Shown here piece by piece: positions 1 through 43,002 of a stretch of DNA of 43,002 nucleotides (within the stretch, counting starts at the first letter, position 1; every line of letters starts with the position of its first letter). Both the position numbers and the translations under genes were made by a program. Under the pieces are notes generated by a model. That model was not told where the DNA came from. It made no database searches and was given only the letters and a program-made list of their open reading frames with translations. The DNA is from Candidatus Magasanikbacteria bacterium RIFOXYC2_FULL_42_28 (GTDB lineage Bacteria; Patescibacteriota; Patescibacteriia; Magasanikbacterales; GWA2-37-8), in contig MFQZ01000007.1 of NCBI GenBank assembly GCA_001784435.1, positions 137 through 43,138 on the forward strand. The letters are read 5' to 3'.

Positions 1-1
1 A

Positions 2-250
2 CCTTTACAAGAATTTTGGAAGTCCGCTCACCAAGCGAAAAAATTGGCAGTGTCCAACGATTTGTATGAAATCAAATCGTTTGTGGCAAAAAACGGAACG
101 AACCGCCGCCTGGTCGACAGAAAAGTGGCTTGGTTGCGGAAAAATCCGTTTCCAATTTTGGCCGAAAAAAACGAAAGTTTAACTTTGTCGGGCTGGAGAG
201 ACTTGAACTCACAATCCCCTGGTCCCAAACCAGGTGCTCTAGCCAATTGA
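2..250 (+). CDS. C-terminal fragment (5'-partial) of a probable large serine recombinase/integrase, reading antisense into tRNA-Pro
   Basis: Frame is open from the window edge: PLQEFWKSAHQAKKLAVSNDLYEIKSFVAKNGTNRRLVDRKVAWLRKNPFPILAE...SGWRDLN. From memory this resembles C-terminal tails of tRNA-adjacent CPR recombinases. No catalytic domain is in the window. Confidence 0.45.
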   Translation, partial: PLQEFWKSAHQAKKLAVSNDLYEIKSFVAKNGTNRRLVDRKVAWLRKNPFPILAEKNESLTLSGWRDLNSQSPGPKPGALAN

Positions 251-261
251 GCCATAGCCCG
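188..261 (-). tRNA. tRNA-Pro(TGG)
   Basis: Reverse complement CGGGCTATGGCTCAATTGGCTAGAGCACCTGGTTTGGGACCAGGGGATTGTGAGTTCAAGTCTCTCCAGCCCGA folds as a cloverleaf with anticodon TGG; CCA not encoded. Confidence 0.95.
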
Positions 262-300
262 TTTAAAACTCCCAGATAAACATCCGGGAGTTTTGCTCAG

Positions 301-658
301 TGCCGAGGGTGGGGATCGAACCCACGACGCAAGGCTCTTCCATTATTGCGCTCAAGTTACCTTGAGGATTGGACTATATCATCTTCCCGTCTGTCCGCCT
401 GAGGCGGAACTAAACCGGGAAGCTGGGCGCTATTTGCGGGATTATTGTTGGGACTCACCCGCTAGTCTCTACACCTTTCCGCCGACTACTACCCTGGCGG
501 ACTTGGCTCGGGATTATCCTTGGCAGGACTTCCCCGAATTCACCCAGTTTTTTGCGCCAAATTGGCACACCCGTTTGCTTTTGCAAACAGAAACCACTCA
601 TTACTGAATGGTGGCCCGAAGAGTTCAGGCCTTCGCTCTACCACTGAGCTACCTCGGC
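301..658 (-). tRNA. tRNA-Phe(GAA) split by an intron (5' exon 627-658, 3' exon 301-340)
   Basis: Joining GCCGAGGTAGCTCAGTGGTAGAGCGAAGGCCT and GAAGAGCCTTGCGTCGTGGGTTCGATCCCCACCCTCGGCA gives a full cloverleaf with anticodon arm AAGGC-CTGAAGA-GCCTT. Confidence 0.93.
341..626 (-). ncRNA. Group I self-splicing intron (286 nt, no ORF) inserted after U33 of tRNA-Phe
   Basis: P1 GGCCU/GGGCC with a U-G pair at the 5' splice site; P10 CUCUUC/GAAGAG; R element GUAGAGACUA; S element GAUAUAGUCC; terminal G. Confidence 0.92.
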
Positions 659-672
659 TAATTTTTTCTCTC

Positions 673-748
673 TGGTGGACCCTACCGGGCTCGAACCGGT
701 CACCCCCGCGTTGCAAACGCGGTGCTCTACCAAATGAGCTAAGGGCCC
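673..748 (-). tRNA. tRNA-Ala(TGC)
   Basis: GGGCCCTTAGCTCATTTGGTAGAGCACCGCGTTTGCAACGCGGGGGTGACCGGTTCGAGCCCGGTAGGGTCCACCA; G3-U70 pair; CCA encoded. Confidence 0.96.
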
Positions 749-861
749 GTTTTTGTCCGTGCCTCAATCCACTAAAAACAGAAGAATTATATCACAATTA
801 ACAAAAAAGTCAATAAATGGTATAATACAAATTAATCAAGTTTAAATTAACCGTTATTTTT

Positions 862-1275
862 ATGTACGACCTATTCGCAATCGGCCAAATCGCTTTGGCG
901 GTATTACTCGGTGGCATCTTAGGGTGGCAAAGAGAAAATTGGGGGAAATCCGCCGGCCCGCGCACTTACGCGCTTGTTACCGCCGGCTCAACTTTATTTA
1001 CTGTCTTGTCGCTCACCGCTTTTGACGGCTATACCGCGCAAGTCGCCGCTGGGATTGTTACCGGAATCGGATTTTTAGGCGTAGGCACAATTTTACACAA
1101 ACAAAATCATATTGAAGGACTGACCACCGCGGCCGGACTATGGATGGCGGCGGCAATTGGCATGGCCGTTGGCGTTGGCTATTTTTTCTTGGCGATTGCT
1201 TCCACTGTTATTATGCTCGCGGTATTAATGTTAGACGACCACCGCTTTAAAATTGATAAAAAAATCAAAGAGTAA
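862..1275 (+). CDS. MgtC/SapB family membrane protein
   Basis: Motifs LGGILGWQRE..KSAGPRT, GIVTGIGFLG and GLTTAAGLW. Confidence 0.9.
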   Translation: MYDLFAIGQIALAVLLGGILGWQRENWGKSAGPRTYALVTAGSTLFTVLSLTAFDGYTAQVAAGIVTGIGFLGVGTILHKQNHIEGLTTAAGLWMAAAIGMAVGVGYFFLAIASTVIMLAVLMLDDHRFKIDKKIKE

Positions 1276-1315
1276 GCCCGACCCCGACAAGTCGGGGTAT
1301 CTGGGCGGGCTTTTT
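1274..1315 (+). terminator. Probable intrinsic terminator after the MgtC-family gene
   Basis: AAGCCCG...CGGGCTTTTT stem enclosing a second hairpin ACCCCGAC-AA-GTCGGGGT. Confidence 0.55.
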
Positions 1316-1441
1316 AGACAAAGTGTCGGCTCCGCCGACGTATTAATAATTGTTTAATACCAGCCGTACACGGCTGAGTATCAAACTTCTAATAATTCCT
1401 AAATTTAAAAACGCCTCCGATTAAACGAAGGCTTTTTTGTT

Positions 1442-1939
1442 TTACAGGTAAAATCTTCCCAGCCAAAACAGCGCGCCGACAAAAATTATATCAATGTGAA
1501 GCCGTTTTAAAAAATTTAAAATATAAAGCGCCAAAACAAACGGGTAACCAATTATCACCAGTGGATTACGCCAAAATCGACGATTGGCTAAACCAAACAA
1601 TGATTTAGCATCTTGCGTGGAAGGAATAGCGTGCATGCCAGCGGCGAACCCAAGCCATACCCATACCCACGGCTGTAAACGCATGAACGGCTCGCGAAAT
1701 TGCGAAAAGGCAAATAAAGTAAAAAGGGTGTTGATAAAAAGCGGCCCCAAAGAAACAAAAAATCCCTGATAAAATTTCTGCGGTTCGTCGTGCTCTACAT
1801 ATCCGGCCAAACGTCCAAATTGGAATAATTTAATCTTGTGAATTTTTACCCCGGCCATCACACAAAAAAACGCGTGAGACAATTCATGCATCATGACACC
1901 GGGCGAGGTTAATAGATTGTAGAAGTAATAGAAAAACAT
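1442..1939 (-). CDS. Putative membrane zinc metalloprotease (M50-like)
   Basis: HExxH motif (HELSH), hydrophobic segments, PSxxD motif. Confidence 0.65.
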   Translation of the reverse strand: MFFYYFYNLLTSPGVMMHELSHAFFCVMAGVKIHKIKLFQFGRLAGYVEHDEPQKFYQGFFVSLGPLFINTLFTLFAFSQFREPFMRLQPWVWVWLGFAAGMHAIPSTQDAKSLFGLANRRFWRNPLVIIGYPFVLALYILNFLKRLHIDIIFVGALFWLGRFYL

Positions 1940-1951
1940 ATAAGTATTGCT

Positions 1952-2263
1952 TTATTTTTTTTCTAACGCACTCTTACAAATTGCTTTGCCAAATGGGCTG
2001 GCTGACACCGGGGAATACTTCAAACACAAACGTAATGCTTTATCCGGATAACGTACATATATTTTAGACGCTTCATTAATAGCACAAGAATATTCTATAC
2101 CAACTATATTTTTATTTTGATTTTCCTTAATACATTTGGTAACATTCCGATTGCTTTCACTAAAATAATCAAGATACCCAAAAAATAATTTAAAATTTAA
2201 ACCTAGAAAAATAATCAAAATTGTCCCGACATAAACTAACAACTTTTTTAATTTTGAGTTCAT
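1952..2263 (-). CDS. Hypothetical protein with N-terminal TM helix and four Cys
   Basis: 103-aa ORF, co-oriented and tightly spaced with its neighbours. Confidence 0.6.
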   Translation of the reverse strand: MNSKLKKLLVYVGTILIIFLGLNFKLFFGYLDYFSESNRNVTKCIKENQNKNIVGIEYSCAINEASKIYVRYPDKALRLCLKYSPVSASPFGKAICKSALEKK

Positions 2264-2267
2264 ACGA

Positions 2268-3518
2268 TTAATTAATTTTATTTAAATTATATTGAATAAC
2301 AAATACCACCCCCCACATCGCCCAAAAAATAAACGCCAAATCATTTTTAAAATACGGCACATCTACCAAACCATGAACCGATAATGCCACAAGCGCCCCA
2401 ATTAAACACGCCCCCAACCATTTTTCTTTTTTGTAAATTTTGACCGCAAAATACGCCCAACACCCCAGCAATCCCACCCACGCCAACATTCCAAACAGTC
2501 CAATCTCGCTCCAAAAATTTAAAAACATATTATGCGGATAAATTAAATGTTCGCTCACACCCACATTAAATAACGGCCGTTCCACCTGTTCAAAAAATTG
2601 CCTGATGCCGGCGCCACCGATAAAATTATTAGGCGAAGTAATTAAATAATCCCAGGTATGCCCCCACAAAACTAAACGACTTTGTCCAGCCGTGTCGGCA
2701 AACATTACCGCGCTACGCAAAGACGGGATAGCCACAATCGCCATAATTCCCAATACCACCACTGCCATCGCCGCTTTTTTTTGGCCAATCAAATATCCAA
2801 ACACCACCGCGCTTACAGCCAAACCAATCCAAGCGCCTTGAGAAAATGACAAACAAACAGCAATCACGGCGAGCCCGGCCAAAGACCAATAAACCAACTG
2901 CTGATAATATTCCACGACGTATTTTTTCAAAGATAAAATTATAAAAAATAACGGCGCGACATACAAACCAATAGCGTTAGGTGAAGTATAAAAAGAAGTA
3001 ACGCGATTGCCAAAATTATCATTCCACAAACTCGGCGCTGTCGGCGCGCCCAAATTTTGCGCCACAGCCAAAGCCGATACTGATAAGGTTGACAATCCCA
3101 ATGCCAAAAGCAAACGCCGATTACTCAAATTTTCACCTCGGCCAATAATCATCATCGCCAAAAGCATTGGCTCCAAAAAATACGCCCGCCACTCACCGGC
3201 AGATTTTAACCAATGCATACTGGACACTACCCCCAAAACAGAAGTAAAGAAAAAAATCCCGACAATAATAGTCGTGATTTTGTGTTCCTGCCAAAATTTT
3301 TTTAAATTACCAGCATCCACGCGCGCGAATTTAACAAGCCACACCAAAAATACTGCCCCAAAAGTAATTTCGAGTAGCGTCGTCGGCAAACCAAAAAAAT
3401 TAAATCTAATCAAATACGCCGGCATTATCAAAATCAACCAACACAAAGCATACTGCCACTGACGCCAGGCGAAAATCCCTAACAGCGCAAAATATATTGC
3501 TACCAAAATAATTTCCAT
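2268..3518 (-). CDS. O-antigen ligase (Wzy_C) family protein
   Basis: Polytopic membrane protein with SFSQGAW, R..LW, PHNMFL..WSEIGLFG and HGLVD motifs. Confidence 0.85.
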   Translation of the reverse strand: MEIILVAIYFALLGIFAWRQWQYALCWLILIMPAYLIRFNFFGLPTTLLEITFGAVFLVWLVKFARVDAGNLKKFWQEHKITTIIVGIFFFTSVLGVVSSMHWLKSAGEWRAYFLEPMLLAMMIIGRGENLSNRRLLLALGLSTLSVSALAVAQNLGAPTAPSLWNDNFGNRVTSFYTSPNAIGLYVAPLFFIILSLKKYVVEYYQQLVYWSLAGLAVIAVCLSFSQGAWIGLAVSAVVFGYLIGQKKAAMAVVVLGIMAIVAIPSLRSAVMFADTAGQSRLVLWGHTWDYLITSPNNFIGGAGIRQFFEQVERPLFNVGVSEHLIYPHNMFLNFWSEIGLFGMLAWVGLLGCWAYFAVKIYKKEKWLGACLIGALVALSVHGLVDVPYFKNDLAFIFWAMWGVVFVIQYNLNKIN

Positions 3519-3523
3519 GGGGA

Positions 3524-4954
3524 TTAATACCGATAATTCTCCGCCTTATACGGCCCATTCTCGTGCACGCTCAAATATTCCGACTGGGCTTTGGTTAATT
3601 TTGTTAATTTCACCCCGATTTTTTCCAAATGCAATCGCGCCACTTCTTCATCCAACTCTTTTGGTAATAAATACACACCCACTTCATATTTTTTAGTCGC
3701 GAGTTCAATCTGCGCCAACACCTGATTGGAAAAAGACGCGCTCATTACAAACGACGGATGACCGGTCGCGCACCCCAAATTCATTAGTCGTCCTTCGGCC
3801 AACATATAAATTTCTTTTTTGGTTGGCAAAATATATTTATCAACCTGTGGTTTAACATTTACTTTTTTCACACCTTTGGCCTTATTTAATTTTTCCACCT
3901 CAATTTCATTATCAAAGTGGCCGATGTTAGAAACAATCGCCTGGTCTTTCATTTTTAACATATGCTCCAAACGAATCACGCCCAAATTGCCGGTGGCCGT
4001 CACGTAAATATCGGCCTCACCCAAAGTGTCTTCAATTGTTTTAACTTCATACCCTTCCATCGCCGCCTGCAAAGCGCAAATCGGGTCAATTTCGGTAATA
4101 ATAACCCGGCACCCCTGACCACGAAGCGCCTGCGCGCACCCTTTGCCCACTTCGCCATAACCACACACGACCGCCACTTTTCCGCCCATCATCACATCCA
4201 TCGCGCGATTCAAACCATCAACCACCGAATGTCGACAACCATAGATATTATCAAATTTTGATTTCGTCACCGAGTCATTGACATTTATCGCTGGAAATAA
4301 TAATTTCCCGGCTTTGCTCATTTGATACAAGCGATGCACGCCGGTCGTGGTTTCTTCCGATACGCCCCGCACTTTTTTGGCGACCGCACTCCAGCGGGTT
4401 GGAGTTTTTTTGTATTCCACTTTTAATAATTTCATCAATTCTTGAAAATCTTCACCCTCGCTTGAATAATTTTTTTCTAATAATTTTGGATTGGCTTCAG
4501 TTTCTACACCTTTATGAATTAAAAGTGTGGCATCGCCACCATCGTCCACAATTAAATCCGGCCCGGTCTTCGCTGCGCTACGCCCGGCAAGCCCGTCTTC
4601 GGAAAAATCCAAAGCGCGTTCGGTGCACCACCAATATTCCGCCAACGTCTCCCCTTTCCACGCAAATACCGGTATGCCATTTTTGGCAATTGCAGCCGCT
4701 GCGTGATCTTGGGTAGAAAAAATATTACACGACGCCCAACGCACATTGGCGCCCAGCGCGACCAACGTCTCGGCTAATACCGCGGTCTGAATGGTCATAT
4801 GAAGAGAACCGGTAATATTCAAACCTTTCAACGGTTTTTTCGTGGCGTATTTTTTACGAATAGACATGAGTCCGGGCATTTCCCGCTCGGCAATGTCAAT
4901 TTCTTTTCTACCCCAATCGGCTAAACCAATATCTTTTATTTTGTATTCCGGCAT
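3524..4954 (-). CDS. ahcY: Adenosylhomocysteinase
   Basis: Motifs [36 protein letters not shown] and NLGCATGHP. Confidence 0.98.
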
Positions 4955-4990
4955 AATAATTAAAATAATTATAAATAAAATTCGCGTTTA

Positions 4991-5983
4991 TCACCAAATT
5001 ATTTCTAATGCTAAATAAACCAAATATAAACCGATAAGCACCGCGCCTTCCCATCTTTCCAAACGATTTTTGGTATGTAAAAAAACCATCATCACGACCG
5101 AAACCACCGCTAAACTAATCGCCGCTAAAATAAAATGTTTCAAAGAAATAATTGAAAACGGAAATAACATTGCCAAAACTCCAATTATTAAAATATTAGC
5201 GGACGCGCTCCCCAAAATATCACCGACCACTACCTCCGGATTTTCACGCCGACCGCGCAATATTATCGTCAACTCCGGCAAATTCGTCCCCACTGCCAAT
5301 ACCACGAGTCCCACCCAAACCGCTGGCACATTCCAAGCGGTCACGAGCACCAATGATTGCTCGGTAATGACCCAAGAAAAAACCAATAAACCGGCCAAAG
5401 CCAAACCGAATTTAACAACTAATTCCGGCCAAGCATATTCTCGTGTTGGCGGTTCCCAGCCGTTTAACCGGCGATCATAAACCGCGTGCGCCACAAAAAA
5501 TCCATAAGCAACCATAAGCGCCAAGCCATCCCAGCGCGACAATTCCCGATCCGCGATTAAAAGCAAGGGCAACAATACCACCACCGCCATTAAAATCAAA
5601 TCCTTAACAAAAAACTCACGACGGGCAAAAGGCAAAAATTTCGGCGCGAAACGAAATAAATTGAAAGAAGAAAATTTATCACCGGTAAAAATTCCTTCCT
5701 TTTGCAAAACCGCGCTCAAACCAACCAATAAAGTAAAAAGCACGACTATGCCTCCCACTAAATTACCCAAAGACAATTGCGGTTTGCCCTCTAACCCGGC
5801 GTTAATGGCGATAAACAACTCCGGCGCGCTGGTCGCGATTCCCAACAAAAAAAACCCGACCGTAAATTCTCCCCAGCCCAATTTTTTACCAAAAGCGCTA
5901 AGAGTTCTCACTAAAACACCGGCGCATTGACTGATTAAGACCAGCGCGACACCAATAGTAGCCAAAGCGGAAAAAACAATCAT
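4991..5983 (-). CDS. Sodium/calcium exchanger (YrbG-like) membrane protein
   Basis: Alpha-repeat motifs ATSAPEL and GTNLPEL. Confidence 0.85.
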   Translation of the reverse strand: MIVFSALATIGVALVLISQCAGVLVRTLSAFGKKLGWGEFTVGFFLLGIATSAPELFIAINAGLEGKPQLSLGNLVGGIVVLFTLLVGLSAVLQKEGIFTGDKFSSFNLFRFAPKFLPFARREFFVKDLILMAVVVLLPLLLIADRELSRWDGLALMVAYGFFVAHAVYDRRLNGWEPPTREYAWPELVVKFGLALAGLLVFSWVITEQSLVLVTAWNVPAVWVGLVVLAVGTNLPELTIILRGRRENPEVVVGDILGSASANILIIGVLAMLFPFSIISLKHFILAAISLAVVSVVMMVFLHTKNRLERWEGAVLIGLYLVYLALEIIW

Positions 5984-5990
5984 AGTACGT

Positions 5991-6947
5991 TTAACCGCGA
6001 TAAATTAAATACCCAATATAAACAATATACAACAAAACAAACAACGCCCCTTGCCACCTGTCCAACTTACGGCGCGTACCTACAAACATAAATAAAAACA
6101 ACAAAACAGTCGCGGCAACACCTACCAACACGTCAAAATTTACCGCCGGGCTAAACGGCAATTGCAACATCGTGCCGGTTAGGCCCAAAATCCAAAACAC
6201 ATTAAAAATATTACTACCCACAATGTTGCCGACCGCTATATCATCTTCACCGCGATAAGCGGCCACAATTGAAGTAAATAGTTCCGGCAAAGAAGTGCCA
6301 ACGGCCACGACTGTTAAGCCAATGAGCGCTTCGGACAACCCGCCCAAACGCGCGAGGATAATGGCGTTATCCACCAAAATTTTTCCGCCAAAAAACAAAG
6401 CGACCAGACCGGCCAAAGTAAGTATACTGGAAACACCCCAAGAATACGCCGCCACCTGTTCGGATTTAATTTCACCCTGTTTGGCCAAGCCAAAAATGTA
6501 ATACATAAATATAACAAAGATTGCAATCAGCGAAAATCCATCCGTGCGCGTCAAAGCGTTAGAGCCCGCTCCATCAAACAAAGCGTCATTGCCCATGGTA
6601 AAAACCAGAAATATGCCCAAAAGAGCGAACGGGATTTCTTTCCAAACTGTGCTGTTTTTAACGGTCAAAGGGTAAATTAACGCCGACAAACCCAAAATCA
6701 ACAAAATGTTGGCAATGTTACTACCGACGATATTGCCTATGGCCACATCAGCCGAACCGCGCCAAGCCGCAAAAATATTTACGATCAATTCCGGCGCCGA
6801 AGTGCCAAAAGCCACTATCGTCAAGCCGATAACCAACGGTGAAATACCCCATTTCTTCGCGAGCGATGACGAGCCACGCACCAAACTCTCGGCTCCCAAA
6901 ATTAAAATCCCTAAACTAACGACAATTAAAATAATCGCTAACCACAT
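5991..6947 (-). CDS. Calcium/sodium antiporter (YrbG family)
   Basis: GTSAPEL...GNIVGSN and GTSLPEL...GNIVGSN repeats. Confidence 0.92.
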   Translation of the reverse strand: MWLAIILIVVSLGILILGAESLVRGSSSLAKKWGISPLVIGLTIVAFGTSAPELIVNIFAAWRGSADVAIGNIVGSNIANILLILGLSALIYPLTVKNSTVWKEIPFALLGIFLVFTMGNDALFDGAGSNALTRTDGFSLIAIFVIFMYYIFGLAKQGEIKSEQVAAYSWGVSSILTLAGLVALFFGGKILVDNAIILARLGGLSEALIGLTVVAVGTSLPELFTSIVAAYRGEDDIAVGNIVGSNIFNVFWILGLTGTMLQLPFSPAVNFDVLVGVAATVLLFLFMFVGTRRKLDRWQGALFVLLYIVYIGYLIYRG

Positions 6948-6950
6948 AAA

Positions 6951-7901
6951 TTAAGTAATCAATAAATTAATTTCTTCGTCAAAACTTTTTTGATATCGTT
7001 CACTAAATTTCTCTTTGGTAAATTTATGCGCTTGCGTGCCATAACTCTCTATGGCATAACTAGCCGCCACTGCCCCCATCTGCCCACAAGTTTTCCAGTT
7101 ATAGCCAAGTTCATATCCAACAAAAAAACCAGCGCGGTAAGCATCCCCTGCCCCAGTCGGATCATCAAACGATTGTGGGGCACAAGCACCCACTTCTACG
7201 GTCTCGCCATCGGCTGTCATAATTACCGACCCTTTTTCACCCAAAGTGGTAATTAATACTTTACAATTTTTTAGTATCTCTTTACTGTCCCAAGCAGTGC
7301 GTTCCTGCAATAATTTAATTTCATAATCATTGCCCACGACAAAATGCGCCTGCGAAATCATTTTTTTCAACTCCATTTCATCAAACGCCGTCATTTGCTG
7401 GCCCGGATCAAATACAGTTTTGATGCCGGCTTGAAAACAATCCAGCAAATGTTTTTTCATTACTTCCTTATAAGTGGGAGAGATAAGCGCCAAAGTTAAA
7501 TTCGGTAATCTATCCACCTCAGTTTCAAGCGAACGATATAAAGGCCCGTTAAAAAAAGCGGTAATTTGATTATCATCGGCATCGGTAGTGATATACGCCG
7601 CCGCCGTATTTTGCTTGTCATCGGTAATAACATTTTCAATATTAATACCAAGTGAACGCAAATGCTCTAAATATTGCCCGCCATCTTTGCCTAAAGTTGA
7701 CACCAAAAACGAATCAACTCCCAATAACTTCATAGTGTAAGCAATATTCCCAGCCGTTCCGCCCCAACTCTGCTCTAATTTATCTACCATAAAGCAAACA
7801 TTCAAAATGTGCACCTGCTCTGGTAAAATATGATTTTTAAAACTATCGGGAAAATTCATGATATGGTCATAAACCAAAGTACCGGATACTAAAATAGACA
7901 T
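6951..7901 (-). CDS. PfkB-family carbohydrate/nucleoside kinase (adenosine kinase-like)
   Basis: Motifs GGTAGNIAY, FDPGQQ and DPTGAGDAYRAG. Confidence 0.88.
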   Translation of the reverse strand: MSILVSGTLVYDHIMNFPDSFKNHILPEQVHILNVCFMVDKLEQSWGGTAGNIAYTMKLLGVDSFLVSTLGKDGGQYLEHLRSLGINIENVITDDKQNTAAAYITTDADDNQITAFFNGPLYRSLETEVDRLPNLTLALISPTYKEVMKKHLLDCFQAGIKTVFDPGQQMTAFDEMELKKMISQAHFVVGNDYEIKLLQERTAWDSKEILKNCKVLITTLGEKGSVIMTADGETVEVGACAPQSFDDPTGAGDAYRAGFFVGYELGYNWKTCGQMGAVAASYAIESYGTQAHKFTKEKFSERYQKSFDEEINLLIT

Positions 7902-8094
7902 AGAACCACGAATATTTATTCACAAATTTACACGAATACTTTGACGCAAGTGTAATCTTGATTAACAAAACTTACCTAGCAATCAAGCTATTAGTGTTGA
8001 TTAGTGACATTGAATTAATGGTTCTAATATACCAAAAATTATGGGATTTGTCTAACCCCGACAGATACTTACTAAAACGAAAAAATAAATCACA

Positions 8095-8715
8095 TTATTT
8101 TGATTTCTCGCTCCTTTTTTCCAACTCCAAAATTATTTTACTAAATGGTATATTTCTTTGGACCAATAGTACTGTCAAGTGAAATAATAGATCAGAAAAT
8201 TCTTCTATCACCCGTCGATTTGATTTATTTTTACCAGCAATAATTACTTCCGCCGCCTCTTCCCCTATTTTTTGGACAATCCTGTCAATTCCACCTTTAA
8301 AGAGAGAACTACTGTATGAATTTTTTGGTAATTCTTTTTTGCGCGTCCTAAGTAAATTGTATAATTGCGACATAAAATTTAAACCGCCATTGAACGACTC
8401 ATTAAAACATGAATATCTGCCGGTATGACAGACAGAACCGCTCGGACGAGCCAAAATCAAAATCGTGTCACTATCACAATCAGTAGTAATAGACACAACC
8501 TTTAAATAATTGCCCGACTCCTCACCTTTTTCCCATAGACGCTTTTTGCTACGGCTCCAAAATATTACTTTCCCGGATTTAATTGTCTTTTCTAAAGCCA
8601 ACTTATTCATAAAACCAACCATCAACACCACTTTGGTATCGCAATCTTGAATCACCGCCGGCACCAAGCCGTCCAATTTGGAGAAGTTAATTTTTTTAAG
8701 AGAAATGTTTTTCAT
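8095..8715 (-). CDS. hisIE: Bifunctional phosphoribosyl-AMP cyclohydrolase / phosphoribosyl-ATP pyrophosphatase
   Basis: WEKGEESG, DCDSD and CHTG..SCF motifs, then the HisE motif KIGEEA. Confidence 0.95.
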   Translation of the reverse strand: MKNISLKKINFSKLDGLVPAVIQDCDTKVVLMVGFMNKLALEKTIKSGKVIFWSRSKKRLWEKGEESGNYLKVVSITTDCDSDTILILARPSGSVCHTGRYSCFNESFNGGLNFMSQLYNLLRTRKKELPKNSYSSSLFKGGIDRIVQKIGEEAAEVIIAGKNKSNRRVIEEFSDLLFHLTVLLVQRNIPFSKIILELEKRSEKSK

Positions 8716-10181
8716 ATTCTTACATTTATATTTTTACTTTTAAGATATTTTTTTAATTCTTTAATACCAATTTGGCCATAATGAAAAACACTGGCCGCCA
8801 GAACCGCATCGGCTTTGCCGGACATAAAGGCCTGTAAAAAATCTTCCTTGGAGCCGGCGCCACTGGAAGCAATTACCGGTATTTTGACTGTTTCAGCGAT
8901 TATTTTTAATAACTCCACGTCAAAACCACGTTTGGTGCCGTCGCGGTCCAAACTATTTACCAACAATTCCCCGGCGCCATTTTTTTCCATCAAACGCGCG
9001 AACCCAACCGCGTCAACACCAGTGGGCTTATGGCCACTGTCAATAAATACTCGCCAGCCGTCGCGATACCGCTTGACGTCTAAAGAAATTACCAAACATT
9101 GAGAGCCAAACCGACGAGCGATTTGTTTAACTAAATCCGGATTACGAACGGCCGCGCTACCAAGCGATACTTTATCCACTCCGGCAGCCAATAATTTTTT
9201 TACATCGGCCAACGAATTAATCCCACCTCCAACGGTAAAAGGAATGTTAATATTTTTAGCAATTTTTTGAACGAGCGTTATTAAAGTTTTTCTTTTTTCA
9301 ATGGTCGCGGCAATATCCAAAAATACCAACTCATCCGCGCCATTCTGACTGTATAATTTTGCCAACTCCACCGCGTCGCCAATAACCGCCAACTCTTGAA
9401 AACGCTTACCTTTAACAACTAAACCATCCTTAATATCTAAACAGGGGATAATTCTTTTGGCTAAATTATCGCGCGAAAAATATTTAAACACCGACACTAA
9501 ATCAATTTGGCCTTCATAAGCCGCTTTGCCAATGACGGCACCGTCAGCACCCAAACGATTTAGTCGTCGCAACTGCGCCAAAGTAGTAATACCGCCGGCA
9601 ACCGTTACTTTAAAATTATTTTTAATAACCTTACTGGCCAAAACAAAATTTGGGCCAGAGAGCGTCCCATCGCGGGCAACATCAGTTAGCAAAATCTGTT
9701 CAACGCCTGCGGCTTTAATTAATTTCAAATATTGGTCAACACCCATTCCCACCGCCCGTCGCCATCCACGCGTCATCACTTGTCCTTCTTTAACATCAAC
9801 CGCAACCATAATTCTATCCGCGCCATAATTAGCAATTAAATTTTTTACTAAATCTTTCTTGAAAACGGCAGTGCTAAGTATCACCCGATAAAACCCTGAA
9901 TCCAAAAACTGCTTGGCGGTTTTTAAATCGCGAATTCCGCCGCCGACCGTAATCGGCAAACCGGTGGCTTGAAAAATTTTCCTAATTATTTTTTCGTTTT
10001 TAGGATAACCAAATTTAGCGCCATCTAAATCAATAACTTGCAAACACGACGCCCCACTCTCTCTAAATTGCAGAGCGGCAACGACCGGATCAACGGCATA
10101 ACGCTTAACCCGGCCGTAATCACCTTGGGTCAAACGCACACAACGTCCGGCAATAATATCAATAGCGGGAATAATTTTCAT
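8712..10181 (-). CDS. hisAF: HisA-HisF fusion (ProFAR isomerase plus imidazole glycerol phosphate synthase cyclase subunit)
   Basis: HisA N-half (IIPAIDI..GRCVRL.QG, TDVARDGTLSG) is in frame with the HisF C-half (LAKRIIPCLD, DELVFLDI, IASSGAG). Start placed at the ATG overlapping the hisH stop. Confidence 0.92.
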   Translation of the reverse strand: MKIIPAIDIIAGRCVRLTQGDYGRVKRYAVDPVVAALQFRESGASCLQVIDLDGAKFGYPKNEKIIRKIFQATGLPITVGGGIRDLKTAKQFLDSGFYRVILSTAVFKKDLVKNLIANYGADRIMVAVDVKEGQVMTRGWRRAVGMGVDQYLKLIKAAGVEQILLTDVARDGTLSGPNFVLASKVIKNNFKVTVAGGITTLAQLRRLNRLGADGAVIGKAAYEGQIDLVSVFKYFSRDNLAKRIIPCLDIKDGLVVKGKRFQELAVIGDAVELAKLYSQNGADELVFLDIAATIEKRKTLITLVQKIAKNINIPFTVGGGINSLADVKKLLAAGVDKVSLGSAAVRNPDLVKQIARRFGSQCLVISLDVKRYRDGWRVFIDSGHKPTGVDAVGFARLMEKNGAGELLVNSLDRDGTKRGFDVELLKIIAETVKIPVIASSGAGSKEDFLQAFMSGKADAVLAASVFHYGQIGIKELKKYLKSKNINVRI

Positions 10182-10762
10182 AAAGCGCAAAAATTATTTA
10201 ATAATTTCAAACCGGCTAAACCGGATTTTTCCGGGTGAAACTGAACACTATAAAAATTATCACGAGAAATAACGGCCGGAAATTCTACCCCATAATCAGT
10301 AGTGGCCAAAACATACTTAGCCGACGCTTGAAAATAATAAGAGTGAGCAAAATAAAAAAACTCATTATTATTAATTCCAGTCAATAATGGTGAACTTCGG
10401 GAAAACCGCACGCGATTCCAGCCGATCTGTGGAACTTTTAAACCAGCCGGCAACTTAAACACATTGCCCGGTATTACGGAAAGACAACTAACATTATCTT
10501 CGGCGGAAAAATCCGCCAATAATTGCATGCCGAGACATATTCCCAAAAATGGCACTCGGGTACTTTTGATAATTTTATCGATACCACTTTTTTTCAATTC
10601 ACGCCTAGCGCTTTTGGCCCGGCCCTGCCCGGGAAAAATTATTTTATTGGCTTTTTTAATTTTTCCCGGGTCAGAACTAATTTCGCAATCATAACCCAAC
10701 CCCAAAATAGCATTTTGCAGAGAGCCAACATTCCCTGATTTGTAATCAATTATAACAATCAT
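10178..10762 (-). CDS. hisH: Imidazole glycerol phosphate synthase glutaminase subunit
   Basis: Motifs GICLGMQ, YFAHSY and QFHPEKS. Confidence 0.96.
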   Translation of the reverse strand: MIVIIDYKSGNVGSLQNAILGLGYDCEISSDPGKIKKANKIIFPGQGRAKSARRELKKSGIDKIIKSTRVPFLGICLGMQLLADFSAEDNVSCLSVIPGNVFKLPAGLKVPQIGWNRVRFSRSSPLLTGINNNEFFYFAHSYYFQASAKYVLATTDYGVEFPAVISRDNFYSVQFHPEKSGLAGLKLLNNFCAL

Positions 10763-11349
10763 ATTTTTCCCTTTGTGCTCGGAACCTCTCCACTATTTTT
10801 GACATCAATAGCGACGGCCTGACGCAATGCTCGAGCCGTGGCTTTAAAGATCGCTTCCGCCATATGGTGCTCATTGCGTCCATAAGGCAGATTAATATGG
10901 ATATTGGCCCGAGCATTATCCGACAAGGCCTTAAAAAAATCTTCCAATAATTCTGTCGGCAAATCGCCAATTTTTTCTCGCCTAAATTTAACATTCCAAA
11001 CCAAATAGGAACGACCGCCAAAATCAATCACGGCTTGAGCCAAAGCTTCATCTAACGGCGCCCAAAAACCATACCGGCCGATACCGCGGCGCTCGCCCAA
11101 GGCCTGATCAATCGCTTGCCCCAAACAGATGCCAATATCCTCCACGGTGTGGTGCTCATCAATCTCTAAATCCCCTTTAGCCAAAACTGACAAATCAAAC
11201 AAAGCGTGCTTGGCCAAAGCCGAAAGCATGTGGTCTAAAAATCCTACCCCGGTATTAATGGAATATTTACCAGTGCCATCCAAATTAAGCGCTACCTCAA
11301 TTTTGGTTTCCTTGGTATTGCGGATAATTTTTGCAGTTCTATTTTTCAT
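10759..11349 (-). CDS. hisB: Imidazoleglycerol-phosphate dehydratase
   Basis: Motifs RNTKET, DEHHTVED and NEHHMAEAIFKA. Confidence 0.96.
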   Translation of the reverse strand: MKNRTAKIIRNTKETKIEVALNLDGTGKYSINTGVGFLDHMLSALAKHALFDLSVLAKGDLEIDEHHTVEDIGICLGQAIDQALGERRGIGRYGFWAPLDEALAQAVIDFGGRSYLVWNVKFRREKIGDLPTELLEDFFKALSDNARANIHINLPYGRNEHHMAEAIFKATARALRQAVAIDVKNSGEVPSTKGKI

Positions 11350-11855
11350 AAAATTACCTTAAAAGTAGTATTAGTTTTTATCTCCACGAATTTTAGCCCT
11401 AACTTTTTCGCGAATTTTTTATCGGTATGGCTATTCCCTATTACCACGCTGTTCACTCGATCAATATTTTCCATCATCGGCAAATTATCAACTAAACCGG
11501 TCTTTGGTTTGCGACAGTTGCAATCATCAACTGGCAAGTGCGGACAAATTAAAATCATCTCAAAAATAATTCCACTATCTTCACATATCTCTAATAATTT
11601 ATTTTGCGGGCTATCGAAACTCGGCCGCGGAAATATCTCAGCACCAAGTCCATCTTGATTGGAAATCATCACCAACCGATACCCAGCCGCCACCAATTTT
11701 TGCAAACCATCAATAACGCCTGGCAAAATTTTTAGTTTTCCTAAGCTGTCAATTTGATAAGGAACATCACCTGGTTTGATTTCTTGTGGCGTTGGTTCGT
11801 GAATCAAAGTCCCGTCCCGATCAATAAAAGCGTATTTGGTTAATTGTCCAGACAT
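11346..11855 (-). CDS. Histidinol-phosphatase, HAD family (HisB-N/GmhB-like)
   Basis: Motifs FIDRDGTL, ISNQDGLG and CPH....CNCRKP; located inside the his operon. Confidence 0.88.
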   Translation of the reverse strand: MSGQLTKYAFIDRDGTLIHEPTPQEIKPGDVPYQIDSLGKLKILPGVIDGLQKLVAAGYRLVMISNQDGLGAEIFPRPSFDSPQNKLLEICEDSGIIFEMILICPHLPVDDCNCRKPKTGLVDNLPMMENIDRVNSVVIGNSHTDKKFAKKLGLKFVEIKTNTTFKVIL

Positions 11856-12907
11856 ACTTTTTTATAAACTTCAATAAACTGACGCGTCTGGGCCGCGGTG
11901 CCAAAACTTAACCGCAAAGTCCCATCAAATCCATAACCACGACGCGGCCGAAGCAAAAAACCATTCTCTTTAAGAGCCAGGAATACCTTTTCGGGATTAA
12001 CAGGACGAAATAAAATAAAATCCGCGACGCTCGGGTAGAAAAAAATTTTATTATCAGTAAAAAATTTCTCCACGAGCGGTTTAGACACAGCCATCACTTC
12101 CCGCACATACGCGCGTAATGGCTCTAAATTACCCAACACCGCCCGCACGGCCGCGAGCGCGACCATATTCACATCATATGGTCCACGAATTTTAATCAAT
12201 TCATCAATCACAGCGGGCGCGGCAACCACATAGCCCACTCGTAAAGCGGCCAAACCAAAGGCCTTGGAAAATGTACGAGTAATAATCAAATTAGGATAAC
12301 TGGATAACAATGACGTCGCCGACTCACCCGAATACTCCACATAGGCCTCGTCAACCAACACCACCGCTTTTTTGGCCACATCCAAAATCCGCCTGATATC
12401 AGCGACTGGAAGCAAAGTTGCCGTCGGATTATTGGGGTTACAAACTACAATTAGTTTGACCCCATCGTCAATGGCATCTAACACCGCCGGCAATGGAAAC
12501 GCCCCACTAGCGCGATCATATTGTGGTGTCAGAACCTCATTACCGCTTACTCCGGCGCACTGATAGAACATCGCGAAACTGGGTGATGGTATAATTACCT
12601 TATCACCCTCGCCAGCAAAAGCCCGAAAGATCAAATCAATGGCTTGGTCCGAACCATTAGACAATAAAATATTTTCCGCCTTAACTCCGGCATATTGCGC
12701 CACCAGTTGATTGACATCGCCATACTCCGGGTAACACTGTAAACGATTTTCCGCTACAAACTTAACTAAAGCCGCGTCAACAACTTGCCCATACGGCTCG
12801 GTGCGTTCATTAAAATCCAACAAAAACCCGCGGTAAGCGCGCCGGCCGCTAAGGGGTGGGCAATAGGGCGCCAACCGCGCGACTGATTTTCTCACTAAAT
12901 TATTCAT
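11840..12907 (-). CDS. hisC: Histidinol-phosphate aminotransferase
   Basis: Motifs NGSD, NPNNPT, DEAY and RTFSKAFGLAALRVGY. Confidence 0.94.
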   Translation of the reverse strand: MNNLVRKSVARLAPYCPPLSGRRAYRGFLLDFNERTEPYGQVVDAALVKFVAENRLQCYPEYGDVNQLVAQYAGVKAENILLSNGSDQAIDLIFRAFAGEGDKVIIPSPSFAMFYQCAGVSGNEVLTPQYDRASGAFPLPAVLDAIDDGVKLIVVCNPNNPTATLLPVADIRRILDVAKKAVVLVDEAYVEYSGESATSLLSSYPNLIITRTFSKAFGLAALRVGYVVAAPAVIDELIKIRGPYDVNMVALAAVRAVLGNLEPLRAYVREVMAVSKPLVEKFFTDNKIFFYPSVADFILFRPVNPEKVFLALKENGFLLRPRRGYGFDGTLRLSFGTAAQTRQFIEVYKKVCLDN

Positions 12908-12911
12908 ACAA

Positions 12912-14213
12912 TTATTTTTCCTTAAATCTCACCGCGCCAGAAAATTCGTGAACCGGTAATTTTTCTACGCGCGCGAAAACTTGAATAGTGCGACGAATTT
13001 TTTTCAATCCGCCTTTACTGACTTGCTGATACTCCACGAGCCGTACAAAATCAAACACCGATAAACCGGAAAACATCTTGGCAGACCCACCGGTTGGTAG
13101 GACGTGGTTGGCACCGGTAGCATAATCGCCGGCTGATTTACAAGTGTAAGGGCCAATAAACACCGAACCGGCATTGGTGATTTTTTTAGCGATAGCGCGG
13201 GCGCGCTTAGTCATAATTTGAATGTGCTCGGGCGCGTAGTCATTGGCAAAATCCACGGCTTCGCCCAAAGTTTTAACTGTGGCAAAAAGTCCATAACTTT
13301 TTAATGATTTCTTGACGCGATTGCCGGTAGAAAAATTATCCACGGTATTTTTAATTATCTTAATGACGCGCCGGGCTAATTGCAACGAAGTACTAAGTAG
13401 CACCGCGGCCGAATCTTCGGCGTGCTCGCTATCACACATTAAATCCGCGGCCACAAATTCGGGGTTAGCGGTCTTATCGGCGATAATCAGCACCTCCGAA
13501 GGCCCGGCCGGGCTGTCTATCGCCACCTCGCCCTGCCGCGAGACAATCATCTTGGCCGTGGCCACATAAGCATTGCCCGGTCCAACAATTTTGTAAACTT
13601 TGGGAATGGTCTCGGTGCCATACGCCAAGGCCGCTATCGCCTGCGCGCCGGATATTTTAAAAATATCTTTTACGCCCAGATAATTAGCCGCCACCAAAAC
13701 TTCGGGAGCAACCGAACCATCCGGCCGCGGTGGCGTGGTAATAATTATTTTTTTACAGCCAGCAATTTGCGCCGGAATTACGCTCATCAAAACCGAAGAG
13801 GGATAACTGGCAAGACCACCGGGCACATACACTCCCACGATTTCAATCGGTTGCCATTTTTTCCAAACCTTAATACCACAGAGTGGAGACACAAGTGATT
13901 GTGCTTCTAACGAAATTTGTTTGTTGTGTACTAAACGTATATTATTTGCCGCCTGCTTCAAAGCAATCACAAAATCATCACTAACAACTGATTGGGCTTT
14001 ATTAATCTCTTCTTTAGAAACACGCAAATTTCGAAGACACATACCATTTAAACTTTTCATATACTTTTTAACAGCCACATCACCCATATTTTTTACATCA
14101 ACAACAATATCTTCCACCACTTTTAAAACGGAATTATCATTCTTACCCCGGCGGGCCATGACCGACTGAAACCTCGAACTATTTTTAAATTGTTTTAACT
14201 TTATTACTTGCAT
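12912..14213 (-). CDS. hisD: Histidinol dehydrogenase
   Basis: Motifs GVYVPGG, GPGNAYV, AGPSE, APEH and GDY..G.NHVLPT. Start moved to the MQVIK ATG. Confidence 0.95.
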   Translation of the reverse strand: MQVIKLKQFKNSSRFQSVMARRGKNDNSVLKVVEDIVVDVKNMGDVAVKKYMKSLNGMCLRNLRVSKEEINKAQSVVSDDFVIALKQAANNIRLVHNKQISLEAQSLVSPLCGIKVWKKWQPIEIVGVYVPGGLASYPSSVLMSVIPAQIAGCKKIIITTPPRPDGSVAPEVLVAANYLGVKDIFKISGAQAIAALAYGTETIPKVYKIVGPGNAYVATAKMIVSRQGEVAIDSPAGPSEVLIIADKTANPEFVAADLMCDSEHAEDSAAVLLSTSLQLARRVIKIIKNTVDNFSTGNRVKKSLKSYGLFATVKTLGEAVDFANDYAPEHIQIMTKRARAIAKKITNAGSVFIGPYTCKSAGDYATGANHVLPTGGSAKMFSGLSVFDFVRLVEYQQVSKGGLKKIRRTIQVFARVEKLPVHEFSGAVRFKEK

Positions 14214-14829
14214 ATATATATTTTTCCTTAAAACTATCAACATTATTTCTATTCGCGCCTTCAATCATAACAGCTTGTGAGCGTAAAATTGTGGCCAATG
14301 GCTTCAGACCATACTTACGCAACGTATCACCTGTTTGGGTAATATCACAGACCGCATCAGCAATATTTAATAATGGCGCGATTTCTACTGATCCGTTAAT
14401 TTCAATTACATTAGCAATAATTCCATTTTCATTTAAATACCGACGTAAACTATTAGGATAAGAAGTGGCGATACGTTTGTTTTGTAATTTAGTTACCGAA
14501 TTTATTCCAGAATTAATCGAAGCCGCGATGACTAATGAACACCGACCAAATTCAAATTGATTCGTAACCGGATAACATTCATCTCTCTCATAAAGCGTAT
14601 TTAAACCGACAATTCCAAAATCCGCCGCACCCGTCCTTACATATTCCGGAATATCGCGATTTCGGACCAACAACACATCAACCGGGGCATTCTGGCAAGA
14701 CACAATCAAATCATTCGACTCTCCGATTCCAAAATACAAACCTATTGAATTCAGATAATCAAAGCTTGGCACTCGCAATCGCCCCCTTTTTTGCACAGCT
14801 ATTTTTATCCTATTTTCATTAATTAACAT
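14185..14829 (-). CDS. hisG: ATP phosphoribosyltransferase, 214 aa, without the C-terminal regulatory domain
   Basis: Motifs IAVQKRGRL, DIP.YV..G.ADFGIVG, IATSYP and GSVEIAP...ADAVCDI.QTG.TL. Confidence 0.93.
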   Translation of the reverse strand: MLINENRIKIAVQKRGRLRVPSFDYLNSIGLYFGIGESNDLIVSCQNAPVDVLLVRNRDIPEYVRTGAADFGIVGLNTLYERDECYPVTNQFEFGRCSLVIAASINSGINSVTKLQNKRIATSYPNSLRRYLNENGIIANVIEINGSVEIAPLLNIADAVCDITQTGDTLRKYGLKPLATILRSQAVMIEGANRNNVDSFKEKYIYASNKVKTI

Positions 14830-14851
14830 AATATATACTCTTCTAATAAAC

Positions 14852-14877
14852 AAAAAATCGCCTTAATTAGCGATTTT
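14852..14877 (-). terminator. Putative attenuator terminator upstream of hisG
   Basis: Minus strand AAAATCGC-TAATTAAG-GCGATTTT followed by TTGTTT. Confidence 0.6.
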
Positions 14878-14910
14878 GCCTTAAATAACAAACCTACCGG
14901 AGATTTATTA

Positions 14911-14964
14911 TCAAAGGCGATTTTTGTGATGGTTTAAATTTTGTTTGCTTTTTTGTAATTTCAT
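14911..14964 (-). CDS. Putative his operon leader peptide MKLQKSKQNLNHHKNRL
   Basis: 17-codon ORF with tandem CAT-CAC, lying between the promoter and the terminator. Confidence 0.6.
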   Translation of the reverse strand: MKLQKSKQNLNHHKNRL

Positions 14965-14972
14965 ATTGTATC

Positions 14973-15012
14973 AATGTATTAATACATTAACACACTACTA
15001 AACTATTGTCAA
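14973..15012 (-). promoter_or_regulatory. sigma70 promoter of the his operon overlapped by a 16-bp palindromic operator
   Basis: TTGACA (15007-15012), 17 bp, TG-n-TAATGT (14984-14989); perfect palindrome AATGTATTAATACATT at 14973-14988. Confidence 0.7.
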
Positions 15013-15044
15013 ACCAAACCTGTGGATAACTTAAAAACACTCCG

Positions 15045-15338
15045 CTAAACGGAGTGTTTTTTCTTTTTGTTTAATACCGCCTTATAACCCCCTTCACCAT
15101 GTTCGAGCCACAATGCAATTCGAGTAATCGTCGTGGTGGAAACCTTGGCGATACTACTAATTTTTCGATAAGACATGCCTTTTGCCAGCATCTCCGCGAC
15201 CTCAAATCGCGCTGATAATTCTTCTAATTCTTCCAAAGTGCACAAGTCACGCAAAAAATTTAACATTTGCTCACTATCTTTCAAACTTAAAAAGGCGTCG
15301 GCTAATTTTTTTAATTTTTGGGTGCGATAAGTTTTCAT
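15045..15338 (-). CDS. YerC/YecD family TrpR-related repressor (HisR-like)
   Basis: Motifs FLRDLCT..E...L..R, Y..I......STTTITR and G.GGY. Confidence 0.9.
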   Translation of the reverse strand: MKTYRTQKLKKLADAFLSLKDSEQMLNFLRDLCTLEELEELSARFEVAEMLAKGMSYRKISSIAKVSTTTITRIALWLEHGEGGYKAVLNKKKKHSV

Positions 15339-15366
15339 AAAAAAACTAAAAAGTTAATCAAATATC

Positions 15367-15582
15367 CTAAACAGCATTATACGTGTTATCATTTCTTTTT
15401 TCAACTGCCAACAAATAAATTTGTCCGTCTTGCAGGCGATAAATAATTCTGATCTTGCCTTTTCTAATTCTAAAAATGTTCTCGTGGCCTTTTAATTTTT
15501 TTAAATCCAAAACTATTTTTTTGACCAACGCGCGTTCAGAGGCAGAAAATTTATTTAACGCTTTGGTAATTTTATCTACCAT
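15367..15582 (-). CDS. RelE/ParE-like toxin (short)
   Basis: KKLKG...FRIRKG.IRIIY...KR....Y motif; lies downstream of a Phd-like gene. Confidence 0.7.
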   Translation of the reverse strand: MVDKITKALNKFSASERALVKKIVLDLKKLKGHENIFRIRKGKIRIIYRLQDGQIYLLAVEKRNDNTYNAV

Positions 15583-15592
15583 ATTAAATTTT

Positions 15593-15817
15593 TTAAAGCC
15601 GAGCCAGAATCTCTTCAATTTTCACTCCCCCTCTTTTAATTTTGGTGAAATCAACTACTTCTTCCCACATTGATTCATGGTCCACCGGATTAATACTAAA
15701 TACCGGTTGCGACCGACGCACCACCACAAAACTATTACCTTGGGCGACTTTTGTGATAAAATCAGCTAAATTTTCTCGCAATTCCTTCACCCCCACGATT
15801 TTTTCTAGATTGGACAT
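15593..15817 (-). CDS. Phd/YefM-like antitoxin
   Basis: VGVKELRENL..FI..V..G.SFVV.RRS.PVF; upstream palindrome TTAAAG-N5-CTTTAA. Confidence 0.75.
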   Translation of the reverse strand: MSNLEKIVGVKELRENLADFITKVAQGNSFVVVRRSQPVFSINPVDHESMWEEVVDFTKIKRGGVKIEEILARL

Positions 15818-15894
15818 AAAATTAAAGTTAATCTTTAAGTTATCTATAGTTTAACATGTAAATCGGCTATTGTCAACCAATTTTCAAACCCCAA

Positions 15895-15975
15895 TTATTC
15901 CGTCTTAACCTCCCTCCGCCCATACCAAAACGCCACCAAAAAAGTGGTTAACGGCACCGCCATCACCAAACTGCA
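15895..15975 (-). pseudogene. Possible 3' remnant of a YibE/F-family membrane protein gene
   Basis: The tail SLVMAVPLTTFLVAFWYG resembles the YibE/F C-terminal helix (from memory); the upstream part is occupied by the fur promoter. Confidence 0.3.
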
Positions 15976-16003
15976 CTTATCCACACCTATCCCAATATCC
16001 CTC

Positions 16004-16032
16004 TTGACAAATGCGACAAAGTCGCATATTAT
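16004..16032 (+). promoter_or_regulatory. Promoter with a Fur/Zur-type operator
   Basis: TTGACA-17-TATTAT with palindrome ATGCGAC-AAA-GTCGCAT (16011-16027) in the spacer. Confidence 0.7.
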
Positions 16033-16056
16033 ATAAACTAAGGAGCTGTAAAAAAT

Positions 16057-16485
16057 ATGGAACAACATTCTCCCTCTAAAAAAATTAAAAGCATCTTGGC
16101 CGACCGCAAGGCCTATACCACCCCCCACCGGCAGGCAATAGTGAACCTGCTCGCGCAGTCAAAGCCAATGTCGGCCCAAGATATAATATCCGCTTTAAAA
16201 AAAGCCGACATCAATCGCGCTACTGTTTACCGCGAGCTAAAATTTTTGAAAGAATTGGGATTAATTGAAGAACTGCAATTGCCCGGCCGCAAAAAATATT
16301 ACGAAATCCAAAAACACCATCACCATCATCTAATTTGCACCCGTTGCCACACCATCAAACAATTGGAACTGCCTCGTCTGGTTTGCAAATTACTCGCCGA
16401 CATTACTTACATTAATAACTGTACGATTACTAATCATAATTTAGAATTTAGCGGGCTGTGCAACCGCTGTCAAAAATACTTATGA
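16057..16485 (+). CDS. Fur-family transcriptional regulator (probably Zur)
   Basis: Motifs ATVYR.L, HHHHLICxxC and GxCxxC; adjacent to a ZIP transporter. Confidence 0.9.
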   Translation: MEQHSPSKKIKSILADRKAYTTPHRQAIVNLLAQSKPMSAQDIISALKKADINRATVYRELKFLKELGLIEELQLPGRKKYYEIQKHHHHHLICTRCHTIKQLELPRLVCKLLADITYINNCTITNHNLEFSGLCNRCQKYL

Positions 16486-17231
16486 CCGAAATTTATCTTT
16501 TCACTTTGGCCAGCGTCCTAATTATCAGCATTGTATCACTAGTCGGCATTGTTTTCGTCGGCCTGTCTGACGAAAAACTGAAAAAAATTCTCATTTACAT
16601 GGTGAGTTTTTCCGCCGGCGCGCTGTTTGCTGATGTCTTTATACACCTTCTGCCCGAAACCACCGACACCAACGGCAAACTTTTTACTCCGCTTATCTTA
16701 ATCGGCGGACTGGTGGTATCATTTGCCTTAGAAAAAATTATTCACTGGCACCATTGCCATTTGCCCCATGGCCACGACCACGCCCACCCCTTTGCCATTA
16801 TGAATTTAGTGGGCGACACCTTGCATAATTTTATTGACGGCATGATTATCGCCGCGTCGTATCTGGTCAGCATCCCGGCCGGCATCGCCACGACCGTAGC
16901 CGTGGTATTCCACGAAATCCCGCAAGAAATTGGCGACTTCGGCGTACTTTTACACGGCGGTTTTAGCAAGAAAAAAGCAATTTTGATGAATTTAATCACC
17001 GCGCTGTCAGCGATTGTTGGTGCTATCATTGTTCTCGTCATTGGCACGTCTTCGGAACATTTAACTGCGTGGCTCATCCCCTTTGCCGCCGGTAATTTTA
17101 TTTACATCGCCGGCTCGGATTTAATTCCGCAATTACATAAAGAAGAGCCGGGAATCAAAAGCGCGCTCTGGCAATTAACCTGGTTTTGTTTGGGGGTGGC
17201 GATTATCGCGGCGTTGATTTTGGTGGAGTAA
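16482..17231 (+). CDS. ZIP-family zinc transporter
   Basis: Motifs HLLPE, His-rich loop, HNFIDG and HEIPQEIGDF; ATG overlaps the fur stop. Confidence 0.92.
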   Translation: MTEIYLFTLASVLIISIVSLVGIVFVGLSDEKLKKILIYMVSFSAGALFADVFIHLLPETTDTNGKLFTPLILIGGLVVSFALEKIIHWHHCHLPHGHDHAHPFAIMNLVGDTLHNFIDGMIIAASYLVSIPAGIATTVAVVFHEIPQEIGDFGVLLHGGFSKKKAILMNLITALSAIVGAIIVLVIGTSSEHLTAWLIPFAAGNFIYIAGSDLIPQLHKEEPGIKSALWQLTWFCLGVAIIAALILVE

Positions 17232-17244
17232 ATAAATTAAATTT

Positions 17245-19062
17245 TTATTTATACAACACCCCGCCCCATTCAATTACCGTAAAACCTTTTCTTGGCAACG
17301 CTGATAATTTTTGTTCCGGCCGATTCAACGGCGCCGACACCGCGCGATAATCCATTAAAACTCTGATAACTGTATCTGGTCGGGGCGACACAGACAACGG
17401 CGCGATTGAATTCATATCGGAGGTACCATAAAAAATGACAAAATAATACGGCGCGCTCTGCATGCGCGGCAACCAAAATTCTTTAAAGTCAAAAATTTCT
17501 TTTTGGTTTAATCCTTGCGCCGCCAACTTCTCATCCAAAAATTTACTAACATTTTCTTTTCTCACATTAAACCCTGCATTGGTTGGTTCGGCCTCGCCTG
17601 ATCCCAACCCTTCCCAAAATAAATACGGATATTTTGTGCCTGATTTTATTTCGGTTAACTGCCCGCTCGGCTCGGCCATAACTTCCCAGCCATCACCATA
17701 GTCCGGCTCGGACGCGGTTAATGTTGACAATTGTAATTGCACTTTTACTTTGGTGGTTTTTTCCGGATATAAATAAATTACCGGCTTGCCACATTCGGCC
17801 GTGGGTTGAAATTTATTTAATTGGAACATGATAAGTTGCCCAAACGAATCGCGCCAAAATACGGCCGGACGCGCGGCGATAAATTCATCATAACTGATAT
17901 TGCCTTCAACGCCGGGATAAAAAATACCCTCATAAAAAGTCTTAAGCAAACGATGATTACTATCTTTCAAACCATACACATAAATACCTTCTGTCGTCTT
18001 CCCCACTACTTGTAAATCCGCGGTCACATTTTCTTTCCCCTCTTTAATAATATTTACCGTCGGCTCGCCACAACCGCCAAACCCTAAATGTCGATAGCCC
18101 ATGATTGTTTTGCCGGTATCATCATAAACAACATTAATTAATCCGTCTTTATCTACAATCCCCGGGGTATACAAATATGTCCGCACCCTCAAATCCCTAC
18201 CCACAGAAACAACTACCGGGCGCCTGTCATCGCTCATATAAAAATCACCCCAGGGCGCGTTAGAATATATTTTTTTGTATGAATCTATCTTGTATAATTC
18301 ATCATTCATTTTTAATCCATTATATTTAAACACCCACCCATCTGACGGGTGTTTAATTTCTTCTGGATAACTTAAATATGAAAAAGTAAAATTACTATCG
18401 ATAGCCACCAAATTATGATCGGCGTCGTCCTCTAAATTAGCGTGGTAATTCCCCCAAAAATTATCTCCCGGCCTCACTTGATGCTTTGGTAAAAATATTA
18501 CCTGATTATTATACAAAACAAACATCGAAACCGGCTCATTGTTACACCCCATCTCATCAATGCAAGTGATATCCGCGTATACAACCGCGCCACGCTTACC
18601 ACCTACATTAAATAACCCGCCCAGATAATAATCGGTTGATCGATAGTTCGCGGTATCGGTTCCAACCACCCCTTCATCAACCTCAGTCCCAAAAAAACCT
18701 AATTTAACAATTTTTTTCGGTTTCATCCAGACGATTGATTCCTCGATATCATTCGGTAAATTAACCTCACGCATGGCCGTCTTTGTGTCCGCCTTTAAAT
18801 TAGTATTATTGTATGGTGTAAAATCAAAATCAATACCGGCCATATCAATTTTCTCGGCAATCGGCTGGCTGGAATCAGCTACTTCCGATGAAGAACTACT
18901 GGAATTAGCAACATTACTTGCTGTTGCCTCATCAAGCGTGGGCTCATCCAAATCAACAGTCGCCAATCTCTGGCCAACCGACACGGCCCAAACGACCACG
19001 GCAACACTAATCACCACTGCCAAAACCACGAATAAATGAAAAAGGGTAATTTTAGTTTTCAT
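17245..19062 (-). CDS. Membrane-anchored extracellular hypothetical protein with a conserved KPVIYLYP...EWGG C-terminal domain
   Basis: N-terminal TM helix, Ser-rich linker, motifs KPVIYLYP, YLFWEG and VIEWGG. Confidence 0.75.
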   Translation of the reverse strand: MKTKITLFHLFVVLAVVISVAVVVWAVSVGQRLATVDLDEPTLDEATASNVANSSSSSSEVADSSQPIAEKIDMAGIDFDFTPYNNTNLKADTKTAMREVNLPNDIEESIVWMKPKKIVKLGFFGTEVDEGVVGTDTANYRSTDYYLGGLFNVGGKRGAVVYADITCIDEMGCNNEPVSMFVLYNNQVIFLPKHQVRPGDNFWGNYHANLEDDADHNLVAIDSNFTFSYLSYPEEIKHPSDGWVFKYNGLKMNDELYKIDSYKKIYSNAPWGDFYMSDDRRPVVVSVGRDLRVRTYLYTPGIVDKDGLINVVYDDTGKTIMGYRHLGFGGCGEPTVNIIKEGKENVTADLQVVGKTTEGIYVYGLKDSNHRLLKTFYEGIFYPGVEGNISYDEFIAARPAVFWRDSFGQLIMFQLNKFQPTAECGKPVIYLYPEKTTKVKVQLQLSTLTASEPDYGDGWEVMAEPSGQLTEIKSGTKYPYLFWEGLGSGEAEPTNAGFNVRKENVSKFLDEKLAAQGLNQKEIFDFKEFWLPRMQSAPYYFVIFYGTSDMNSIAPLSVSPRPDTVIRVLMDYRAVSAPLNRPEQKLSALPRKGFTVIEWGGVLYK

Positions 19063-19192
19063 ACAATCAAATTATTGATTACTAAATATATCCTCAATAT
19101 TACTCGCTTGCCCGTCAAAAGTCAAACTCGCCAACCTTTACTTTTCCAACCAAAAACGCTACAATACTGACAAACATTTTACTAAAATCGCT

Positions 19193-20056
19193 ATGAACAA
19201 CCTTAATTTTTTAACTACCAATCCCAGCGCCGACTACGAACTGATTGATTCTGGTGATGGCGAAAAATTGGAACGATTTGGCGAGTATTTATTGCGCCGA
19301 CCCGACCCCCAGGCCTTGTGGCCAAAAAATCTGCCGGAGCGCGACTGGCAAAACGCGCATGCCTCTTTTCGACGCGATGGACTTAAAGGCGATTGGATAA
19401 TTAAACCCGGCGTGCCGGAACGTTGGCCGATAAAATTAGCGAGCTTATCATTTTGGATTCACCCCTCTTCTTTTAAACATACCGGACTATTTCCCGAACA
19501 AGCGCCCAATTGGGAATGGCTCCAAAAAATAATTAAAGGCGCGGGCCGACCGATTTCGGTTTTAAATTTATTCGGTTATACTGGTGGCGCGAGTTTGGCC
19601 GCGGCCAGTGCCGGCGCGTCGGTGTGCCATGTTGATGGTTCCAAAGTGGCGATTAAATGGGGGCGCGATAACGCCGAATTGTCTGGATTGGCACAAAAAC
19701 CAATTCGCTGGATTTTAGATGATGCTGCTAAATTTGTAATGCGAGAATTAAAACGCGGAAATAAATACGATGGCATAATTTTGGACCCACCCGCGTTTGG
19801 ACATGGGCCTAATAAAGAATTGTGGAAAATCGAAGATAGTTTATTGCCACTACTACGCGATTGCCGACAAATTATGTCTGACAAACCATTATTTTTCCTA
19901 CTAAACGGCTATGCCTCCGGCTATTCGGCTTTGGCCTATGCTAATAATTTACGCGGACTTTTCAAAACCGGCAATTTTGAACAAGGTGAACTAACTATCG
20001 CCGAAAAATCCGACCGGCCGTTGCCGTGTGGTATTTACGCGCGGTGGAACTCTTAA
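19193..20056 (+). CDS. Class I SAM-dependent methyltransferase (RlmI/K-related)
   Basis: Motifs YELIDSG.GEKLERFG, HTGLFPEQ, LNLFGYTG and ILDPP. Confidence 0.88.
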   Translation: MNNLNFLTTNPSADYELIDSGDGEKLERFGEYLLRRPDPQALWPKNLPERDWQNAHASFRRDGLKGDWIIKPGVPERWPIKLASLSFWIHPSSFKHTGLFPEQAPNWEWLQKIIKGAGRPISVLNLFGYTGGASLAAASAGASVCHVDGSKVAIKWGRDNAELSGLAQKPIRWILDDAAKFVMRELKRGNKYDGIILDPPAFGHGPNKELWKIEDSLLPLLRDCRQIMSDKPLFFLLNGYASGYSALAYANNLRGLFKTGNFEQGELTIAEKSDRPLPCGIYARWNS

Positions 20057-20058
20057 TT

Positions 20059-20715
20059 ATGACCATTCAAGTCATTTACGAAGACAATCACCTCGTCGCC
20101 GTTTTTAAACCGGCCGGTGTTTTGGTCCAAGGTGACGAAACTGGTGATAAATGTTTAATGGACGAGGTAAAAAAATATTTAAAAGAAAAATACCAAAAAC
20201 CCGGTAATGTTTTTTTGGGAATGTTGCATCGCTTGGACCGGCCGGTGTCGGGGATCGTGCTTTTTGCCAAAACCAGTAAAGGCGCATCGCGTTTGAGCGA
20301 ACAATTTCGCGCTCACACTATTACAAAAATATATACCGCGCTTGTGGAAGGCATACCGCGTGAAAAATCCGCCACCTTAGTCCACTACTTATTAAAAGAC
20401 AAAAACAAAAATATTGTCGAAGTTTTTGACAAACCAACCACCGGCGCTTTACGCGCGGAATTGAATTACCAAGTTATCAAACATTTTAACGGCCGAGCTT
20501 TGCTTGAAATTATTTTAAAAACCGGTCGTTCCCACCAAATCCGCTCCCAACTAAAAACAATCGGCTGTCCGATTGTTGGTGATGTGAAATATGGCGGGCC
20601 AAAATGGCAATATCCGAGCGAGATTGCGCTCTGTGCCACTGAACTGGCGTTCAAATTAGCCACCGGTGAAGAAACGCAAACGATTAAAATTGAACCACCG
20701 GAATCATGGTCTTAA
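20059..20715 (+). CDS. RluA-family RNA pseudouridine synthase
   Basis: Motifs KPAG, HRLDRPVSG, TGR.HQIR and PIVGD.KYG. Confidence 0.93.
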   Translation: MTIQVIYEDNHLVAVFKPAGVLVQGDETGDKCLMDEVKKYLKEKYQKPGNVFLGMLHRLDRPVSGIVLFAKTSKGASRLSEQFRAHTITKIYTALVEGIPREKSATLVHYLLKDKNKNIVEVFDKPTTGALRAELNYQVIKHFNGRALLEIILKTGRSHQIRSQLKTIGCPIVGDVKYGGPKWQYPSEIALCATELAFKLATGEETQTIKIEPPESWS

Positions 20716-21276
20716 CAATTCCCCAACCAACTCTCCGACGCCAATTTTCTTCTCGGCAGAATAAGGAATAATTTTATACTTGCTAAAAGTATTTTTTATT
20801 TTTTGTATTTTCTCTTCGTACTCTGATTTTTTTATTTTATCGATTTTATTGGCCACGATAACAATATCGTGTTTGGCTTCTTCCAAACATTTAAACATTT
20901 CTTTATCAGCGACCGTCGGGCCGACAAACGCGTCCACTATCAAAACCACTTTTTTAAATTTATAATTGGAAGTAAATAAAAACCAATCAATCATTTTTTG
21001 AATTCGATGCCAGACCTCGGGCGGAACTTTGGCAAACCCATAGCCCGGCACATCTACCAAATAAAAAGATTTGTTAATCAAAAAAATATTAATTTCTTGC
21101 GTACGCCCGGGCGTGGAACTTACCCGCACTAAACTTTTTTGGTTGGCCAAAGAATTGATCACACTGGATTTACCAACATTAGACCGCCCAATAAAAACAA
21201 TTTGAGGAATACCTTTCTCAAAAATTTCATCCGTGCCGATAACACCTTTAACAAATGTCGCGGATTTAATCATCAT
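20704..21276 (-). CDS. engB: Ribosome biogenesis GTPase YihA/YsxC
   Basis: Motifs GRSNVGKSS, TPGRT, DVPGYG and NKID. Confidence 0.95.
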   Translation of the reverse strand: MMIKSATFVKGVIGTDEIFEKGIPQIVFIGRSNVGKSSVINSLANQKSLVRVSSTPGRTQEINIFLINKSFYLVDVPGYGFAKVPPEVWHRIQKMIDWFLFTSNYKFKKVVLIVDAFVGPTVADKEMFKCLEEAKHDIVIVANKIDKIKKSEYEEKIQKIKNTFSKYKIIPYSAEKKIGVGELVGELLRP

Positions 21277-21324
21277 ATGATGGCATACTACTTGATAATT
21301 GCCGAAAAGTCAATGTTCATGCAT

Positions 21325-21358
21325 AAAAAAATCTCTCCGAAGTGGAGAGATTTTTTTT
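21325..21358. terminator. Intrinsic terminator (symmetric)
   Basis: AAAAAAATCTCTCC-GAAGT-GGAGAGATTTTTTT. Confidence 0.8.
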
Positions 21359-21360
21359 AG

Positions 21361-21423
21361 CTATTTCTTTTTTTGGCTTGGTTTTTTTACTTTCCTCTGC
21401 TGACGATTATTGCCTTTAGCCAT
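21361..21423 (-). CDS. Putative 20-aa basic peptide MAKGNNRQQRKVKKPSQKKK
   Basis: ATG-to-TAG ORF between an extended -10 (TGTTATAAT, about 21454-21462) and a strong terminator. Confidence 0.55.
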   Translation of the reverse strand: MAKGNNRQQRKVKKPSQKKK

Positions 21424-21485
21424 ACTTTTAAATTTATGAATTAACTTGTATTTATTATAACACAATTTTTCAATTATGATAATAG

Positions 21486-23321
21486 TTACTTTTTATTTCG
21501 CTCCCGCTTTGGCACTTTTTCATTTATTTTAGATGCCAAACCGCGCTTCTCACAGTAATATTTTACCGCTTCCGTAAAAATTTTACCATAGCGCGCCAAT
21601 TTAATATCACCAAAGCCGGAAATTTTCCGCGTCTCTTCCAAAGTTTGGGGTAAATAGGTGGCTAATTCCAATAAAGTGGCATCGGAAAAAACCAAATAGG
21701 CCGGCACATTTTCCTTTTGCGCCAAATCGGTGCGGACGGTTTTTAAATAATCAAGCAAGGGCTTTTCATGCGGTAAATCTTCCAAAACCACCCTAATCTT
21801 TTCGGCCGCTTTAACCAAAGATACTTTTTCCGTCCCCGCCAAAACCGCCCGGCTTTTTTCCGTTAACATTAAAATCGGATATTCGCTCCCCACTTGTTTT
21901 AAAAAATTAAAAGAAATAAAATCTTTAAAATAACGATACCAATCTTCTTTGGAAATATCCGCGCCAATACCATAAGTTTTTAACGCTTTGTGATGAGTGT
22001 GAATTTTTTCTGATTTGGAACCGCGCAAAAAATCCACCACATAGGTAAGCCCATACCGGCTTTCTAACCGCGCCACGGCCGACAGCGCTTTTTGCGCGAT
22101 AATCGTGCCATCAAACTGCTCGCGGGTGGTTAAACAAATATCGCAATTGCCACACTGACTATCGGCCTCTTCATCAAAATAATTTAAAATCGCTTTACGC
22201 CGACAAGCGTTGGCCTCGCATAAATCCGCCATTTGCGATAATTTTCGCAACATCACTCGTGTTTGTTCCGGGTTATTTTCTACCAACGCGAAATTTTTTA
22301 ATTTATTCACATCGCCTCCGCTAAAATACAAAATCGCGTCGCTCTTTAATCCATCCCGTCCGGCGCGTCCGGTCTCTTGATAATAACTTTCAATATTTTT
22401 CGGCAAATCGGCGTGAATGACAAACCGCACATTGGATTTATTTATTCCCATCCCAAACGCGATCGTCGCGACGATAATTTTCACGCCATCGCGAATAAAT
22501 AACTCCTGATTTTTTCGGCGTTTTTCACCGGCTAAACCGGCGTGATAGGGCTTGGCCGAAAAACCATCCGCGGTTAATTTATCCGCCAATTTTTCCGCGG
22601 AATTACGCGACAAAACATAAATAATTCCCGAATCATCGCGGTGTCTTTTTAAATAAGCAATAATTTGTTCATACATTTTCCGTTTGGGCTCCACGGTGTA
22701 GCGAATATTCGGACGATTAAAACTGGCGACAAAAATACTTGGAGTTTTTAACTGTAATTTGTTTAAAATATCCGCGCGCGTTAATTTGTCCGCTGTCGCT
22801 GTCAAAGCAATAGTCGGCACCGCCGGGAACATCCGTTTCAAGGATGATAACATTCTATATTCCGGTCGAAAATCATGCCCCCAATGCGAAATACAATGCG
22901 CCTCGTCAATCGCAAACAAAGAAATTTCCAACTCCCGCAAAAAAACCATAAACTGCTGATTGTTGCCCAAAAGTCGCTCGGGCGAAATATACAGTAATTT
23001 AATTTCATTATTTTTTAATTGCTCGTAAATATTAGCCACTTCCGGCGGAGTTAACGATGAGTTTAAATAAGCCGCCTTAATGCCATTTAAGCGCAAAGCG
23101 TCCACCTGATCTTTCATTAAAGCGATGAGAGGCGAAACCACCACCGTTACGCCCGGAAATAGTAGCGCCGGAATTTGATAACACAGCGACTTGCCCCCGC
23201 CGGTAGGCATCAAAACAAACACATCACGTTTTTGCATGATGGTTTTAATTATTTCCTCTTGATTAAACCGAAATTCTTCGTAGCCGAATTTGGTTTTTAG
23301 GATTTGGGCGGGAAAAGACAT
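21486..23321 (-). CDS. recQ: ATP-dependent DNA helicase RecQ
   Basis: Motifs [26 protein letters not shown], Zn-binding CRR...C..CD.C, then RQC and HRDC domains. Confidence 0.97.
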
Positions 23322-23331
23322 TTAATTTCCA

Positions 23332-24159
23332 TTATTTTTTACCAAAAACTTCTCGGTCGTAAAATTCCTTAAACAGCTTGCCAACTAAACGAGTTTTTTC
23401 AAAATTAGTTTCAAAAATGATGTTATCTATTTGTCTCACCGGCATTACGTTCATTGAGGTGCTGGAAATAAAAATTTCGTCAAAATCTTTTATACCTTTC
23501 AAAGTAATATCCGCTTCTTTAATTTCAAAATAATTGGTAGCAACCTCTAAAATAATTTTTCGAGCGATACCGCCTAAAATTTTATCAGCCGGCGGAGTAA
23601 AAATAGTTTTATTTTTGATGGCAAAAAAATTCGTGCGTGTGCCTTCCAAAATATTGCCGTGACGGTCAACAAGTATGGCGTCCAAAGCGTCCTGACGCTT
23701 AGCCTCGCGATAAGCCATAAAACTCATTAATAAATCTTTGGTTTTTGACTGTGGCACGCGTCTTTCCCCTTGATAAGTAATAACTTTAACGCCTTGTTTA
23801 TAAAACTTATCCGGATAAAAAGTCAGGCCACCCACTGAAAATATAAATAATTTTTCTCCCCCCTTATTATCGGGGTCGCCAACCAAAACAATCCGCAACA
23901 GCGCGTCTTTCAAATTATCAGCCGCTGCTAATTGCCCGAGCCACTGCCCCACCTCATCTTGTTTAAATTTGTGTTCCAAACCAATTAAACGCGCCGACTC
24001 AAACAACCGTTCCACATGATACTCTGGAAAAAATATTTTCCCTTGCACCACTTTTAGAGAAGAATACACCGCAAAATCAAAAAAATATCCTTTGTCAGCA
24101 ATGGATATTTTTGCTTCGCTTTCGTCAATGAGTTGACCATTTAAAATTGCCTTGGGCAT
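23332..24159 (-). CDS. Class IV PLP aminotransferase (IlvE/PabC/Dat-like)
   Basis: Motifs H..RL..SA, EGT..N.F and ILGGI.R. Start moved to MPKAILNG because the upstream extension runs through a tRNA-linked element. Confidence 0.85.
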   Translation of the reverse strand: MPKAILNGQLIDESEAKISIADKGYFFDFAVYSSLKVVQGKIFFPEYHVERLFESARLIGLEHKFKQDEVGQWLGQLAAADNLKDALLRIVLVGDPDNKGGEKLFIFSVGGLTFYPDKFYKQGVKVITYQGERRVPQSKTKDLLMSFMAYREAKRQDALDAILVDRHGNILEGTRTNFFAIKNKTIFTPPADKILGGIARKIILEVATNYFEIKEADITLKGIKDFDEIFISSTSMNVMPVRQIDNIIFETNFEKTRLVGKLFKEFYDREVFGKK

Positions 24160-24162
24160 AAC

Positions 24163-24222
24163 GCGGAGAGGGTGAGATTTACCCCTACACTTCGCTTCGG
24201 GGCATAAACTTCGAATCCTTAC
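24163..24222 (-). mobile_element. tRNA-linked mini-element type I with a duplicated tRNA-Ser 3' end
   Basis: 17-nt direct repeat gcggagagggtgagatt (24163-24179 = 24273-24289); its 44-nt core matches 42101-42144 at 40/44 positions. Confidence 0.7.
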
Positions 24223-24273
24223 GCACTTCATATAGTAAAATTACCCCAACTGCGTTGGGCTAATTTTACTATG

Positions 24274-24361
24274 CGGAGAGGGTGAGATTCGAACTCACGA
24301 GGCCATTTCTGGCCTACCGCATTTCGAGTGCGGCGCAATAGACCAACTATGCGACCTCTCC
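24274..24361 (-). tRNA. tRNA-Ser(CGA)
   Basis: GGAGAGG...CCGCA-CTCGAAA-TGCGG, long variable arm, GTGAGTTCGAATCTCAC CCTCTCCG. Confidence 0.95.
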
Positions 24362-24484
24362 ATTTTTTATTTTATGTCTAAATTCTACCCAATTTTGGCC
24401 GAAAAGTCAATCTTAAACTGAAAAAACGACTAAAAACAACCCGGGCGACCAAAGTCGCTTGACAAGGATTGGCAACCTGTGATA

Positions 24485-24508
24485 ACATATCAATATAACT
24501 TGATATGT
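24485..24508 (+). promoter_or_regulatory. ArsR-type operator palindrome
   Basis: ACATATCAA-TATAAC-TTGATATGT directly upstream of the ArsR-family gene; TTGACA at 24459-24464. Confidence 0.7.
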
Positions 24509-24513
24509 TTTTT

Positions 24514-24798
24514 ATGAAAAGCAAACAAAAAAATAATTTACTAAAAATTTTAAAAACCTTGGCCGACAACACTCGTTTTGACATCACCCTGCTTTTGGCG
24601 ACCGGCGAAAAATGCGTTTGTAAGATATTTGAAAAATTAAAACTTCCCCAAAACCTGGTGTCGCACCATTTGGGGATTATGCGACAAAATGGTCTGATTG
24701 TGAACCGCCGAGATGGCAAATGGGTCCATTATTCGCTTAATAAAAAATATTTGAGAGAAATACAAAAATTATTAACAAAAATCGGAAACAAAATATGA
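24514..24798 (+). CDS. ArsR/SmtB-family metalloregulator
   Basis: Motifs LAD.TR, EKCVC, SHHL and R.G.WV.YSL. Confidence 0.92.
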   Translation: MKSKQKNNLLKILKTLADNTRFDITLLLATGEKCVCKIFEKLKLPQNLVSHHLGIMRQNGLIVNRRDGKWVHYSLNKKYLREIQKLLTKIGNKI

Positions 24799-25748
24799 TT
24801 CAGCAATTTGCTAATTGGTTAACATATTCACTTGGTAATCTTGACCCGGCCTCCCCGATCGGCAGTAGCGTCAATTTTTTTGTTTATGACACGATTAAAA
24901 TATATTTGTTAGTGCTATCGGTTATCACAGCCATCGCTTTTATCCGCACCTACCTGCCTCCACGCAAAATCAAAGAATTATTCGCCAAACAAAAATATGG
25001 CGCGGGTAATTTTTCAGCCGCGCTTTTGGGAGCGGTAACGCCTTTTTGCTCCTGCTCATCCATTCCGATTTTTGTCGGTTTTTTGAAAGCGGAAATACCA
25101 CTCGGAGTCGCTTTCTCTTTCATGATAACCTCGCCCTTGGTCAATGAAGTGGTTTTTGTTTTAATGGGCGGAACATTTGGCTGGAAAATCGCCACGCTTT
25201 ACGCTCTGTCCGGAATTATTTTGGGAATAATCACCGGAATGATTATGGGAAAAATGAAATTGGAAAATGAAATAATTTTAAAATTAAACGATCGCGCCGG
25301 CAAAGACTTGTCATTGGAATATTTGCCAAAAAGTTTGGAAGATAAAATTCAATATTCGTTAAAAGAAGGATTGGCCACTTTTAAAAAACTTTGGCTGGTA
25401 ATCGCTATCGGCGTAGGAATAGGCGCGGTCATTCACGGCTATGTACCAGCAGAATTTTTTAAACAATACTTAAACATCAACTCGCTCTTGGCCGTTCCTG
25501 TCGCCACTTTAATCGGCATACCAATCTATGCCAGCTGTTCCACACTCGTACCAATTGTCTTCGCGCTAACCGCCCAAGGCATCCCGCTTGGCACCGCACT
25601 GGCTTTTATGATGGCCATCGCCGCGCTCTCATTGCCGGAAGCGATTATGCTAAAAAAAGTTATGACCATGAAACTGCTGGTAATGTTCTTCGGCACCGTG
25701 GCGGTCGGTATTATGATAATCGGATATTTATTTAATTTTTTGAATTAA
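24795..25748 (+). CDS. ArsP/DUF318-family permease
   Basis: Motifs TPFCSCSSIP and LSLPE; in an operon with the ArsR-family gene. Confidence 0.88.
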   Translation: MIQQFANWLTYSLGNLDPASPIGSSVNFFVYDTIKIYLLVLSVITAIAFIRTYLPPRKIKELFAKQKYGAGNFSAALLGAVTPFCSCSSIPIFVGFLKAEIPLGVAFSFMITSPLVNEVVFVLMGGTFGWKIATLYALSGIILGIITGMIMGKMKLENEIILKLNDRAGKDLSLEYLPKSLEDKIQYSLKEGLATFKKLWLVIAIGVGIGAVIHGYVPAEFFKQYLNINSLLAVPVATLIGIPIYASCSTLVPIVFALTAQGIPLGTALAFMMAIAALSLPEAIMLKKVMTMKLLVMFFGTVAVGIMIIGYLFNFLN

Positions 25749-25772
25749 AAATCTTCCGAATGATTCTATGAC

Positions 25773-25895
25773 GCGGAGAGGATGAGCGCTTCGCTATTCG
25801 AAGTCGCTTCGCTCTCACGAAAACCTTCGGGTTTTCATGAGCTTTCCTCGACAAGAGAAAACTCCCGTTTTCTCCCTTTCCCATTCGAATCTCAT
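25773..25895 (-). mobile_element. tRNA-linked mini-element type II with a duplicated tRNA-Ser 3' end
   Basis: gcggagaggatgag (13/14 match to the tRNA-Ser end) plus a multi-hairpin core homologous to 41868-42031. Confidence 0.7.
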
Positions 25896-25922
25896 ACGCG
25901 AGCCAAACTATTAGCTCGCTCC

Positions 25923-26053
25923 GCGGTGAGGGTGAGATTCGAACTCACGGTACCTTGCGGTACGACAGTTTTTCACCCTGCGGGTGACCACCCGAAGGGT
26001 GGCAAGACTGCTGCCTTTCAGCCCAAGGATGACCCGCCTCGGGCGGAAAACCA
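25923..26053 (-). pseudogene. Degenerate partial copy of tRNA-Ser(TGA) with two 30-bp hairpin insertions
   Basis: Colinear with 26074-26144 except for inserts at 25973-26002 and 26018-26047 and two substitutions; the 5' end is missing. Confidence 0.85.
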
Positions 26054-26074
26054 TCTATATAAATTAATCCTGAG

Positions 26075-26159
26075 CGGAGAGGGTGAGATTCGAACTCACG
26101 GTACCTTGCGGTACGACAGTTTTCAAGACTGTTGCCTTAAACCACTCGGCCACCTCTCC
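26075..26159 (-). tRNA. tRNA-Ser(TGA)
   Basis: GGAGAGGTGGCCGAGTGGTTTAAGGCAACAGTCTTGAAAACTGTCGTACCGCAAGGTACCGTGAGTTCGAATCTCACCCTCTCCG. Confidence 0.95.
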
Positions 26160-26207
26160 ATATTTGCAAAGGGGATTTTACTACAAAACCTTAAAAAAAT
26201 CAACTAT

Positions 26208-26957
26208 TTAATCCCTGCGCTTAGCCACGCGCGTTATCTGCCACAATGTTTCAAATAAATTATTTTGCGTAGCGAAAAACTCCTGCGATTCAATTATCAT
26301 CCCAAAATTTTCCTGTTGCGTGCCAATCAAACCAACTTTATTATCATACAAATAAATCGTCATGGGAAAAACCATCCCCTCCGGCGCGTAATGCAACTCG
26401 CGATTTTCGCTCTTGCTAAACGGCCAGGACTCTTCCACTTCTTTGACGGCCGAACGAATAACTTCTAATTTTATTCCCGCCCCGATACGGCGCTTCACAT
26501 AATCATCCATATATTTTTTGCCGGGCATTTCATATAAATCACGCATCGATAAAATTCCGCGCAATAATTTATTTTTTACGGTCAAAGTATCTTCAAAAAC
26601 TGTCTTCACCCCTTCCACTCCTTCATAAAATTTCACTTTTGGCTTGTCACCCACCAAATTAGTAAGTAAATCCAATTCCGGCAAAATTTTTTCCAACCGG
26701 CGTTCTTTTTCTTGTATCAATACTTTTAATTTTGTTGGCGACTCGGCGGTATAAATCCGCGTTCTAACTTTTGTCATAAAAGAAATCAAACCCAAACCAA
26801 CTAACTGCTGTAAAATTTCGTGAGTGGTGGTGCGCGGCAACTGGGCGCGCTTGGCAATATCGGCAGCCGTGGCCGGGCCTGCTTCCAAAGCGGACAAATA
26901 AACCACACCTTTATTTCTAGGCAAACCCAAATCCTTTAAGACAGATTCAATTGACAT
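26208..26957 (-). CDS. TrmB-family HTH transcriptional regulator
   Basis: N-terminal LGL....VY..LE.G.....IAK...LPRTT wHTH and the P.V.FYEG.EG motif. Confidence 0.88.
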   Translation of the reverse strand: MSIESVLKDLGLPRNKGVVYLSALEAGPATAADIAKRAQLPRTTTHEILQQLVGLGLISFMTKVRTRIYTAESPTKLKVLIQEKERRLEKILPELDLLTNLVGDKPKVKFYEGVEGVKTVFEDTLTVKNKLLRGILSMRDLYEMPGKKYMDDYVKRRIGAGIKLEVIRSAVKEVEESWPFSKSENRELHYAPEGMVFPMTIYLYDNKVGLIGTQQENFGMIIESQEFFATQNNLFETLWQITRVAKRRD

Positions 26958-26978
26958 ATTTTATTAATTATTAGAAGT

Positions 26979-26998
26979 TTGTCGGCTATTTCCGACAA
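26979..26998. promoter_or_regulatory. Palindromic operator candidate for the TrmB-family protein
   Basis: TTGTCGG-CTATTT-CCGACAA just upstream of the regulator start, in the divergent intergenic region. Confidence 0.55.
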
Positions 26999-27177
26999 CA
27001 AATATAGTATAACATATTGGCTAAAATAAGTCAAATTTATTAAAATACGGTGTAAAATTTTATAATTATTAACGGATAATATTGACGAATGTAAAGAAAA
27101 GTGATAAAATGACATGTTTAGAATAAGAAACTAAACACTTGTTCTTTTCAACCAACAACTAACAACAGGAGGCCAAA

Positions 27178-28185
27178 ATGGCTATGTTCAAATCACCTAC
27201 TGTGATGGTCGGATCGCCAGAGTATCATGAATTGACTGGGGTCAAAAGTGATCTGATCTACTTAATGATGAATTTCCCAACCTCATGTTCGTTGCGCTGT
27301 CGGAAATGCGCACTCGCTGGAAAAGGTCGCGAAATGGGTGAGACACTCTCTGGGGAAGAGCGTGTGATGATCATCAAGAAGGCAGTGGAGGCAGGTTGTC
27401 GAACGATGGCCGTGATCGGAGAGGGAGAGCCCACCGAAAACTTCGGCGTCATGGCCGAAGGGATCAACGCGGCTCACGAAGCGGGGATGACAACCATCAT
27501 GTTCACTACGGGCATCGCGCTTGATCGTGAACAGGCAAATTTCTACTGCGACCACGGTGTATCACTATACATCTCGCTGGATTCTCTCCAGCCCCGGGTG
27601 TACCAATACCTCACCGGCAACGGCAACCTCGATCGCGTGCTCACCAACCTCACTGTTCTACGGGCGGTGTATGCCGCTCACCCCTCCCAGCCCATTGCCG
27701 GTAGACGGTTGGTCCGACTCGGAATCAATACGACCGTGTCCGAGAAAAACATCACCGAACTTCCCGCGATTCGCGCCTTTGCCAACGAGGACATACAAGT
27801 CGTCGTTAATCCGCCCATGCGGCGGGGACGACTGACGGGGACAAAGCAGTGGAATCGATTCGTGGCTGACAATGACGAGCAGGAGCGACTCACCGAAGCG
27901 GCGCGAATGGCGAGCGACACTGGCGGCCACACGTCCGTGGCCAATGGTGTTTGTAGTTATTTCGCGCACGGGGTGAGCGTGGACGTAGATGGAGCGTTCG
28001 TCACCTGCGGCTACGCGGGCGAGACGGGGGCCAAGCTCCCGAACGCCACCACGGCCACGGCCGACTACTTCCGCGCGGTCAACGCTCGGATTCGTGCGAC
28101 CTACACCGCCCTCACCGACTACCTCGGCCACGCGCCGTCGTGTCCGGTGCGCGACGGATACGACGACCTCGTCCGCCTCCTGTGA
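27178..28185 (+). CDS. Radical SAM protein with a C-terminal Cys-containing (SPASM/twitch-like) extension
   Basis: CxxxCxxC (CSLRCRKC), GEGEP, ISLDS; C-terminal CSYF..CGY..CPVR; AGGAGG RBS. Confidence 0.88.
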   Translation: MAMFKSPTVMVGSPEYHELTGVKSDLIYLMMNFPTSCSLRCRKCALAGKGREMGETLSGEERVMIIKKAVEAGCRTMAVIGEGEPTENFGVMAEGINAAHEAGMTTIMFTTGIALDREQANFYCDHGVSLYISLDSLQPRVYQYLTGNGNLDRVLTNLTVLRAVYAAHPSQPIAGRRLVRLGINTTVSEKNITELPAIRAFANEDIQVVVNPPMRRGRLTGTKQWNRFVADNDEQERLTEAARMASDTGGHTSVANGVCSYFAHGVSVDVDGAFVTCGYAGETGAKLPNATTATADYFRAVNARIRATYTALTDYLGHAPSCPVRDGYDDLVRLL

Positions 28186-28241
28186 GTTGTAAGTGCGCCC
28201 GACACTTTCCAAACGGGCATCTCACCTTGTGCACAAACGAG

Positions 28242-28277
28242 ACAAAAAACCGAACCAGCAATGGAACGGTTTTTTGT
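28242..28277. terminator. Intrinsic terminator after the radical SAM gene
   Basis: ACAAAAAACCG...CGGTTTTTTGT. Confidence 0.7.
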
Positions 28278-28286
28278 TTGCCACGC

Positions 28287-28323
28287 AACCACCCCCTCGC
28301 CCCCTCCTTAAAAAGGAGGGGGG
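28287..28323. repeat. REP-like palindromic repeat (copy 1, intergenic)
   Basis: AACCACCCCCTCGCCCCCTCCTT-N3-AAGGAGGGG; second copy at 29095-29130. Confidence 0.75.
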
Positions 28324-28335
28324 ATAACAGTAAAA

Positions 28336-31227
28336 TTACATCTTAAAAAATTTCTTTAAAACTACCACAACTTTCTCTCGCTCCCGCAACACCCAACCCA
28401 AACCAATCGCTCCCACCGCACCCAAAACCATATAAATATACGACTTCCCACCACTACTCGCTGTAATTTTCACCCCTTTTACCTCTGGTGCCACACCAAC
28501 CACCTTAATATCATCCGAACCGCGCGGCCAAATTTGAAAATCACCTTTGACATTTTCCAACACTCCAACTATTTCCACTTTATCACCCTCTTTAATTAAT
28601 GCCTTGTCAATTTTCGCGCCGGTTTTTAAAAATATCATTACCTCGCCCGCGCCATTGTCGACATACATATAATTGGATTTTATTTCGGTAATGTCGCCGG
28701 TAATTTTGACTAAACCGCCGAACAAACTTTCGTCTAATTCGTCCAAACCAATTTCAATCGGCATAATTATTTTATCCGCACTGATAACTTTAATATCTTT
28801 CGCACTTCCAGCTCGCACGCGTTTTTGTCCGCTGGCTTCGGATGTCAAACCCGATACTTCTATTTCATCACCCACTTTCAATTCGGGAAAATCTTTTTTA
28901 TTTTGGTAAATTTGAATACCGCCACCCTCGGGAGCGGAAATATAAAAATACTGGCTCCCAAAAATTCCAGGTAATGCCAAGACCACGCCCCGAACTTTTA
29001 CTTTAGCATCTTTGGGTTTGGCGCGGGCGTCGGTTATTGAGTTAGGGGCGAAATAGGCGGCGGTTTTTGCTGTTTTGGTAACGCTGGCGATTTTAACCAC
29101 CCCCTCGCCCCCTCCTTGTAAAGGAGGGGGAAATGACGCGATCACGCCCGGTGAGGGTGCCACCCACTGCCAAATATTTTTTCCTAAACTAAAACTTTTT
29201 CCGGAAATTGCTTTGTCGTATTTTATAAAATCAACTGTGTCACCCGCGGGTGTTAACAAACTTACTTTGCCACCACTATTATTTAACGCAATTTTTGTAG
29301 CCGCGCGATAAAATACCAACGACGTTTGCGGTGCAATATTTGTTTTAACGGGAATTTCAAAAGATTTCGTATCAACCCGCAAAATCCAATTAGCCAAACT
29401 AACCGTCGACGAACCAAAATTAAACAATTCAACATATTCTGTGTCATCGGTTCCGTCCGGATTTGGTAAAATTTCCGTAATACCAACTAACGCATTTTGG
29501 ACAGATAAACCAACGCCAATTTTTACTGATAATTTTTTCATACCACTTGTGCCGGCCGTACTACTGGCGTTTAAAACAACTTCAAAAATTCCCGAGGTGG
29601 TAAATTTATATTCCGCCGTTGGCCCGACAAATTCCGTCCCACTCGCAAATTTCCATAAATAATTTAACTGCCCACCGCGCGGATCAACTGAACCGACAGC
29701 GGAAAATTTCAAAACTTCATCCGGCTCACCAGAATCCGGCGCGACAATTTTCCAAATTATGCCAACGGCATCTTGCTCTTCAATAATATTTTTCGCGCCC
29801 GGAGTCAAAATTGTGCTCCAAAACCAGCCGTTCACGGTACGGTTATAACCGGCATTAGTTTGCGCGCTTTCATACGAAATTTTATCCGCCTCGCGCCCCC
29901 ACGCGTCCGTGAGAACCACACTTTCCGGCGTGGTATTATTCAAAGCGATTCCGGTGTCAGGTCGTTTTAAAATTAAATACCCGCCCGCCGGAATATTGCT
30001 GGATAAACTAAAACTTTTTTCATTATCTTTAATTTTCCACCCGCCCAAATCCACCGCGCTCGTACCAAAATTATACAGCTCAATAAATTCATCATCGTTG
30101 TCGGATCCGGCCGGATCGGGAAAAATTTCGTTTAGCAAAATTGTGGTGGTGGCCGGAGCGGTAGAAGTGGGCGCGACTGCCGGTGGCGGAGCATAAGACG
30201 AACCACCACCTCCGCCAGCTGGTGGCGGTGGCGTCGGCCGAGCGACAATATTATTAGCTCCACCCAAAGTAATCGCGATCGTAATTTGCCAACTGCCCGC
30301 GCCATCAACCGAACGCGCTACACTTTCAGCATCACTCGGTACATTTGAACCAGAGTATTCAACTTGATCAACTTCCTCGCCCAATGGATTTTTTAAAATA
30401 ACTGTATCACCCGGATTGTTCAATAAGCTGCGTGTTCCCAAATCAACTACTAAATAACCATTACCAACGATAATTCCAAAAATACCAACTTCCGGTTTAC
30501 AATATTGGGTAGAAGTAGCATGGATTGTCGATGTCAAATGGCTATCGCAAATAAATCCTCCTGATAAATCATAGGTCGTGGTAGATAAATTATATAATTC
30601 CACTTTTTCATTGACGTTATCTGGTGGCGCAGAAAAAATTTCATTTAATTTTAAATTTTGCCAAAAAGAATAATCAACAAGTATTAAATCTAACGTCGTC
30701 GTTGGTGTCGATGTTGATGATTCAATTACTGTATCTGTCGTTGTAGTAACAGTTGTAGTTGAAATATTTGTAGTCGTAACAAACGAATCATACACATGCG
30801 TACACCAGCTTGACCTCGGCCCATAAGAATAGCAATCAAATATATTTTCAAATAAATACACATCACTTGAAGAACATTTTTTACCCGTACTTGCCGGACT
30901 CAACAATAGACAGTCGCCACTACTATCAGAATTTAAACGATCGCCCAAACCAATGATTACCTCCCCCATTGATTCGATAGTCGTTGACACTGGACTAGTA
31001 TCAATCACGCTAGTCGCATCAAAAAAATCCAACCCACTAATATCCACGCACTGCGCGCTTACATTACGCAAAGTAGCCCAATCTAAAATTGTCGAAGAGT
31101 ACGACACTTCACCAAACTCCAAATCACCTACTTGAGCGGGATTACACACCTCTGCCCCCGCCGGCAAAATTTGCCAAAATAAAAAACCGATTAAAAAACC
31201 GGTTACCAAAAAAATCCTCCTATACAT
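28336..31227 (-). CDS. Large surface protein with lamin-tail domains, a PKD domain, OB folds and a C-terminal TM anchor
   Basis: Signal peptide; repeated NEI.P.P.G.D..E.(I/V)EL.N motifs; PKD-like Y.W.F..G; OB-fold-like segments; Thr/Pro-rich linkers. Confidence 0.8.
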   Translation of the reverse strand: MYRRIFLVTGFLIGFLFWQILPAGAEVCNPAQVGDLEFGEVSYSSTILDWATLRNVSAQCVDISGLDFFDATSVIDTSPVSTTIESMGEVIIGLGDRLNSDSSGDCLLLSPASTGKKCSSSDVYLFENIFDCYSYGPRSSWCTHVYDSFVTTTNISTTTVTTTTDTVIESSTSTPTTTLDLILVDYSFWQNLKLNEIFSAPPDNVNEKVELYNLSTTTYDLSGGFICDSHLTSTIHATSTQYCKPEVGIFGIIVGNGYLVVDLGTRSLLNNPGDTVILKNPLGEEVDQVEYSGSNVPSDAESVARSVDGAGSWQITIAITLGGANNIVARPTPPPPAGGGGGSSYAPPPAVAPTSTAPATTTILLNEIFPDPAGSDNDDEFIELYNFGTSAVDLGGWKIKDNEKSFSLSSNIPAGGYLILKRPDTGIALNNTTPESVVLTDAWGREADKISYESAQTNAGYNRTVNGWFWSTILTPGAKNIIEEQDAVGIIWKIVAPDSGEPDEVLKFSAVGSVDPRGGQLNYLWKFASGTEFVGPTAEYKFTTSGIFEVVLNASSTAGTSGMKKLSVKIGVGLSVQNALVGITEILPNPDGTDDTEYVELFNFGSSTVSLANWILRVDTKSFEIPVKTNIAPQTSLVFYRAATKIALNNSGGKVSLLTPAGDTVDFIKYDKAISGKSFSLGKNIWQWVAPSPGVIASFPPPLQGGGEGVVKIASVTKTAKTAAYFAPNSITDARAKPKDAKVKVRGVVLALPGIFGSQYFYISAPEGGGIQIYQNKKDFPELKVGDEIEVSGLTSEASGQKRVRAGSAKDIKVISADKIIMPIEIGLDELDESLFGGLVKITGDITEIKSNYMYVDNGAGEVMIFLKTGAKIDKALIKEGDKVEIVGVLENVKGDFQIWPRGSDDIKVVGVAPEVKGVKITASSGGKSYIYMVLGAVGAIGLGWVLREREKVVVVLKKFFKM
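29095..29130. repeat. REP-like palindromic repeat (copy 2, in frame inside a CDS)
   Basis: Encodes PPPLQGGGEGVV in the 963-aa protein. Confidence 0.75.
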
Positions 31228-31252
31228 ATTCCCTCCTTGTTAAAAATAAAAT

Positions 31253-33034
31253 TTAAAAATTTATCCAAATTTCCACCGCGTCATCGTGTTCGGACAACCC
31301 GGACGGATTATCTTTTTTCAAAATCAACGCTCCGCGATTATATGGTTCATTTGGTATGGCAAATTCTATTGTCGCCGTAAATGGCACAAAATCTTCCGTC
31401 ATCCACTCGCCTGACGCCGTGGCAAAACTTTCGGCAATAATTTTTCCATCCCAATCCACCAAAATCACCGGGAAACTACCTTCAAAAAACCAGGTGCCAC
31501 GCGCCGAACCGGAAATTGTCAGCGGACTGGTAATATTTTGACCGGTTTGAAAATTTTCCAATTTAATAATTTCGCCTTGATCGCTTTTAAAATTTTCCAA
31601 ACTCTGTTCAGCCGAAACAACTATCTCAGCCGGCGATTTTTTCAACCATCCCATCTTATCCGCCAACACCAAAGAACTAAAAAATCCAAAAAACGCGAAA
31701 ATTAAAATAATCACCACCTTGCGCCACACGGCCGGCCGAAATGGCTTGGCCAATTGCGTATGATTTAGCCAAAATACCAAACCCGTATGCACAAACATCG
31801 CCACCGCGTTTAACACCGCGCCTAACACAATTAAAGTTTTCGGCTCGTGCAACCCGCTCAAAAGCAGTACACACCCAAACCCAATTTGCGCCCACAAAAA
31901 TATATAATAAATTTTACTTAAATTAATATGACCCTCCACATCATTGCCGAGTTTTTTAATGGCCGCGTTTTCCGCCATTATGCGCGAAGTGGAATCCATC
32001 ACGCCCAGTTGGGTTTGAAACAACATCACCACCACCGCCACCAAAAACGCGACACCCAGCGCCCCTCCCACTCGTCCGCCGATCATCGCGCCTTCACTAA
32101 TGACAAAATTTATTCCTTCAGTGTTGCCGGCTAAACCATAGGCCGTGGTGTAGGACAAAAGCATCAGCAACATCATACTCACAGAACCAATAAACCAAAA
32201 TACGAGCAGATGTTCGCGGTTAATCAAACGCCACCAAGATTTAAAAGTGGCAACATTTTCCGGTGTGGCCTCGCAGGAAATTCCACTTAATTTTATTTTT
32301 TGCGTTGCCCCACTTTTAAATAATCCGGCAATTCGCTCACTATATTTCCCCATGCCATATCCTTTTTCTTTCACATAAATTGATTGCGTCAAATTTAAAT
32401 TTCCACCCGCGCCCGAATACGCGAACGCGGCGAAAAACGCGGCCAAACTAATGCCGGCCGGTAAAAAACTAAACCCTTCACCGCGACCAATTAAGCCATT
32501 AAACAATGCCGTCCAATCACTGCCATCACTTAAAAACAAAGCCAATAAAAAAATAAATGGCACGCCGATTAATAAAATTGTTTTGGTGATTTTTTCCATC
32601 ATGCCATAAACCGTCTGGCCGGAAGATAAAATCAAACCAATCAAAATTAAAAATCCCACCGCAATATATTGAAATCCGCCCACTCCCAAAACCGAAGCCG
32701 CCACTTTGGCCGACGCCGCGATGATCCCTGGCAAACCAAACCCGATAAAAGTAGAAAAAATAAACCAATACGCCGCCCCACGCCAAATTTTATTTATCCC
32801 CACAAAAACGCTCTCGCCTTTTAAAAGCGCGTAGCGTTCAATTTCCATATTAATAAAAAATTGGAAGGTTATTCCGACTATCGCGCCCCAAGCAATTCCT
32901 AAACCATAATTAGACACCAGATACGGCCATAAAATCACTTCGCCCGAACCAAGCCCGAGCGCGAGGATTATAAAACTCGGGCCGATTAGTTTTTTTAAGG
33001 GTGGTGGAGGTGGAAAGGGTTGGTTGTTGGACAT
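31253..33034 (-). CDS. Nramp-like (APC fold) transporter fused to a C-terminal Gmad2 Ig-like domain
   Basis: GP..I..ALGLGSGE..LWP membrane domain; C-terminal SPL.I.G.ARG.WFFEGSFP...WMT..FVPF...DNPSG. Confidence 0.78.
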   Translation of the reverse strand: MSNNQPFPPPPPLKKLIGPSFIILALGLGSGEVILWPYLVSNYGLGIAWGAIVGITFQFFINMEIERYALLKGESVFVGINKIWRGAAYWFIFSTFIGFGLPGIIAASAKVAASVLGVGGFQYIAVGFLILIGLILSSGQTVYGMMEKITKTILLIGVPFIFLLALFLSDGSDWTALFNGLIGRGEGFSFLPAGISLAAFFAAFAYSGAGGNLNLTQSIYVKEKGYGMGKYSERIAGLFKSGATQKIKLSGISCEATPENVATFKSWWRLINREHLLVFWFIGSVSMMLLMLLSYTTAYGLAGNTEGINFVISEGAMIGGRVGGALGVAFLVAVVVMLFQTQLGVMDSTSRIMAENAAIKKLGNDVEGHINLSKIYYIFLWAQIGFGCVLLLSGLHEPKTLIVLGAVLNAVAMFVHTGLVFWLNHTQLAKPFRPAVWRKVVIILIFAFFGFFSSLVLADKMGWLKKSPAEIVVSAEQSLENFKSDQGEIIKLENFQTGQNITSPLTISGSARGTWFFEGSFPVILVDWDGKIIAESFATASGEWMTEDFVPFTATIEFAIPNEPYNRGALILKKDNPSGLSEHDDAVEIWINF

Positions 33035-33076
33035 AATTATATAAATTACGTTAATGTAAATATTATAGCATAATAC

Positions 33077-33105
33077 TTGACAAAACCCAAAAAATATGCT
33101 ATAAT
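33077..33105 (+). promoter_or_regulatory. Consensus sigma70 promoter of typA
   Basis: TTGACA-17-TATAAT with extended TG. Confidence 0.85.
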
Positions 33106-33149
33106 GACGCTAATCTTACAATCCCTGCGGGGATTTTTAATTTAAGAAA

Positions 33150-33190
33150 GAGATTCCTCGTCGCCTCTTAAAGGCTCGCTCGGAATGACA
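33150..33190. repeat. REP-like hairpin repeat in the typA 5' UTR
   Basis: GAGATTCCTCGTCGC...GCTCGGAATGACA; resembles a widespread GAGATT...AATGAC repeat (from memory). Single copy in this window. Confidence 0.45.
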
Positions 33191-33206
33191 ACGACACAAA
33201 TTTTAT

Positions 33207-35036
33207 ATGCAAATTCGCAATATCGCCATTATCGCTCACGTTGACCACGGCAAAACCAAATTGACCGATGCTTTGCTTCGTCAAACCGGTATGGTTACCG
33301 ATGATTCGGTCAGTATGGATTCAAACGCTTTGGAACAAGAGCGTGGTATTACGATTTATTCCAAAAATACTTCCCTTTTTTACAAAGACACCAAAATTAA
33401 TATCGTGGACACTCCCGGACACGCTGATTTTGGCTCGGAAGTGGAACGCATTTTGCGCTCCATTGATTGCGTTTTACTCGTTGTTGACGCGCAAGAAGGT
33501 CCGATGCCCCAAACCAAATTCGTGTTGCGCAAATCCTTGGAATTAAATTTAAAACCAATTGTCGTTATTAATAAAATTGACAAACCGGCTGCCCGACCGG
33601 AATGGACGCACGAAAAAGTGCTGGAATTATTTATGGATTTGGGCGCGACCGACGAACAATTAAATTTCACGACCGTTTACGCCATTGCCAAAAACGGCAT
33701 TGCCAAAATGAATTTAGCCGATGAATCCAAGGATTTAACCCCGCTTTTAGACACAATTTTAGCCAAAGTCCCAACCGCGCCGTCTGACACTGCCGCGCCT
33801 TTTGCCTATCAACCGTTTAATTTGGCATACGATAACTACTTGGGGCGCTTGGGTATTGGCCGTATTTATCAAGGGACAATTCACGCCGCGGATAAAGTAT
33901 TTATTAAAAAACATTCCGGTGAAACAATCACCGGACAAATTACCAAATTATTTACTTTTGAGGGCATCATGCGCAAAGAAGTAAAAGAAGCAATCGCGGG
34001 CGACATCGTGATGGTGGCCGGTCTGCCGGAGATTTACATTGGCGACACGCTTTGCACTGATCCTAACCAAGAATTATTGCCAGCCATTAAAATTGATGAA
34101 CCAACTATTTCATTAAATTTTTTAGTCAACAATTCTCCGTTTGCCGGACGCGAAGGTAAATATGTTACCGGCCAACAAATTAAAAAACGTTTGGAAAAAG
34201 AATTAGAAGTAAACGTTGGTTTGAAAATCGATTTTTCCGCCGGCGATTATTTTAAAGTGCAAGGACGCGGTGAATTACACATCGCCATCTTGCTTGAAAA
34301 TATGCGTCGTGAGGATTACGAAATGCAAGTTTCGCAACCGCAAGTAATTATCAAATTTATTGATGGTGTCAAATGCGAACCATTTGAAGAAATTACCATT
34401 GATATTCCCGAGTCTTGCGTCGGCACGGTTATTCAAAAATTATCCGCTCGCAAAGGCCGGATGACCCACATGGGCCCGGAACAAAACCACACCCGCTTAA
34501 TTTTCGAAATTCCCACCCGCGGATTTTTGGGCTATCGCAGTGAATTTGTCGTGGACACGCGCGGTGAAGGTATTATTTGTTCGGAAGTTGTCGGCTTTAA
34601 ACCCTACGCCGGTGATATTGAAAAACGCCAGACCGGTTCAATGATTTCGGGTGAAACCGGCAAAGCGCTTGGATTCTCAATGGCCAATTTACAAGAACGG
34701 GGCGCGTTATTTATCTTAGCAAACACCGAAGTTTACGCCGGTCAAGTAATCGGCAACACCAGCAAAGGCGAAGATATGACCGTCAACCCGACCAAAGGCA
34801 AGCAACTAACCAATATGCGCGCCTCCGGCACCGATGAAGCCATTCAATTAACTCCGCCGGACGAATTAACTTTGGAAAAGGGCTTGGAAGTTATGTCAGA
34901 TGACGAATATTTGGAAGTAACACCCAAAAGCGTGCGCTTACGCAAACAATATTTAACTGAAAATGATCGGGTGCAAGCGAAACGGAAAAAACAAGATATT
35001 GAAAAAAATGCTTTAACGAAAACTATCCCGACTTAG
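33207..35036 (+). CDS. typA: Translational GTPase TypA/BipA
   Basis: Motifs RNIAIIAHVDHGKT, DTPGHADF, GRGELH and KQLTNMRASG.DE. Confidence 0.97.
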   Translation: MQIRNIAIIAHVDHGKTKLTDALLRQTGMVTDDSVSMDSNALEQERGITIYSKNTSLFYKDTKINIVDTPGHADFGSEVERILRSIDCVLLVVDAQEGPMPQTKFVLRKSLELNLKPIVVINKIDKPAARPEWTHEKVLELFMDLGATDEQLNFTTVYAIAKNGIAKMNLADESKDLTPLLDTILAKVPTAPSDTAAPFAYQPFNLAYDNYLGRLGIGRIYQGTIHAADKVFIKKHSGETITGQITKLFTFEGIMRKEVKEAIAGDIVMVAGLPEIYIGDTLCTDPNQELLPAIKIDEPTISLNFLVNNSPFAGREGKYVTGQQIKKRLEKELEVNVGLKIDFSAGDYFKVQGRGELHIAILLENMRREDYEMQVSQPQVIIKFIDGVKCEPFEEITIDIPESCVGTVIQKLSARKGRMTHMGPEQNHTRLIFEIPTRGFLGYRSEFVVDTRGEGIICSEVVGFKPYAGDIEKRQTGSMISGETGKALGFSMANLQERGALFILANTEVYAGQVIGNTSKGEDMTVNPTKGKQLTNMRASGTDEAIQLTPPDELTLEKGLEVMSDDEYLEVTPKSVRLRKQYLTENDRVQAKRKKQDIEKNALTKTIPT

Positions 35037-35049
35037 TCGGGATAGTTTT
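35019..35049. terminator. Bidirectional terminator between typA and the MATE gene
   Basis: AAAACTATCCCGAC-TTA-GTCGGGATAGTTTT; overlaps the typA stop codon. Confidence 0.85.
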
Positions 35050-35050
35050 T

Positions 35051-36427
35051 TTATATCATCTCAACACTTTTTGGCACCTCGGCCGGCATTGGTTTATGAA
35101 GACGGCTAAAACTGCGTTTGAAAACAAAATAAGTTATCGCCGTTGCTAAAATATCCGTAACCGGAAAAGACGCGTACAAACCATTTAAGCCAAAAAACAA
35201 CGGCAAAATTAACATTAAAGGAATTAAAAATATCACTTGGCGTAAAGTGGACAAAAACAACGCTTCGCCCGCTGATCCAATCGCTTGATAAAAAGCGCCG
35301 GCGACCAATTGAAACCCAAGTAGCGGATAGGCCAGCACAAACACCCGCATTAAATTTTTGCCAGCCGATAATAATTCCGGGTCGCTGGAAAAAATACCCA
35401 ACAGTTGCGTGGGAAATAAAATCATTATCACAAAAGCCACGACGGAAATAATTGTGCTCACTTTAATTGTCAAGCGCGTTACTTCTTTTACTCGCGCCAA
35501 ATTACCCGCGCCATAATTCATCCCGGCAATCGGTTGCATCCCTTGGAGCACGCCAAAAATCGGCATAAACACTAACATCGTCAATCGCAAAATTATTCCA
35601 AACGCGGCAATGGCAATTTCCGTCGCGTAACGCACGAGCGAGATATTCAACACCACCATCATCACCGAACTCGAGGCCTGACGAGCAAAGGCCGACGCGC
35701 CGATATACAGCCCTTCTTTTAAAAGCGCGGGCTTGAATTTAAAATCCGCAATCTTCATTTCCAAATGCCGTCCTCTACCAAAAATACACCACCCCACATA
35801 AATACTGCCGATAAACCAAGAAATAAAAGTCGCCCAGGCCACGCCGGCAATACCCCAATGAAACCAAAAAACAAAAATCGGATCCAAAATTAAATTTATT
35901 ACCGCGCCAATTACCATCCCAATCATCGCTCGCTTGGCATCGCCAAAAGCGCGCACAATCGCGTTACCACCCGAAGCCACTACAAAAAATATTGTGCCGA
36001 GCATCACAATCCAAGCATACTCATAAGCAAAAAGAAGGATATCAGGCGTCGCGCCAAAAATTACCAAAAGGGGCCGTAACCAAATCAAAATTAAAATAAT
36101 TAACGGCACACTCACAGAAACACTCACCGAAACATAATTTCCCAAGGCCTCTTGCGCCCGCCGATAATTTTTCTCTCCGAGCGAACGCGAAATAATAGAA
36201 GCAAATCCCAAACCAACGGACTGGGCAAACGCGCCCACGATCATAATTAATGGCAACGACACCGCCACGCCCGCGAGAGCCAAAGTCCCCACGCCCCGTC
36301 CCACAAAAATTGTATCGGCCAAATTATATAACGTAATCACAAACATCCCCACCACAGCGGGCAAAGATTGCTTCCAAAGCAATCTGGGAATAGGTTCTTC
36401 TAAAAATTGTTTTTCTTGCGGACGCAT
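35051..36427 (-). CDS. MATE family efflux transporter (MepA-like)
   Basis: Motifs LYNLADTIFVG, N.ILDP.F and QPI.G.NYGA. Confidence 0.93.
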   Translation of the reverse strand: MRPQEKQFLEEPIPRLLWKQSLPAVVGMFVITLYNLADTIFVGRGVGTLALAGVAVSLPLIMIVGAFAQSVGLGFASIISRSLGEKNYRRAQEALGNYVSVSVSVSVPLIILILIWLRPLLVIFGATPDILLFAYEYAWIVMLGTIFFVVASGGNAIVRAFGDAKRAMIGMVIGAVINLILDPIFVFWFHWGIAGVAWATFISWFIGSIYVGWCIFGRGRHLEMKIADFKFKPALLKEGLYIGASAFARQASSSVMMVVLNISLVRYATEIAIAAFGIILRLTMLVFMPIFGVLQGMQPIAGMNYGAGNLARVKEVTRLTIKVSTIISVVAFVIMILFPTQLLGIFSSDPELLSAGKNLMRVFVLAYPLLGFQLVAGAFYQAIGSAGEALFLSTLRQVIFLIPLMLILPLFFGLNGLYASFPVTDILATAITYFVFKRSFSRLHKPMPAEVPKSVEMI

Positions 36428-36542
36428 AATTTTATTTTATTATGCCAGTATATCACAAAAATAACCAAAACAAAAACCCCCAATTACGGGGGCTTTGAAC
36501 GCAAAACTTAGGTTTCAACCTTAGTTCCACTATAGACCGCTA

Positions 36543-36638
36543 TTAAGCAGTTGCTTCGTCAGAAGCGGCTGGGGCGTCGGTGGTAGGTTCAGCCGCCGGA
36601 GTGGCAGTTGTATCTTCACCATCAAAATTGGTAATCAT
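36543..36638 (-). CDS. Putative 31-aa acidic peptide MITNFDGEDTTATPAAEPTTDAPAASDEATA
   Basis: ORF between a TTGACA-17-TATACT promoter (36698-36726) and a terminator (about 36472-36496). Confidence 0.55.
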   Translation of the reverse strand: MITNFDGEDTTATPAAEPTTDAPAASDEATA

Positions 36639-36757
36639 AAGATTACAAGATTATGAATTAGCGCCTGCCAACTAGTGGTAGTTGACATAACCTATATAGT
36701 ATAGCACATTTTGACTATTTTGTCAAGGGTTTGGCTAAATTAAGCGGAAAATTAGGA

Positions 36758-39364
36758 TCATTTCGCCAGCTTTATCTGCCGACTTCTAAAAAACCACTTG
36801 GCAATCTCAATCAAGACAATGTTCAGTAAACCGACCAGCGCGACACCCACCACCCAACTGAAAGGCAATGCCACCGTGTTGAAAACCGCTTGTAGTCCTG
36901 GTAAATAGATAGCCACGGCCATCAGGACAAGGCCGACGAGAATTCCGCCGTTAAGGTAATGATTGGAAAAGAGCGGATACGAAAGAATGCTTCGGTCTAA
37001 ACTGCGTACCGACAGTGCGACCAGTAAGGTGTAAGTGCCAAAAGAAGCGAAGATAAAAGTGCGGACGATCGCCTCATCATAGCCGAGTTGCGTCAAAAAA
37101 TAATAAAGAACAAAAAGCAGGGCGCTGGTGGAAAGACCAACGACCAGAATCAAAAATTTCATGACTGGATCAAAAAGTTTTATCTGACCGCGTTTTAATG
37201 GTTGGTGTTTAAGACCATCCGGCTCTTGTTCAAACGCGTATGAAATCGCCGGAAAACTATCGGCAAAAAAATTAACCCAAAGAATCTGGAGCGGATTGAG
37301 AGGCAAAGGCAAACCGGTCAAAAGCGAACCGCCAATAAGAATGAGCCCATCCGCGACGTTGGAAAGAAGATAAACGAGCACTTTGCGAATATTACCAAGA
37401 ATCTGCCGACCTTCTTCAATCGCCGCAACAATGGTTTCAAAATTATCATCCAGAAGCACCAAATCAGCCACGCTCTGCGCCACCTCTGTGCCCGAACCCA
37501 TCGCAATACCCACATCCGCTTGCTTGATACTCGGCGCGTCATTCACGCCATCGCCCGTCATCGCCACCACTTCGCCCATTGCTTGATAAAGTTTGGCAAT
37601 GCGCAATTTGTCAAACGGCGTCACGCGAGCAATAACCACTAGCCCCGGCAAACGCGCGCGCAATTCCACTTCCGATAGTTGCGCGAGTTCGGACGCGTCT
37701 AGCACCGACTGCTTATCAATTTTCATGCCGATCTCTTTGGCCACGGCCATAGCGGTCCCGCGATGATCACCGGTCATAATCACGGTCTTAACACCGGCCT
37801 CCCGCACTCGGTCAATCGCGTGTTTAATGCCGGGCCGAATTGGATCACGAAAAGTAATCAAACCATTCCACGACAAACCGGTCAAAGAAACATCTTTAGC
37901 AATAGAAAAATTTTCCGTGTGGGCAATCTCTTTGGTGGCGACACCAAGCACGCGTTCTCCGGAAAGCGCGAGCGTGTCAATCTGCTCTATCAGCGCGTCC
38001 TTTTCTTTGGCGCCAAACGAAGAATGATTTAATAAAATATCAGGCGCGCCGAAAAATACCAACAAATGCTTGCCCGATTCTTTTACCAAAGATACGGAGA
38101 ATTTCTGCACGGCGTTAAACGGCCTATTTTGAAGCACATGCTCTTTGGCGGTAATCTCGGCCAACGCCAGCCCGCGCATACCGGCCGACCGCACGAGAGC
38201 CGTTTCCATAATTCGGCCATTCATCCGCCACGACTCCGGATCATCGGTCGGATTTTCAATGAGCACATCCGCGTTAATCAAAGCCCGCGCCAATAACTTC
38301 TCTTCGTTAATCTCAAACGGAATAAGTTTGGACAGCATCATTTTCGCCATTGTCAAAGTTCCGGTTTTATCAGTCAAAATAACAGTGGTACTGCCGAGCG
38401 CCTCGGCCGCGACCAATTTTCTCACCACCCCTTTGCGCTTGGCCATCCGCTCCACTCCAACCGCGAGAATAACGGTCATTGATATTGGCAAGCCCTCGGG
38501 AATAGCCGACACCGCTATCGCGACGGCGGTAAGAAACATATCAAAAGGAGAATACCCGACCAAAATACCAATCCCAAAAACCACAACCGTCAATGCTCCC
38601 AGAGCAATACTGGAATAGATACTTAAATTAATAATGGCTTTTTGCAGTGGTGTTTTTTCATTTTCCGAAGTGGCGATAAGCGTGGCAATCTGACCGAGCT
38701 CGGTGCTGGAATCAGTACGGCAGACAATCGCCGCGCCCACCCCTTGGGTAACCAATGTGCCGGCAAAAATCATTGAGTCCTGATCCGAAAGTCCGGCCAA
38801 TTCCGGCGAAATATCGATTGATTTTGAAACCGGCAATGATTCACCGGTAAGCACGGCTTCGTCCACCTGAAAATCATTAACAAACAGCACGCGCGCGTCC
38901 GCCGGCACCCGATCGCCCTGCGCCAAACGAATAATATCACCGGGCACTAACTCTTCGGCGTCAATCTCTCGCTCTTTACCAGCACGGATAACTCGCGCCC
39001 GTTGTTTAAGATAAGTCTTTAATTCCGAAAGCGCGCGCTCCGCCTTATTCTCCTGATAAAATCCCAAAGCGGAATTGACAATAACGGCCACGAAAATAAA
39101 AACGGCATCACGATAATGTGAAATAGCCAAAGTAACAATTCCGGCCACAATCAAAACCAAAATCAAAGGACTCTTTAACTGATTAAGAAATATTTTCAAT
39201 CCGGCCGATTTTTTGGAAGCGCTAATGGTATTTTTTCCAAAAGTCAAAAGCCGGTCTTGGACATCTTGCTCGGATAATCCTTTTTTTATATCGGTCGCGA
39301 ATAACTCGGCTGTTTCGTCAAATGATAAATGCCAAAATTTTTTAGTTTGGATGTTAGAATTCAT
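36758..39364 (-). CDS. Cation-translocating P-type ATPase (type II, Ca2+-ATPase-like)
   Basis: Motifs TGES, IPEGLP, DKTGT, TGD and GDGVND. Confidence 0.95.
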   Translation of the reverse strand: MNSNIQTKKFWHLSFDETAELFATDIKKGLSEQDVQDRLLTFGKNTISASKKSAGLKIFLNQLKSPLILVLIVAGIVTLAISHYRDAVFIFVAVIVNSALGFYQENKAERALSELKTYLKQRARVIRAGKEREIDAEELVPGDIIRLAQGDRVPADARVLFVNDFQVDEAVLTGESLPVSKSIDISPELAGLSDQDSMIFAGTLVTQGVGAAIVCRTDSSTELGQIATLIATSENEKTPLQKAIINLSIYSSIALGALTVVVFGIGILVGYSPFDMFLTAVAIAVSAIPEGLPISMTVILAVGVERMAKRKGVVRKLVAAEALGSTTVILTDKTGTLTMAKMMLSKLIPFEINEEKLLARALINADVLIENPTDDPESWRMNGRIMETALVRSAGMRGLALAEITAKEHVLQNRPFNAVQKFSVSLVKESGKHLLVFFGAPDILLNHSSFGAKEKDALIEQIDTLALSGERVLGVATKEIAHTENFSIAKDVSLTGLSWNGLITFRDPIRPGIKHAIDRVREAGVKTVIMTGDHRGTAMAVAKEIGMKIDKQSVLDASELAQLSEVELRARLPGLVVIARVTPFDKLRIAKLYQAMGEVVAMTGDGVNDAPSIKQADVGIAMGSGTEVAQSVADLVLLDDNFETIVAAIEEGRQILGNIRKVLVYLLSNVADGLILIGGSLLTGLPLPLNPLQILWVNFFADSFPAISYAFEQEPDGLKHQPLKRGQIKLFDPVMKFLILVVGLSTSALLFVLYYFLTQLGYDEAIVRTFIFASFGTYTLLVALSVRSLDRSILSYPLFSNHYLNGGILVGLVLMAVAIYLPGLQAVFNTVALPFSWVVGVALVGLLNIVLIEIAKWFFRSRQIKLAK

Positions 39365-39431
39365 AGAGCTTGCGCTTAAACCACAAACGCTCGGGGTTGT
39401 CTTTTAGGTAGGCGAGGTATTGTTTGAGCAT
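39354..39431 (-). pseudogene. 25-aa N-terminal remnant of a small membrane-protein gene, cut at the ATPase start
   Basis: MLKQYLAYLKDNPERLWFKRKLYEF; resembles the start of a WFKRKLYGWGW-type family (from memory). Confidence 0.4.
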
Positions 39432-39436
39432 ATGTT

Positions 39437-39730
39437 TTATTTATGTTTTAATAATTTCTCGGCCGGAGATAGACCATTAAGGGCTTGGTGCGGAAAATAA
39501 TTCCAGGCGTCGCTAACCAGCTCAAGTATATTCTCCAATTCCGAAGCACCACCACCGCGGTCAAACATGGCCACGACTTTCATCATATCGTCGCTATCCT
39601 CTTCGTGAAAAATGGCGTCTTTAACATGCTGTAACGAAAAATCACTTTCGGTTTCTTTAAGCATATCTACGAGCTCCCGCTCGATCTCTTTTCGGCGTTC
39701 TATAATTTGTTGTTTTGATTCGGTTGACAT
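39437..39730 (-). CDS. Hypothetical acidic protein (97 aa)
   Basis: Start moved to MSTESK; conserved-looking tail DAWNYFPH..L.GLSPAE. Confidence 0.7.
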   Translation of the reverse strand: MSTESKQQIIERRKEIERELVDMLKETESDFSLQHVKDAIFHEEDSDDMMKVVAMFDRGGGASELENILELVSDAWNYFPHQALNGLSPAEKLLKHK

Positions 39731-39882
39731 AAATTTATTTCCCTGATTTTTTCCGATTATCGTCTTTGCACAACAATAGTATCCTGTTGTGTGGCGATTT
39801 CCTTTTGCATAATTTGTAAATTTGTTAAATTTGTCATTTTCTGGCCGGCCGGCAAATGGCATATGGCACTTTTTGCCCAGTT

Positions 39883-41373
39883 TTAGAGGATAGATTGATC
39901 ATGTTTTTTGCCATTTTCAACACCCCCTGCAAATGCGGTATCTACCTTTTTGGGAATATCTACACCGACTTTTTTGTAGTAAACTAAACCCTTGAAACCG
40001 CTATCTATTTTCTGTAACAGCCCTTTGTCTGTCCAGACCTTAAAATATCGAGACATTTTTATAGTATCGGTAATTCCAGTAATATCTCGAGCTTGTTTGT
40101 TATTAATTCTATAATTATTATCAAGATATTTGCTTACGGTATCCCAATATTCAATTCTCTGCAAATTCAATAAAACAAGTAAAACAGAATTTGGTCTTAT
40201 TGTTGGTGGTACAAATAATGGTTCATAGAGGTTTTGTTCTTTCATTACTTTATACATACGATCGACACCTTCGCCAATATCAAGATTAGGTGCCGACTGA
40301 AAACGATTGAGTGTTCTTAAAATTATCGGATTACGAGCAAATCTTTCTGATCGTATGTTGGTAGTTGTAATATGGCCAGGATATGTACCAGGACTCTCAA
40401 TTTCTACACGGTCATCAAATAATCTAACCTGAATATCGTCCTGCACAAAATAATTACGATGAATGACAGCATTGGTTATTGCTTCTTGATAAGCCCATTC
40501 CGGAACCATAAAAGTAGGATTAAAAGATGCACCAGATAATTTGGGAGGAGATTTTTTTACAATCTCCTCTCTAAAATACGCTACGGCTTTTTCAATTTGC
40601 TTTAACAGGGGGCCTTCAATAGTGAATGGTCGTGATACAAAATTTGGTTTTCCAGAGAAAGACGGACTTGTTCCATAATAATGTGATATCTTTATCCCAC
40701 ATTTATTTTTTAATAAAACGGATGGGTTTTTGCTAAACAACAAAGCCCCTGCTTTTGTTAATTCATATTTACCAGACTGTTGTAATGCCAAGCCGTTATC
40801 TTTTAAAAATTGCCAATTATCAACACCTTCACTTGATGTATCTTTTTTATATTGATTTAATAATTCGTTATCAAGATCGTCTAATTCATAAACCCCAGAT
40901 TTTTCATTCTCAAATTTTATAGAACCTTTTTCATACTTAAGACGCATTATTTCTGTTGATCCGATTTTTGTATTTTGGCATCCTTTTCTTACAAAAGTAT
41001 TTCCTCTTTTTAAGGAATGGACATCATCTCCTTTTTTAATATTAATAACCATTAACTTATCAGCTTGTCCAGATACATTGATAATGTCTAACTCGAATTT
41101 ACTCCAAAGCATTAATGGCGGATCTATCTCCTTATCAATAAGTCTTAAAAAGTCAGAAGCATTGTCAGGTTTTTCGCTTATACCAATTAATCTTTTTTCG
41201 CCCTGAGCCTTTGCAGGATCTTCCAAGCCAATTACAATAAAACCACCTTCGGTATTCGCAAAAGCTATGGCTGTTTCTAATAGTTTGGAGGGATCAATGG
41301 CGACTCTTTTGCATTCAAAAGATTGCCATTCTTGCATCTCTAAAAATAATTTTACAATTTCTTTATCTTCCAT
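39883..41373 (-). CDS. AlbA_2/Schlafen-domain protein with an HATPase_c_4 (RecG-C-like) domain and C-terminal HTH
   Basis: Motifs E...FECK, AFANTEGG..VIG, EA..NA..HR.Y, SPG, RNP and GEG; AT-rich relative to the upstream ATPase. Confidence 0.85.
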   Translation of the reverse strand: MEDKEIVKLFLEMQEWQSFECKRVAIDPSKLLETAIAFANTEGGFIVIGLEDPAKAQGEKRLIGISEKPDNASDFLRLIDKEIDPPLMLWSKFELDIINVSGQADKLMVINIKKGDDVHSLKRGNTFVRKGCQNTKIGSTEIMRLKYEKGSIKFENEKSGVYELDDLDNELLNQYKKDTSSEGVDNWQFLKDNGLALQQSGKYELTKAGALLFSKNPSVLLKNKCGIKISHYYGTSPSFSGKPNFVSRPFTIEGPLLKQIEKAVAYFREEIVKKSPPKLSGASFNPTFMVPEWAYQEAITNAVIHRNYFVQDDIQVRLFDDRVEIESPGTYPGHITTTNIRSERFARNPIILRTLNRFQSAPNLDIGEGVDRMYKVMKEQNLYEPLFVPPTIRPNSVLLVLLNLQRIEYWDTVSKYLDNNYRINNKQARDITGITDTIKMSRYFKVWTDKGLLQKIDSGFKGLVYYKKVGVDIPKKVDTAFAGGVENGKKHDQSIL

Positions 41374-41377
41374 ATAG

Positions 41378-41581
41378 TTATTTTTTAGTTTTAGGTTTTG
41401 GTTTTGTAATATTACTCGACTCGTCCAAAAATGCGTTCAGATCTGATTGCCTAATCCGCCAAGTACCAAGTTTGGATGCCTTAAGCCGTCCGGATTCAAT
41501 ATAGCGGTTTACGGTTCTGGTATGTACTCTTAATATTTTGGCGATTTCGGTTATTGTAAAAAGTTTTTCAATGTCATTCAT
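41378..41581 (-). CDS. Excisionase-like HTH_17 DNA-binding protein
   Basis: LFT..EIA.IL.VH..TV.RYI..G.LKA.K.G.WRI. Confidence 0.85.
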   Translation of the reverse strand: MNDIEKLFTITEIAKILRVHTRTVNRYIESGRLKASKLGTWRIRQSDLNAFLDESSNITKPKPKTKK

Positions 41582-41851
41582 AAAATATTATTTAACTTTT
41601 AGACCTTGATACCATTTTACTCTTTATGATTTGTATTGTCAAAATTACGCAATTTTGTCATAATAGACTTATAATGACAAACTACTGCTTTTGTCCTTAT
41701 TATTTTTGAACACCCAGATAAATGGCGATAAAACCGTGATTTCGTATCAAAAACCCTTTCAAATGATCTTTGACCGAGTATCCAATATAACTCACAAAAA
41801 AGCCCGTAGATAAAGAGAAAAGCAGAGCTTTTGGCTCTGCTCATCCCATAT

Positions 41852-42034
41852 GGCTCCGCGAGACTAGGCGCTTCGCTATTCGAAGTCGTCGCTTCGCTCC
41901 TCCCACGAAAACCTTGCGCCACCGCTGAAGCTTTGGCGACACGCGGTCGGGTTTTCGTGAACTTTCCTCCGCATGTGAAAACTCCTCCGCCAAAGGCGAA
42001 CAGGCTGTTTTCACCCTTTCCCGTTCGAATCCAG
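41852..42034 (-). mobile_element. tRNA-linked mini-element type II with a degenerate tRNA-Asn 3' end and nested inserts
   Basis: ggctccgcgagactagg plus a core homologous to 25786-25891. Confidence 0.7.
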
Positions 42035-42086
42035 ATTCCAAAACAATAAAATAAATACCCGCTAAAAAGCTGGTATTTATTTTATG

Positions 42087-42144
42087 GCTCCGGGACTAGG
42101 ATTTACCCCTACGCTACGCTTCGGGGCATAAACTTCTCATCCTT
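42087..42144 (-). mobile_element. tRNA-linked mini-element type I with a duplicated tRNA-Asn 3' end
   Basis: 17-nt direct repeat gctccgggactaggatt (42087-42103 = 42196-42212); core matches 24177-24220. Confidence 0.7.
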
Positions 42145-42196
42145 TGCCACAGAATATAATTAAAAAATAGGACAAAAGTCCTATTTTTTAATTATG

Positions 42197-42268
42197 CTCC
42201 GGGACTAGGATTCGAACCTAGGATATCCACGTTAACAGCGTGGCGTTGTACCACTCAACTATCCCGGA
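42197..42268 (-). tRNA. tRNA-Asn(GTT)
   Basis: TCCGGGATAGTTGAGTGGTACAACGCCACGCTGTTAACGTGGATATCCTAGGTTCGAATCCTAGTCCCGGAG. Confidence 0.95.
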
Positions 42269-42312
42269 ATTGGTACGCTTCATTCTGATTATTCCGGCTA
42301 TTAAGTGAAAAA

Positions 42313-42362
42313 CTACTCTCCGCCCAAAGCGGATCAGCCTCGGGCTGAAACTATCCCGGAAT
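42313..42362 (-). pseudogene. 5' fragment of a second tRNA-Asn copy, interrupted by a 30-bp double hairpin
   Basis: aactatcccggaat duplicates the tRNA 5' end; the insert at 42319-42348 sits in the D stem. Confidence 0.7.
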
Positions 42363-42363
42363 T

Positions 42364-42412
42364 AAAAACCCGCCTCTTCGGCGGATTTAATTTTGTAATA
42401 TTAAATTCACCG
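42364..42412 (-). terminator. Attenuator with terminator (3:4) and competing antiterminator (2:3)
   Basis: AAATCCGCC-GAAGA-GGCGGGTTT+TT terminator; CGGTGAATTTAA (42401-42412) pairs with TTAAATCCGCCG (42379-42390). Confidence 0.8.
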
Positions 42413-42413
42413 G

Positions 42414-42473
42414 CTAAACAAGCGGATTATTATTGTTATTATTATTGGCAACAATAGTAGTGAATTTCTTCAT
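42414..42473 (-). CDS. Poly-Asn leader peptide MKKFTTIVANNNNNNNPLV
   Basis: ATG AAG AAA TTC ACT ACT ATT GTT GCC AAT AAT AAT AAC AAT AAT AAT CCG CTT GTT TAG. Confidence 0.85.
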   Translation of the reverse strand: MKKFTTIVANNNNNNNPLV

Positions 42474-42483
42474 ATATAACGAT

Positions 42484-42512
42484 ATTATAACACATTTTGA
42501 CGGTTTTGTCAA
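42484..42512 (-). promoter_or_regulatory. Consensus sigma70 promoter of the leader/tRNA-Asn transcript
   Basis: TTGACA (42507-42512), 17 bp, TG-n-TATAAT (42484-42489). Confidence 0.88.
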
Positions 42513-42521
42513 TACACTTAT

Positions 42522-43001
42522 TTATCTAATACACGCGCCATTTAGACAACCCTTAGAACAATTCACTCGCCGTTTATTAAGCGTACGACCACTGCAATTA
42601 AATTCTAATAATCCATCGCGGATTAAGCCGGCATCAGTATTTTCAATAATATCACCTTCGCAAATATCACTAAATGTTGTTAAAAAGGCCGGGGCACCGC
42701 CGATAACGCTGTACAAAGAATTACTGCCGGCAATATAAACATCATCCTCGTTTTCCTTGTCCGCGCTATCGCAATAATTAGTGGTACTCTCGCTACCTCT
42801 ACTCACACACAACCCATTGGCGCAGGTCTGACCAGTTGGACATGCTACCGAAGTTTCATCGGCTCCTCCGAGAGAAACGTTACACGAAAATTCATCAACC
42901 GCCCCCGATAAACAACTATCCACATTAACCGAAGTGGCGCCAGTAGCATTATTAGTTACCACAGTCATACCAACAAAACCGACATCAACTCCATAATCAT
43001 T
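42522..43001 (-). CDS. C-terminal part (5'-partial) of a Cys-rich extracellular protein
   Basis: Frame is open to the window edge; repeated C...C.NG.C motifs (CPTGQTCANGLC, CSKGCLNGAC). Confidence 0.7.
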   Translation of the reverse strand, partial: NDYGVDVGFVGMTVVTNNATGATSVNVDSCLSGAVDEFSCNVSLGGADETSVACPTGQTCANGLCVSRGSESTTNYCDSADKENEDDVYIAGSNSLYSVIGGAPAFLTTFSDICEGDIIENTDAGLIRDGLLEFNCSGRTLNKRRVNCSKGCLNGACIR

Positions 43002-43002
43002 A

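What the first reader, a model, noticed from the sequence alone, without database searches (positions are those of the whole stretch)
42197..42512. Poly-Asn leader peptide attenuator apparently controlling the tRNA-Asn gene itself
Seen on the minus strand, in order: (1) a perfect TTGACA-17-TATAAT promoter; (2) a near-leaderless 19-codon ORF, MKKFTTIVANNNNNNNPLV (42414-42473), with seven consecutive Asn codons (42426-42446); (3) mutually exclusive helices: a weak 1:2 around the stop codon, a 2:3 antiterminator (CGGUGAAUUUAA/UUAAAUCCGCCG, 11 of 12 paired including one G-U) and a 3:4 terminator (AAAUCCGCC-GAAGA-GGCGGGUUUUU); (4) tRNA-Asn sequence directly after the U-run, first a 5' fragment and then the intact tRNA-Asn(GTT). 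The only break in the AAT run is the synonymous AAC. Established: this is the geometry of trp/his/pheST-type attenuation. Stalling on control codons frees segment 2 and gives read-through, whereas a ribosome at the stop codon masks segment 2 and gives termination. Those systems control biosynthesis or synthetase genes. Inference: here the output is the cognate tRNA, giving a feedback loop that makes more tRNA-Asn when Asn-tRNA is scarce, uncharged or cleaved. I know of no described example. The other tRNA promoters in this window have no such leader.
Basis: partly seen in the sequence, partly recalled or inferred. Interest (0 to 1): 0.95.

Follow-up and report, generated by a model that had tools for sequence, protein, structure and literature searches.

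The report
Asparagine leader peptide controlling tRNA-Asn
A tiny gene full of asparagine codons sits in front of the asparagine tRNA gene and most likely lets the cell make more of that tRNA when reading those codons slows down, a feedback loop for which I found no published description.

Summary
No expression data exist.

**In the window (minus strand):**
- a 12/12 sigma-70 promoter
- an almost leaderless 19-codon ORF with 7 consecutive Asn codons
- an antiterminator/terminator pair
- tRNA-Asn(GTT)

**In relatives (Parcubacteria/Paceibacteria, CPR):**
- 43 of 61 related tRNA-Asn loci in the same family carry the same architecture. Peptides differ except for the Asn runs (3-18 Asn).
- A covariance model built from these leaders hit 57 places in 54 of 100 whole genomes.
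- Every hit with readable downstream sequence precedes tRNA-Asn. None precedes asnS, asnB or gatCAB.
- A strict pattern found it in 32 of 401 genomes of the class (18 families), against 2 hits for the reversed-pattern control.

**Structure:**
- Terminator and antiterminator both covary.
- With the ribosome placed at the stop codon, the terminator is the predicted fold in 62-64 of 68 leaders.
- With the ribosome at the first Asn codon, the terminator is absent in 50-51 of 68.

- The "5' tRNA fragment" is the original tRNA start. A 79-nt repeat element was inserted there.
- Segment 1 lies in codons 3-5, not at the stop codon.

Seven literature searches found no prior description.

The parts
42484..42512 (-). 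Sigma-70-type promoter: TTGACA (42512-42507), 17-nt spacer with TG extension, TATAAT (42489-42484)
   Evidence: 12 of 12 matches, TG present. 64 of 70 related leaders have a match of at least 9 of 12 whose -10 hexamer ends 5-12 nt before the ATG.
42414..42473 (-). Leader ORF, 19 codons plus TAG: MKKFTTIVANNNNNNNPLV. The ATG lies 10 nt after the -10 hexamer, so the mRNA is leaderless or nearly so, with no Shine-Dalgarno sequence.
   Evidence: The same-genus relative G001 has MKKFTTIVANNNNNNPFV. The differences are synonymous changes, one in-frame codon deletion and one L-to-F change.
42459..42467 (-). Candidate segment 1 (AAATTCACT, codons 3-5), complementary to segment 2
   Evidence: the nascent RNA up to segment 2 folds with this 9-bp 1:2 helix; in 32 of 65 leaders at least 5 nt of the segment-2 arm pair with the ORF head, against 28% for swapped heads and 23% for shuffled heads.
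42426..42446 (-). Control codons: seven consecutive Asn codons (AAT x3, AAC, AAT x3)
   Evidence: Only 3 runs of 5 or more AAY exist in the whole genome. Asn makes up 39% of residues in 70 leaders, against 5.0% in long ORFs of this genome.
42400..42412 (-). Segment 2: 5' arm of the antiterminator, starting 2 nt after the stop codon
   Evidence: A ribosome at the stop codon covers it.
42379..42391 (-). Segment 3: 3' arm of the antiterminator. It overlaps the 5' strand of the terminator (42388-42380).
   Evidence: 8 of 9 bases of the terminator's 5' strand pair upstream in the antiterminator fold.
42364..42374 (-). Segment 4 (GGCGGGTTT, 42374-42366) and U-run (42368-42364): 3' strand and tail of the intrinsic terminator
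   Evidence: -13.3 kcal/mol. On alignment A1 85% of cells are paired, with 47 double-change cells against 19.4 in shuffles (0 of 500 shuffles reach the observed value).
42349..42361 (-). 13-nt copy of the tRNA-Asn start (TTCCGGGATAGTT). This is the original start of the tRNA gene, 3 nt after the U-run.
   Evidence: In G024, G023, G006 and G009 the intact tRNA starts at this position.
42270..42348 (-). Inserted 79-nt element with a double hairpin (TCAGCC-CGA-GGCTGA, TCCGC-TTTGG-GCGGA). It sits between the two 13-nt repeats and is not part of the switch.
   Evidence: The same element at the same tRNA position occurs in G001, G021 without a leader and G081. Its core is multi-copy in relatives.
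42196..42268 (-). Intact tRNA-Asn (anticodon GTT), the regulated product
   Evidence: ARAGORN. (Rfam tRNA, 70.5 bits).

Best explanation
This is a ribosome-mediated (leader-peptide) transcription attenuator whose only output is the tRNA that reads its own control codons.

**Proposed mechanism.** A strong promoter starts an RNA at or within a few bases of an AUG. A ribosome translates a short ORF rich in Asn codons while RNA polymerase transcribes the next ~60 nt.
- If Asn-tRNA(Asn) is plentiful, the ribosome reaches the stop codon. There it covers segment 2, so segments 3 and 4 form the terminator and transcription ends before the tRNA.
- If Asn codons are read slowly, the ribosome waits in the Asn run. 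It covers segment 1 and leaves segment 2 free. Segment 2 then pairs with segment 3, the terminator cannot form, and polymerase runs on into tRNA-Asn.
- The result is negative feedback on the supply of usable tRNA-Asn.

**Shown here:** the parts, their conservation, their covariation and their exclusive link to tRNA-Asn.

**Inferred:** that the ORF is translated, that stalling gives read-through, and that the signal is Asn-tRNA.
For: **1. Conservation with turnover.**
- 43 of 61 intact tRNA-Asn loci fetched from 100 genomes of the family have a short Asn-rich ORF, hairpins and a U-run directly upstream.
- Peptide sequences differ except for the Asn codons.
- The G000/G001 differences are mostly synonymous or in-frame.

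**2. Exclusive association.**
- Covariance model R1 hit 57 places in 54 of 100 whole genomes.
- 53 of these are followed by an ARAGORN-confirmed tRNA-Asn. Two are followed by partial tRNA-Asn matches (one cut off at a contig end). Two meet a contig end first.
- None precedes a protein gene.

**3. Breadth.**
- The pattern found 32 of 401 class genomes in 18 families. The reversed-pattern control gave 2.
- 28 of 29 loci checked are real.
- One is in another class (G237).

**4. Specificity.**
- G000 has only 3 runs of 5 or more AAY triplets.
- None of its other 46 tRNAs has such a leader.
- R1 hits no leaderless tRNA-Asn locus.

**5. Structure.**
- Terminator: 85% of cells paired, with 47 double changes against 19.4 in shuffles (0 of 500).
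- Antiterminator: a leader's own upstream region gains -9.9 kcal/mol, against -4.2 for swapped and -2.7 for shuffled.
- On the fitted alignment the antiterminator shows 71 double changes against 35.9 (0 of 500).

**6. Geometry.**
- With the ribosome at the stop codon, the terminator is the minimum-energy fold in 62-64 of 68 leaders.
- With the ribosome at the first Asn codon, it is absent in 50-51 of 68.
- In G000 the antiterminator forms with the ribosome at Asn 1 or Asn 4, and the terminator forms from Asn 7 onward.

**7. Reading frame.**
- Every leader has an in-frame ATG 5-12 nt after a -10 hexamer.
- Segment 2 starts between -13 and +9 nt relative to the stop codon.

**8. No separate tRNA promoter.**
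- One search finds none in 42270-42360.
- In 30 of 39 leaders the tRNA starts within 14 nt of the first U of the tail.
Against: - No transcript or translation data exist. No RNA run holds the sequence.
- The ORF has no Shine-Dalgarno sequence. Leaderless initiation in these bacteria is assumed, not shown.
- On the unbiased MAFFT alignment the antiterminator is not distinguishable from shuffles: 62.4% against 60.4%, with 20 of 500 shuffles as high. Its support comes from a model-fitted alignment and energy tests.
- In 17-18 of 68 leaders the terminator stays the minimum-energy fold even when segment 2 is free.
- The naked full leader shows the terminator in only 29 of 68, so the outcome without any ribosome is unclear.
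- 18 of 61 related tRNA-Asn loci lack the leader.
- In G000 itself a 79-nt insert with a second terminator-like hairpin separates the switch from the tRNA.
- G000 also has a second tRNA-Asn gene with a plain promoter, so the loop may matter less in this genome.
Confidence: 0.8

Rival explanations
1. The short ORF with its terminator is an independent small gene, either an Asn-rich peptide or a small RNA. It merely lies next to tRNA-Asn, and the tRNA is made by constitutive read-through or from its own start.
For: The ORF has its own strong promoter and terminator. 18 of 61 tRNA-Asn loci do without it. No expression data exist.
Against: - Peptides share nothing but Asn codons.
- All 57 model hits lie at tRNA-Asn or at a contig end.
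- The tRNA usually starts within 14 nt of the first U of the tail (30 of 39).
- The position of the stop codon relative to segment 2, and the alternative helix, are conserved and covary.
Confidence: 0.07
2. The switch works without translation. The repeated AAY triplets bind the GUU anticodon of tRNA-Asn directly, in the manner of a T-box, or they bind a protein. That binding decides between the antiterminator and the terminator.
For: Repeated AAY triplets are complementary to the anticodon. There is no Shine-Dalgarno sequence.
Against: - Rfam's T-box family gave no match at E up to 1.
- An in-frame ATG 5-12 nt after the -10 hexamer and an in-frame stop codon next to segment 2 are present in all 70 leaders.
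- Variation inside the runs is mainly AAT/AAC, which is synonymous in that frame.
- The ribosome-position model reproduces the switch.
Confidence: 0.05
3. In G000 specifically the attenuator is a relic. The 79-nt insertion uncoupled it from the tRNA, and the leaderless second tRNA-Asn gene now supplies the cell.
For: The insert lies between the U-run and the tRNA and carries a terminator-like hairpin. A second tRNA-Asn with a perfect promoter exists on contig C5.
Against: - The same arrangement (leader, insert, intact tRNA) is kept in the same-genus genome G001, with compensatory changes in the leader helices and an intact ORF.
- No alternative promoter was found for the C7 tRNA.
- The tRNA itself is intact.
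Confidence: 0.1

Closest known systems
Leader-peptide attenuators of amino-acid operons (trpL, hisL, pheL, leuL, thrL, ilvL; Rfam Trp/His/Leu/Thr leader families). Names recalled from general knowledge.
   Same: A short ORF with a run of cognate codons. Overlapping 1:2, 2:3 and 3:4 helices. An intrinsic terminator. The position of the ribosome chooses the fold.
   Different: - The product is a tRNA gene, not biosynthetic enzymes.
- The control codons are Asn, for which I know of no described leader.
- The leader mRNA is leaderless.
- No Rfam leader family matches.
- The host is a CPR bacterium. One paper states that leader peptides were known only in Proteobacteria, Actinobacteria and, from that work, Firmicutes (PMC2965389, passages read).
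pheM-pheST attenuator of E. coli: a leader peptide controlling phenylalanyl-tRNA synthetase (recalled, not checked here)
   Same: A leader-peptide attenuator that regulates a component of the charging and decoding machinery rather than amino-acid synthesis.
   Different: Its output is a protein (the synthetase), so it responds to charging capacity. Here the output is the tRNA itself, which closes the loop on the molecule being sensed.
T-box riboswitches, including the Asn-specific T-box reported upstream of aspS-gatCAB-asnS in Clostridium (recalled, not checked here)
   Same: Transcription attenuation that senses the state of one tRNA species, with antiterminator/terminator competition.
   Different: A T-box binds uncharged tRNA directly and needs no translation. 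No T-box match was found here. The target here is the tRNA gene, not synthetase or amidotransferase genes.
mgtL/mgtP-type leaders of Salmonella mgtA/mgtCBR, which sense proline codons (PMC3641672, seen only in a search listing)
   Same: Short leader ORFs in which the translation speed at particular codons decides downstream transcription.
   Different: They control transporter and virulence genes and respond to Pro-tRNA or Mg2+, not to a tRNA gene.

Membership tests
Ribosome-mediated leader-peptide transcription attenuators | Short ORF with clustered codons for one amino acid | tested here: met
   The window ORF has 7 consecutive Asn codons. In 70 leaders Asn makes up 39% of residues, against 5.0% in the genome.
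Ribosome-mediated leader-peptide transcription attenuators | Intrinsic terminator (GC-rich hairpin plus U-run) after the ORF and before the regulated gene | tested here: met
   -13.3 kcal/mol in the window. Found in 42 of 43 family leaders. Covariation is 0 of 500 shuffles.
Ribosome-mediated leader-peptide transcription attenuators | Antiterminator that shares a strand with the terminator and whose 5' arm is covered by a ribosome at the stop codon | tested here: met
   Caveat: it is not resolved on the plain MAFFT alignment.
Ribosome-mediated leader-peptide transcription attenuators | Segment 1 that pairs with segment 2 and is covered by the stalled ribosome | tested here: inconclusive
   A 9-bp 1:2 helix forms in the window. 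At least 5 nt pair in 32 of 65 leaders, against 28% for swapped heads and 23% for shuffled heads.
Ribosome-mediated leader-peptide transcription attenuators | Regulated genes are amino-acid biosynthesis, transport or synthetase genes | tested here: not met
   Of 57 model hits, 53 are followed by an intact tRNA-Asn and 2 by partial tRNA-Asn matches. Two reach a contig end. None precedes a protein gene.
Ribosome-mediated leader-peptide transcription attenuators | Read-through rises when the cognate charged tRNA is scarce | not testable with these tools
   No RNA run holds the sequence. This needs an in vitro or reporter assay.
Rfam leader families (Trp, His, Leu, Thr, Phe leaders) | Match to the family covariance model | tested here: not met
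   cmscan at E up to 1 over 41000-43002 lists only tRNA and weak unrelated hits. The best hit at the leader is P9, at 27.5 bits against a gathering score of 43.
T-box riboswitch | Match to Rfam's T-box family (accession RF00230 recalled) with Stem I, specifier loop and T-box sequence | tested here: not met
   No T-box match at E up to 1.

The most novel reading that the evidence does not exclude
The attenuated gene is an inducible spare tRNA-Asn. It switches on only when decoding of AAY codons falters. That could happen because the constitutive copy fails (in relatives that copy carries a group I intron), because tRNA-Asn is cleaved or hypomodified, or because a phage or rival attacks it. In genomes where it is the only tRNA-Asn gene, it acts as a closed-loop governor of an essential tRNA. 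tRNA-Asn loci in these genomes are also hot spots for small mobile elements, so the leader may belong to a conflict over this tRNA.
Probability: 0.15. Interest if true: 0.95.

Novelty: new variant of a known kind. Interest (0 to 1): 0.85.

Why it matters
- **A new kind of output.** Attenuation by leader peptides is a textbook mechanism, but its known outputs are enzymes and synthetases. Here the output is the tRNA that decodes the control codons. The cell would then measure decoding speed and correct it at the level of tRNA supply. I found no description of such direct feedback control of an individual bacterial tRNA gene.
- **Breadth.** It is widespread in Paceibacteria, in 18 families of a 401-genome sample.
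- **What it implies for CPR biology.** It suggests leaderless translation and tight transcription-translation coupling in bacteria that cannot be cultured easily.
- **A test object.** It gives a compact ~110-nt element that can be tested in vitro.
- **Annotation.** Dozens of short "hypothetical" ORFs in these genomes can be re-annotated as regulatory leaders.

Tried and rejected
- **RNAalifold on the MAFFT alignment.** It predicted only 4 terminator pairs. The antiterminator could not be tested on that alignment. I replaced these with a swap test and a model-fitted alignment.
- **Folding with the ribosome footprint masked but pairs allowed across it.** This gave an artefact: long-range pairs spanning the ribosome. 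I replaced it by folding only the RNA ahead of the ribosome.
- **The other two AAY runs in G000.** One lies inside a coding region on the opposite strand (by eye, not tested). The other is an (AAT)12 microsatellite. Neither is a leader.
- **Rfam.** No family matches the leader. There is a weak P9 hit below threshold.
- **Analogous His leader.** The pattern CATCAYCAYCAY...T-loop gave 1 of 151 class genomes, a GC-rich hit that looks like chance; I did not scan its locus for a tRNA. Other amino acids were not searched beyond the 46 other tRNAs of G000.
- **Asn metabolism as an explanation.** G000 has asnS, gatB and an asnB-type gene, so tRNA-Asn is not needed as the only route to asparagine.
- **Expression.** No RNA holder is listed.
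- **The search of earlier findings.** It was closed.
- **Script problems.** My first regex for the inserted element was too strict and was replaced by blastn. One search stopped with an error before its last test (an ATG in the ATA frame), which was not repeated.
- **Literature.** Seven searches found no paper on a leader peptide controlling a tRNA gene.
  - Of PMC2965389 I read passages only. "tRNA gene" occurs 0 times in its main text.
  - All other papers were seen as search listings only.

Full report
**What is in the window.** All features below are on the minus strand.
- The promoter is TTGACA (42512-42507), a 17-nt spacer with a TG extension, and TATAAT (42489-42484). It matches 12 of 12.
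- Ten bases later an ATG (42473) opens a 19-codon ORF, MKKFTTIVANNNNNNNPLV, which ends at TAG 42416-42414. There is no Shine-Dalgarno sequence.
- Seven consecutive Asn codons occupy 42446-42426.
- Segment 2 (42412-42400) starts 2 nt after the stop codon and pairs with segment 3 (42391-42379) at -12.9 kcal/mol.
- Segment 3 overlaps the 5' strand of a terminator (42388-42380 with 42374-42366, -13.3 kcal/mol). The U-run is at 42368-42364.
- The whole leader folds at -27.4 kcal/mol, z = -2.29.
- Three bases after the U-run lies a 13-nt copy of the tRNA-Asn start (42361-42349), then 79 nt of structured sequence, then the intact tRNA-Asn(GTT) at 42268-42196.

**Chance.**
- The genome (1.15 Mb, 10 contigs, about 42% GC) has only three runs of 5 or more AAY triplets on either strand. 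The other two are not leaders.
- None of the other 46 tRNA genes has an upstream short ORF enriched in its cognate residue.
- The second tRNA-Asn gene (contig C5) has a perfect promoter about 37 nt upstream and no leader.

**Organism.** The relatives of a neighbouring P-type ATPase are Parcubacteria/Paceibacteria MAGs. This places the organism in the Candidate Phyla Radiation.

**Relatives in the same family.**
- A DNA search with the leader found a 79%-identical copy in the same genus (G001) and partial matches in other genera.
- In G001 the ORF reads MKKFTTIVANNNNNNPFV. Relative to the window it differs by synonymous changes, one in-frame codon deletion and one L-to-F change. Both sides of the helices changed.
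- In G024, G023, G006 and G009 the peptides are unrelated except for runs of 5-6 Asn. There the tRNA-Asn starts 2-8 nt after the U-run.
- I then took every match to this tRNA-Asn in 100 genomes of the family: 65 places outside G000 and fetched them all.
- ARAGORN found an intact tRNA-Asn(GTT) in 61 of the 65.
- 43 of those 61 have the leader and 18 have a plain promoter or directly follow another gene. Two ORFs that passed my filter (L065, L083) were C-termini of proteins and were dropped. L089 was added after inspection.

**Is the leader ever elsewhere?**
- I built a covariance model from 43 leaders, without any tRNA sequence (R1).
- On the fetched loci it hit none of the leaderless tRNA-Asn loci.
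- In 100 whole genomes of the family it hit 57 places in 54 genomes at E up to 0.001.
- 43 of these are G000 and known loci. 14 were new.
- Of the 14 new hits, 10 are followed by a tRNA-Asn(GTT) of a more divergent sequence type. Two run into a contig end. Two had been seen before with partial tRNA-Asn matches, one of them cut off at a contig end.
- None precedes a protein gene.

**Breadth.**
- I used the pattern AATAAYAAY-N(40-70)-T-N(30-60)-GCTGTTAACG. On my own loci it finds 40 of 43 leaders and 0 of 18 leaderless loci.
- It matched 32 of 401 genomes sampled from the class, in 18 families. The reversed-pattern control gave 2 hits.
- 28 of 29 loci checked show the promoter, ATG, Asn-rich ORF, hairpins, U-run and tRNA-Asn.
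- In a phylum-wide sample 7 of 401 genomes matched. Three are real: two in the family and one (G237, MFTKLNNNNNNY) outside the class.
- G000 itself is missed by the pattern because of its insert. These figures are therefore lower bounds for the genomes searched.

**Properties of 70 leaders.**
- Peptides are 10-29 residues long (median 16).
- Each has 3-18 Asn codons (median 6). One leader has 18 in a row (G013).
- Asn makes up 39% of residues, against 5.0% in long ORFs of G000.
- The AAT share is 0.73, the same as the genome's 0.74. Rare codons are therefore not selected.
- In 64 of 70 a promoter match of at least 9 of 12 ends 5-12 nt before the ATG. The transcripts should therefore be leaderless or nearly so.

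**Structure.**
- On a plain MAFFT alignment (A1) the terminator has 85% of cells paired. It shows 47 cells changed on both sides, against 19.4 +/- 3.4 in shuffles (0 of 500), and the signal drops when the partners are slid.
- The antiterminator is not resolved on that alignment: 62.4% against 60.4%. Bulge positions differ between leaders.
- Two other tests support the antiterminator.
  - In a swap test on 42 leaders, a leader's own upstream region stabilises pairing with its terminator 5' strand by -9.9 kcal/mol. The figures are -4.2 for upstream regions of leaders with dissimilar terminators and -2.7 for shuffles.
  - On the model-fitted alignment A2 (63 sequences) 68% of cells are paired against 58%, and 71 cells have double changes against 35.9 (0 of 500). 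That alignment leans towards the structure.
- Ribosome-position test: I folded only the RNA ahead of a ribosome whose leading edge is 10-14 nt past the first base of the A-site codon.
  - With the ribosome at the stop codon the terminator is the minimum-energy fold in 62-64 of 68 leaders.
  - With the ribosome at the first Asn codon the terminator is absent in 50-51 of 68.
  - Later Asn codons give intermediate values.
- In G000 the antiterminator forms with the ribosome at Asn 1 or Asn 4. The terminator forms from Asn 7 onward.

**Segment 1.**
- In G000 the nascent RNA up to segment 2 pairs codons 3-5 (AAATTCACT) with GGTGAATTT of segment 2. G001 keeps this helix.
- Across 65 leaders, at least 5 nt of the segment-2 arm pair with the ORF head in 32 cases. 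The figures are 28% with swapped heads and 23% with shuffled heads.
- This is moderate support for a classical 1:2 helix with the Asn run in its loop.
- The outcome without any ribosome remains unclear. The naked leader shows the terminator in 29 of 68.

**The 5' fragment.**
- It marks where the tRNA originally began.
- A 79-nt element with two hairpins sits between two 13-nt repeats.
- The same element lies at the same tRNA position in G001, G021, which has no leader, and G081.
- Its double-hairpin core is multi-copy in many relatives, often in or beside tRNA genes.
- It is not part of the switch.

**Context.**
- G000 has asnS, gatB and an asnB-type gene.
- In G023 and G013, both 100% complete by marker genes, the attenuated gene is the only tRNA-Asn found by two BLAST queries and a generic anticodon-arm pattern. 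A full tRNA annotation was not possible.
- No promoter-like site lies between the terminator and the tRNA in G000.
- In 30 of 39 leaders the tRNA starts within 14 nt of the first U of the tail.

**Comparison with known systems.**
- It works like the trp/his/phe leader-peptide attenuators and meets their structural criteria.
- It differs in three ways: a tRNA gene as output, Asn as the signal, and a leaderless mRNA.
- It matches no Rfam leader or T-box family.
- Seven full-text searches found no description of a leader peptide controlling a tRNA gene. Supplements were closed.

**Verdict.** The conserved attenuator is real (confidence about 0.8). It is a new variant of a known kind and of high interest. 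The response to Asn-tRNA still has to be shown experimentally.

Noticed in passing
window 42270-42348 (-); also L039, L069, L184, L013, L004, L006, L010-L012, L017: There is a small double-hairpin repeat with consensus about TCAGCC-NNN-GGCTGA TCCGCC-TTGG-GCGGA. It is inserted after position 12 of tRNA-Asn with a 12-13-nt duplication of the tRNA start. Its core is multi-copy in many Paceibacteria genomes, often in or next to tRNA genes. In one case it lies between duplicated parts of a tRNA-Ser.
   Followed up: partly
window 42088-42195 (-), window 24167-24272 (-), and G000 contig C5 about 34440-34547: A module of about 95 nt follows three tRNA genes: both tRNA-Asn and tRNA-Ser(CGA). It consists of a hairpin, then GATGAGAAGTTTATGCCCC...GGGGTAA. 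Each copy ends with a duplicate of the last ~17 nt of that particular tRNA. Similar tRNA 3'-end duplicates occur in G114 and G104. This looks like a miniature element that integrates in tRNA T-loops.
   Followed up: partly
L193 (G001), L194 (G089), L195 (G020); further split matches in G017, G071, G098, G110: In relatives the second, leaderless type of tRNA-Asn gene is interrupted at the anticodon by an insert of about 230-600 nt. The inserts in the three loci tested match Rfam's group I intron at 62-87 bits, against a gathering score of 50.
   Followed up: yes
window 39883-41581 (-): Downstream of the tRNA-Asn lies a low-GC stretch (GC 0.352 at 40001-42000). It encodes an HTH_17 (excisionase-like) protein and a Schlafen AlbA_2 / HATPase_c_4 protein. 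This fits an integrated island at tRNA-Asn.
   Followed up: partly
L061 (G013): One leader has 18 consecutive Asn codons: MQFTRN(x18)KPPCCE. G005, G029, G115, G603 and G658 each carry two leader copies.
   Followed up: no
window 42522-43002 (-): The gene upstream of the leader encodes a Cys-rich protein. The 148-aa ATG-started ORF (42522-42968) has no Pfam match. The frame stays open to the contig end.
   Followed up: partly
window about 41980-42020 (-): By eye, a hairpin (GTGAAAAC...TCGCC-TTTG-GCGGA...GTTTTCAC) resembles the second hairpin and tail of the inserted element. This was not tested.
   Followed up: no
G000 contigs C1, C2, C4 (outside the window): ARAGORN lists a tRNA-Ile with anticodon TAT, an unassigned tRNA-like gene with a two-base anticodon call, and a tmRNA with a 28-residue tag. 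An (AAT)12 microsatellite lies at C2:95220.
   Followed up: no
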